NCBI GenBank assembly: GCA_965153455.1
Contig: OZ234493.1
Location: 24,232,213 to 24,296,212, forward strand
Reading direction: 5' to 3'
Length of the DNA: 64,000 nucleotides
Source of the DNA: Sphagnum compactum
Lineage: Eukaryota
Shown: piece by piece, positions 1 to 64,000 of the stretch
Layout: each line of letters opens with the position of its first letter
Numbering within the stretch: position 1 is the stretch's first letter
Position numbers and translations under genes: made by a program
The notes under the pieces: generated by a model
Database searches by the model: none
What the model saw: the letters and a program-made list of their open reading frames with translations, nothing else
Told to the model about the DNA's origin: nothing

Positions 1-1250
1 TATTGGGCATCAAAAAATAATGTGAAGGAATACAAAGTCTATGCCACAATGATATGGATGTTTGACCCGGATTTTGTGAACAACTTGCGACAAGCTCCTA
101 AGGACAATTCGTGGCCAGCTAAACTGACAACCACAATTATAGGACCTGTTTAGTATGCCAAGCAAAATATTCATTAATAGAAGTTGCATGCAAGAAATGG
201 TCAGAAAATGAAAGTGATCTAAATAATGACAAATATGAATTGCTAAGTGATTAAAATACGATGCAAACTAGGAAGCACTACTCGAACAAAAAAGGAGCCC
301 CAATGGAAGAGGAAAAAGGAACCCCAATGGAGGAGGAGGGGGACTCAAAAACATTATCGCAATCAACATTTAAAGAGGAGAAGATTGAAAAAACATGGAT
401 AAAGAATGTTGTGGGTCAAACAACTGAATCACTATCGAATTGCGGCATCAAGAAGAATGTGGGTCACCATCATATGTTCAAGATCACATGTATAAGTGAG
501 GACCATTAGAAAAATTGTAAGTACCCCATTTTTTGTAAGAATTTGGAATGCCCTATAAACAACACATGCCATTGTTAAGAATAAGAAACTAGAATCGATA
601 GAACTTATTTCATAATATTGACTCATTATACGTAGTGGAAATAATCAACAAGGAACATAGTGAAAAAACAAAATTGGGAAAGATGTCAGAAGAGACCAAC
701 ACTGAATTTATTTTTATTCTGCCAAAGAACCCTAAAAAAAGTGATGTGAATAGGCACATTAGAGATAGTGAAGATAACATCACAACTTTGTCAGGATGTA
801 GGCATTCAAGTGCAATTGAAGAATTGACGGAACAATTTGTAGACAATTTCAATCTTCTTGGCTTCAAAGAGAAAAAAGCTTAAAAATGCAAAGTACCCCA
901 AAAGGAAAAGATCTTGGAAAATAACATTTTAAAAATTATTTTAAGCAATAAAAAAACAAAGGATGCAACATCTTTTAGTGAAAAAGACACTTAAATAAGA
1001 TGCTAGTCATCATAGAAAAGGACATCCAAGAGTTTAAATACACATAAACAATGTACTAAATATGTCCATATTCAAGTTTATCAAGCATTGACATCTAAGA
1101 ATTCTAATCCAAAACAACAATGAATTAACACTGCAATCATACAAGTTTTAGATAATATCATGGTAGATTTATATATTCCATGGTGCACTTTCCATTTGTA
1201 GGACAATTCATATTTTTTTCTGATGTTTGTGCTCACCTTATTGGAGAAAG

Positions 1251-1450
1251 TGGAAGGGATATAAGAATTTGTGATTTCCTTCCACCTACATATGTTCAAC
1301 TCATTTTGATTGTCATATATATGAAAATTGTCATCTTTTTCCACCCAAACAAATTTGAAGTCATATGCAATGTCATATATATGAAATTTGTGATTTTCCT
1401 ACAAAAGAACGATTATGAACTCTTATGCAATATCATATATATGTTAAATT
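1251..1450. repeat. Degenerate ~60-bp tandem repeat (3+ units)
   Basis: 't(g/a)tcatatatatg' recurs at 1311, 1371 and 1431 with an exact 60-bp period, with similar flanking sequence. Confidence 0.75.
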
Positions 1451-2469
1451 TGGGATATGTTGTAAGATAGTTAAAAATTTGAAGTTATAATAGATAAATC
1501 AATATTTGAATATGAAATTTGAAATCCGTTATAAGATATTCAAATATTTGAAGCCATTATTGATCAAATAAAATTTTATTATGGAATTTGTGATATGCTG
1601 GCACCATAACAATTTTGAATTTTACTCCAGTGTTAGATATATACAAAAGTTGTGAATTACATTGTGGGAAATAATGCAATAAGTATATTCAACAAATGCA
1701 TCCATACCAAGGGCTAGCAACTACCTATATAATGCTGACAAATGAAACATGGTTACATAAGTTAACAATGTTCAAAGCAAATTTACACACTACACATCAT
1801 GGATTTATTGCATAAGCATGAAGGGATTTGGTACACATGATAATGGCAATTTTTTTGAAAAGTCAATAGTAGTTTTCAAATTTGTAAACATTATTACATT
1901 GTTATATTCAATTTAGAGCCTAGTTAGTAAATCGCTTTTGTAGGAACAATATTTCACATGGGTTTATGATATGTGCATAATTAATTAGTATTTGTTAAGA
2001 TTTTTAACAAAAAAAGAATTATCAATTAAACAATTTGAGATGAGATGTGAAAACATCATGTTGATCAAATGAGTTGGAAAAAATGGAACAAAACCTAAAG
2101 GTTTGAAAAAAAAGCCAGAGTTCAAAAGAACCTATCTATAAGTTCATCCTCACTTAGCACAAAATAGAGCTACTATATCTAGGATGTTTTGTTTGTACAT
2201 GTGAAGACGAAATGGTGGAAAAATGACGAGCCGTAGCTTCTGAATATTCTGGCAACAAATGAGTCAATGGCAAGCTAGGGAATAATTCTTCACATGCAAA
2301 AAAAAGAAATTTTCTCTACCTTGGAGGCGACCAATTTTTGCGACAAGCAATGGAATGTTAATTGTCATTGAAGTTGAACAAAAAAAAACAATAAATACTC
2401 GAATTTGTGAAGGTTAACTTATTCACAATCAATATTGAATCTAAACTTCTTTTAAATAGGAGCATTCAA

Positions 2470-4900
2470 ATTATTTTCCTCCCCCACAGCATCAAATTGC
2501 TCCTCAATAACATCCAATTGTGGTTGCAGAAGCTCAAGATAAACATCACGGTCCAACTCAAGCATGTGGAAGCATTGATGTTGACCTTTAAACTCCCAAG
2601 ATGCAACAAGGTAGGGAAAAGTGATTGGAAGGTGTCAAGGTGGATCTCGTGTGCAACTCTAAAAGGCAAGCCACTGTTCGACACTATCATAGTATCTTGT
2701 GTGGTCCAATTAAAGAACACATCATCATCATGAATGCTTCTTTATTATATATCTTGGGGATCTATTGAAAAAACAAAACTCCCATTCTCATGCACAAGCA
2801 AAAGAGCCTTGCTCAGGAGAATTTGTGACAAATAGTATAAGAGAAATATTAGTATGGAGCTCATGCAAACATTGGAAGCCTTGTGAGAGTTCGAAAAAAG
2901 GATTACCTTCTTATTGGGAATTCAAATTTTGTGTTGTTGTTGCAACCTTAGCCTCGGGCTCATGACCAAGGCAAGGGCTAGCAAGGTTGCGAGCCAAGAG
3001 GAAAGCCCGGGAGTCACACCACATGCTCCCGGGAGTGTAAGAAAGTGTGAGGGAATGAACCCTCACACTCCCAAGGGAGTTTTCACTTTGGAGTTGAAGT
3101 CCCGGTGGATTCCTGAATTTTTAGAGGGCGATTGCAAGGGTCAAAACTCATTGGATTGAAGAATTCTTTACATCATTGGAAATATCTTGGAACGTAGAGG
3201 TCTAAAATGGGCTCGCATGACCCATTTGGACATCTGAAACACAAGTTATGGCGAAAAGAAGGGCCGGGAGTCAAATTGACAATTTGACTCTTGACCACTA
3301 AAAGTCATGAATCGACCCAATTTCCTTGTGTGCAGATGGTGTGCGACATACCGTTGAAAAGCTCTTGATGAGAGCTATAACTTTGCTTTAGATCTCATCT
3401 CAATCGGAGGTTTGCACGCAAAGTTATGGGGCCCCAAAGTTGCGAGAGTCCCAACTTTGGCGATTTCGGAGTCCTGGGACAAAATGTCATTTGGATGTGG
3501 GCCTCGTGGAGAGGCACAGAGTATACTATAAGGGGGAAGGTGGTGGCTTCCCCCAAGTCCAGGCCGTGGTGAGTCTTCTGAGTCCGAGTTGCCCGTGGCT
3601 CGTCCTAGCACCAAAAGTGTTCCAAGTATGCACTAACCACTTTGTGTTGGTTGTGTAGGTCCGTGTGAGTAATTGATGCTTGTCATTTTTCCTAATCCTA
3701 TCCCGGAGGTCCAGCACGCCCCTCTACCCCTCCAAAGTGCTGCAAGCCAGGGAGCTTGCCCTGACTCCTTACCTCTTCTGTTGTTTTATGTTTGGACTCA
3801 CATTTGAGTCTTTTAACGAGTTGGGAGCGCGTCAGTTGTGCATATTGTTGACGACAATAAACTTTGAGTGAATTTTGAAGTTCTAATACTCCAAATAGGA
3901 CTTTCTGTCTTTCAAAACTTGAAAGTGGTCATCGTAAAAAATGAAGACAGATCCATCCCTTGTAAGATACTTGTTTACAAAACTGAAAATGGAGACAACA
4001 TAGTTGTCCATTCTTGCATTCCACTTGAGAATTATTAAAACGGGGTTCACCACATGCGGGACATGCAAATTTCCTAGGATTTCAACAATGATGAGGTCCA
4101 TTTTGTCCTTTGGAAAATCTTGCCATAATTCGATATGATCCAAGTTATCGAATCCAAACAAAATAGGTAATTCAACGAGGAATTATTTCTTGAACTAATC
4201 TTACCTTCTTCCAAAAATGTTTTACATCATGAAAGCTAGGAGGCCATGCATGAGTTGAAACTTTTATCTTCACCAGGGAAGGCTAGTTGATATTTAGAGC
4301 CTTGGTAACCAACCTTAGGGTCTTGTGCTGGTAGTGAATATTGGGCTTGGAGGTGGTTGAACATGATATCTCCCCTTTGAAGTTTCGAGCTACTCTTATA
4401 CAAGTCTTATCCTCCTTCACATGTGTGATGATGGTTCAGCAACATGACCTCTCCTACTCCTAAAAGATCCAAGAAAGTTTTCCTCCTAAGCAGCACGGTT
4501 AAAAGAATCTTGGAATTCTGATAACCGTGCATTTACATCTTGTTTAGGGTTCTCCATGTCAGTTGTAGTTTGTGTGACCCCTGGAGTGCCTAAAACTTGG
4601 ACATCTTTCTTCTTCTTTTTCTTCTTGTCAATATCTTCTTTCTTGTTTCGTTAAGAAGATGCAAATTTCTCCAAAAATCCCAAATCAAATTTCTCTCACT
4701 TTAACCTTTATGAAATAAAAGTGCGGTCTAAAGGACAATCAAGTTACCAACCATAATATAGCAAATGAGAAGAACCCCAATCTTTGACAAGCTCCTTTTT
4801 GTACATAATGTTGTTAGATTTTGGATTGCACCAAATGCTGAAGAGTCCAGACATTTCCTAAATGGCATTTGATAGAAGCAACACACGAAAGAAGTACTTA
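2470..4900 (-). pseudogene. Decayed gene with a putative beta-class N4/N6 DNA-methyltransferase-like domain, split by a solo LTR
   Basis: Minus-strand translation gives ...KMDLIIVEILGNLHVPHV...WNARMDNYVVSIFSFVNKYLTRDGSVFIF...KSYLEY*NFKIHSKFIVVNNMHN | LTR | TKFEFP..., then DDDVFFNWTTQDTMIVSNSGLPFRVAHE...GSLKVNINAST. The order resembles motif IV (DLIxxDPPY), then L.PGGS.FI, then C-terminal motif I (GD.VLD...STG). Several stops and frameshifts. The family call is pattern recognition only. Confidence 0.45.
2938..3834. mobile_element. Solo LTR (~897 bp) of an LTR retrotransposon
   Basis: Starts TGTTGCAACC and ends GGGAGCGCGTCA (TG...CA). Identical 5-bp flanks GTTGT at 2933-2937 and 3835-3839. Clearly homologous to 37554-38373. 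Confidence 0.9.
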
Positions 4901-5759
4901 CAAAATTCAATTAAAAAATAGTGAGGTGAGAATTAGGCATAGAATGACTCTCCACATCACCCAACAAATGCACACTTAAGTAATGTTGAGTTGGTGCCAA
5001 CTAAACAACAACCAAGATATATTGGATCTACTAAGGGCTAGTGAGACCCATAGAGGGCTCCAATGGATTTCAGTCAGCACCAATTGAGCCCCACTCGAAT
5101 GAAACGTAATGAACCTACCTAATTTATCTTAATTAGCTTTGACTAAATCTTAGTAGAAGCAATTAGGTCTTTATTGAAATTTCAGTCGGCACCAACTGAA
5201 TCCTAATAGGATATTGCATAGTGTTATCCATAGCAATATATCACTAATAATTGTTATCAATTAACATCGACTAAATCCTTATTGAATTTTATTAAATTAG
5301 AAAGGATTTATCTATAACCATAATGGTTACAAAAACATTTCAATCGACAAATGGGAAGCGTCGAACCCTACTACAAGCCTCAATAATGGCATGACTCAAA
5401 GCAAATTATTGATGCATACAATTTTTCACCTATAAAACACATGATTCAATGCTTTGTTTACTTTAGTTTGAAGTTCCCACGTCTTTCTTCTTATGATCCC
5501 ACTCTGGACCTTGAAGTACTCCCTATAGAATGTCAATTCCCATAACTCAAGTATTCACTTTTGAATATAGTCTAAGAGATACAGGACCTTAACTGATTGA
5601 TCAATGGTGACATTGAGGTCGAGTCAAACAACTTGATTGCCTCCACTTCTAGTTGCAAAATTCTAGGAAAAAGTCTATAAAATTAAAAGATGATTGGCAT
5701 TCCAAAAACCATATCTAGATCTGTACATGGAAAACAATAATATGACTTTAGATGAAAAT

Positions 5760-7910
5760 CAAAATTGGTGCCAAGAGGTAATTATGTGAAGCCATTTATC
5801 AAAAGGTGCATCTAGAAATCCATGCTTTGCAAAATGTGTGGATGTTGTTTGATCACGTTAAACATGTTCAAGGATGGGCGACCATGGCTTGTCACATTTA
5901 TGACCTAGTCTATTGTAAGGTCATGACAATTGCAATCTATGACATGCAATCTAAGGACACTAAAGCTCAATGCATTGTGTGGAAGAAGTTGAACGCAATT
6001 GTTAAGAAAAGAAGGTTGGGTATGTTCGTTTTCAAGGGGTTCTTGGTGAATAGTGCATGAACAAATTGGAATGTTGTTCACATCATTTATCGGACTGGAG
6101 ATCCTACGGTGAAGATGGTTGACAAAAAACATATGTGTTTTTTTTGTTGGACTTAGTCTCTTGACAGACATACTAAGTAGTTGATCGCACCTAAGTTCCA
6201 TGATCAACACAACCCTCTGTTATGATTATGAGAAAGTCACATCCTTGGAGGAAGCTAACCTTTGATATGCTACCATTTGGTCGTGGAGGTACTCGTCTGG
6301 AACTACCAACGAAGGCATTATTCAAGAGTTCAACAATTGGCTTGGCTTTTGGCACTTTCGTATGTGACGATGGGGAGGCTTCATGTTGGATGTAAGTTCT
6401 TCCAAACTACTTTGTTCAAATTTTATTTTCCATCTGTCCTTCTTGAGTTCTAATTTCATTCTTTTATGTGCTTGTAGAAATTATCTTTGGACAAGGAAGT
6501 TGATATGTCAACTAATAATTTATCTGAGACATTCCATAACATTTGGTTGCAACAATCTAACAATAAGGGTATTTGCTTCTTTGTTGCAACGTCCCACGAT
6601 TATGTGTGAACATTAAGGTAGTCCTCAGTATATCATGCCTTCTTACAAGGAGATGTATTTGGGACTAGTCTAGACAAGAATGAATTGCATTTGTGTAAGG
6701 TTAATCAGTTTGGGGACCCTGTTCAAATTGTTACTACAGTTGTTAAGTACACCTTAAGCTTTAGTCTTTCCGCTAAGATACCACACTTAGAAGGTGAAAA
6801 AGTGTTTGGATTAAGCTGACGCAAGGCAAACCTTCCACTTGGGTCATAAGCAAACACACATTGGCATGACCAGGTGAACTTTTCTAGTCCAAAAGTGGCC
6901 AATGCAACGGATCCAATCAACTAGTTGTTAGCTGTGGATGTGGGGGAGACCAACGGCCTTGATATTGTTATCATGCACCCACAATGGTGTGGAGGTCCTT
7001 GAATGCTTCTATGGGGACGACATTTGTTGAATTCAATGTTGTCCCCCAAAATCAAACAATCATTGTTCAGTGTTGCAAAAAGACACTAAATGTTACTGTA
7101 AAGGCAAAATCATTTCAAAATAAATAGATTGTGGTATTATTGCTTCATGTTATGTTGGTTATTGGTCTGGAGCCAAAGGTGTATCAATTGAGCTACATAA
7201 GTTTTGGTTTTGTCATGATGACCTTATGCATTATGTGGGAAGGACAAATAAGAAATGTGCACTCGATAGACTAGCCTTGCTTGCCTTATGGCATGTGCAA
7301 GCAAGGACAGATCTCACTCAAATTGAGGTGGTGGCACTGGAGGAGGCCAGTTTTTTACTCTTGGAGAAGCCAAGATCTCCCCTTGTTAATTAGGTTGGGG
7401 ACAACACATCTACACCCGTAAACCACCTTCCGCATGTGCCCTTTGGAATTTCTTTGGCAATGGTACTTCTACCCATGTCTATAAGCCATTGGATCCATAT
7501 GTTGGCCCAAATCAAGGAGTGGGAAGAAGATTTGTTGTGTAAACTATCCATTTTGCAAGAAAACAAGTGGGAGGTGGGACAAACTCTTGAAGCCTGACTA
7601 TTAACTTCATAAAACATTCCTCCTCCCTCATGATATCAACAGATTTATCACCTCCTTTTAAGACTGCCAGAAAATTGTAAGCAATATGAGGTAATGATTA
7701 CTGATTACCCATTTTGCAGTTGCATGGATTTTTTTTCCAAGATGGTTGTCCCTCGCAAGTAGGGGTCGTGGGTGCCATGTAAACACTTGTATTACATTTT
7801 GCTATATGCCATGTACTCTAGGATTAGAAAACCATTCATCCACTATCCATCCTGGAGCTAAAATGAAGTTCATAGATTATTAAATCATGCCAAAGTCTTG
7901 GAGGTAAATT
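5760..7910 (+). pseudogene. Decayed Mutator-like (MULE) transposase with C-terminal SWIM zinc finger
   Basis: Translation FDHVKHVQGWATMACHIYD...FKGFLVNSA*TNWNVVHIIY...HMCFFCWT* resembles a decayed MULE D...CxxH region. At ~7680-7800, YEVMITDYPFCSCMDF...WVPCKHLYYI gives the SWIM CxC...CxH pattern. Many stops. Confidence 0.65.
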
Positions 7911-8219
7911 AGGTTTAAGTGTCATTAGATAGTTGTTAAATAGGACTATTATGGGTTCTGTTATTTTAAAATTGATTTTGCTACAAAAATAAATATTCTT
8001 CAACATGATATGTATAATGCATTATTCACTAATTTCTCAAGCATTTTCCCATTCCATGATTATGTGAACTTCCTACCATTGACTTATTGTGTGGTTTGAT
8101 TTAATTTACACAAGTTAATGTTTCACCTTTTAACATTGTAATAGCTCCTTTGAGTTTCACCTTTGACACCTTTTTTTGCGAATGAAATTGGACATGAAAA
8201 TTATGTGAGTCTAGTAATT

Positions 8220-8700
8220 TCCATTCATCATTATTGTTTTGGAATCACTTTCATCCATACACTCAACCAACCAAGAGTTTCATCCAAATAATTCCTCTAC
8301 TTCCAATTATCATCCAAAAGTTCATTCATGTTCCACGTTCATCCAAATATTTCATCCATTTAAAATTTTTCATCCATGTACATGTGATTTTCATTTGGCA
8401 TAATTATTTAGGAATTGGTTTCATCCATACAATTTCAACCTATCAAATCTTTCATCTAAACAATTCGTCTACTTATAATTATCATCCAAAAAAATCATTG
8501 ATGTTCAACTTTCATCCAAACTTTTCATCCATTTTGTGATTTTCATCCATGTACATGTGGAAAAATATTTTCCATGTCATTCTTATGTGGCATAGGGATA
8601 TTCATCAAAATATTCTATCCATTCTTGCCCACATGCTCATGTTCACAGGTTCACATTCACATGCTCATGTTCACATGCTCACACTCACATGCTCATTTCT
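8220..8700. repeat. Low-complexity degenerate repeats (TTCATCCA-type, then CACATGCT-type)
   Basis: About a dozen 'tcatcca' motifs over 8250-8620, followed by tandem 'cacatgct/ctcatg' units over 8630-8700. Confidence 0.7.
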
Positions 8701-8989
8701 TAACATTGCTGATGGCTCCTTTCCCCTTGTGTGTTTTGCATGTAAATGAAACAATGAGAGCAAGTTGTGCAACCTCATGGTTTCCTCGGTCAAATCCAAG
8801 TATCCTACATCAACCCAAAAGTAACCTTATCTAAGTTTATAATCTTTTAAAAATGTTCTTCTATATTGTAAAGCTCTGAGGCATGTCTACATAGTACTAC
8901 ATAGTATTGTTAGTTAATTTCTAACTTATTAGTAGGATGATTTTCAAGTGTTGTTTAATGGATTGTTGAACTTCAACTATATGGAAAAG

Positions 8990-9760
8990 TTTTGTAGCAA
9001 CATATTCTTCCCCCTATTATTGACCTTGAGTACAATCGATTTCTTCATTTGATGCGTATTCCTTTTAATCATTTCCATGGTTGTTGATGCTTAATGTAGT
9101 GTGAATTTTTGAAGGTCAAGTTTTATTGTCCATTGCCTTGGGGTTGAAAGGCCAAATACGTGTAGCCTTGAACCCAACCTTGATGTTTTTTTTGTGAATC
9201 TTATTTGGTTCCATGTGATTACTTCTAGACATACTTGCATCCTTGAGCTTTCTGAATGTTGTTTTAAATGGCTTGAAACAAAACACTTTTAATGGTTATA
9301 AAACATGTGATGTATGAGATGGTAAGATAATCATGTTTAACTTAAACTCTTGTGCCTGTTCTATTGCTTCTAAGGTAACATGATTGCCATGGCCATCCAA
9401 AATTAACAAATGTCAATTGGTAAAAAACATTCCACTTAGAACAAATTTTGTAAAAAAACAAAAAACTTCTTGAACAACAAAAAAAACATCCAAGCTTTCT
9501 TTACATATATTGTTATGTAAGGTCATGGTTGGCAAAATTTGATGTAATCATCCCATACTCTTTCACCTCTGAAAATGTAAAACCGTGGTAAAACACATGT
9601 TGCAACATTTACTGCACAATTTATAATTAATGACTCCCAAAACTTGGGGATGGTGCTATAAACTACATTTGATCTTTTCCTAATTGTCCATCATGGCAAA
9701 ACCTCCCATCAATGCCAAAACCCTTACTCCAAATTGTCTACAAGCCTATATGTTTGTTTC
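8990..9760 (-). pseudogene. Decayed pogo/Fot1-like (Tc1-mariner superfamily) DDE transposase remnant
   Basis: Minus strand ~9415-9250 reads HLLILDGHGNHVTLEAIEQAQEFKLNMIILPSHTSHVL*PLKVFCFKPFKTTFRK, matching the LLxLDGHxSH...LPxHTSHxLQPLD..F.PFK signature of DDE_1 transposases. Confidence 0.8.
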
Positions 9761-10399
9761 ATTTGTATTATATATATGATCTACAATGTAATTGTATTGG
9801 TTGTAGGTCCATAAAAAAAGACCGCATTTGAGGATAGGATTGCACCACTAGATATGGCAACCATTGTGTGAAAGCATGGATGGGATATATCAGTGAAAAC
9901 CACCCGAAGATTTTAGATTGGCAATTGGGACAACATGACCCCAACATAGATGACCTTTGATAAATTGCAAAGGTTAGTGCAATCAATTGTGACATTAGAG
10001 GAAAAATTGCGATGGCTACAAATTTGGAATTATTATTTGTTTGAAAAGGAAAGCAAAAGTTTCCCACTTGAGCCTCCAACGAAAGAAACTTTAGAGCTAT
10101 GGATGGCAAAGTGCACGTTTTGGCTCCAATTGATAGAAGTTGCACAAAACTAGATCAAAGGTATGTTAAATGCAACAAAAGGCCAACCAATGTTGAGAAT
10201 TAAAGAAGGATCGAGATTCATTCCGATTTTAGATTACTTGAGAAATGTGTAGACGACATATTTCAACAAGGTCTTCTTTTTTAAAATGCCAAAGGACAAA
10301 ATGAAGGCCAAAGGAACGATCTTCAGGAACAATCTCCAAGATTACCAACTAGGGTTCCAAAAAGTGTTAAATCCTTGCATCTACATGTACTACTTCTAC

Positions 10400-11250
10400 A
10401 CATATAATATTGATTACAAGTAGTATAGGAAACACAAGCAAGAATTTATTTCACTTCTAGCAATTGTTCCTTTAGATGTTATGCGAGCATGTTTCTGCTC
10501 CTATGCAGCTCTTGCAACATGGGCTTGGTTATTAGTTCATCCTTTCATGTCCTTTGCCCATTTTCTTACAACATTTCATATTTGTTTTGATATACCACAT
10601 CTTACAATTGCGCATCTTTCACGATGTCAACGTGGTCATACCATTAATGATTTGGGTATCCGTTTGTTACGTTGTTCATGCTGGAGTGAATGCATTGTAG
10701 CCCATGATATGCTTCGAAATATCGTTGCAGTTATCGTGTCGGAAAGTGGAGTTCATGTACAAAGAGAAGTTTCCCACCTTTTCCCTTGCCATACATGGAG
10801 ACGAGTGAATATTGTTATCACCATAGATAGTTTCCAAACCTTGGCGGACATTGTCATTGCCAATTTGAGTCGTATAGATTTGGTGTAGTGTGTTTCGACG
10901 ACGACAACACATGTAGTAACAATTGTTGTTCAAAACAAGACATGATTTTACACAAAGCGAACATTAGAAGATGATTTCATTCCCCTTGCCATAAAAACCT
11001 ATGGTTGTTTCCATCTTCATTTTGATTCCTTTTGACTTCTTGTGTACATGCTAATATAATTCACCATCAATAGACCTCCTTGGTACCTTATATCTTGATA
11101 TAGGCAACAAATGTTGATAACCCTATAAAATGTGCAAACCATCACGATTCCAACGGGTTGCCATGCTTAGTCATAGTTCTTCATCTATTCCACACATACT
11201 AGCTAATGCACCTTTGTAATTAGTTGATTTATAACAAGGGATGCCCTTTT
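10400..11250 (+). mobile_element. Decayed 3' portion of an RLE-type (CRE-like) non-LTR retrotransposon
   Basis: ORF 10481-10888 and its continuation read A..WL...H..CQRGHTINDLGIRLLRCSC...AHDMLRNIV...REV...RVNIVI...LADIVIAN, then (after stops) DDFIPLAIKTYGCFH. This is a decayed Zn knuckle followed by restriction-like endonuclease motifs. Confidence 0.7.
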
Positions 11251-11365
11251 AGCATTACGTCTTCCACTTCATTACTATTATTTTGATTGTCTTGGTTTTC
11301 ATTTTGTGTGTTTAAATTTGCTTCAACATGCCTTGTACTTTTGGTGAATGGATTTTCATCTTTGT

Positions 11366-11367
<2 letters not shown>

Positions 11368-11404
<37 letters not shown>
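11368..11404. repeat. (TA)n microsatellite
   Basis: Uninterrupted AT dinucleotide run. Confidence 0.95.
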
Positions 11405-11408
<4 letters not shown>

Positions 11409-11624
11409 TTTACTATTTTTGAAAGATGATATTTTGGCTTGTGTTGAAAATTGAGATTAATTATAGAGTTACAATATCTTGAAGGATTTTGGTTTCTTTT
11501 AGAAGATTCTTTGAAGATTATATTTTCGAACGGTGAAATATTTGAGTTTTCATAATTCTTCTTTTGCCTTAAGATACTTTTTAATGCAAATGGCAAGGCC
11601 ACACTGTGACACACCCCTTGTTTT
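11405..11624 (+). mobile_element. 5'-truncated copy of a ~320-370 bp Helentron/DINE-like non-autonomous repeat
   Basis: Near-identical to 39950-40146 and 55350-55595. Ends in ATGGCAAGGCC...GTGACACAC-CCCTTGTT. Confidence 0.75.
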
Positions 11625-11826
11625 GGGAATGCCTCCACTCTGGGGATTTACCCTACACTTCGATTATCGAGCGAGTGGCAGTTGTTTTCAGGAAAGCTGC
11701 TCGTCGCAACTTGGTAAAGCTGCCAGTGTGTCGAGCGAGCAGGGAGGGGTGAAGAAGAAGAAGAAGAAGAAGGAACAAGGAACAAGAAGAAGAAGCAGAA
11801 GGGGGAGGAGGAGGAAGAGGAGAGGG

Positions 11827-14800
11827 ATGGATACTGTGGCACGGGCACAGGTGTTGTTGACAGCATGGGATTCCAGCATGAGCCAGGCGCGGCGAGATCG
11901 AGAATCTATCTGGCACCAGTATGAGGTCGACTGTCGTGCTGAAGATGTGGATTTCATGGCATCGGAACGTGCTCATCGGCACGAGGATACAATGATGCAG
12001 GAGAAGAGGCTACAGTAAGAGAAGTCGCCGCAACTTTAGTAGTAGTAGTAGTAGTATCTACAATTGGTTTAGTAGTTGTGGTTTTCTTTGGTTTTCTGGT
12101 TTGGTTTCCAATGATGAAATTCTTTCAGTATCGTTCATCTTGTGGTTGTTCTCTTCGATTTCAGGTGGAGAATTGAGGATATGGAGCAACGCAACCTGGA
12201 AAACGCGCGAGTGTTGTGGCTCAGGTAAGTGATTTTTATTTTTTTTCCATCTTGTACTGGGAAGCCTTTTTTGCTGTCACTGCGGCTCCTCTTCCTCTTG
12301 TCACATAGTGACAGGCCGAGTTATCTGTGGTGTAAATTCAGGTTTGTTGAGAAAAATCGGAGAGATGTTGAGGAGAAGACGGAACAGTTGAAGGCTATTT
12401 CCAATCTAGCAGCTCTGTTTGCAGGCTTTGCAGTTGTCACCTTGACACAGTTCAATATCGATGACTCCTCCGACTCCTCGTTCTGGAATGAGCCTTCCAC
12501 AGTGGTATCAGACTGTTGCTCCACCCGCCAAAATTCTTTGTTTCTGCAATCAGAACTACACTTCTGATGTCTATGGCCAGATGCTAGGTTCATCGAGTGA
12601 CATCCCATGCAAGTTGACCTTGACATTTACCTGTCTTGAACCAAGGATTGTACAGAGAGCCAGTAAATGCCCACACAGGATTGTTTCTCTTGTCTTGCCA
12701 GATTGCTATTTTGTGTCTTTGGTTTGTGTGATTTCATATCATAAAGGTACTGTGATGCATCATTGAGGGAGCCTGGTCTAATATATGTGTGTTCAACCAT
12801 TTTTCTCATGTGTCAGGTTTTGGTTGGTTTGTATGGAGTTCTCACTGCCTTAGTGGTAAGATAGTTTGTCTCTTTCTATTGCATAGACAGATCATTATTA
12901 GGAACAAGTTTTTTAGCTGTTTTTAACTGCTCACATCTTGATGGTTTGGGTAATGCATTAAACAGGACTCTTAAACATAATACTATTGTCTGCCTTGTTG
13001 TTTCACACAGGAAGGTCTAATGACAATATCATTGGTGACATGCACACTCATACTGGGGAGCATCCTCAAGATAGGAAAGTTATATGTTAATGAAGATGCA
13101 GAAGAGGAATTTATATTTGAGTGTCATAAATTCTGTCACAACTTTCAAGAAGGGGATCGGCCCCCTTGCCCCAAGCGCACCTTGGAAGCTTTCTGGGAAT
13201 TCAGGTAATACTTTTACCTTGTAGCAGAGATTAGGAGGTCCATGGAAGCTTAAAGGCTTGTTAGTTCTCCATTATGTAACTACAGCTCCGATGGTACAGC
13301 TGATCTCAACAAACAAGAACACATATATCTTATTGTTCAAGTTCCTCTGTTATGTTGATTGTGTGCAAATGTTCTGTGAAGATTGGTGATGTGAGACTGT
13401 TCCTTTGGCAGATGTGAATCAAGCTGGCAGCGAGCCTTCCTGTGCTTCTCTTTTGGTAAGCACGGCAATTACAAACCAGGAAGTATCAGATCAATACACA
13501 GTGTCATTACTCATTGATCACACCACTCAGTGACTATGTAGGCTATGCCCATCTTTTGCACTTGCCACACAGCCAAACATGTCTCAATATATGTACTCTT
13601 ACTCTGACTTATTCTGGTGTGCATGTCATATGAATACAACTGTGCACAAGATACAGAGATACAAAGAACTGCACATAAAGCAGCTCCCTCTTTTGCAGCC
13701 TTTTTCCATCTTGAGACATACATGTGGTGATCTCTATTTGTAGTCTGATTACTGCAAAGCATTCTGCTTCTGGACAATAACAATTACAACTCTGTGCAAT
13801 AGAACTGTCTTTCAGTTGATTACTCAGTGGTGTGGGCTAACAAAACACTTGCATGGATCTGTGGTGTAGGTGTGTGTGCATTTGTCAGTAGTCTTGTGGT
13901 GATTGGGTATGTCCTTCCTGAGCTTCATTTCGCTGTGTGTCTCCCTCTGTTTCCCCACTGGGCATGCAGTCCTTCTTCTCCTGCTTGAAGGGGGTGACAG
14001 GGTTTCTGCAGTTGCAGCCTTCTAGCTGTCTTCATCTGTTTTCAGTCTCATATCTTGCATTCAAATAGATAAATTTACCTGCATGGGAATTCCTAGAGTG
14101 CAAAGTGCCAGCAATACCAGTGAATAGTGTCAATCCTGGTCTAAAAGTTTCTTTCTGCATTTGTTTTTGGGCTCATAGCACCTAGTTGTCATGATGATAC
14201 TCTTCTGTCTTCTAGATACCTTTCTACCATCTAAGCTAAGACAGATACATAAATTGATGCAAGTTTTTCTGGATGCAGATGGGTGAAGTACCGTGCAAGA
14301 TCAGTGCTGACCGCAGGACTTTTCATAGCCATCTGTGGCATTTCCATTTTAGTCTGGTGCGCCCATGCAAAACTATACTTCCTAAAAGCTTTAGGCCCTT
14401 GATGAGAGGTGGTGAAATTTCTGGAACTCTGATAGGGCAGGCATTACACAGATTAATTCTCCATGCTCAGGACTCATGTCATGTTTCTTAGCTTGTCATG
14501 ACTTCATCGTGACCCAGTATGCATTGTTCTACTATTGTGACTTTGATCAAAATGTTCAAAAGCTCAATGAACCTCAGAAAGGAGATTGGCCGAACCAGTA
14601 CTGGAAACTTGGTGTTTAGCTGTGCATGATATCACAAATAAACTGACATTGTCAGTAATACTGCATACTCCGTGAGACTTTACAATTGTGGGTGACTTTA
14701 TTCCATCTTTGACACTGTTTTTCCTGCTGTATTCACTTGTGCAGGATGGCGATCCAATACTCATGGAGCAAGTTTATGCAATTAAGGCGTCTAGGTGGTG

Positions 14801-14889
14801 GGCTCAATCATGTAGCTACCTACACAATCAGTCCAGATGGACTCCCCTTTGATTGGTATCTCGCTCCTAGTTTTTGTCAGACTCGTTGA
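11827..14889 (+). CDS. Orai/CRAC-family (Orai-1 domain) membrane channel homologue, ~315 aa, 9 exons
   Basis: Exons: 11827-12014, 12165-12224, 12342-12504, 12817-12855, 13011-13204, 13412-13455, 13870-13906, 14279-14356, 14745-14889. All introns are GT-AG; total 948 nt, in frame. TM1 LKAISNLAALFAGFAVVTLTQFNID aligns without gaps to Orai1 [25 protein letters not shown]. TM3 ends IGWVKY (Orai1 LCWVKF). Four hydrophobic segments. Confidence 0.88.
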
Positions 14890-17594
14890 GCTACATCACA
14901 GATGATGTTACCATTCACACTAAAGTAAAGCATCTGAGGCAACAGTACAAGGATGGATGACCAACCGAGACTTCTGCTGCTGCAAGCACGTGAGCCCATC
15001 TCTGTGAGGAGGCAGTAGCTGTGGTGATCAGAAAAGGCTCTCAGTTACTGGCGAGTGTTAGTCTTGTTTTGAAAAACCAGTTGCAGTATATCATATACCC
15101 TCTTTGACAATTGTCTGGAAGCACAGAAGCAATGCAGGATGGCAGTGACAAAGGCTGGTTTTTGTGCTTTGAGGTGGCCAGTACAAAGTGGCTGCTGGTG
15201 CCTGAATGTCTTCCTGCTATACAGAGGGAAAATTCTTCATTGTGAGAGGAGTTTGTCCCTTGAGAACAAACTCTTCAGAGTCCAGTTCGCAGCTCTTGAT
15301 GGGTCTTCTTCAACCATGCCTGTTCACAATTTGTGCAGCATCTTTGATGCAGTCTCAGGGATTGTCGGTTTTGTGTGACAAATGTTTTCCTAGCAATTTT
15401 TGTGGGAACATAGACACAAGTGTGGAGTTTAGTGTATTGACGGGAGTCCAGGCTCCCTTGACTTCTTCTCAGATCAATCATGAAAGCTTCAAGGCGGTCT
15501 CTCTGCCCTCTTTGAACAGTGTTGTCTCCTTCTTGAATGCTAACCAAACCAGCATCTGAGAAAACAAGCTCATGCATGGGATAGTTAAAGGGAGATCTTT
15601 GTGCATGTTTTGATTTCTGAAATGAGAGCTTAATTTTTTTTGCTTACAGGATTCTGATTTGTAGAAGGTCTTGTGGGTCTGCAAGCTTTCAACTCTCCTG
15701 TATTATGTTGCTCTCATTTTGCTTCTTGTAAATGAGGCATGCACAGTCTTGGTGATGAAGTAAAACATGAATGTGAATGTCTTCGAGTTTCAAGAATGTT
15801 CAGGGGAGTGGGCTGGCTGGATAAATCTTCCTGATAAATCTGGTCACTACTTGTCAAAACAACTTGCTTGACACCATTCTGCAACTATCATTTCAGTCAG
15901 ATGATTGCAGAACCAAGGAAGAGCAGTGTCAGTTTGTAACAAAACTTAAAGATTTCCTGACATTTTGTGACATTGAGAATGAAGGTTGCAGGAAAAAACA
16001 AGGAGCATTCTGTAGTGTTCAAAGTCTCAGGGATTCAGTTTGAAGAGATTCTTGCCAGGAAAGTTGGCTTTGAAAATGTGGCACTCTGGAGTCTTGAGGC
16101 AATTCATTTGTGTAACTGCTGCAGGTTTACCATGGCAGGCAATTGGATGAGCTGGAGCTAGCTTAAAAACGGTGCTCTTCCCCTCGAGAACTAGGTACCT
16201 GTATTTGTAGCACTATTGTTTTTGTAGCACCCCTATTGTTGCATGAAAGAATTCAGTAAATGTAGTTATAAACCTATGAGAGAAATGACTTTTCATTATT
16301 TCGGTGAAGGAAATAAACCCTTTTTGCAGGAGGATGTGGATGGCCTTGTGAGATTCAGTTCTCCATAAACTTATCACAGCTTCTTTGAGACTCATCAAAA
16401 TTGCTGTTGAATTACAGGATTTTTCTACACTGTATCTTGGAGATCTGGGAGGAGGAACAATGGCAGAGTCTGTAGTGGAAATTTTTTCAGTGTTTTGCAG
16501 GTATGTGTAAATGGAGATTAGTTCATATTGTAAACAAAAAAGAGACCGTTTTTCTATGGTTGGTTGAGGGCTACCCTACCAACAAATATCTTAACAACCG
16601 TAAGCTTGTGGTTATGCCAATTTATGTATGTGATGAGTAAACTTTGGAAAGGTGCATGAAGATGGTCTTCAAGGAGTGGAACTTGAGCAATTTCTCTGTG
16701 TGTGCCATCCTATTATGGTGTTGTATTGTTGTTGCACATCAGCAATAATTTGATGGATCCTGGAGGGATTGGGTGGTTGGTTGAGTTTTAAGGTAGGATT
16801 TTGTTGGAAGCATTTGAAAGGGCTAATTGAGTAAGGATTTGTGTTTGGTTGGGAGAGGAGGGTGGTGAGTGATCATTGGAGCATTAACTTTCTCCTGCTC
16901 AGGTGCATTCTGCTAGGTCATGGTATCACAAGCAAACTGCAAGGCACAAAGATTAGCAGCTCAGCATCAGCAACATTTGCAATGAGGAGTTCAAAAGCCA
17001 TGGGAACCTATCAAAAGGCCTAGTGCTGTGACCACTTGTGTTGATTCTTTTCCTACTGGGTCCTTCACCAATTTCTCCATCTCAAACCCCAACTGTTTGA
17101 ATTACTATCCTGCATTTCGAAACTTGCTTCTTGCTTGATTGTCAGAAACTTTTCAAGCAAGAACATGTAATGTTGTTGTATTTTCTCAGGCAACCCCAAT
17201 GCATGTTGGGAGTGTTGCAATTTAGAGTGAGCAGTTTGATTATTTATTTGAAAATTTTGAAGTATTGGAGCTGTGGAAATTCTCCACAATCTCACAGAGT
17301 TTTGATATGTTGTATTGCAATTCTTGGGTGTATTGTTGGTCTATCGCACAAAGAATGAAGAAGGATCTGTTACCAATCTCTATGTAGGATAGAGCTCTGT
17401 ATAGTAGGTGCCTCAATGCAATTTGAGAGGTGCCATAGAATTTGCTTCAAACTTGCTAAATATTTTTCCATCTCTCTCTCTCTCTCCTTTCCAATACTGC
17501 AATCCTTTTCTTGAAGGTGCACTGGAAGCTATTGTCAATCTGAGAATAGAGTCTGTATCCTTTCAGATGGATGGGTTGCCTGAAATTATTGCTT

Positions 17595-17990
17595 TGTCTT
17601 GGTACTTCCATAGATCTCTTTGGATAGTTGAGCTCTGCTGCACTGATCAGGGATGTTTGCTTGTTGATTTCATGCTCAGAATGCTCAAGTGCATTGCTTC
17701 AAACTTGTGGGTCACATGCTTTTTCTTGGTACTTCCATAGATCTTCTACAATAGTGAAGCTCTGGTGAACTGATGAGGGATGGTTTGCTTGTCTGTTTCA
17801 TGCTCAGAAAGCTCATGGTTTGTTCGCCTCAACCTTGTCACATGCTTTGTCTTTGTACTTCCATAGATCTTCTTGGACAGTGGAAGCTCTGGTGAAGGAG
17901 TGATGTGGGATGCTTGCTTGTTTGTTTCATGCCCAGAATGCTCATAGTTTGTTTGTTGCCTCAAGCTTGTGGAAATTGCAAATGTTTTCA
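17595..17990. repeat. ~130-bp degenerate tandem repeat (about 3 units)
   Basis: 'gtacttccatagatct...agctctg...tgcttgt...tttcatgc(t/c)cagaa' recurs at ~17602, ~17729 and ~17855. Confidence 0.8.
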
Positions 17991-19594
17991 TAGGTTGCTT
18001 CAGATCTTTGTCTGCACCATCCACTGCTGCTGCGGGGCAGGCTAGAAGAATCATAAAGCTTTGGTATGCACCAGTTTCTTGCTGCATCTTGTTGCTTGAT
18101 TTTGTTTGCTTTGGTGTGCACCAGTGTTTCTCTCTCATCTTGCTTGAATTTGTTGGGACACTGCAAGGAAGGAGTTCTTGCTTGCTGCAATTTGTCTCTC
18201 TAGTCCCGTGTCGTACATAAGTGCATTGCAAACAGTTAATGAGAAATTTTTTCTCTGAGATTCTGTATGTAGTAAGTAGGTCGTTGGCATTGCTGCCAAA
18301 AAGATCTAGGAGAAGGAAGCAGTTTGTTGGAGATCCATATTGCAAGTTGCAACCTCCTTCTGCAAAGCTTTTTTCTTGCCACAAGGGGGAGCAGCAGAAG
18401 CAGCAACCGGAAGGGAGGGAGTCAGGGACTCAACTCGCTCATCACCATTCAGTCAACAGCAGCCAACCATGACCTCATCAGTCAATCATGACCTCATCAT
18501 TCTTTCCATCATTCTAGTGTGTTTTTTCCGGGATTTCAAATGGGAAGAAAATCCGGAGAAAATGGTGGGAAGAATGCAAATCATACGGAGAAAATCTGGA
18601 GAAAGAGATGCGAAGAATAGATGGAATTAGGTAGTATTGTGAGGAAAATTCACGGAATAGGTATTGATTTGGTCGGCTCCCTCGGCTCCGTGGGCACGAG
18701 AGCCGAGGGCACAAGAGAGAGGGAGAGAGAGACACAGAGCGGGCAGGAGGAGAAAAGAGGTGAGTACCGCAGCAGCAGAAGCAGCAACAGCTGCAGTTGT
18801 CATGTCCCTGTCTTCTCTTTGTTGTCAGTCTAACAGACAACCCAGTTGACAGATGATGCCTCTCTCTCTCTCTCTCTCTCTCTCTACAATCGCAATTTGC
18901 TGCCACCCAATAACAACAACAACCTTCGGATCCCAAAGCAAAGCAAAACAAGTCAAGCATCGATTCTTCGCCGGCCTGGAAGTGAGGCGAGCCGCGATCA
19001 ACAGCTCAGCTCTGGATGCTAGTCGCGCTCTAGCTAGCTAGTTTTTGTTTTCCTTTCTCTCTTCTTCTACATCTCGTGTACTGATTACTTGTCAAGTGAA
19101 AAGATTATAAGAGAATCCGAGGTTTGGTTTTGCGCTTCTGCTGCCGTGCTTTGTGTTTTTCAGCAGTTTTTTTTCTTCACTTAAGTTGTTGGAAGCTGCG
19201 GTTGGTTGTTTCTTATTTGGGTTTTGTTTCTGAAGTTTTTTTTTTGTAGAGCTTCTTGGTGAGAGGAAGGAATGAGAGTTTTGGGAAGAGAATCAACAAC
19301 CCTTGCGGAATAAGCTGCGGGGAAAAGAAGAAGAAGAAGAAGAAGAAGGAGAAGAGGGAGAAAAAGAGGAGGAGAAATGAGGGCTGGAGATGTTGGGTTT
19401 TCGGAAAGGTGCACATTTCTCTTGCTGTCGTCGTGCATTGGATTCTCGGTATTCCGGTCCTCCTTCTGTTTAGTAGCTTGGAACAACGTCACTGCACATT
19501 AGGACAGCAACGAGAAGGAAGGAAGGAAGGTCGAGAAAGGTCGAGAAAATAAGAGAAGGTGGGGACGGGAGAGAAGGGGGGTCGGAGGTGAGAG

Positions 19595-22500
19595 ATGGGG
19601 AATTACATGGCCTGTATGGGATCCAAGCAGAAGAAGAAGAACTCGAAGTTGAATATGAGCGGGATGCGGAGGAGAGGACCACTGGAGGACGAGTTAATCG
19701 AGCAACAAGCGTTAGCCATGGCCTTGCACCAGCAGCACAAGGCACAGCTCAGATTTGAACGCAGCTTGTCGAACCGTGACCCAGCCACAGCACCTCCACG
19801 CCGCAGTTACTCAGGCAAACCCAGTAGCGGCAAACTAGAGTACACACGCAGCGCAAGCACTCGCCCTCGACATTCCAACGATCTTCTCATCGACCCTCAG
19901 CAGCTTCTCAATGGCACTCGGGTATATACTTCTTCTTCCTCCTCCCCTCTTCTTCTTCTTCTTCTGACTCCCCAGAGAAATGGTACGCCTCTTCTCCCAC
20001 CCATCTGCACCAACAAGCTCCTCCTCATGTACATGGCCTTGGAAGCACATGAGCAGAATTATTTCTTCCTTCTCCCACCCATCTGCACCATCAAGCTCCT
20101 CCTCCTCATGTGTGGGGCCTTGGAAGGACATGAGCAGAATGATGATTTCTTTCTTCTCCCACCCATCTGCACCAACAAACTCCTCCTCCTCATGTGCATG
20201 GGCATTGAAGCAAGCACATGAGCAGAATGATTGTTTCTTTCTTCTCCCACCATCTGCACCAAGCTCTTCTTCCTCATGTGCATTGGCCTTAGAAGCAAGC
20301 ACATGCGCTGAATGTCAATGGTTTCTTTCTTCCTCTTACTATCACACCAAGCTCCTCCTCATGTGTGGCAAGGAGGAGGCCTTCTTGGAGCATATGAGCA
20401 GCTCAAAAGAACCAAAATTGCAGAGCATCAATTGAAGAATCTCTTTTGCACATGCATGTTGCCAATTCCATTCCTGATTCTAACTTCCAAAAGCATTTCA
20501 TTCACAAAAGCCGCCAGTTGATACCAACCATAGTAAGCAAGGGTTTTTGTTTTGGAGAGCTTGACAAAACCAATATTACCCATTTGCAGCTTGACTTTTT
20601 CCATCTCCACAAGTCCTTTGCATGGTGCATGCACCTGTTGTGGTTTGGGTGCTGCAGGCTTAAGCTAGCTGCTTGGACTACTTTTTGCAGTAAAAGTGGC
20701 ACATATTGAATTGTGTCTGTCTGGTGCTAGAGTTGCAAGCGTTGCATCTCAACAACCATGGTTGATACTTGATTACAGCTAAGGTGGACGGACAGATATG
20801 AGTACAGTTTGGATTTGATGAAAGTGCAAAGTAAAAAAAGCTCAGGTGTGGTGTGACCATTTAGGTGAGTTGTTGGGAGGATGATTATACTCTTTGCAAG
20901 TCAAGTGGAGCTGAAATTATATAGGTAGTTGTGTGTGTTGTGCTTTGCAGGAAGGTTTTTTGGCGGCAACTTTGGAATCGAAGCACTTTGTTCTGGTGCA
21001 TGGAGGGGGACTTGGAGCATGGTGTTGGTACAAATCAATTGCATTGCTTGAGGAGTCAGGATTTGTAGCTACAGCTGTTGATCTCGCGGGCTCTGGAATC
21101 GAACCCACAGATCCTAATCAAATCACAAGCTTAGCCCAGTATGTGAAACCTCTTGTGGAGCTTCTGGAAAACTTGGCTGGCACCGAGAAGGTACTGCTTT
21201 GTTTTTTAGGATTTTTCTTCCCCATTGCATATCTGTTGCATGAATGAATGTATCAATGCGTTTTCTGTATTGCAGTTGGGAAGCTTTACTCCTCAGAAAT
21301 CCAAGGGTATTAATCTCCCAAACTACACAGCTACTCCTCCTTTGGAATCAACCTATCATCCTAGCCTCTTTTGTGTATGAAGGTGATTTTCAGTAGTAGT
21401 TGGATCCACAACTGTAAGTTGCATCATTTTGAGTTGTGAGGGAGATTGGATTTGCTGATTGTTGTCATTAGGTCACCCTGGAACAAATCAGGTTTTTCTC
21501 CAGTCCTCAAATTCAGAGTTTTCATTGTCAAGAGCAATTGGACTTGTCATCAGAAACTGAAAAGATGGTCAATCCTTCCATTCTCTACTAGCATCATTGC
21601 CAATGATCGCTAAAGCACTAGCAATGAGAGCTTCAATGACATTAGTGTTATGTAGGGTTTTGAGATTATATAAAGTGCCACCTCCCTCCTCCCTCCCCCC
21701 TGAAAATGGAAAAAGGATACATCTAGATTGTCAACAAAGTGGAGCTTACTGGATCCTTGACCCTTTAGGGTTTTTGCCTTCTTTTGGAAGTGGTCACCTT
21801 CTAAGTGCATTACCAGGAGCAATGCCATTGGGCAACACTCCTAACACTTGACACCCAGGTACCCATAAGTTTTTCAGTGACCAGTTGATGTCTACTATAT
21901 CTGGGTTGGATATAGTAGGTAACATCTAGCATGGCCCTAATTGTGAATTGGCCCACAACTATTTGCAAGGTGGCAATGTGTCCTGACTGTTTGGGCTATT
22001 GACTTGATGCTTTAATTGCCCAGATTTAGCTGCAGTTCAGCAGCAAGAATTTTTTTGATGTGAAATTGGGTTTTCTTAGGGATCAGTTTGTTACACAATG
22101 AAAATCTGTGATCAGCCAATTTTTTAGGACTTGGTTGGTCAGGTCAAGGACTCCAGTTCAAACAAACCTGGTGATGAGGGACTGCAGGTGATTTTGGTGG
22201 GCCACAATATAGGAGGAGGCTGCATATCTTATGTCATGGAGTGCTTTCCAAACCGGATTGCTAAGGCCATTTTTGTTGCAGCATCAATGGTTTGCACTGG
22301 TCAGCGAGCGTTTGATGTTTTTGCCAAGAAAGTAAGTTTCCTTTGTTTTCAAAGGACAACTAGCAGAACTGCAACTCACATGACCTTCAAAAATTTGGTA
22401 TTTAGCTTCTGAAAGAGAGTTTGAGCAAGAGGTTCTTAAGTAAGTGAGGGGTTTGACCTGATTTGGGATTGTGAGCTTTTGCTTTAGCAGGAGAAAAGTG

Positions 22501-23129
22501 AAGAAGATCTGATGCCAAAGGCACAGAAGTTCATATATGGAAATGGAAATGCAAGTCCACCAACAGCTGTTGAACTTGACAAGAGCTTGGTTAGAGATCT
22601 GTTCTTCAATGCCAGCCCAGCTAAGGTATTCCAAGTGCTTTCAATCAATCACTGTTCTTCCTGCCAATTTGCTGAAGTCCTGGGTTTGATCTAGTTACCT
22701 CTAATTGTGACAGCAGAGTCAGAGGTCAGTGCATATATCCAGATTGTGTTGGCTAAAGTGGCAAAAGTATGAAAGAACCTTTTTTGGTTAGTGCATGTGG
22801 ACTTGGTGGATATCTGAGACATGTGATGGTGAAATTGATGACCACAGGATATAGCACTAGCAACAGTTTCAATGAGGCCTATCCCTTTTGCACCAGCTAT
22901 GGAGAAAATCACCTTGACACCTGAAAACTATGGGCGTGTGAGGCGGTTCTTCATTGAGACAACTGATGACCAAGCCTTATCTCCTGCTGCACAGCAGAAC
23001 ATCATTACCCAGAACCCTCCACAGCAGGTTTTTAGCTTGAAGGGCAGTGATCATTCCCCTTTCTTCTCAAAGCCACAGTCCCTGCATAAAATTTTCCTTG
23101 AAATTGCTCAGCTTGAAGCTAAAGAATAA
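19595..23129 (+). CDS. Methylesterase (MES/SABP2-family) alpha/beta-hydrolase, MES11/13/15-like, with N-terminal extension, ~375 aa, 5 exons
   Basis: Exons: 19595-19921, 20951-21190, 22188-22331, 22491-22625, 22848-23129 (1128 nt). Motifs: HFVLVHGGGLGAWCWYK, DLAGSG, VILVGHNIGG, ETTDDQAL, GSDHSPFFSKP. Confidence 0.93.
19985..20400. repeat. Intronic ~80-bp tandem repeat (about 5 units) in MES intron 1
   Basis: 'cttctccca(c)ccatctgcacca..aagctc(c/t)tcctcatgt...gaa(g/gc)..catgagcagaat' recurs at ~19990, 20070, 20153 and 20241, with a degenerate unit at ~20330. Confidence 0.9.
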
Positions 23130-26100
23130 GTTTTTTATCTTGCTCCAAAAAATTTACTCCATAGTGCAATATGAGTACACGAGCTGCAAAAATAAGACCT
23201 TAGATTTGATGTCTATGCAGATAGTTTGAAGGACAATAGTGAGACTGAATTTGAGGTGTATTTCCTCATTGCTTTGGAAGAATTGGGAAAGTAAGAAGCA
23301 ACCCATTCCTACTGGGTATGAAGATTGACATGACTATGCTTACAGCCAAATCAGTGCCGCATGGCAGTATCTCTACAATGTTGGGTTACCTGATGATGAG
23401 AGGCCGGCCAAAACTTGTACATTTTTTGTGTGCCAATAACATTGAGCATGCCTGGAACTTTGAAGCTCCTGTTGCTTGGAGTCCTCAGATCTCAGAAGAT
23501 GACTCAGGAACAAAGCAAATGGTACATGTCGGACTATTGATTAAATCAACAGAAAGTGGTTGAGGAGGGAAGGTAACAAAATAAAAGTTCCAACATGGAC
23601 TGTTGTCTCCAAGCTGCTGAAGCTTCAAATTTATTGATCAACTGCGGAGTACTAAAAAATGTCTTTCATTATCTTCTACCATGTTAGTTATGCTGTACCT
23701 ACTATAACCCAATTTCAGGGACAATTCAGAAGTGGGAAGTGCCTTACCAATGATATAAGCCTTTGTTGCCATGTTATGACTTCACCCAATTGGTTTTCAA
23801 GTAGTTTGAACCCCTTTAGGAATCTCAGAGGCCAGTTATTAGTATTCACATGATCTTCAAGCATACAAAAGCAACTTTGTTGCTTTGTTGCTATGTTGAA
23901 GTGAGTTTGAGAATAGTTGTAACAAATTTCTATACTATAGCAGTTATACCTTTTGCCCTACTATTTATTTGACAAGCTTCCTCATCTGTTTTATAAATTT
24001 CTTGAAATTTGAGAGTCATGAGTTACTCAATTACTCATCTAACAAGCAAGGCAAATGAAGTTGGCAATAGAGATTTCAAGTGATATTTTCTGTAGATTGT
24101 CTTGCACATTGGGACATCTACAAAGAGATGATGAGATCGCCACACTAGATTGAGCACATTCAGGCCAGGTAGGTGCTGCCTACGGTTGGAACTTGAATAG
24201 CCAAAAGAAAAAGAAAATAGGATTTCTGATATGAGATTAATGTATGCATCCTACTATGACAATCATAACCACCAAGTTAGGAACTCTTTAAAAGAAGAAA
24301 AAGGCCAAAGTATGGTTGTTCAATTAAGAATGAATTGGTATGCTAACTTGAGAAACTTTGGAAATAGTTAGCAACTTCACAGGGGATATAGATCAACAAA
24401 CCGATATCCAGAAGCTCGACAAATAGAATGATTTAGCTACAAGTTGATTTGGAATATGAGAAATTTGATGTTGGGATTAGAATCCAAAGTGGTGTTCAGG
24501 GTCTCGTAACAGGGTCTCCTAGTGATGACCCCATCTACTGTTTTGGACTTTGGACATGGGAATCCATGGTGGGCAAGCTTTGCCTAACAAACTTTGAATT
24601 TGAAGTGCAGGATTGCTCTTTATGGGTTTAGGGTTCAAGGTTTAGGATTGCCCTTTCTTAAAAAAAATCATGAGGAAAAATCTCACATACAAAAGTACAT
24701 CTATCGTAAATCATATACTATGTAAAAACATGGCATTCATCACATATGTAGGTATCACAAGTACATTGAAAATAGTGGTTCCAAGTTTCACATATTGAGT
24801 ATTGCCATGAATGTATCATTAATTGTCAAAAATTACATCCGAGCACTAGGTGTGGATGCTCCATGTTGTGTAATAACCTAGATAAAACAATGGATATGTG
24901 TATTATTAGTTTTAAAGTTACAAATCCAAGGCTTAAAAAAATGAAACAGTAATTTTCATCAAGGTAAAATATGTTTATGGTCATATATACATTTAGTTTC
25001 TTTTTATAAAGGCTCTATGAAAAAAAATTTGGATGGAAGGATTGGATATCGCCCTTCAATTTGAAAGACTAGTAAATTATTTGCCATGAGTTGGAATAAT
25101 TAGACCCTACATTTGAAAGACAATAAGGCTTTCTCAACGACATTTGAATGGTTAGTTTAGTTGAGCAAAGAACAAAAAATAGAAGCTACCAAATGGTTGT
25201 CAAGAAGACATGGCCATTTTGTCGTATTCTTTGATTTGGTCTTCCATTATAGATGTAGGAGCCATAGCACATTTTTCAAGCCCATCATGCTTAAATTTCA
25301 AGCTCATGACTCTAAAGTTCTGTGTATTTGGAACCTGTCAAAAGATAAAACTGAGCCCATCACATGACTGTTCCACACATTGTGTCCAAAACATAGCAAT
25401 GGCTAGAGCAAAAAACCTGAAAATTGAGCAACAAGCTGAAGCTATGGCTTCACATTGTCTGACAAAACCCATGTGCTTGGCTCAAAGGCCTCTTAGTTGG
25501 AATGGCATGGGAAACCAAAGTCAGGCAGGACCCAAAACACAGACCAGTCAGAAAACAATATATATATTCATTCATCTACCCTTGCATCAAAAAAATTCCC
25601 TCTCTCAAGCTTAAAAATCTCAGATTCTGCTTAGTATATAATCAAGGACAGGTTATACAAGGTAAGCTACTTGCTAAGATGTACAGGACCTTTCATATTT
25701 TGTAAGGCCCCAGCTCAGGCTGTCATCCAAATCTGACAAAACTTTCAAGTACAAGAAAGGTCTCTCACTCTTAAATACATCCAGAAAATTTCAGTTCCTG
25801 GCACTTGACAAACTGGCCTGGGGACATACATGCACCTCAAATTCTGGAAGGGTCAGAAAAAAATTAAACCCTTTCCACACCTAAACAAATGTAAAAATAC
25901 TGGTGAAGATATATATATTCAACTTATACAACAATTTCACCAGAACCTATCTATGTTTTTGTGCCTTTTTGTGACTTCAAAAAGGATCTAAAGGAAGGCC
26001 TGACAATACTTCTTATAAGAACTAGCTTTTTTTGGCTTGACAAAGTACAGTCAATTCATTAATGAACTAGATGAAAATTTCATGATTGACCTTATTCGTT

Positions 26101-29100
26101 GATGAACTGGATGAAGATCACAGATTGAACCAGTTTTTCATTAGTGTGCAAAACAAGTAAAGCATGTTGTTCATAAAGCAAAGTATACAAATATATAATG
26201 TAAATCTTTTCAGAGGGGTGTTGAGTGTTGTAAGTGGGACCCTCATTACAAACTATGATCATAGTGAGTTCATTTACAAAAAAATTATTTGCTATTATAA
26301 TAATAGCCATGCACACTAAAAAGTTTTCCATTTGATGTAAAACATTCAATTAAATAATTAAAAAATTACCTAAGTAAATTACATAATAATCATATATTTA
26401 GTCCCTTTTCAGAAAATTAATTAATTTTTGACTTGGGACACATTATAATTCAGAATGGTGCAAAAAAACTGCCATGTTATGTGATTTTATGGACATTCTA
26501 ACTTGTAAACACCCACCATTGAACTTGGAAAATTTAAATTTGGACTCAAAGACCTACATAGCCTACTTCAGTGCTTGGATGGGATATTTGCAATGTTTAG
26601 GCTTGACCAAAAATTTCTTGGGGTTTTTATTGTTGTTGGTTGGTTATATTTCTTATTTTTTGGGCACAACACATGGTTTCAACAACAAAAAATTCAATTT
26701 TGTAGACCCACATATTATCAATTTCCTTGTCAACTAATACCCCCAATTATGAATTATCTGGATTTAATTATTATTATTTTTTGGCATTACCTACTTGTCA
26801 TATACAAAAGAGCATCTATCTCGACTACAAATTTGTAAATTGCTTTGCAATACCAAAGTTGTTAGGGAGTTTTCATGTTGTAGCCGATTACAACCCATAG
26901 ATTTGTGAAGGAGAAAAAAGACTTTCGACCTTTACTTTCACAAAAAGAAAGGAATGAGCAATCCATCCTACATAGGCTAAAAGATCATTAGAGAGGAAAT
27001 TTGTGCACTTTAGAAGAGAGAATCTAGTTCAAAAATTGCCATCACAAGAGGGATCCTGGAATGAAAGTATTGCAAGGATGCAAAATCATAGTCCCATGTT
27101 AAAATCCTTGCAACCATTTGCTTGGAAAAAAGGAACATACAACAAAGCTTTTGCATGGGTTGGAGTTGGGCCACAAGCACCATTGCAATACTTTCGTAGA
27201 CGCCTGGTGTAACTCAAAAGTCTATCATCTTGCATAATAAGGATCTTATCAAAGCTATAACCATAAGCACAAACATAAACACAAGCACAAGACAAAAACA
27301 AAAAACAAAAAATCTCTCTTTTGCATTATTGTATTGAGCCTTTTGGTGACGATAGTACTTTGTGCATGGTTATTGAATTGTGGAGCTTCAAGTAGAGGGG
27401 TCAGTTTTTTCTTTATGATGCAAGTGTTGCAATGGAACGTAACCTTGGTAATTTCATCCTTAGCAAGTTGGTAACACCAAGTTGCCAATAAAGGAGCACT
27501 TGAAGTATTGCAGTGGAGATGCTTATCAAATACCCAACTTGAGAACTGCCTAGTATATCGTCTATGTAGGTTCTAGGGTTTAGTCTTTGGAGGAAAACAA
27601 CAACACTCTATGTCCAGCAACCAGTTGCAAGGAATGCATTCACTTGATTTCTATCTTTGTGGGTGACATGTGTCTAGTTTCTAATAAGTTAATTGACTAA
27701 GTAGAAAGAACGAATCTGCTAGTGCTTTTGGATTGTACAATGTCTTGTAAACACAATTGGGGGCCCTACTTTGCAAAGGTTTTGTGCCTATCTACATCCA
27801 ACTCATTTGAAAACACAAGCCTGATCTTCACCAAAAATAAGTTGACGAGTAAAGTTGCAACCTTAGTGGGACCTAATCCAATTCTACATGCTCTCAAATT
27901 GATACATTAGAAAAAGCACCATCACCATGTGATTCTCATGCAACATTAGGACCTGGTGTCATCCACTCTTTTCCAATTAGTGGGTCCATAGGTCTCTCGA
28001 CAGTTCCATAATGTTGTATCATGAAAAGACCTGATCCAAATTTTTCAGTGTAATTAGAGGGCATGTTGTCATGTGTATTTTTTCCTTTGTGCTATTGGGG
28101 TTGGCATTCCGAAAACAGGTAAGTTTTTTCCTTGGTGGAGGAGAAAACAAAATGACACGTCTCTTTGCAGTAGCTTGGACAACAAGTCATATATTTTAAC
28201 TTCATGCCAGTGAATAAAGAGTATGCAAGTCTCTGTTTTCCAGCAGAATTTTCTGTCAAAGTGTTAGCAATATGCAACTTTGTGCGTTTGGAAAAGGAAA
28301 AACTCTGAGCATTATGCAAGCAGTTTGCAGAGAGGATCCTGTCCAGTCAACCACAACAGCAAGGCTCACAACAAGCAAAGACTATTGCAACCACAGCGTG
28401 TATTCTTACATCAGTATGGTAAGCTGATTTCTTCAGTGTATGTTTGCTGTTTCAACATTTCAACGTGATCTACCAAAGAACTTGAGAGTCACAAAACAAA
28501 ATCTTCCAACCACACCCAAATAGGTGGCAACTGGAAATCTTGTCATCAAGTGACTGGTTGATGACATTGATAACAAGAGACCTACAAATACTAACCACTT
28601 TCTAGAATCAACTTCAACTCTCAAATGATGGCTGATACATTGTAGCTCTGACTATGATGTATCAATGCCCTCTCGTTCAATTGGATAAGCACCAATCATA
28701 GGTCACCACAAGACGCCTGTCAGTATAACATTAGGGAAAGAGGTGAAATATCAGCTTAGATTTACATGATAAGCTTGTCACTCAAAATCTTTAGTTCCTG
28801 CTTAATCTGCTGGTAACCATACAGAGTTTGCTTCTTCCAGTAAGTGTTCATCATACGTCTATCTCCTGAGCAGAATCCTGCTAATATATCCAACAAAAGA
28901 ACAGTGTTCTTGAATGGTGGTTCTCTCCTCCAAAACTGTTCAAGCATACATGAATGCTGGTTTGGTGATGAAGCTCACCCCAATCGAGTGCATGGACTTT
29001 GCCCCAGAAGATTGCTGTTATTGTTCTGGTCAACCCACCGCTCCTTCCATGCATGTATTCAACCTCCAATATAAGAAGGTGCACAGATCAAGAATGTCCA

Positions 29101-29139
29101 CCTCTGTCGTGATTCTTCTCCTCCAACCTAACTATCTCA

Positions 29140-31346
29140 TCACTTGAGGACAGTTGTGGTGAACTTGCCTACTTGTGGTCTCACACATGCCTGCAGACAT
29201 GCCTGGTGGCAATCCTGGAGACAAGCAGAAAAACACAAGAAAACTGATCAGCCACTGAAGCACACACATCTGCTAACATTGTGAACACTGCTTATGGACA
29301 AGAAAAGATGTCCATGGACTTATGAAATCAGCACTTATTACTTGTGGACAAAGTGTCTCACATGCCAGCTACAAAGTTTTGAAACATCTGCATGAACCAA
29401 AAGGCTACTTGCAAGTTCTAATTTGTACTAATTGAGAATTCTCCTATGACTTCCAGAAGCTAGTACCATGATAAACCTGATTTAGCAATCCATACTGTAC
29501 AGACTACCTAAGCCTTTGCTGCATCTTTGTAACATACAGCCATTGCTCTCATCCAACATATTAAATCACTCCTGCTCTTTATTGACTCTGCCCTTCAGGG
29601 TAGAGACATTGTGATGCACCCAGAAATGGGCCAAAGTTTGGTATCCCTGCATTCTAGGGTCATGTGGAGTTCACTGTAGAAACATTTCTGGCATAACTGA
29701 AGGATCCACTTGGGCTTCACCATGCTAACCACCATGTGTTTCCAATTTAGTATGTTGAATATTTATCATCCTTATGAATTCATTTAAAGTGCAAAGCCAC
29801 TTGTTTTCTCTATTTCCAGTTAACCAATACATCTCCCATCATGCAAATTGATACATAATTTCTACACTATATAGTATGTGTCTGGGTTGTAAGATAAAAA
29901 CAATTTCCAAACCCAGACTTAGTAAACAGATAACCAACTTACCCTTGATGGAGCCTGAGCTAATCTCAATCAGTAACCCAATCATAGAGATTGTGGAAAA
30001 AAGGGATATGATAACAGTATTCTGCTCCAGTCTATGCCTTCGAATGCCCAATTTTGACAATTTGCATATCAGGATTCAGACCATAAGCTCACATCTAGGG
30101 CAAGCACATGAATGACACGGACCTGATAAGCATTACTGGAATTTGCATTCTGGCTAGCCCTCTCACAGGCTGCTCCACATCCTGTTTCACAAGCATCCTC
30201 AACTGAAAGGTAGCAGCAAGTTGTGTCACCTTGTGTAGCCATGCTCTGCTTGCGCAAGCCTTCTACCTGCAGTAGGCAAATGTATCAATACAGGAGTCAG
30301 TTATGTGAAAGAACCGCAGCGCCTCCACTACACACATGAGAAATGCTAGACTTAAAACTCAAGGATACTTCAAATTTGGAGAACTTCTTCATAGAGACTT
30401 GAATTGCAGACTACAATATTAACGACCTTGTGCAAAACATAGATCCATTCCGTGCCAAATACGTCTTGCCTTGTCCCGACTGTCATGGTTATGGCTCTTT
30501 CAAAATACTTGTTCTCCCTCTTAAGGTAAAGTCAAAATGTAGACGGCACAGAAACAACATACGTCCGGATACCGAATATGCATTGAAGACACAGGTATTT
30601 CCGATTCCAAAATATAAGCGTCGTGTGAATGAGCTTCTTCGCTTACCTGAACGAACACGCGGATAGTGAAGCGGCCTACTTGCTCCAACGCGGTGATTCC
30701 CTTCACAGCTATTCTGCGGTAATCTATGAAATGGTCCGTCATCTCACTGGCCGAAACAGGAAGGAGTTGAATTTATGGCTACGAACAACAGGCACGGAAA
30801 TAATACTTGTAAATTATTCTCCTGCAATCCTTTCCTACTATGCCTTGGACACCATGTTCTTGCTCCCTTCAACACACTCTTGTATTTCTCGTTCTTGAAA
30901 CTACCAGAGGAGGATAATTTTCCGACAACAGAACAGATTATTAGCAATCCTTGTCAAACACCACAGATCTCGAAGATTTACGCGAACCGATCTCTCCTGT
31001 TCTGATCTTCTCTCTGTCTGTCTGTCTCTCTATTCGTGTGTCTTTCTACGCGCTTCTCTTATACACGCACAATAGACCAGTCGTAAAATGCTCTACCGAG
31101 TACACGAAGCCAGAAAGAAGTTTACGCCGAGGAGCTCGTTCGAAAATCAGAAGTCTTCTACAGAAAGACAGTACGCGACGAGGACATTTAAAAGGTCCGA
31201 GAAAGAGAGATCTACTTACGCGAGAAAAGCTCCTCCTTCACCGCCGTGGTCATCGTCATCGCATGGCCCCACCTCGTGGGCGACGGACGCGCGCGCACTC
31301 CAAATCGTGAGCGCGCGGGAGCTGGGAAGACGACGGCACAGGACAT
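29140..31346 (-). CDS. Uncharacterised small Cys-rich protein (~160 aa) with transit-peptide-like N-terminus, 6 predicted exons
   Basis: Exons: 31346-31220, 31092-31071, 30900-30853, 30746-30680, 30266-30123, 29214-29140 (GT-AG, 483 nt in frame). Protein: MSCAVVFPAPARSRFGVRARPSPTRWGHAMTMTTAVKEELFSQHFTTGLFFKNEKYKSVLKGARTCEMTDHFIDYRRIAVKGITALEQVEGLRKQSMATQGDTTCCYLSVEDACETGCGAACERASQNANSSNAYQDCHQACLQACVRPQVGKFTTTVLK*. The first exon is GC-rich. The two micro-exons are the least certain part, and an upstream in-frame ATG exists at 31457. Confidence 0.65.
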
Positions 31347-33099
31347 CGCGTTGGACGTTCCCGGTCGTAATAGTCGTCTGCTTGCGGTCATTCTGCTCCT
31401 CTGTAGTGGAATTTGCCACCGTTTACTTGACATTTTGGCACAGGATATTTCATCCATCGCTATCTTTTACGTAAGTTCAACGCTCCTTTCCTATGATAGG
31501 TCGGCAGTGGTTATGGGAGGTGTGTGCTGAAGGGGTGAAAGTTGGGAAGTAGCTAAGCCTACGGCTACCACCCGACTTAAGATGGAGGATGTTTTCCTAG
31601 CTTCGGCCTCTCACCCAAGTTTCAATGGTCTAAAGTTTGTGAAATTGCCTCCAGAAAATCTCACTTGTCCAGGGGCCTTCTAATAGTATGAAGAATTTGC
31701 CCTAATTTTTTTTAAAATTAATTTTGATTTTGTTGAATTTTTTTAATGGAATTATTTAATATTCAATAACTCTTTCATTGTAGGCTTAAACATTGTCAAA
31801 CCACCTTGGTGCACCTTTTTTAATTCATCAAGGTATTTCCAATGGTACCAAGAGTGTAACAAGAGGTGCTTGTGTTGGGGAAATCTCAACTTGACAAACA
31901 ACCAAAATGAACAACCTACCTTCCTTAATTCCAGCTATGAGAAATTTCAAAGAATTGGTAAGGGTTTGTTTATGGTTTTTCATTGGGTGTTCCCCCATGC
32001 CATGCTTAAGTTTTGAAAACCGTCAAGTCCTCTTTGTAGTCAAGGGGCATGAATTTTTTCCAATGCACATACTTGTTGATTTGATAATAGCAAGGGATTG
32101 ATTGTTTGGGGATTTTCATTTGGTGTTCCCATGCCATATTTGAGGTTTTGAAAACCCTAAAAATTTCCTCTTTGTAGTGAAGGGACATGTTTTTTTTCCA
32201 GCATTGATCACACGATCGCCTAGAAAGGGATTGTTTATGGTTGAAAAATCTAGAAACCATCACTGGCTCGGTGCTTGACCATTGATATGTTTGCATAAAC
32301 CTACAAGGGAAACTAGAAAGCTTGTCTTTGGGACCGTTATGACTAATCACCCTACCATGTAGGACATCTTTGCCTCTCGACTCAACAATTTCTGTATCTA
32401 AATTGATGAAAGCATGGTAATAATGTTCACCAAGTGGTTGCCAAATAGCTGAAGGCTGTACAATTGAACCTTTTTTTTGCACTAAATGTCACTTGTTTTA
32501 TTTGAAGCTGGAGACACAAAGAAGATGCTACAAAAGGTTTTCTTGTCTCTACCTTCATGTAATAGCAATGTGATTCTTATGTTCAGTGCCACAAAGTGGG
32601 ATACCATTACCCCATTGTGCTATAGGCTGCAGCCAGGATATTTGTCCAATATGTACTACTACAAGATGCCTAAATTTATTATTTTATTTTTTTTTGAAAA
32701 AATCACAACTTTGTAGTATGAAAATGCCAAAAGGGTTTTAAACTTAAGGGACCCAATTATTTTTTTCGGAATTTTTTTATAAAGAAAATTGTAACTTGGT
32801 ACTTAATACCAAAATGCCAAAAGATTTTCAACAGAAGGTGCCCAATAGGTTAGCATAGGTTAACAAGTTCAAACCTTGGTAACTTAGTTGTGGTCCATCA
32901 ATAACTAAGTCGTAAGTCATAACACATCTCGTGGGAATATTAACCACAACAGCTCGAAGGTAACACATTCAAGGGATACAGATGGAAGGATTCTACTTTG
33001 TGTATCTTGCGTGTGTAATAATAATGTGTAATGATATGTTTATGGATGCAAGGTACACACATTTCAAAATATGTTTGTAAACAAAACTTCAATGCACAA

Positions 33100-33540
33100 T
33101 ATGGTGAAAACTTGATGGATGACATTATTATTCATGGATGAAATTGATTTCACGAATGCCCTTAATGGATTTGACATGGATGAATATGATCTTCTATGAC
33201 AAAGTTTGATTATAATGAACAAAAGTAGCACATGGATGAATACGATCTTCTATGACAAAGTTTGATTATAATGAACAAAAGCAGCACATGGATGAAATTG
33301 ATAATACAAATGCTCATACTACATAGATGAAATTGTGTTCATGGATGAAATGATCAAGATGAACCGGAATTAGCACATGGATGTAAATGAACAAACTTGA
33401 ACAGAAGAAATGTACCACATGGGTCAAAATGAGCCTAATGACTGAAAGTGTGTACAAGAAACGTAACACATGGGTGAACTCATACGTATGTAGCTATTCA
33501 TGTGGATGAATTAATGGATTAATTTCATCCACCTGAATGA
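33100..33540. repeat. Degenerate CATGGATGAA-type repeat array including a near-perfect ~56-bp direct duplication
   Basis: 'catggatgaata(t/c)gatcttctatgacaaagtttgattataatgaacaaaag(t/c)agca' appears twice in tandem (~33175-33290), and many further 'atggatgaa' motifs occur. It is the reverse-complement motif of the 8220-8620 array. Confidence 0.8.
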
Positions 33541-35039
33541 TGTTTTTACACCATGTAAAGCCCTCGGATATTTTCATTTTCGCTTTTCGGGGGGTTTTTT
33601 TTTTCCTTTGATGCTCCCATTGGGTTCCCATGAAGTTCTCAACAGGTTTCCATCAAGTTCTTTAATGTGTTCCCCCAATATGTTCCGAACAGCACCACAC
33701 TTTATCACATATGCTTTGGCCAACGTTGAACTTGTTGTATATAAACACTATAAAGTGGACTTTTAAATTTGGGAGTGGGGGGCCAAAGGGAAACACCACC
33801 TTTGTGCTTCTATTGGGGAGTGCCCAATGTTTCAAAAAAAATTGGGATGGGCCAATCAAAGTGGTTGGTTGCGGTATTTTATTCATATACTTTTAAAGGT
33901 TTATTCCAATGTTGGGCAGGTGCCCAATTTGGCAAGTTAGAACCATTTTGGTTTTGATTTTGGTTAGCAAACACTAAATCAAAATCCAGTCTCCATTTTC
34001 AAACTAAGTTTAGAACAAAAACCAAGTTTAAAAAAGAAAAGAATAGGAACTAAATTGGAGTTGATATCTCAATTTTTTTAAGAATTCAAACTAGATCTAA
34101 GATATTTGAAAAAAACTAGAGCTAGGGGTTAATTGAAGGTTAATGGGTAGTTTATTGTCAATTTTGGTGCAAGTTACCTTCAACATAATTCTTGTTATTT
34201 ATTAAATGAAATTATTTTTTTAATAAAATGTTTTTTTTAAACATGCTTATGCTCATTTGAATAAAAAAAACTTATAATTTTTTTTTGTGAAATCATATGA
34301 ATCCAACTTTTCAATTCTAATTGAAATGGTATACAATTCATATTCAATATATAATTAAGAAGTTAACTAATTTTTGCAATTATTTGAATCATTCAAAAGA
34401 AATATTTGCAATATGTTGTTACAAGTTTTAATTTTTTTACAAATGTATTTTTTAATCATTTAATATTAATCAAAAAATGTAGTTTCTTCTAGCAATTGCA
34501 TTATTTTATTTTGAATATATTTTTGAAAACCTCTTTTAATATTGGCTTGGTGGAAGTTGAAAGTTATACAATTTTTAAAAAAACAATTGTGACAACATTT
34601 ATTGGCCATCATAGTGTGCTTTCACCTTGTAATTTGAATCAAACTATGAGGAACATTAGAGTATTTAATGAGGTAAAATTAATGGTAAGGAACATTGGTT
34701 AACTCTTGTAATGTCCATTACCACCTAATAGAACAATATTTCACCCTAATTGATTTGACATATTCTTAGGTAAAAAGACTCATGTATCACACACTTCATT
34801 GTTTTACCCTATTTATTGTTTTAAAAATGAAAATTGAAAATTTTAAAACTGGTACGTTTTAATTAAATTCTTAAATAAACTTCTTAAATTCCATTAACTT
34901 CTTAATCCTTTTCAAAAAAAATTTGTATTTCACTTCCATATACCACATCCTACTTCAAAAAAAGGAAAAACAAATTAGCAATTGAAAAAATGGGGGAGAA
35001 AATAGTGAAAAGAAAAAACATGATTAAAGAGGATGATCC

Positions 35040-35370
35040 AATTTTTTATATATATCAATTTTCTCATGTTGTTCCAAAAGTGGAAGTCAGCCAAGATGAC
35101 GAAGGCAAATCTAGTTACAAGACAAATAATTTTTTTTAAAAAAAATCTAAGAAGAATCATATTACATGTTGATGAACCACTAAAACTTATTAACCAAATA
35201 TGGCGATTTCAAAAGAAGAAAGCTAGAAATTTGCTCAAATTCTCCCAAAATCTTGGTGATTTCAAAAAACATTCATTTAAATGCGGTGGTTTTTTTGGGA
35301 AATTTCCTAAAAGTTCCCTTGACCATATTGTTTGGGAATTTTTTTTCAAAGCAAATTTTTGTCAAAAAAT
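35040..35370 (+). repeat. Short interspersed AT-rich repeat family; related copies at ~39390-39460, ~48985-49290 and (inverted) ~54180-54240
   Basis: Shared 'tcaatttt..(c/g)atgttg...aagtgg...a...aaat(c/t)t.gttacaa.acaaata' core. The 35040 and 48985 copies are collinear over ~300 bp. Confidence 0.6.
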
Positions 35371-37553
35371 ATCACTAGGATGACTACATCCTCCAAGGAA
35401 AACCATAGGAACAAAAACATGAAAAGGAGAAAGAAAGAAAAATGCAAAAGAAAAGAAAGAAAAAGAAAAAAGAAAATTAAAAAATCCTTCTTGGAATTAA
35501 AAAAAAGATGAAAAAAATTAAAAACCAAAAAAAGGGAAAATCAAAATTGAAATGAAAAAAAGGAAGGATAAAACACATCCTCCTTGGAAAAAATAATGGA
35601 GATGAAGAAAAAAAGAACAAAAGAATTGAGAAAAATGGAAAATATAAAAAAATGAAAAAAAAAATTGAAGGAAAAGGGGATTTTTTTAGAAAAAAAGTTA
35701 AAAATAAAAAAGGTAGCAACTAGTTATGGTTGGCCAAACAACTATTGGGCCCATGCTACAAAAGATGCTCAAGCTTGCTAGGTCTTCTATAGTCCATGTG
35801 TGTGAGCCTTCAATTCATAATACCAAAATGATGACCAAATGATTCATTAGGTATACACTAGTGTTGTGCATGTAAGTGTAAATAGTTGTTTTACATGTTA
35901 TGTAAAAATTGCGTAACTATAAATGATTCACATTTATATGCCAAAAAATTTACATTTACAATTTTTACATTTGCAAAATATGCATGTATATATTTCAATA
36001 TATATTTAAATGATGCCATGTAAGAAAAATTGTCATGTAAGTGTAAATCGCAATGCCCTTTATGAAGGTATTACATTTTCCATTATCCTTGGAGATTATG
36101 GTTTATAAAAAAATAAAAATATTGCCTTTCAAACTTTTCATTGGCAACTATTGGTTTCTAAAATAAGAACACAAAACCACAACACAAGCAAGATAACAAG
36201 GGGGAACTTACTATTGCTGTGCATGTATTATGGTTTTTTTTGTATACATGTCGAGTAAGTATAAGCATGTAAAGTTATTTCACCCTATGTAAAACAAGAT
36301 AAGTGTAAGTGTAATTTAAAAAATAAGAAGAAATACACTTATGTAGTTTTACACACCTTATAAAACAATGTGAACAAATTAATAAACATTTCACACAATA
36401 ACATATGAAATATACTTGACATGAAATGTAAAAAAACTTACATGTAAATTGACTATTTACACTTGCATAACATTGGAACTTACTTGAAACAAGTCATCAA
36501 CGAAGCTTGCAACAATGCTAAGAGTTGCAAAATGATCATGATGCCATCACTTAAACCTAAAAAAATTGTAAATGAAGAATCACAATGTGGGGGAACTCAA
36601 CTTGAACTCTAAACTTTGTTTTACAAGACAAAAATGAATGGAGTTGCAAGATGATCACAAGAAAAGGGAGCGCAACATGACAAAAAAGATATAATAAATA
36701 ATAAAAACATCATTTAAATACATGTCATTGTTGGACCTTTCAACAATTCAAAGCACTGTAAAATGACAACTTACACCACCAATTACATTTGGAAACAACC
36801 TTGGAAAATTCATAAGAACACAATGAAATAAGCTTTGTAAAAAATTGTTCCCCTATACCTAACCATTTCTTCTCTCCTATTTACTTCCCTCTTTTTTCCT
36901 CATGCGTACCATTTACCCCTTCCCCTTTTTTGCCTTTTCTTCCCTCTTTATTTGTTGAACCAACTCCAATTTCATAGTTATTATTTTGGATAAAATTAAA
37001 AATTAAATATTGCATAAGTTATTGTGTGTTGTGCTTATTTATTTGTTTACATTTTTTTATATGGTGTGTAAAATTATATATAAAATTTACACTTACATTT
37101 GAAGTGTATATATATTTTATATACATTTACATTTACCTACTTGACATGTATATCAATGCACAATATTAGTATATATACACATAGTTCATGCCCTTGCCAT
37201 TAGCCTAGGTAAAAAATATAATCTTGGGGATGAAACACCATGCACCCAAGGTGCTTGAGTTTTTTCCTTTTGGGGGAGCATGGGGATATTGGATTATTAT
37301 TGTTCCCAAATGTCTTCATGAAGTTTTCATTATCTTCTCATCAAATTCCCAATGGGTTTTCAACATGTTCCCCCAAGCTCCCAGTATGTTCACCAACATG
37401 TTACCAATAGCTCCTCACCTCATCCCATATATTTTTCCTAAGTTCTATTTAGGTGATTTCTACAACCAACCCAATGGAGGAATTACGACATGTCTATTTT
37501 GGGACTATCCAAAACTTCATTTATTTGACTTGATTTGTGATGAGCCAATTAAA

Positions 37554-38373
37554 TGTCACAACCCTACTTTGAAGGAATGTGAGGATGACACTCACACTCC
37601 CGAAATGGGGACTTGAGAGTCCTCCGGGACTCCCAAAAATTCAGAGTTCGATTGCAAGGGTCAAAACACCTCGCCTTGAGGTAATCTTTATACCGTTAGA
37701 AAGGTCTTGAAGTGTAGATGTCGAAAATGGCCTTGCATGAGCCATTCAAACATTTGCAGCACAAGTTATGGACAAAAGAAAGGCCGGGAGTCAAACTGAC
37801 AATTTGACTTCCGACCACTAAAAGTCGAGAATCGACCCTACCCCGGTGTCTGCAGGTGGAGTGCGACACACTGTTGGAAAGCTCTTGAGGAGAGCTACAA
37901 GTTGGCTTTGGAGCTCATCTCAATCGGAGGTTGAGCAAGGAGTCATGAACTCCCAAATTTTCGGGAGTCCAAACCGGGACAGTTTCGGGACTCCTCTTTG
38001 GGAGTCCCGGGAAAAAGAACAATTTGGATGTAGGTGCTGCGGAGTAACGTAGAGAATACTATATGGGGGAAGGTGGTGGCTTTCCCCCGAGTCTGGGCCG
38101 TGGTGAGTCATGTGAGTCCAGGGTCGTCCGTGGCTTGTCCTAGCACTGAAAGTGCTTCCGAATGTGAACTAACCAACTTGTTGGTTGATTTGACGCAAGT
38201 TCGAGTAACTAAGTAAAGTTTGTCCTTCGCCCTAGTCTAGTCCTGAAGCTTTAGCACTCCCCTCTACCCCTTTTAGTGCTGTAAGCTGGGAGTGTGCATC
38301 AAGTTCCAAACAATTCCGTTGTTTGACTTCTTGGGACTCAACTTGGGTCTAACAAGGAACTTGGGAGCGCGTC
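37554..38373. mobile_element. Solo LTR (~820 bp), same family as 2938-3834
   Basis: Starts TGTCACAACC and ends GGGAGCGCGTC (terminal A missing). TTAAA lies on both sides (37549-37553 and 38374-38378). Long collinear similarity to 2938-3834. Confidence 0.85.
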
Positions 38374-39830
38374 TTAAAGATGCCCATAGCAAAAATAAAA
38401 TTGAATTTTGGAGGTCCCCACAACTAATTAATATGAATCACAATAGACTTATCGTTAAAGTCATATCCAATCTAACCTTTTTTTGGTATCCTCTTTGTTT
38501 AGTCACCTTCTATTTGTTGTTAGCCACAAAGTCAAATTTTTTTGGGATTAAATAGCCCATAAAATTATTAAATTCTACTATGATTTTCATTTAATACAAT
38601 TATGTTGATAGCCATCCTTTGGTTGCATATCTCAAGATTTTATATTGAGAATCACATTCATGACCAATTTTTTTTAGTACTTATAAAAATATTTAAAATT
38701 TGATCTTGATTATGGCACCCAATGCAAATAAATTAAATAATTGAATGCTTAAAATGACTTGTTTTGAACTTCTAATGAACAATTCCATCCCTTATTTGGG
38801 TAACTTTATGAATAACTCTAATATACTAACATATAAAATGCAAGGAATGCATTATATATAATTCAACAATAGTCCATTACTAGACTCCTACTAGGTACCT
38901 ACAACAGCACAGACCTAGCTATGTGAACAGGATGTTTTATTTTCTTTCTAGATTTTTGGAAGTAGTAGTAGGCTAGGTGCATGTGATATTGTTCCAAACA
39001 TGTAAAACTAAATACTAGACAACTCTTGCTCATCATATTTGAACTTCCTTTTCTGAGAGCCATCTCAATCCTCCCTCCCAATATATGTGAATTTTTTTTG
39101 TTGGGGAGGTGAGAAGAGGATATATTATTTTTCTCATGTTTATGTGGTGTGTTTTTCACGTGTGTAAAGAAATGTGTGTACAAGATACGTGGTTACATCT
39201 CCACCCTTGTCTAACTAACTCACCTCACATGAGGTACCTAAGTCCCACCAAAAAAAAAAAAAGCCACAAATAAGTTTGAGCATCACTCATTGTACTTTCC
39301 TTTTTTGGTAGATATGCTTGAATCTTCTCCCCATGCTTTAGAATTATCATTTATTTTGTAGAAGCTATGGCATCAATTTTTATTTTTTAAATTTTTTTTT
39401 CAATATTGTGATGTTGCTCAAGTGGCAATCGTCCATAATAATATTAAGCCAATTTTTGTAGAAAAATCTTAAGCACCCTTTTATGTTGCAGGCAGTTGTG
39501 GCAATTTTTGGTCTTTTCTTTTTTTAAATATGTATTTTTGGCAAAAAAAATTTTAAAAAAATTCAGGGAAGTCTTAAAATGTGCGGGAAAATTTTAGAAA
39601 ATGAAAAGTTTTCTGCCTCTATGGAAGAACCTTTTTGTATAGAAGAAGGGTCTATCCTTAGGCCCTTGTGAGAGTTGAGATGCCTGTACACACATAGCCA
39701 ACAAATAGTGTGTAGGCTCTTGAAAATCACAGAAAGGTCTGAAGACACACCCATTGCCTGCAGGAAGAAACCTAATTTGTATTGCTTTGATGAACATGAA
39801 TAGATCTATCTATGAAGGAAAGGTAGTTTG

Positions 39831-40146
39831 TTGGCCTTATTGGCCTACCAAGGCCCTTAAGGATATTGTGTTTAGATTCATTATAGAGTATAGTAGCTTA
39901 AGGGATTTTGGCCCCTAGGTAATAATAATAGGTCTATTTTTACATGAGGATTTTTGAACGATGATATTTTGGCTTGTGTTGAAACTTGAGATTAGTTATT
40001 ATAGAGTGATAATATGTTGAAGGATTTTGGTTTCTTTTAGATTTTTGCATGGTGAAATATATTTGAGTTTCCATAATTCTTCTTTTGCCTTCAGACACGT
40101 TTTAATGTAAATGGCAAGGCCACAGTGTGACACACCACCCCTTGTT
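39831..40146 (+). mobile_element. Helentron/DINE-like non-autonomous element, full-length copy
   Basis: 5' TTGGCCTT...CCAAGGC; 3' ATGGCAAGGCC, then hairpin GTGTG-A-CACAC, then CCCTTGTTT. Collinear with 55221-55595. Confidence 0.7.
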
Positions 40147-41454
40147 TGTTTTGTTTGTTTGTCACATTGAGATCTCCCAAACCATGGCATCTCTTGTCGG
40201 GCCCTTGGTACCATAGGAAAAGCTCTTGATGAGTAAGTAAGGGGTCCACTGAGTTGGTTTCATAAAGTTTTGACATGTATTGGAGAAGTTATTGAATAAT
40301 GAAAAAAAAAAATCATTTAAATCAAAACTAAAAATTAATGGGGATTTGGGTTATGCTCAACCTCACATCAAGGTACCAATTAGGTGAAAAAATCAGGAAC
40401 CTTTCAACATTTGGAAGAAAGACACTATGATACTTAGACACATGATCTTTCATGAAATGAAAGACCCTATGCTAGATTTCACTCCTAAAACCTCCTAAAA
40501 TTTATACTAAATTTTTATCACAATTATTTTTTTTAAAAACTTTTTCCTACGTGTTGGGTACCATGGAAAAACAAAACAAAAACAAAAGGAAAGACTTTAC
40601 ATCTGGCAACACCTTGGAGTGGCAATAAGGGTCCTTTGATTTGTCTAGGGTGGGCATACTCAACCCTAATTCCTGCAAATGTGAGTAAACACGCCCCTAA
40701 GGGGCCTGTGAAATTTTCATTGCAATTCTAGGTGAAATTTACTTTTGGTGAAATTACCGTAGTGAGCTTGAATTTACATTTCACAATTTCAAAAGCCATG
40801 TTTCATCAATAATGGGAGATGGTCTGCAAGATTCAACAGCTGTGATTAACTAGATTCAAAATGAAAACTACTTACATTTTTGCCGACATTGCACTTATAT
40901 GACCTGAAACATGAAACCCTAATTTCTTTCTTTCTACAAAAATTGTCCGATCACACAGTCAAGATGTGTTCAAATTGGAAAACAAAATGTGTGCGATTTA
41001 TGGAGGGGTTTGACACCCCCAATTTGTCTTGATCTAGTTTTGAAAACACTTTAGTTTTACACTGAAATACCACATAGTATGCATGCTTTTAGGTTTGGTG
41101 GTAATTATACAAGTCCAAAATGCTGAAAGTTAAATGCCCATTGGTGTCAGAATTTTGGGAACTCAAAACACTTGTCTAGGTTATGTTTAAGGTCTATTAT
41201 TTCTCTGTTTTTGTCAGATAGGTGATTTATCAATCATTTATTTATCTATGCTTAGCAACAACTTTAATGCTTACTATGAATCACCTCTAAGTTATCAAAT
41301 AAAGTGGAGTCCTTGTTCCTTCCAACCAAGAATTGTGATGAGGAAAGGAAATTGTGCAATACTTTTTTTTTTTTTAATAATGAGATCTTTTCATCAAGAC
41401 ATTTTAAGTGCAATGATGTGTCATCGTTATCAAATATTTTTATTTCAACATAAT

Positions 41455-41840
41455 AGAGTAATCCGTAAAGTCACCATGTCTTCACCTGCACTTTCACCCC
41501 CCTATCCCCTCTTTCAGTGGTATCTGCAAAGTAAGGAAATTTTATTACATCTCAGTATGAAATGTTAAAACTCAGCATTTAATGCACAAGGTTCAAGCCT
41601 AATTATAGTAGTTATACAGGTAGAACCGTGAAAAATATATGTAGCAGCAGCATCGGAGGCGCTCAGGAGAAAGGACAGACAGGGTGAAACTTAGTTTACC
41701 ACGAAAATTGGTGGAAAATTTAGTTTGGGTCCTAGTTCTTTAGTTTTGTAAAACCTTCATGCCCAGTTATGTGTTTGATGGCCTATTCCCCGAAACTGGC
41801 TGTTCTCGCCCTGTAATCATGTGACTTTACGGATAACTCT
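41455..41840 (+). mobile_element. MITE (~385 bp) with ~20-bp TIRs
   Basis: AGAGTAATCCGTAAAGTCAC (41455) and GTGACTTTACGGATAACTCT (41821-41840) are reverse complements with 1 mismatch. The body is homologous to 44137-44531 and 46735-46985. Confidence 0.8.
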
Positions 41841-42589
41841 GATAGGAAGCCATAAATTTTTTCAAAAATTATCATTTTTACTCCCAAACTCAAATTTTGA
41901 AAAATTATTATTCAGCACTCAGACCATATAAGACACTATGGGTAGTGGTGTTGTGTTGGGTAACAAATAGTGATTCAGATACCATAAACAAAATTCTTAT
42001 TAGTCCTCTCAAGCTCACCAATAACATGTCCATGTCCACTTCTCTGACTAGTGCAACAGATGGACTTCAACTTGAACTTCTGTTTCTTAATGTAATCATC
42101 TTAAGAGAGCAAAAGAACACATTTGTTTGAACTCAAAGCTTAGCTCCTTTGTCTCTGGATCAAAGTATCATCAATCAACTCTAGCAAAACATCTTGAATA
42201 AAAGGTATCACAGGTTTTGGGGACAAAGATATGCAGTGGACCCATGACATTCATGTTATTATCACTGTACTCAGGAAAATGTTTAACTGCCAACAATCAG
42301 AATTTGGGATTTAGGTGCGATCTAGGAGTTACAAGTTACGACACTAGAAAAGGCAGAGCCCAAACTGATTGAGCATCAAACACAGGAAGGAGGATGAAGG
42401 AAATTTAGTCCTTAAGAACAAGAGCTATATTGTATGCAATCTGCACAACATGCATGAGATACATACTTTCCTTTGAATCTCGGGTTGCAAGAAATATGTC
42501 CTCAAGAAGAATTCCAGAAATTGGTTCAACAAATGATCTGGTGCATTAGAAATGCACTCTCAACCATTGCATCAATGCCCAAAGCAGAG

Positions 42590-43060
42590 TGTACAAGATC
42601 ATGTTGTGAATCTTCTTCTTTGGTTGGAAGAAGACCCCCTCCTCATTCAGAAGAACCAGGAACTGGTTCACCAAATGATCTTGTGCACCAAAAAATGCCA
42701 TCTCAACTAATGCATCGATTGCAGAAGCAGAATGTATAAGATCATTTTATGAATTTACTTCTTTGGTAAACACTACCTTCTCATTCAGAAGAACCAGAAA
42801 ATGGGTCAGCAAGATCAAATGTGAATCTTCTTTTTTTGGTTGGAAGAAGCTAAGGACCTCCTCCTCATTCAGAAGAACTAGAAACTGGTTCAGCAAATGA
42901 TCTTGTGAAGTGAAAATGCACTCTCAACCACTGCAGCAAAGGCAATAGCAGAATGTACAAGATCATGTTGTCAATGTTCTGCTTTGGTTTGAAGAAAGAC
43001 CTCCTCCGCATTCAGAAGAACCAGAAACTGGTTCAGCAAATGATCTTGTGAAGTGAAAGC
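42590..43060. repeat. Local tandem duplication array (4 copies of a ~45-bp core, irregular 80-145 bp spacing)
   Basis: 'cct(c)c(t/g)cattcagaagaac(c/t)ag.aa.tgg.tca.caa' occurs at ~42638, 42777, 42860 and 43003. Confidence 0.85.
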
Positions 43061-44136
43061 ATGAACTCACAGTTTTGACAATAACAACACTTGGTGAACA
43101 TTCCTCCAAATGCAGGACCAAAATAAAAACTACATAGTTCTGTAGTCTCTCCCTTACAGGGCAGAGCCAACAAACTATGCAAAATTGTGCTTCCTGTAAG
43201 TCATTTTGATCCACAATTTTGTACTCTTTGAGTTGTTGCAAGGCAGGATTTCAACTGGGTCACAGTTATGAGCATTCAAAGCTCCAAGGTCTTTTTTCAA
43301 GTATGCATCATAACTTGCAGAATTCCTTGGCAAATTGCAACACCCATGCTATGTGTGGTATGACATACCTGATACCAAGCAACAAACTTCCAAATTTCCA
43401 TTTAGGCCCTCCAGAAGATCACAGCCCGATTCTTAGAGTTCAGACCTCTTGCGATTCCAATCCAAGGCCCCAATATGGCATTTGAGATTGTTATTGGTGA
43501 TTAAGAAGGAATAGAAGCCTGGCCATTATCCTCACCTATTCCAAATTGTGTCCCATTTTCACAAGTGTGATGTTTTGGAGAGATTATTTGGACAATTTCA
43601 ACTCAATGTCATTTGCAATGGGACTGTGCACAAATGGGTGGATAAATTTGTCACAGAACCAAAGTCCTTATTTACTTAAAATCCTGGTCAAATTTTAGAG
43701 ATTTTAACTAGTTTACATTAATTTGCATTGATTTCTTCCATGTTTTTTCCATGTCATTGAACAATTCTTTGCTTTTGCAATAAGAGTTGGTAGAGACTAA
43801 GAAAAGGTTAATACCTTATTTGGTGTGCATGGAAATTGACAAAACATGTACCTTGGAGTGTTCCATAATCAAGCCGGTGGAAGTAGTACCATTTATTCAA
43901 TAAAACTTGATTTTGCTTGAAACTTTGAGCATGGAGTTGGATCCGTCCACAACATCTAAGCTCAGGTACTTTTTGTATGCAAGTAGATGGCATCCTTCCC
44001 TTTGAGAAGGTGGAGATTATGTGCTTGAGCAAGTTGCCTTTGTTTCCCCCTAAACTATCAAGGCTTTGGAATTTTAGGGTTGTGGCCAAATCATGAATTC
44101 TTGTCAAACCCTAATGTTCAAGTATATTGACCTATT

Positions 44137-44531
44137 AGACTTATTCGTAAAGTCAGGCGATTGGGGAGCGAGAATGGCCAGTTTCAGCATAATAGGGCAT
44201 CAAATGCATAACATGGAATGAAAACTTTACAAAAGCAAATAATTGGACCCAAACTAGTTTTTTCCACCAATTTTGGTGGTAAACTGAGTTTCATCCTGTC
44301 TTTCCTTTTTCCTGAGCACCTTCACTACTGCTACATATATTTTCACTACTCCTACTTGTACAACTACTATAATTATTCTCAAACCTTGTGCATTAAATGC
44401 TGAGTTTTAGCGTTTCATACCCAGATTTAATAAAATTTCCAAACTTTGCAAATACCACTGAAAGAGGTGATAGGGGGCGAAAGTAGAGGAAATAGGGGGT
44501 GAAACAGAGAGTGACTTTACACAGATAACTC
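44137..44531 (-). mobile_element. MITE copy 2 (inverted relative to 41455-41840)
   Basis: TIR remnants GACTTATTCGTAAAGTCA at ~44138 and GTGACTTTACACAGATAACTC at ~44511. Internal 44245-44470 is the reverse complement of 41510-41735. Confidence 0.8.
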
Positions 44532-45364
44532 GGTTGCATGATTTTTATAGTCTTCATGGGTTAGGCTTGAATTGCACGCTTAATGTTTGAGGGGGGTAAT
44601 TCATTGAAATTTGCTTACAGTCATGAAACCAACAGTGTTTTATTACCTATAAGTCACATGTGGGCTCAATGTGGGCCATAAAAAGAAACCCTTATGTACT
44701 AACTAAAAAAATGTTCAAAGTTTAACTTTTATTTAGCAGTTGCTTTGGTAAAATATATCTTCTGTAGTGAATCAATTTTTTAACAAGCTAATAATGTCAA
44801 TAAATATTTTTGTAGATCTTGATTGTATGGTAGGCTTGGTTAATAGAAAGAAATCATATAGCGTGCATCATCAAACTAGAACGTAAGTTTCATGAGTTTC
44901 CCAAATAATTGCAAATCCACCATTGTGTTCAGCTGGTTGGTTAGAATTATCATCATCCATGTAAAACATTTTTCAGTGCCAAGGAATTCCATTTTAATCA
45001 ACTTTTTAAGCTTGGTATTAATGGTATTTTAGTGAATTTTTTCTTTAAAATCAGGGAAATTTTAGAATATTCTCATTTTACATTTTGGTCACAAGAATGC
45101 AAAAATTTGTAACAAAAAAACACTCATTGTGGAATATAGTCTCACAACATCATTATAGCATTCATCCACCTTACTTCCCATTACACTTGTTGGAATCAAG
45201 AAGAGTTTTTGCTTGAATGATCATGACAAATGCTTGTTTGAATTTAGTAATTGAAATGGTTATTATTATGATTATTTGAAGCTATGGATTCCAAGATTTT
45301 TTTTCTTCGCCAAAAATAAACAATATATCTCCGATCAATATTGTGCAATAAGTTTGTTCAAATG

Positions 45365-45447
45365 AATGAATGTTTGTTGAGCTCCAAGAAGTTCAAACTT
45401 ATTGTTCAATATTGTTCAAACTTCTTGGAGCTCAACAAACATTCATT
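45365..45447. repeat. Perfect 29-bp inverted repeat with 25-nt loop
   Basis: AATGAATGTTTGTTGAGCTCCAAGAAGTT (45365-45393) and AACTTCTTGGAGCTCAACAAACATTCATT (45419-45447). Confidence 0.95.
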
Positions 45448-46734
45448 AATGAGAACTTTTCCACATTATTTCCCCTTCCTTACTCCAATTGATATATAGT
45501 GAATTGAAGCCAATTTGACAAAGTGCTTCAAAACGAGTTATCGATTTCATTTGAAGAAGATAATAGACTTCAACTTTCTAGAATCCCCAATGTTGTCTTG
45601 GGCCGCCAATCAAACCATCTCATGAAAAATGATGAAAGTGCTCAAGCAGGTAGCTAACTCCCATAATTATTTGCCCACACTATAGAATGGTCCCACTTGA
45701 ATGTTTCCTATGCAAGTGCTTCAAACTTATGCTTGTGTTGCAAGTTTGAATTACAATTCAACCCTTTCAAATATTAGGTATCTAGTGTAGTTAACCTTTG
45801 AAATATTCATAGTGCAATTATTTTTTTGCACAATTATTTTCCTAAGTGCAACATTCATAACAAGAGGAATTCAATGTTGGTGAAGGAAGCATGCAAAGTA
45901 TCTCTCTTCACTTTGTTAAGCCCATCAATTCAACTCTTTCTCTTGTACAAATCTAAGTTTTGTTGCATAGCACACATAGTACATAGTGAATACATCAACA
46001 AGGAGGCATTACTTTAATATTAATATTGTTTATCCCACATTAAACAACATTTTCCCATCCCCAAACCCCCAGAAATGGTATATATGTTAATGATTAGGGT
46101 GTTGACAATTATTGCACTTGTATGAGGCATATAATAATTTAGGACATTCTTGAAGCTCACACCTCTCACATTATACAACCCAAAACCCCTAGAAATCTCT
46201 ACCCAAAATTCTCTTTAACTATGACCATTGTCTTCACAATTGTCACATGTATTTGGCATATCAGGATAGGGATTGCATGTCATCTCCGAACTAAAACCTT
46301 TAAAGATTGATTGCCCATGAGTTTATTGGATATTCATACAACCATTGTCAGATGCTAGCATTTGAACGAATATAAAAATGACTTAGAAATGTAGCAATCC
46401 AACCCAACATTTCTTTTTGTAATTTTATTGGAGTAAATTTCCTCCATCATTCAGACATAATATAAGTTCTAATAATTATTCCGATCACATTTGCATAGTA
46501 CAATTTGTGATTATCATTGTGAAAGTGCACACCACATCTATGCAAGGATAAATGTCTTGGGTTGGTGCAGGCTTGGACTAAATTGGACATGATGAAGGTG
46601 TAAGGGTTCAGCCAGACAGATTCGTTTGATGTCTACAAGATCTGAGTCCAATTTGAAATTACCAAAGCTTGTAAAACTAAAAGCTTTTACAACTAATAAA
46701 CTCAAACAAAGAAAATTAATCCTCCACCCCAAGT

Positions 46735-46985
46735 GGTTTCCTGAGTTTCACCCTGTCTTTCTTTTTTCCTGAGCACCTCCACTGCTGCTACATAGATTTT
46801 CACTGCTCTTACCTGTACAACTACTATTATTATTCCGCTCGAACCTTGTGCATTAAATGCTGAGTGAGCTTCGTACTGAGTTTCAGCATTTCATACTGAG
46901 ATTTAATAAAATTTCCTTGATACCACTCAATTGGTGAGGGGTTAGGGGTTGAAAGGAGGCCCAAAGACAGGGTGACTTTATCGTT
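46735..46985 (-). mobile_element. MITE copy 3 (partial)
   Basis: 'ctgagtttcaccctgtctttc...cctgagcacctccactgctgctacat...accttgtgcattaaatgctgagt...ggtgactttat' matches 44283-44520. Confidence 0.75.
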
Positions 46986-47059
46986 AATCCACTTACAAAT
47001 AACTGACCAATGTACCTCTCTCTATTTTGATGCATAAGTGAGTACATGTTAACCTTTAA

Positions 47060-50000
47060 TTTATTTTATTTTTCTTGACATTCTTTTCTCAACCCTTCAT
47101 ATCACTCTCTCACCTAGTTACCTTATAGACCTAGCTACTTTATTCACCTTGACCCTACCTATCAACTACAAACCCCCCGACCTAATTATGTTTTATTCTT
47201 TTCTAGCTAAATCTTTATCTCTTGACAAAACCTTTTTATTTTTTGGTTAATTTTTATCTATTTTTAACTGAACCTTTTTCTTTTTTTTTGTTAAACATTT
47301 CTATTCCTTGGTTAAAGGTTTCCTTCTCAACAAAATCTTTATATCTTACTAGTTAAACATGTATCTATTAGCAAAACTTCTATCTTGTCTTAGTTAAACC
47401 TTTACCATTTGGCAAAACTTATATTTCTTCCTATCTAAACTTTATTTCTTCTTACCTAAACCTCTCCTATTTGGCAAAACTTATAGTTCTTCCTAGCTAA
47501 ACTTCTATCTCTCAACAAAAATTCTTTGTTTCTTGGCTATACCTTTATTTCTTGACAAAACATTTATATCTTCTTAATTAAACCTCTACCTTTTAACCAA
47601 ACCTATTTCTTCTTAGTTCAACTTTTACTGCTTGAAAAAAATTTATCCTTTCTTGGTTCAACCTTAATCTTTTGGCAAAGCTTTTTTTTTTTTCAATTAA
47701 ACTTTTATTTCTTGGCAAAAGCTTTGTTTTTTCTTGGTCAAGCCTCTACCTTTTGGCGAAATCTGTTTTGTTTTTTGGTAAAACTTTTAGTTTTTATTGG
47801 CTAATTATTTTCCTTTCAATAAAACCTCTTTGTTTCTTAGCTAAACATTTACTCTTGGCAAAACCTTTGTTTATTATGATTAAAGTTTTTTACTACTTGG
47901 TTGAACTTTTAAATTTCAACAAAACCTCTCTACTTCTTTGCTATGTTTTGGCAAAGAATATGTATTTTTTGGCTAAACATTTACCTCTTGAAAAAACATC
48001 TATATCAGCATGGCTAAATATTTGCCTTTAGTTAAAACCTTTATTTCTTCCTAATTAAACTTCTTCTTATTGGCAAAACTTATATTTTTAACAATACCAC
48101 TTTAATTTTTTAGCAAAACTTTCTACTTTCTAGTTTACCATCTACTTCTTGACAAAACCTACCTACCCATCCATCATCATACTTACATATGCATTTCCAG
48201 ATTGTGATTTCAATTGATGAAATTATAACGTAAAATGTAGTTATTGCAATAACCCAATGGTATTTTATTTAGTCCTATTCAAACCTATGATGATGATAAG
48301 CCACTAACTCCAAATGCAGGTATTACAATCATGGAATTTTTTGGTGGTGGTTTCAAACCTTTACTTCCACTTTGGAATATGTTCGACAAATTTAAAGTTA
48401 AAAAAAAATCAAACATTTATAAAATTTTGCACATTTTTTGATACTAATTTAAATCAATCCTAGGTTTGATTTTGGGGAAATTTTCATATACACATACCAT
48501 AATACCTTTACCATTAAAGGCAAAAAATTATTGAATAATTATTTAAATTTGAAATCTTAACTTCAACACTTGGTTTTTTAATTCTGAAATTTTCAACAAG
48601 TAATGATTATATAAAATAATAAATGGGGGTATGTCAGTGTTATGGAGTAGTTTAGTGTGTCTAAACTACTTCAAATTTGAACCATTGTCATGGTAGGTTT
48701 ATGATTCAAATCTAACAATTGAACTTTTAAACCTATTAGATTTCTAATTAGTTGATATAAAATTCTTTTGTTTTCCATTTGTATATAATTTATTGTTAAT
48801 ATAAGATTTCAATATTTTTTATGGTTTAGAATTACTTCATAATTTATAATTTTAGTTAACTATTGAATATCCAAAATATGCTCCTCCCTTCAAATTTTAT
48901 TGTGTTATTTTAGTACAATTCAACAAAACCTTCTTCTAGCTTAGTAAAAAATAAAAAATATAAATGTTATTTTAATCGAAACCTTATTTTTTTTCAATTT
49001 TTTCATGTTGCATCAAAAGTGGTGATCAACCACATAAGGATTTGGCCAAATTTGGTTACAAAACAAATATATAAAATAAGAAATCTAGGAATCATGTTAC
49101 ATGTTGACCAACAACTAATTTATATTAGTTAAATATGGCAATTTCAAATTTAAAAAAGGTTTAAAATCTAAATTTTTTGATGATTTCATAAATGTGATGA
49201 TTATTTTGAAAAAAAATTCCAAATAGTTCTCTAAACCATGTTACTTGGGATTTTTAAAAAAAGAAAAATAACAAATTTTGGCCACAAAAAAAATCAGTGC
49301 AATTCAATATTTATAATATAATTAAGGGTTTAATGTTAATTTGAATAAATGGTCAATCTAAGGTTTAATGGCATTATTTATTTCTTGAATTAGAAACTTG
49401 TAATATTGGTATGTAACTTCAAATTTAAATATTTATTATTAATAGGTTTTGTTCTACAACAATTGATAATAAGTTTAAATATTAGCACTTTTGATATAAA
49501 CATAATGTATTATTAAACCTTTCAAATTTTTCAATTTATACTTATATTTTAGATATTTCTTATTGAATCTGGTCCATTAAATGCAAATCCGACATTTCAT
49601 GAAGAAGATGCACCTAACTAACCTTAAATTATGAAGGAACAAGGTTTTGCAATAAATCGCATCAAATCAGAATGGGGCTTTTGGTGAGGTTACACAATAC
49701 ATTTTTATGTAAATATTGTGAAAATATTACATTACAAGAATAATGAAAAAATTACATTTGTGATCACCTTAATAAACTACAAACTTTCAATAATGCAAGT
49801 ATTGCAAATTTGGGATTGAGAAAAAAATGGGGCATGCTCATAGTTGATGTTTACATGTACAGATGAAGATATTGCTAATTAAATTTTCTTCAATTATTCC
49901 ATTAGTAATGGATTGAAGTTTAATAACCCAAAAAATTAATGTCATGATTCAAATGCATGATGAAAAAACAATGTTAAAAAAAAGTTAAATGCTTGCAAAT

Positions 50001-51170
50001 TTACTAGCCATGAATCATTTTCAATTCATGGTACTAACACATGGCTTGCATTTTTTTTTTCAATTAAACTTGGGGGATTTAAAATTCTAATTGTGAGCAT
50101 CCCATGCAACTTAAAAGGCGTTGCATAACCAACCTTATTCATTTGAATTGTTTCATCAATATCATCTCCTTTTCAATTCGTGAAAATGCATTACATAGGA
50201 TAAACCCCAAACCCCACATGGGTATGTCAATGACGTGTGACAATTTGTTGAAGGTGAATATTACAAATAAAGGTCATCAAACCTCTTCAAAGTGTTGCAT
50301 TTCAATTTGAAATTGATCCCACTAAGCTTCAACTTCTTTTTTCATTCAATCAACTACCTTCTTTTCATTACATGTTTGCCATGCTTATAGTTTGTTCATA
50401 ATGCGAACATTCATGACTTGGTTTTATCTTGAGATTAGATGTTTAACTGATAAACAAAGAGGTTTTATTTAGAGAGCAAAAGTTTAGCCAAGAAAAAATA
50501 GAGTTTTTGCTAATAAACCAAAAAAAAATTCAAAAAGTAAAGGTTTAGCCAAAAAAAGAGGTTTTGCCGAAAGGCAAAAGATTAGCCATGAAAATATAGA
50601 GATTTTGGCAAGCAATAGAGGTTTAACTGAGAAGACATGAAGGTTTTTTTGAAGGGTACATGTTTAGCTAGGAACATATAAAAGTTTTGTCACGAAACAT
50701 AGAAGTTTTGTCAAGAGGCAAAAGTTTAGCCAAGAAGAAATAATTTTTTTGCCAAGTGGTAGAAGTTTTGACAAAAAGAGATAAAAGTTTTGTTGAAGGT
50801 AAAAGTTTAACTAGGAAGATATAAAGGTTTTGTTGAAAAGCAAAGGTTTAGCCATTGACTAAAAAGGTTTTGCCAAGTGATAGAAGTTTAACCAAGAAAA
50901 TATAAAGGTTTCACCGAGAAATAAAAGTTCATCTAGAGAATAGAAAGATTTTGCTTAAAGGTAGAAGTTTAGCCCCAAAAAAAAAAACAAAAGAGGTTTT
51001 TTGGTAAGATCCAAAGGTTTAGGCAGAAATGGGTGGACTGATGGTAAGCTTGGCATGTAGAAATAGATGGGCAGGGTGTAGTTAGGATGTGATAGGTAGG
51101 TAACTTGGGTGGGTGAGGTCGCTAGATGGGCAAATTTTTGTTTATGGGGTAGGTACGTGAAAAAAAAAGG
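47060..51170. mobile_element. Putative foldback-type element with long inverted arms made of short degenerate subrepeats
   Basis: Left arm (~47200-48160) is rich in 'ttggcaaaacct/ctaaacct'. Right arm (~50430-51020) is rich in the reverse complements 'aggttttgccaag/aggtttag'. The outer blocks 'cacctagttacct..acctagctac' (~47110) and 'gtagttagg...aggtaacttgggtg' (~51080-51110) are also roughly complementary. Confidence 0.55.
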
Positions 51171-52571
51171 TGACCCAACATCAATGCTTCTTGCACCAAG
51201 TCCAATAACTTGAATGGGCTTGAGTTCATCCAAAATGGAACTAATGCACTCATGGAGGTTGAGTCACATAGGCCCACTCTCAACACTTTGATGCTCATGT
51301 AGTGGTTAATTCTAATTTTCAGTTATCATGTTTTGGTGCAAAATAATGAACTCAAAATTGAAAGTGGTATTATTTTGCTTTTTTTTTTGTTCCATAAATT
51401 GTTAGTTTTAAATTGTTGCATCGATCTCCTTGTGAAGCTTGGGTTAAGCATTTTTGTACTAATATGAAAAAACCCTCCAATCCTTTTGAAACCTCGTGAA
51501 ATATTTTGTTGATCTATATCATTAAACCATTAGGTAGTGTTTGATGTATTCACTTTGATGGGTCTACAAGCGAACTTTACAGTGAAGAACATAGGGCCAG
51601 GGCTTCGACCATGTGTTATTAGTTGTGACAACAGAAGGCATAAATATATTGCTTCATACCCAAGTTTGAATTCACCAGTGGTTCTATGGCCGGTTCTATT
51701 CCCATATACCCGAGTCCTGCGATTGGAAAAATAATCAAAGAAAAAAACCAGTATTTTAAAAAATTGATCGTTAAAAATGATTAATACAAATACCCATGAT
51801 TGCAGGGTCTAGTTTTTATTTTTTTATAAAAATCTTAAGCTCCCCCCAACTGACGGTTCTCTAATCCCTTGAACTCTTTGAATCAGAGGTGTTCAAATTT
51901 TAAAAAGAGAGAACCACCCAACACTGGCAAATACCCATTCTCACCTCATGCAGTGGTGTTTCATCAAAAGCTGGCTGCTGTGAGCAGGTCAGAAGCTTAA
52001 AACATGTTAAAAAAATAACATGTACATAGAAGAAGTCTTGCAAAACCACTCCTGCTTTCATGATACTAACAACAACCCTAAACCTAAATACCTAGACTGG
52101 GAGACAAAAATCCATTCTACCTTACACCTGACAACAAAGAACCACCACATGCATGCAAAGATTGTAATACACACATTACACTTCATTGGTCATCCCATCC
52201 ATCCTTTGTAGGTACGTAACTAACTAACTTATGATTCATGTATCATCTTTCTTTCTGACAGTTATCATTTGCCCCTTGCAGTTTCTCAACAGAAGCCAAC
52301 AACTTTGCAATTCCTATTAGACCGACCATGAATCCAGAAACATTTTCTATTTCTCTAGTTATGATCCGGAAATTATTCACGACCTTTCTTTGAGATACCC
52401 ATTCGTAAATTACAGTTCTCCTTAAAGTCACCCTCTCTTTGATTGAACCCTAATTTGGTGCTGTAACTCCCTGTTTCATCCCCAGTTTGTTTGATTGTAG
52501 CCAGGCATAAATTGAGCAAATGTTGGGTACTGTTGAATGAAACTGGATATCATTCAGTTCACTAGATTTGC

Positions 52572-52815
52572 AGGATTTTATTTGGACAGGAACTTGATTT
52601 TATGAAGAATATGAGTAGCAGCTGAAGGCAAACATCCCAAACTGGGGGTGAAAAACCTCGTTTGAGGACCAATTTGCTATGTTGAATGGACATTAGCTTT
52701 ATAGGATTTTATTTGGACAGGGACTTGATTTTATGAAGAATATGAGTAGCAGTGAAGGAGGCACAGGCAAGGCACATCCCAAACTGGGGGGTGAAACTTA
52801 TTTGAGGACCAATTT
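52572..52815. repeat. ~105-115 bp direct duplication
   Basis: 'aggattttatttggacagg(a/g)acttgattttatgaagaatatgagtagcag...catcccaaactgggg...tttgaggaccaattt' occurs at 52572-52675 and 52703-52815. Confidence 0.9.
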
Positions 52816-53198
52816 TAGGAGAGAAAACCGGTTTGATCCCCTTTCTTTCCCATGTACTTACTATTTTTTTATTTTGATTTTTAAATTTCATTCCCAGTTT
52901 GGACAAAACTGGGTCTCAATACTCTCAATTTAGACTACTTACTTACGATATATATCATGCATTCCTAGATCAGGGTCCAACACTATCAAAACTAACAAAG
53001 TCACACAAAGCACACAAATCGCCCATCACAATGTTAAACCCATCTACGTTACCTAGTAGGGTTTCTACTTAACCACCCCTCTATAGAATCTACTTCATAC
53101 AGAATGGGTTACCAAGGTGAAGCTGAATATTTATTAACTCAGTCGAGGTTGGTTGATCCACAACCGAGTCACAAGGGGCATACCATGGATGGTGCATC

Positions 53199-53233
53199 CG
53201 TGAGTGAGTGAGTGAGTGAGTGAGTGAGTGAGT
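53199..53233. repeat. (GTGA)n microsatellite
   Basis: Direct tetranucleotide run. Confidence 0.95.
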
Positions 53234-54631
53234 GCTGGTTTACTCTTTGCCAAAGCAATCAAAGAGTTAACTTACAAACACTTGGGACAAGGAAATGATG
53301 TCCAAAAGCTGCAAGTTTCTTCTGTGTGCTTGGAATCACTGGTGATGAAAGAATAATGAAGTAGTGTGTACCTACTTGTATAAGTAGTCCCTTTGGCAAG
53401 TTGATTGTGAAATTATGATCCCCAAAAAGAAAGAAATGGGATTTTTCAATCATACAAACTGAAAAGAGTCAGGACTCATTCGATATCAAAGGACCCAATG
53501 AATGGACCCAAGCAAGACTTAAGCAAAAGCTCATGGATGGACTGACTCTTTACTGACTCTTTACAAATCAATCTCAATCTGAGCTTTGCTCTCTCATACT
53601 ATGGACAAATTCTACCCACTGTCCTCCAACAACAAGCCTCCTTGATTGATGATCCTTAACTCTGACCCATTGCCAGGCTTTCTAGAGAGAGAAAGAGAAC
53701 ACAAATTGTCTACCCAACAATTGTAAAATTAAATCCCTTAAGTGTTTGGCTTTTTTTCTTTTTTCTTTTGGTAAAACTGTTTTACAGGGGCCAGTTTGAC
53801 ATTAAATATATTATTTTCAGAAATGTTGAGATTTTCCATAAAATAAAATTTTCTGAAATAAAATAATAAAAAAATCTGATGAAATATTTTTTGAGAATAT
53901 ATCATTTGTCCAAACGTAATTCTCAAAATTAATAAATCATTCAACAAGCATGTGTCAAAGTGGTCAAGGTATTACAATATTTTCCAATTTGAAAAATAAC
54001 TGGCAAATATTATTTACAAACTTGCAAAAAAATAAGCATTCTTTTTGAGTTTTATAGCCACAAAGTTTTGAAAATAAATTTAAAATTGCTGAATTCTGTA
54101 TGAAGTTCTAGTAGTAGGTAGCCAAAAAACGTAAAAGGATGCTTAAATTTTCTTACTTTCATTTTTTATTTTATTTTTAATAGCCAGGATTGATTAAATC
54201 CCCTTACAGATTATCACCACTTTGGCTACATTACAAAATTTATTGAAAAGTTTGCTCTTCTTCTTCGTCTAACTATTGCCCACATTCAATGTGAGATCTA
54301 TTCAAGTTCCCAGTATCAAATGGTGTGCTCTATAGCACTTATAAAAAATGAATGCAAAAAACACTTGCATAAAAACATAAAAAAACTTGCAACGAACAAA
54401 ACACAAATTTTAGAATCTTAATCATTAAAAATGAATTTAAAATCACACAACTTAAGATTATATCTCATACATTGAATCTTTTTAATTATATTCACACTAA
54501 AATTGGTCCCAAACTAACTTACCTCGATTTAATTACAATAATTAGGATGTAAAAATGTAACAAACACAAAAACAAGATGGACGCCTCTGATTTCATGTTA
54601 AGACTCTTGTTGTGCGTTACTAGATTGACGC

Positions 54632-54709
54632 TTAATACTATCAAAACTTATCAAAGTTAATACTATCAAAACTTATCAAAGTTAATACTATCGAAACTTA
54701 TCAAAGTTA
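54632..54709. repeat. 25-bp tandem repeat x3
   Basis: TTAATACTATC(A/G)AAACTTATCAAAG repeated three times. Confidence 0.95.
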
Positions 54710-55220
54710 CACACGTAATAATATATAATGAAAGATGAGACTCCAAAGTTTATATAGTATTTTCTGCGTTTGTCCACGGCACCTACATCCGAATGACTTT
54801 TTGTCCCGAGATTCTCAAGAAAGAGTCCTGAAACTAAATGTTATAAGATTGAAACCCTGTTCACACTATACAAAATTTCACCTACTCACGATAAACTACA
54901 TAAATTAATTATCCTGTAGTAAAATGCATGACCCACTCATGACAAAGTTTTGTTGACATGGCATTCATTTAGCAGAACAGCTATGGCTCTTTGCCTTTGG
55001 CTGCTTTTATCAAAATTTAGGTAAGGTTGGTAGCTTAAATTTTAACTAAAAAGGTTGAGGTAGATAGCAACAAGCAACCCTGAGGGAGGATACATGGTTT
55101 TCCACCATTGGATTCAAATCACAAGAATGTTCCCCACCATTGATTGATCCACATTGCAAGAGGAACATAACTAAAAAAAGTGGAACCCATAGATGATGAC
55201 TTACCCACCAAGTCACTTTG

Positions 55221-55595
55221 TTGGCCTTGCCTACTACCAAGGCAAGAAGGATATTGTGTTTTAGATTCATTATAGAGTATAGTAGCTTAAGGGATTTTTA
55301 TAGGCCCCCCTAGGTAATAAATAATAATAGGTCTATTTTTTTTTATATGAGGATTTTTGAAAGATAATAATATTTTTTTGGCTTGTGTTGAAACTTGAGA
55401 TTAGTTATAATAGAGTTGTAATATCTTGAAGGATTATTATCTTTTGGTTTCTTTTAGAGGATTGATTGTTTTGAAGATTATAATTTTTGCATGATGAAAT
55501 AAATATTTGAGTCTCCATAATTCTTCTTTTGCATGAAGATACTTTTTAATGTTAAAATGGCAAGGCCCTTAATAGTGTGTGACACACCCCTTGTT
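55221..55595 (+). mobile_element. Helentron/DINE-like non-autonomous element, full-length copy
   Basis: 5' TTGGCCTTGCC is the reverse complement of the subterminal 3' GGCAAGGCC (~55559-55567). This is followed by hairpin GTGTG-A-CACAC and CCCTTGTT. Confidence 0.7.
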
Positions 55596-55714
55596 CCACT
55601 TTGGGAATTAAACCCTAAAAAAAATTGTTCTCCTGCCCGGATAGAAAAAATTGTTGCTCCTTATATGCCAGTATAACACTGGATTGGATGACACCCAACT
55701 GGTTATGTACTAGA

Positions 55715-55779
55715 GAATGAATGAATGAATGAATGAATGGATGGATGGATGGATGGATGGTAGGTAGGTAGGTAGGTAG
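55715..55779. repeat. Compound microsatellite (GAAT)n(GGAT)n(GGTA)n
   Basis: Directly visible tetranucleotide runs grading into each other. Confidence 0.95.
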
Positions 55780-56676
55780 AAAAGTAGCTCCTGCTGCAAT
55801 GTTGGTCTGCATCCTGGGTGGGTTGTTGAGAGCACATGTGAGAGAAGAGAGAAGAGAGGGAGAGAGAGAGAGCAAGCGCGCACCTGGAATGGAAAGCCAA
55901 CAGTTTTTACTGTGTCTAGATGCTGCTTGTCTAGATCTGAATTGGGTTTGTGCAGGTGATGAGAATGTGATTGTTTCTTTGTTGTCAGTGCAATTCCATG
56001 CCTCCTCATGATGCAGTAGCAGCAGCTGGATCGTCTTACAAGGTTCAATGTGAAAATATTGAAAAACGAGAGAGCGTCTTGGCAGACGAAAAAACTGTAG
56101 TGTGTATCTGATCAATTGCTGCTGCTGCTGCTGTTATACTGATTGCGTTTCTTCTTTCTTAGCTGTGGTTGTGACAATTGGGTCAATTGGGTTTTGGACA
56201 AGAGAATCCCCCCAATGACTCCTTCCTTGAGTCATTTGTGTTTTGTGTGAGAATGTGGTATGTAATTCTTTGCAGAGCGCTGGAACAATCCAGAGGAAAA
56301 ACAAAGGCACGTATCCTGATGATCCTGATGATGATGATGATGATGATGGACTGGTGTAGGTTGTGAGAAACCACAGAGAAAGCAGTAAGAGAGAAAAGGT
56401 TTCCAGAAACTGCCCATCAGCTCGCTAGCTCCCACCACCACCAGCAGGAAACAATTCCCATTTTTCTATGAGCATTTGTCGGAACTTGGTTGATGGGGAA
56501 GTAGCTGGAAAGATCTATTCACAAAGACCCATTTCCCATTTCCGGGTTTTCCAGAGAAAGAAATTGGTGCTGCAGCTTCTTCTTATTCTTCTTCCAGTTC
56601 CAGAAGCGTTAGTTGGGTTACACATTGTAGAACAAAAAATTTCCTGTGCAGATATATATATATTCAGATCAGAGAA

Positions 56677-59600
56677 ATGATGATAGAAGTGAGAACAGCA
56701 AGGGAATCATGGGCAGAGTCATATAAGCCTCTTCCAAATCTCTCGCTCATGCTGTCACTAGTGTGGACACTTCTGGCGTGTATTTGGGCAATCAACACTT
56801 GGAGCAAGCGCAGATTCCAGGTACCCATCATGGGATAAATCTAGATGATCCTCATCTTCAAATCATTCTCCAAAGATTCATTGTTCTTCTTCCCTTCTCT
56901 TTGCTGCATCTTGGGGAATGGGGGCTTGATTGATTGATTGATCCATGCATCTGAAAGCAAAAAAGTTGGAGAGAAAAAAAATTTGATCAATATCACCAAG
57001 AGAAGTAGTAGTACCTGTCTTCACAACCAGATCAGCTTCTTCTGGTCATTGGGATTCTCCTGCAAGAGGTGAGAAATTAGGTCAACCAAATGTTCTCTGA
57101 AAACTTTGGATCAATCTGTGAGGATGCATGCATGCAAGAATTTGATTCTTCAATATTTCAAGGATGCAAAATCAAGAAAAGATTCAATTGAAGAATCAAA
57201 GGCTTGCTTGCTTGCATCCTGCACAGCAATGATGCTTACATGTAAAAGAAAGAAGAAGAAGTGCTAGGGTTTTTCTGTCATTACCTGTCATAAAGAGTCA
57301 AGATCTCTGGGGATGTTATTTTGCAGAGAAGTCATTTGCAGTGGGTGATAACAACAATACCTGTTCTGAAGGCTCTCGTTCTTGGTCTCACCTTTGTATT
57401 TTGGTAAGCTTGTTTGCTTGCTTGCTTGATTCTTCAATCAGATAAGGCATTCTTCTTGCAAAAAGTATGTGTTTTTGTGTTTGTATTTTTTTAAGGTTTT
57501 GTTGTAATCAATTTTAATCCAGACTCACAACTTTTCCATTTTACTTGTACTACTCTCTCCACTCATTATATGTCAGGTTTCTGTTGTCGGGGGGTTGTTT
57601 TGCCACAGGTATTCATGCCTCAATTTCAGCAATTGCTCTTTTTGGGCAGCATTTGGAGTGTTTGTGGCACGGATTTTCTCGGAGCTTTCCTGTGTCATTT
57701 CCTTTTTGTTGATTGCACATGGATACTGCATTGTCCATGATCAGCTCTCTCTCACCAATTGCCGCCGAATTGGTGGCCTTTCGTTTCTAGTCTACTTGAC
57801 TCTCACTGGCTACAAATCCGGGATCCAGCAATTTTCTGTAAGTACAAAGTGGTGGTGGTGGTGATGGTGGTGCCCTGTCTTTACTATGGTTTTTAAATTT
57901 TAAAAAACATATTTATTTTAAAAACTGATAATCATCACCTTCAACATTCTCAATTTCTGGTGACTTTTAGAATAACAAGAAAAGTTCTGAACTTGTAGTG
58001 ACAAAAGATGTGAAATGGCCACCACTTTTGTGTTGTCGATGAAAAGAAATGTCAAATCTCACAACAATTGCTTGAGCTCAAAAACAAAATCTCAGTTAAA
58101 TTTATTGAACTTCTAGCAGCACAGTGAATTGGTATTTTTGAGGTTATTTTTTCCTACCCACTTTTGTCTCACTTCTTGTGCAGGTGCTGGTGATTGTGGT
58201 GTATGTGGTTTTTCTCTCTGTTGTAATGACAAACATATCCTGCAATTTGGTCATGCTACAAGAGCATCTGGAACAACTTCAAGATGAGGTTGGCGAACGG
58301 TGGCATATGGGTGTCTATGCTATGTTGATCATGTTCAAGTAAGCTTTGCTGTGCAATTTATGGATTTTGGGTGTCACTAGGGGTATCTGAAAGTGCGGGG
58401 TTTGTTTTTGCTGCAAATTAGGGTAAGATACTATGATTTTTTATAGTAGGATTTTGTTGTTCTTTTGTAAGGTTTTTTGTGATTGATGCAGCATGTTCAG
58501 AAAAATGGGTTTGTGGACATTTTTTGCAGACAATTTCGTAGAGCAGTGACATTGATGGTCGTTGCCAAACTCATGGTATGCTACTTCCCTATCCATTTTA
58601 CCATGACAAAAAAAATCCAGTCAAGACAATTTTCATTGTATCTGGGACCATAATACATAGCCTATGTGCAAGCAGCAAGAAAAATTTTAAAGGAATTTTT
58701 TTGTTGCTTCCTTTTGATTTCAGGTTTGCTGGAATGCATTTGCGATGAATTGGGTGTTGGCCTGCTTGAGCAGATGCATGCACAAGGGGAGGCTTTGGCA
58801 AATGAGTATCCACGGCAGCTATTCATTCGGGAAGTTGTAGAAATAAGCATCTTGTTATACGTGGGGTAAGCATGCCAAAACACATCTCTCGCCCATTCTC
58901 TTTCATCTAAAATTCTCCATTGATGGTTTTCTTGCTCCTCCTTATCATTCAGTACCATGACAGAAATGAGAGGCAACGAGCTCGTGCTCAGCTCACCTTC
59001 TGTGGGTGAGTTGTGCAGGTGGATTGTCAGATCAAGAGAACTGACTCCATTTTCAACAGTCATCCCAATTTTAAATTCTCCTTCAAGACAACGTGCCTTG
59101 CCCCCGATCTACAGTGTTGTGAGTTCCTCCTCCTGTCCACCATCACTTACAGGAACTGGTTACACATTTGAAACAGATAACAGAGAACAGAATCGTGACT
59201 TTCACATCACAGATCATTGGGTTTGAATTCTCTCATACATATTTGGCATCGAAAGGAAGGCACTCTGATGTTTTGCATTTCTTAGTGGTCATTATGCTAA
59301 TGCAGAAGGCAATCACCCATGTGTCCTCCAGGAAATGGACAAAAAAGATTTCAACAATTTTGATATCAAAGAGTGGCACATTGGAGTGGTACATAGTAAT
59401 CACACCCCTTAATCTGTTCTTTGTGTTTTCACTCTCACAAGGATTAGGAATGCTACATAAGGCTCACCTTGTGATACTTTGTTGCATTAGAAATCTTTCA
59501 GGTAGTTATAGTTTTGTCCCATCAGTTCTTATTTCAGTCTTCATTTCATGCCCCCCTCTCTTCAAGCAATTGGACTCACATGAATGTGTGGGGGTTGTTT

Positions 59601-60126
59601 TCTACAGCCTACTTCAATATCAAAATGTGCGAGCCAAATGCCCATTTTAGTGATAGTGCAGAGCCCAGGCATCTCAAGTCCTAACCTCACAAGGGATAAT
59701 GATGATCTTTGCAAGGACTCCCATTCTTCAAGCACTTCAGAAAACAACAAGCTTCATGTTTCGACTTCGTCAAGCTTCACATCACTGAAACCATCACTGA
59801 CAGCACCAAGACTGTCAGCAACTTTCCAGGCTGCCATTACATCAAAATCATCGACAGCAGTATCAGAAGGTCTGCAGCAACGAGTTCAAGTTGTAAGGGA
59901 GGAAACCAGCAGTGGAGGAGGGGAGGGGAGGACCCATTCTGATACTTGCAAGCAAGTGAAGGTGAAGGAACACAAGTATACCAAGGACCATTGTGAGCAT
60001 ATGGGTATGTATACAGGTGAGGTCATGGTGGATACGACAGCATGGAAAAGGAGCTTCTCTTTCCTTTCACTCAACCATGATTGCAATGATCTATTTACAC
60101 AAAGCTACTGTCTTTCATCAATCTAG
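56677..60126 (+). CDS. Uncharacterised multi-pass (~7TM) plant membrane protein, ~472 aa, 9 exons
   Basis: Exons: 56677-56820, 57327-57403, 57609-57837, 58184-58338, 58530-58575, 58774-58865, 59019-59118, 59332-59388, 59608-60126 (1419 nt in frame). Motifs: LQWVITTIPVLKAL, FWYSC...CSFW, FLLIAHGYCI, LFIREVVEISILLYVGWIVRS, LPPIYSVEMD, EWHIGVPTS. Ser-rich C-tail. These resemble a conserved uncharacterised land-plant TM family (recalled, not searched). Confidence 0.8.
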
Positions 60127-61337
60127 CTCTCCATGATCATTGGTAAATAACACAACCCTTGTTATACTGATTGCTCAAATTTTACACTAACAAATTTGCT
60201 TTAGCTTTGAAGCATCTTATCTGCAGCTTGGAGGGAACTTGCTGTAAACCTTTTGTTGTCTAGAAAGGGAGCACGAGGATTTCATCTCATGTACAATTTT
60301 TGGGTGTGATGTACAGTCAGCTCATAGAGAGAACACCATCAACAATTAGAAGAGTCATTTGTTTAGTGTTATAGGCTATTGAGAAGCTTGTCATCATGTA
60401 CCAGTTGCATCAGAATTGTCTCTGCAAGAGTACATGAGATACAAGCCAAAGAAATTAGCACTCATAGGAATTGAAACCTTGTGATTTAAACCCTTGTATA
60501 TTCACTCAATTATATCAACAACTGGATTCCCTCTGCTTCATTGCATAAAGCTGGATAAACCCTAAACCCTATCATCCACACTAAGACTCTGTGACCAAAA
60601 AAGCAACTTCTACTGAGACTAGAACTGCAGTCTCCTCTTCTGTCATCTCTCTACACTCTCCTTTAGGTCCTTTGTTGCTGTTCTCCATCTTATCACACTC
60701 TGACCTGACTTCAACTTTGCTCACATTAGTGACTTATTACTGTCACAGAACTCTCATGAGTATTGAGAAATCTCTGTACCCATGACTAATGGTAAGCAGA
60801 ACCATGTTAAAAACTTTCTTAAAGGCGAAGAAAACTCCACATAAGAACACAAAAGAAACACAACACATGATCTACTAAGGATCTGCCAAAATTGCAGAAG
60901 GCATCCTGCCTCATGGAAGGAAAAGTAGTAAATGCCATAATGCTTAATGGTCACAAAGGGAAGGGGGGGGTGGGAAAAGCCTGCAGTCTTAGCATTTATC
61001 ACCCTCCACCTGAGGATGGGTTGCTTGGATGTAAATAATCATGAAGCATTTGTTCACTTAATCCAGCTTGTTGTTTAAAAAAATAGCAAGACTCTGATAT
61101 ACTCTGCAATCTACTTAGCATCACAATCCAGCAATCAAGGATGTGAGCACCAGCTTGGATGTAAAATCATCCATCTCAATTGCCACTGAGTAAAGTGGTA
61201 AACTGTTACACCAAGGAGCTACTGATGGCATGAAGCAGAAGCTTGAATTCAGCTGATAGTGACAGATCAACCCAGAAAAACAAATGGCTATAGGGGATAG
61301 TCAATTCTATGTGCTAGTTTCATAATCTGAATCCAAC

Positions 61338-63961
61338 TTACAAGCCCACTTTTGCCTCAAGCTTTTGAATCTCGTTCAAGAAAATCCATGTCATCTGCAC
61401 ACCCGCAATGCATGATATGAAACTTTTTAATAACTCTCATGAGAATTGAATAATCTCCATACTCATGATCAAAAAAGCCAGGATGGGTGAAAAACTTTTC
61501 CTTGAAGTCAAAGAAAGATAACCACCAGCAGTACAAATGAGCAGCTCACATATAGTTCCTTTCAAGAGGCAATTACCAGGACTGAATCATAAACAAACGT
61601 CCCCCCCGAAAAAAGAAAAGTTTGCCAGGCAAGTAACATGCAGAAAAAAAGAAAGACAGGCGTACCATGACATGGGGAGCAATACGGATACAGTACGTGC
61701 CAAACCCAGTATAGAATTTCAGCAGACCTCCAGCCTTTAGTGTTTGCAAAGCACAGTCTACAGAGCCTGTGTAAGGGAACTTGCCATCTGGGCCAGGCTG
61801 CATCTTCTGTATCTGGGTCTTTACATAGTCAAATGGGAGACTACAGGCTGATGCAAAAAAACCAGACACGGCACTTGCTCCTGTTCAAAAAATCCAAAGC
61901 TTGATCAGTAGCATATTCCAGATCCTCGGCATTACAACACAGCAGGCTGTCTTTTGGAGCGGTTTCTCAATTGCATACAGCAGTCTACCAATCCTGTGAC
62001 ACAAGCCCTCTTGTGACAAGAGAACATTAACCAGAACATACCAATGACTGTAGGAATCTCTCCAAAGCTCAGGGAATCCCTGAAGAACTCCACACTCTGG
62101 TCATATGAAGCAAGCATGCCCATGTTGAGAGCCATAGCTCGCACCACTGTTGGCCCTGCACCCTTCCACATTGCCAGCACTCCCTCATCCTTGATGATTC
62201 TTGTGAGGGCATGGAAGGCATTTTTGTAATGGCGACGATGAGCTTCTGGAAGTGTGGCATCTGCTTGCATCCGGATGAGAGCAAGGTCAGCAGGACTTCC
62301 CACAGAGGCACCAATTGCACCAGCTGTTAGTCCACATAGAGCCTTCTGGTACAGAGGCAAAGGCTTTCCATCATTGGCTGCCATAGCCTTGCTTGTCAAC
62401 AACCTGTCATCCCAAAAAAAATGCACCCATTTGGCTTAGCAACCTTCCTCATTCTCTATAGAGCTTCCAAATCTCTAAAACAATATTTATTTAGAGCTTT
62501 TGGTCTAGAAATTTGGAACTATACTAAGCACCCAATTCATGTGCAGGCAAATCTCTTTGCACAAGCTTGGCAAGATTAGAATCTGTCAGCAGCTGATTAG
62601 AGCACAGGTGGAAATAACAAATGAGTGGTTTTGAAGTGCCAGAGAGAAACACATTTTCAGAGACATGAATGATGAGTTTTCAGACCTGAAGCTACCAAGA
62701 CGGGCAGTGGTGTAAGTGGCTTGCCGCAACAAACCTGCGGACAAACCCTGCATTCCAATTCACATTGAAAGATGAGGAGGATATCCTTGCCAAAATTGAC
62801 AACACAATGACACTCAAGGAAAACCACTGTAGTCCAATCTCAGTGATCCATTACAAAACTCCAAGTTTCAGCATGGATGCCCAACAACTACCTTTCAAAG
62901 AGACAAGCCAATCCCTGTGTCATGAAGGCTGAAATATATACAGCCACAAGGTTCACAGGTGCAAGGCAAGACATCAGCTACTCAACCTGACAATTACAAA
63001 TCCACATTAGGGTTTGAAATAGAAGCCATGAACTCTCTCACAGATAGAACAAAGACAGACAGACACAGAGGCAAAAAATGTAAGTGTTTGCATTTGCTAG
63101 ATAAGATGGGAGGATGAGGGATCTCAAAAAATAAAATCAGACCTTGTAGAGTCCACCAATACCCTCATTCTTGATAACCTGACTTGCAACATGTGCGGCA
63201 CTGCCTTGCCCTAGCTGAATGCGCACCTGCACCAGCACACGCATTGTTGATCAGTCCTTGTTTCATGGCTATTTACTCCATCCACATGAGAGGATTCATA
63301 AAAGGAGTCTCTGTTTTATGAATCGCTCCATCCACAGAGGAGAAAAGCAGTCTCTCTTTAGAGAATTCTCGGGAACCAAGAAGACCCATCCAAGCTTTGA
63401 TGTAGGGTTATTTCGGAAGTCAACTAGAGCTGATCAGAACTTCCCAACTGTATAATCTAACCATCTAACTGTGTACTGAAGTTTTTCTGATGCCTTTTGC
63501 TGACAAAACCATAACATAACTCCTTGTGAATTGGACTATGCATGCAGAGATCTATCGATTAACAACATCATATCAAGGAACTCTTGCTGCTCAGGAGATG
63601 AGTAAACATCAGAGGCAGAGGACATAACAGACCACTCTTGGAACAGATCAGGAATCATTTATAGGGTTACAACAAGACAACCAGTGTGAGTTTGCAATCA
63701 ACACACATCCCAAGGTGGTTTTCCCCCTAGGAACCGGAAGCAGCAGGCCGTCAAGCGGAAAACGCCGCTATTCGAGCTTCATTTCCTCCCTCAAAGATCC
63801 CATGCATCAACGATTTCTGAAGGACACTTTACCTTGATCATGTCCACGGGTTGAATGACACAAGTTGCACCCATGCCTGACAAACCTCCATTCAGAAACG
63901 GCTTGACGGTAGTCCATACAGTTGTTACTGGCACTTTATTCTCTTCCGATCTAGAACCCAT
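61338..63961 (-). CDS. DTC: Mitochondrial dicarboxylate/tricarboxylate carrier (mitochondrial carrier family), ~302 aa, 6 exons
   Basis: Exons: 63961-63833, 63226-63143, 62747-62686, 62403-62042, 61880-61666, 61394-61338 (909 nt). Three MCF signatures: PVDMIKVRIQ, PADLALIRMQ, PFDYVKTQIQ. Diagnostic segments VWTTVKPFLNGGLSGMGATCVIQP, GLSAGLLRQATYTTARLG and RIAPHVMMTWIFLN. Confidence 0.96.
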
Positions 63962-64000
63962 CTTCACTTGAGCCAGCTACTGGCCCTCTGAGCTCTTCCC

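Follow-up and report, generated by a model that had tools for sequence, protein, structure and literature searches.

The DNA analysed here, a stretch of 64 kb called the window below, contains a gene of the Orai family, in the pore helix of which the glutamate responsible for Ca2+ selectivity of animal Orai is replaced by glutamine (Gln119). This glutamate is missing from every streptophyte Orai examined and was replaced repeatedly in green algae. Within streptophyte Orai, the gene in question belongs to "group A" as its peat-moss (Sphagnum-like) member; it is transcribed and correctly spliced, and purifying selection acts on it, most strongly in the region of the pore helix.

The gene occupies positions 11827-14889 on the forward strand of the window and is composed of nine exons with 315 codons plus stop, separated by eight introns with GT-AG splice sites throughout (Table 1). 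Splicing was assessed by raw polyA RNA reads (run X24, n=314 reads), which confirmed all eight introns exactly at the positions of the model with 13-38 reads per joint and gave no joint within the last exon. Contigs of RNA libraries (runs X1-X3) include intron sequence and were used for variant positions only, not for splicing; no variant of the Gln119 codon was registered among RNA reads. An intact frame of nine exons, proposed earlier in the sequence-only reading, is therefore supported by RNA, although the span ascribed to the gene at that stage, 12342-14356, comprises exons 3-8 only. The N-terminus encoded by exon 1 agrees with Sphagnum orthologues, and a tblastn search revealed no second Orai copy within the 64 kb.

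Table 1. Features of the Orai gene; positions are those of the window.
Feature	Position	Strand	Content	Evidence and conservation
Exon 1	11827-12014	+	Start codon and charged N-terminal helix	GT donor; joint 12014>12165 in 34 reads
Exon 2	12165-12224	+	Conserved pre-TM1 helix	Flanking joints in 34 and 31 reads
Exon 3	12342-12504	+	Juxtamembrane helix, pore helix TM1, start of loop 1	Pfam Orai-1 E 3.1e-13; gap-free versus dOrai TM1
Codon AAT, Asn104	12403-12405	+	Opposite dOrai K163 (human R91)	N in 25/29 streptophyte sequences
Codon CAG, Gln119	12448-12450	+	Selectivity-filter position (dOrai E178, human E106)	Q in 29/29 streptophytes
Exon 4	12817-12855	+	Start of TM2	Flanking joints in 21 and 26 reads
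Exon 5	13011-13204	+	TM2 and long conserved cytosolic loop 2	Pfam Orai-1 E 2.5e-7; joints in 26 and 30 reads
Exon 6	13412-13455	+	End of loop 2 and start of TM3	Flanking joints in 30 and 13 reads
Exon 7	13870-13906	+	TM3	Flanking joints in 13 and 31 reads
Codon AGT, Ser	13890-13892	+	Six residues ahead of W in W-V-K	Opposite dOrai E262 (human E190)
Exon 8	14279-14356	+	W-V-K motif and TM4	Flanking joints in 31 and 38 reads
Exon 9	14745-14889	+	End of TM4, C-terminal tail, stop (14887-14889)	RNA depth 22-46, unbroken to 15000
C-terminal motif G-L-P-F-D-W-Y	14839-14859	+		Conserved across plant and algal Orai

A check against the Pfam profile Orai-1 (PF07856, curated cut-off 25 bits), suggested together with the first description of the gene, gave 50.2 bits (E 3.1e-13) for exon 3 alone and 31 bits (E 2.5e-7) for exon 5, while the Sphagnum fallax orthologue P0009 matched profile positions 2-169 of 173 with E 1.5e-38 (132.6 bits). 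Four hydrophobic segments are present in the protein of the window gene. Its fold was judged from an AF2 model of the P0009 monomer (pLDDT 80.2), which stands in for the window protein. With VIA-align, chains of Drosophila Orai fill the best six rows obtained for this model (Z 11.6-14.2, rmsd 2.3-3.8 Å over 127-146 residues), and the top nine Foldseek rows against PDB are also all Drosophila Orai, the best with E 3.1e-3 and none at ≤0.001. Approximately 95 N-terminal residues are predicted in the model as a single helix running into TM1, and the TM1 helix terminates exactly at residue 119; human E106 sits at the extracellular end of TM1, as described in an excerpt of PMC4835918. The product belongs to the Orai family, and the model predicts for it the fold of a CRAC-channel subunit, in which the first of four membrane helices (TM1) serves as pore helix.

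In the phmmer alignment against PDB, exon 3 lies gap-free on Drosophila Orai (dOrai) and its glutamine faces the E of M-V-E-V-Q-L-D; a profile built of 56 sequences reproduces this TM1 alignment with Q opposite the filter Glu. The structure alignment brings residues 85, 89 and 97 of the P0009 model onto dOrai 144, 148 and 156, and this constant offset of 59 puts Q119 on dOrai 178, so the shift of an acidic residue into the filter, envisaged at the outset as a possible effect of structure-based alignment, did not take place. Direct comparison of the Gln profile with the Glu profile by hhalign (probability 100, E 6e-113, 305 columns, 44% identity) again set Q opposite E. The glutamate ring residue of the CRAC-type filter (human E106, dOrai E178) is, thus, not present, and Gln119 is found instead. 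The glutamate of TM3 that tunes selectivity (human E190, dOrai E262) is missing as well: in the 56-sequence profile a serine faces the Glu of dOrai L-L-E-I-A-I-L-C-W-V-K-F, and on the C-terminal side of the structure alignment an offset of 22 puts P0009 Ser240 on dOrai 262. Ser occupies this position in 27 of 29 streptophyte sequences. The inner-pore basic rings K163, K159 and R155 of dOrai correspond to Asn104, Lys100 and Thr96, one of the three being basic; Asn104 was placed opposite K163 by phmmer. The hinge Gly and the gate residues Phe, Val and Leu are all present in the window protein with the G-F pair kept, and the same residues were found in most of the 29 streptophyte sequences (G in 28, F in 27, V in 28, L in 25, and K at the K159/K87 position in 26). 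All four residue assignments made from the sequence alone, i.e. Gln for E106, Asn for R91, Ser for E190 and the retained G and F of the gate, were in this way borne out.

The triplet L117-T118-Q119 is invariant in 29/29 streptophyte sequences, and so is Glu93, which corresponds to dOrai Q152 and human Y80. The window protein has an acid-rich loop 1, with aspartates at positions +4, +5 and +8 relative to Gln. A compensating acid one turn above Gln was considered and rejected, since position +4 is acidic in just 12 of 29 streptophyte sequences; positions beyond it are not conserved. A second column co-varying with the Glu/Gln exchange was also sought and rejected, as only the filter column splits three Gln groups from four Glu groups. 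For the TM2 histidine (dOrai H206, human H134) HMMER gives P0009 Met157 and hand alignment on the T-C pair gives Gly155; in the HMMER-aligned column His was found in 3 of 29 streptophyte sequences.

The 29 aligned streptophyte Orai came from mosses, lycophytes, a fern, gymnosperms, Chara and Closterium and fall into two old paralogue groups, both of which have Gln at the filter in all sequences (29/29). The same residue is encoded in all 16 metagenome loci that extend over this codon (6 CAG, 10 CAA) and in every streptophyte match bearing an organism name in three database searches. A Glu-bearing streptophyte Orai was found neither among 149 HMMER hits (1.84 billion representatives) nor in two word-indexed searches with 72 and 119 hits. 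Across the sequences compared, the filter Gln is a fixed trait of streptophyte Orai in both old paralogue groups. Being common to all land-plant and charophyte Orai examined, it is a lineage-wide trait rather than an oddity of the window gene. In the papers searched, no mention of the filter Gln of plants was found.

On the phylogenetic tree, obtained by a "quick" search and containing several long branches, the streptophyte clade (SH-aLRT 98) has Q in 25 of 25 rows, while the filter Glu is retained in many chlorophytes and in outgroups. The tree requires at least three Glu/Gln changes, and none of 500 label shuffles gave a number as low. A single Gln clade was rejected by the AU test (p 0.0051), for which the tested group was chosen with the tree already known. 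According to this tree, Glu was the ancestral residue from which Gln was derived, and exchanges between the two took place three or more times within the green lineage.

Conservation is highest in TM1, where the mean pairwise identity of the 29 streptophyte sequences reaches 0.825; seven of them, including Selaginella, Picea, Psilotum and Closterium, share an identical block of 38 residues. The dN/dS estimation, also suggested initially, gave 0.31-0.32 over 315 codons versus three orthologous loci (L002-L004), a value indicative of purifying selection and resting on 8-11 synonymous and 9-13 non-synonymous changes. Residues 98-120 have no amino-acid changes relative to these loci, and the window, like three full-length orthologous loci, preserves the whole frame of 315 codons.

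Since the protein has neither of the two glutamates (filter and TM3) nor a base at the position of R91, a classical CRAC channel is unlikely. This part of the initial interpretation holds; the absence of the TM3 Glu, which served there as an additional argument, is not specific for the Gln type. With somewhat more confidence than doubt we assume that the protein is a functional, STIM-independent pore of the Orai family other than the classical Ca2+-selective CRAC channel. It would assemble into an Orai-type pore that retains Gly of the hinge, Phe, Val and Leu of the hydrophobic gate and, as the sole basic ring, Lys100; neutral Gln would take the place of Ca2+-binding Glu in the outer ring, and the other two basic rings of the inner pore would be lost. 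Such a neutral ring together with the two lost basic rings argues against a highly Ca2+-selective, Ca2+-blocked CRAC pore, and ion passage would most likely be of low or different selectivity. PMC11085791 (section 2.12) and PMC8318260 describe STIM as not present outside animals and choanoflagellates, plants and green algae being without it. STIM gates CRAC channels via their C-terminal helix, and the plant protein has a different conserved motif at its C-terminus. Because plants have no STIM, gating is probably performed by plant-specific cytosolic parts, candidates for which are the long N-terminal helix that runs into TM1, loop 2 with its length and conservation, and the G-L-P-F-D-W motif at the C-terminus. 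For plant Orai, the literature searches yielded neither electrophysiological recordings nor data on localisation or mutants.

A bolder version of the same idea, which we put forward only tentatively and regard as rather doubtful, considers streptophyte Orai a distinct STIM-independent channel class, having a Gln ring, carrying a current other than Ca2+-selective and gated via cytosolic parts. Substitution of the Glu ring by a Gln ring, arrived at independently at least three times in green lineages, would then mean another cargo: cations passing unselectively or monovalent ones, and conceivably even anions or small neutral solutes. The gate would be operated through the pore helix, which is extended very far into the cytosol and has Trp at heptad spacing there, together with the long loop 2 and the G-L-P-F-D-W tail.

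Jiraiya/TMEM221 (PF15038) is a family confined to animals. A function as scaffold or regulator, such as has been proposed for this Orai-derived family, would imply that ion conduction was given up, which we consider unlikely. According to PMC4835918, E106A and E106Q mutants of human Orai1 are non-functional, and PMC3769304 presents E106Q as a dominant-negative pore mutant, in agreement with the sequence-only reading; a Gln ring may therefore fail to conduct in an Orai scaffold. Jiraiya itself is described in PMC7016017 as an Orai derivative without Ca2+-binding residues, and some algal Orai give weak secondary Jiraiya matches below the cut-off, e.g. P0179 with E 1.6e-4 and 21.7 bits at a cut-off of 27. 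However, no part of the protein is more conserved than the pore helix, hardly any variation is seen at the gate and hinge positions, which would be difficult to account for without a pore, and the Pfam assignment is Orai-1 rather than Jiraiya, the profile of which matched neither the window exons nor P0009.

Even less probable is a Ca2+-permeable, perhaps Ca2+-preferring channel, with the ion coordinated by the amide ring, by acids of loop 1 or by a cytosolic Glu ring. The aspartates following Gln119 and the invariance of Glu93 are in line with this suggestion, and reviews of plant calcium signalling class Orai as a Ca2+ channel kept in green algae, bryophytes, lycophytes and gymnosperms, asking what replaces STIM. 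The acid at +4, however, is shared by only the 12 sequences mentioned above, the following positions are variable, and even the conservative E106D reduces Ca2+ selectivity of Orai1, as stated in an excerpt of PMC4835918.

The subunit hypothesis of the sequence-only reading, i.e. a special Gln paralogue that co-assembles with a Glu-bearing one and acts as its dominant-negative or regulatory partner, is now largely refuted and retains very little probability. It has in its favor the behavior of E106Q in human cells and the two Orai paralogue groups which the tree shows in mosses. Yet both groups have Gln in all sequences, as do all metagenome loci covering the site, so that among the streptophyte sequences examined a Q clade does not coexist with an E clade (Glu was found in many chlorophytes and in outgroups), nor did streptophyte orthologues all turn out to have Glu, the opposite outcome that had been foreseen. 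With no Glu-bearing streptophyte protein in any of the three hit lists, the idea of an inhibitory partner is left without its partner. A decaying relic on the way to the loss of Orai reported for angiosperms in the literature is contradicted by the intact frame in all four loci, dN/dS of about 0.31, splicing and expression of the gene and invariance of TM1 over hundreds of millions of years of divergence, and has practically no likelihood.

Absence of the filter Glu from proteins whose pore helix is most constrained moves the question from how plant Orai is gated to what it conducts. If streptophyte Orai did form a distinct class, inventories of Ca2+ signalling in early plants that have an entry "Orai Ca2+ channel" would be assigning these proteins to the wrong kind. 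For Orai biophysics the plant proteins are a natural experiment on a scaffold without an acidic filter, and closely related proteins, e.g. of Monoraphidium and Volvox types, offer a natural Gln/Glu pair in which single codons can be exchanged. Mosses have just two Orai paralogue groups that would need to be knocked out.

Drosophila Orai and human Orai1 (PDB 4HKR, 6BBF, 7KR5) belong to the same Pfam family and have the same fold as modelled here (Z up to 14.2). In common with the plant protein they have four TM helices, the first of which is the pore helix, together with the hinge Gly, the gate Phe/Val/Leu, Lys at K159/K87 and the W-V/I-K motif after TM3. The plant protein differs in having Gln for the filter Glu, Asn for the K163/R91 base, Ser/Thr for R155/R83 and Ser for the TM3 Glu; its loop 2 is longer by about 27 residues as estimated from alignment offsets, a predicted N-terminal helix of about 95 residues is continuous with TM1, and the C-terminus ends with G-L-P-F-D-W-[HY].

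Green-algal Orai of the Glu type (Volvox, Pleodorina, Tetraselmis, Ostreobium, Cymbomonas and marine prasinophyte-like metagenome proteins) fall into the same plant/algal subfamily as the Gln type and share with it the juxtamembrane block, loop 2 and the C-terminal motif. They also lack the R91-type base and the TM3 Glu, having N, A or Q there, but their filter is flanked as A/F-V/L-E versus T-L-T-Q in streptophytes. Chlorophyte Orai of the Gln type (Coccomyxa, Chlorella, Micractinium, Monoraphidium) have Gln in the same column as streptophytes, though with a separate origin on the tree and a local motif F/Y-L-Q-F. Jiraiya/TMEM221 resembles the plant proteins as an Orai-derived protein devoid of the Ca2+-binding residues, whereas the window protein scores as Orai-1. 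The engineered E106Q variant of Orai1 has the same residue at the same site as Gln119; it is, however, a laboratory loss-of-function mutant of a STIM-gated animal channel, whereas the plant Gln is natural, ancient, conserved and accompanied by other changes in the pore.

The sequence-only reading had described an intact Orai-like frame over 9 exons, given at 12342–14356. The frame and the exon number held up; that span covers exons 3 to 8 of the gene (see table). Every intron is GT-AG, and the open frame comprises 315 codons. In a search of public runs, 17 RNA-library runs (moss and plant metagenomes) and one raw-read polyA run, X24, matched between a quarter and a third of the stretch, namely its exonic part; four of these runs were mapped onto the window. 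X24 contributed 314 reads, in each case with the first mate on the − strand, and eight of eight joints were found in them at the exact predicted positions (13 to 38 reads per joint). Thus, the gene is expressed and its 9 exons are confirmed. No joint was registered within the last exon in the raw reads of X24, where the depth was 22–46 as far as 15000. Three exonic differences between this run and the window, found in all reads at 11917, 12213 and 13137 (Q31E, silent in Val79 and H193D), look like strain or species variation, not editing. The annotated S. jensenii and S. fallax proteins P0004 and P0009 have an extra intron after D-W of the C-terminal motif (window 14857 onward), followed by unrelated sequence with low pLDDT in the P0009 model. 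No such joint was present in the RNA reads on the window, and the end of the window model (...G-L-P-F-D-W-Y-L-A-P...) agrees with the Ceratodon and Gb_37702 (Ginkgo-like) proteins.

Features of the window and residues of the putative pore. Splice sites of exons were read from the sequence; pore residues were placed by pore-lining positions of Drosophila Orai (dOrai). Counts refer to 29 full-length streptophyte sequences, hand-picked and without fragments.
Feature	Position	Strand	Remark	Streptophyte sequences
Exon 1	11827–12014	+		
Exon 2	12165–12224	+		
Exon 3	12342–12504	+		
Exon 4	12817–12855	+		
Exon 5	13011–13204	+		
Exon 6	13412–13455	+		
Exon 7	13870–13906	+		
Exon 8	14279–14356	+		
Exon 9	14745–14889	+	stop codon 14887–14889	
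Arg89				R 28/29
Glu93				E 29/29
Ser/Thr at 96			Arg in animals	
Lys100				K 26/29
Asn104, codon AAT	12403–12405	+	opposite dOrai K163; base in animals	N 25/29
Leu108				L 25/29
Gly111			hinge	G 28/29
Phe112			adjoins hinge Gly111	F 27/29
Val115				V 28/29
Gln119, codon CAG	12448–12450	+	filter position	Q 29/29
TM3 Ser, codon AGT	13890–13892	+	opposite dOrai E262	
Purine-rich low-complexity stretch	11740–11826		directly upstream of Orai start codon; 11700–11830 skipped as repeat in read mapping	
(TAG)n microsatellite	12039–12056		intron 1	
Tandem repeat of 84–85 bp	19990–20365		~4 copies, downstream of ORF starting M-G-N-Y-M-A-C and contained in long ORFs of both strands; no Pfam match	
Exon with mitochondrial carrier repeat	61932–62435	−	Pfam Mito_carr, E 2.1e-21	

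Pfam Orai-1 (PF07856) was matched by exon 3 alone (E 3.1e-13) and by exon 5 (E 2.5e-7), as well as by P0009 of S. fallax (E 1.5e-38, profile positions 2–169 of 173), which is the closest full-length database protein (94% identity to the window model across 305 columns of the tree). Best database hits were Sphagnum proteins, and the RNA matches come from moss metagenomes, so that a Sphagnum-like moss is the source of the window. Four hydrophobic segments are apparent in the window model. An AF2 model was built on P0009 in place of the spliced window protein, using the 29-sequence alignment (mean pLDDT 80.2). Its best nine Foldseek rows in PDB were Drosophila Orai chains, with E of only 3e-3 to 2.5e-2 and TM-score by target of 0.60–0.76, and the best six rows of VIA-align were all Drosophila Orai as well (Z 11.6–14.2, rmsd 2.3–3.8 Å, 127–146 residues). 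In this model residues 2–119 (exons 1–3, 11827–12450) form one continuous helix through TM1, ending at the filter Gln, with block pLDDT of 81–95. N-terminal Trp residues of group-B Orai, one of two streptophyte paralogue groups, are spaced by 7, 7, 14, 14 in Sphagnum, Picea and Closterium and by 7, 7, 28 in Selaginella; such heptad spacing suggests that the helices form a cytosolic bundle prolonging the pore. The long loop 2 is conserved at 0.61 identity. At the C-terminus the motif G-L-P-F-D-W-[HY] (window 14839–14859) is kept in plant and algal Orai of both the Gln and the Glu type and also in haptophyte-like proteins; where STIM is missing, it is a candidate for docking or gating.

The filter register is the same in alignments of three independent kinds. 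With phmmer against PDB, exon 3 was placed without gaps on TM1 of Drosophila Orai, Gln standing opposite Glu of M-V-E-V-Q-L-D and Asn opposite Lys of S-S-K-T-S. A 56-sequence profile gave the identical TM1 register and set its TM3 Ser opposite Glu of L-L-E-I-A-I-L-C-W-V-K-F. Structure alignments start at model residues 85, 89 and 97 against dOrai 144, 148 and 156, i.e. with a constant offset of 59, and end with an offset of 22–23; provided that the helices are gap-free, as these ranges are end points only, Q119 would fall on dOrai 178 and Ser240 of P0009 on dOrai 262. Human numbering follows from dOrai H206 being human H134 (PMC7825772): the offset of 72 makes E178 equivalent to E106, K163 to position 91 and E262 to E190. 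E178 is named as important for Ca2+ selectivity in section 2.12 of PMC11085791. The TM1-bearing helix of the P0009 model ends exactly at residue 119, which fits the extracellular end of TM1 where the filter Glu sits according to PMC4835918. Gln, Asn and Ser proposed from the sequence for positions E106, R91 and E190 are thereby substantiated, as is retention of the Gly/Phe gate residues. A shift of the following Asp into the filter was ruled out, since the alignments have no gaps and position +4 is acidic in just 12/29 streptophyte sequences.

From the residue counts it follows that the hydrophobic gate and hinge are retained. Judged by these residues, the streptophyte pore is predicted to have a neutral outer ring in place of the acidic one and to have lost two of three inner basic rings.

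The filter Gln is a lineage trait and no peculiarity of the window gene. Exon 3 gave 72 hits (112 candidates) in a word-indexed set of 5.8 billion and, by HMMER, 149 hits among 1.84 billion representatives, while the 56-sequence profile gave 119 hits in the word-indexed set (8000 candidates scored). Cluster members included, this makes 302 proteins, ten of which were left out as fragments without TM1 or chance hits. The 292 with a sound TM1 alignment have Gln (150), Glu (140) or Asn (2), a redundant and query-biased set which does not provide frequencies. In these searches all named streptophytes had Gln in T-L-T-Q: Sphagnum fallax, S. jensenii, S. troendelagicum, Physcomitrium, Ceratodon, Selaginella and Diphasiastrum (two genes each), Psilotum, Picea, Welwitschia, Gb_37702, Chara, SM000... 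entries and many Closterium proteins. L117, T118 and Q119 are invariant in the 29 aligned sequences. An exon 5 scan of metagenomes yielded 17 loci, and all 16 extending to the filter codon encode Gln (CAG in six, CAA in ten), so that the amino acid is maintained while the codon drifts. Glu is found in the chlorophytes Volvox, Pleodorina, Tetraselmis, Ostreobium, Cymbomonas, Picocystis and a pedinophyte, and in the non-green Diacronema, Telonema and Cantina; Gln occurs in chlorophytes as well (Coccomyxa, Chlorella, Micractinium, Monoraphidium). No Glu-bearing Orai relative was found in the streptophyte lineage by the three database searches or among the 16 metagenome loci.

A quick IQ-TREE search was run on 60 rows (59 hand-picked long sequences and the window model; several long branches flagged). 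Streptophytes formed a single clade (SH-aLRT 98) with Gln in 25/25 rows, dividing into group A (support 97: divergent Closterium proteins, Gb_37702, second Selaginella and Diphasiastrum genes, mosses) and group B (support 94: P0010 of S. troendelagicum, first Selaginella and Diphasiastrum genes, Chara, Closterium). Such compositions, with mosses, lycophytes and charophytes, make both groups older than land plants, and Gln is fixed in each. The window sequence is sister of S. fallax within group A (support 99). Thus, a Gln clade and old paralogues were recovered, and a Glu clade beside them in streptophytes was not. On this tree the Glu/Gln label must have changed 3 times or more (0/500 shuffles that low). 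A tree constrained to unite the 37 Gln rows, a group named after the tree was seen, was worse by 52.2 log-likelihood units (AU p 0.0051). Since outgroup rows and animal Orai carry Glu, three Glu-to-Gln replacements are the simplest reading. At the position of P0009 residue 154 in TM2 (window ~12853–12855, exon 4 end, to exon 5 start) group A has Glu in 12/15; in group B this residue is Val, Ala or Ile (14/14). Loci of both groups occur together in two moss-associated metagenomes (L002 with L008/L015, L005 with L009/L010), which fits the presence of both paralogues in one Sphagnum genome.

Mean pairwise identity in the 29 streptophyte sequences is highest in TM1 (0.825), then in the helix directly before it (0.776), and lowest in the N-terminus (0.37) and TM4 (0.40). 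An identical 38-residue block of juxtamembrane helix and TM1 is common to 7/29, including Selaginella, Picea, Psilotum and Closterium. Four orthologous metagenome loci share 95–96% DNA identity with the window gene, with intron mismatch of 2.8–3.6%. Against the three full-length ones dN/dS was 0.31–0.32 over 315 codons (8–11 synonymous and 9–13 non-synonymous changes), and against the partial one 0.54 over 229 codons. The window protein differs from those of the full-length loci at 9–12 amino acids, which are located in the N-terminus, loops 1 and 2, TM3 start and tail; none falls within residues 98–120.

The window protein is, therefore, an expressed and constrained Orai-family member with a neutral filter ring. 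Because the pore helix is the most constrained part and Gln was fixed three times and kept, we infer that the pore is still needed, yet unable to bind Ca2+ in the CRAC manner. Of the initial statement that this is not a classical CRAC channel, the neutral ring was seen directly, and the loss of CRAC-type binding is deduced. A required pore with no CRAC-type Ca2+ binding favours, by a modest preference, a channel that works without STIM and has a low selectivity or one of another kind, in which a Gln ring would replace the Ca2+-binding Glu ring and gating would proceed through plant-specific cytosolic parts; plants and green algae are described as devoid of STIM in section 2.12 of PMC11085791 and in PMC8318260. 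The main rival, a non-conducting scaffold or regulator as proposed for Jiraiya, agrees with human Orai1, where E106 alone forms the filter and E106A/Q abolish function (PMC4835918), but the strongest selection on the pore helix implies a need for the pore and makes this option rather unlikely. Ca2+ preference kept by other means is less likely still; in human Orai1 even E106D reduces Ca2+ selectivity (PMC4835918). An inhibitory subunit of a Glu-bearing paralogue, as suggested from the sequence, would resemble E106Q, which serves as a dominant-negative pore mutant (PMC3769304), and is highly improbable, as the required Glu-bearing partner was not found among the streptophyte proteins and metagenome loci searched and both paralogue groups carry Gln.

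It is established that algae, bryophytes, lycophytes and gymnosperms possess Orai and that angiosperms do not (PMC7016017, PMC8318260 and reviews). In the full-text articles searched, we found no functional study of plant Orai and no statement that they lack the filter Glu; the "conserved glutamate" of algal Orai is discussed in one paper, just as retained by a divergent diatom class (PMC11085791). The window gene is an ordinary orthologue, and what deserves attention is that the filter Glu was lost convergently and throughout a lineage. The TM3 Glu is missing in streptophytes too (Ser in 27/29). However, Glu-type algal Orai also lack it, having N, A or Q there, so that its loss is older than the appearance of Gln in the filter and unlinked to it.
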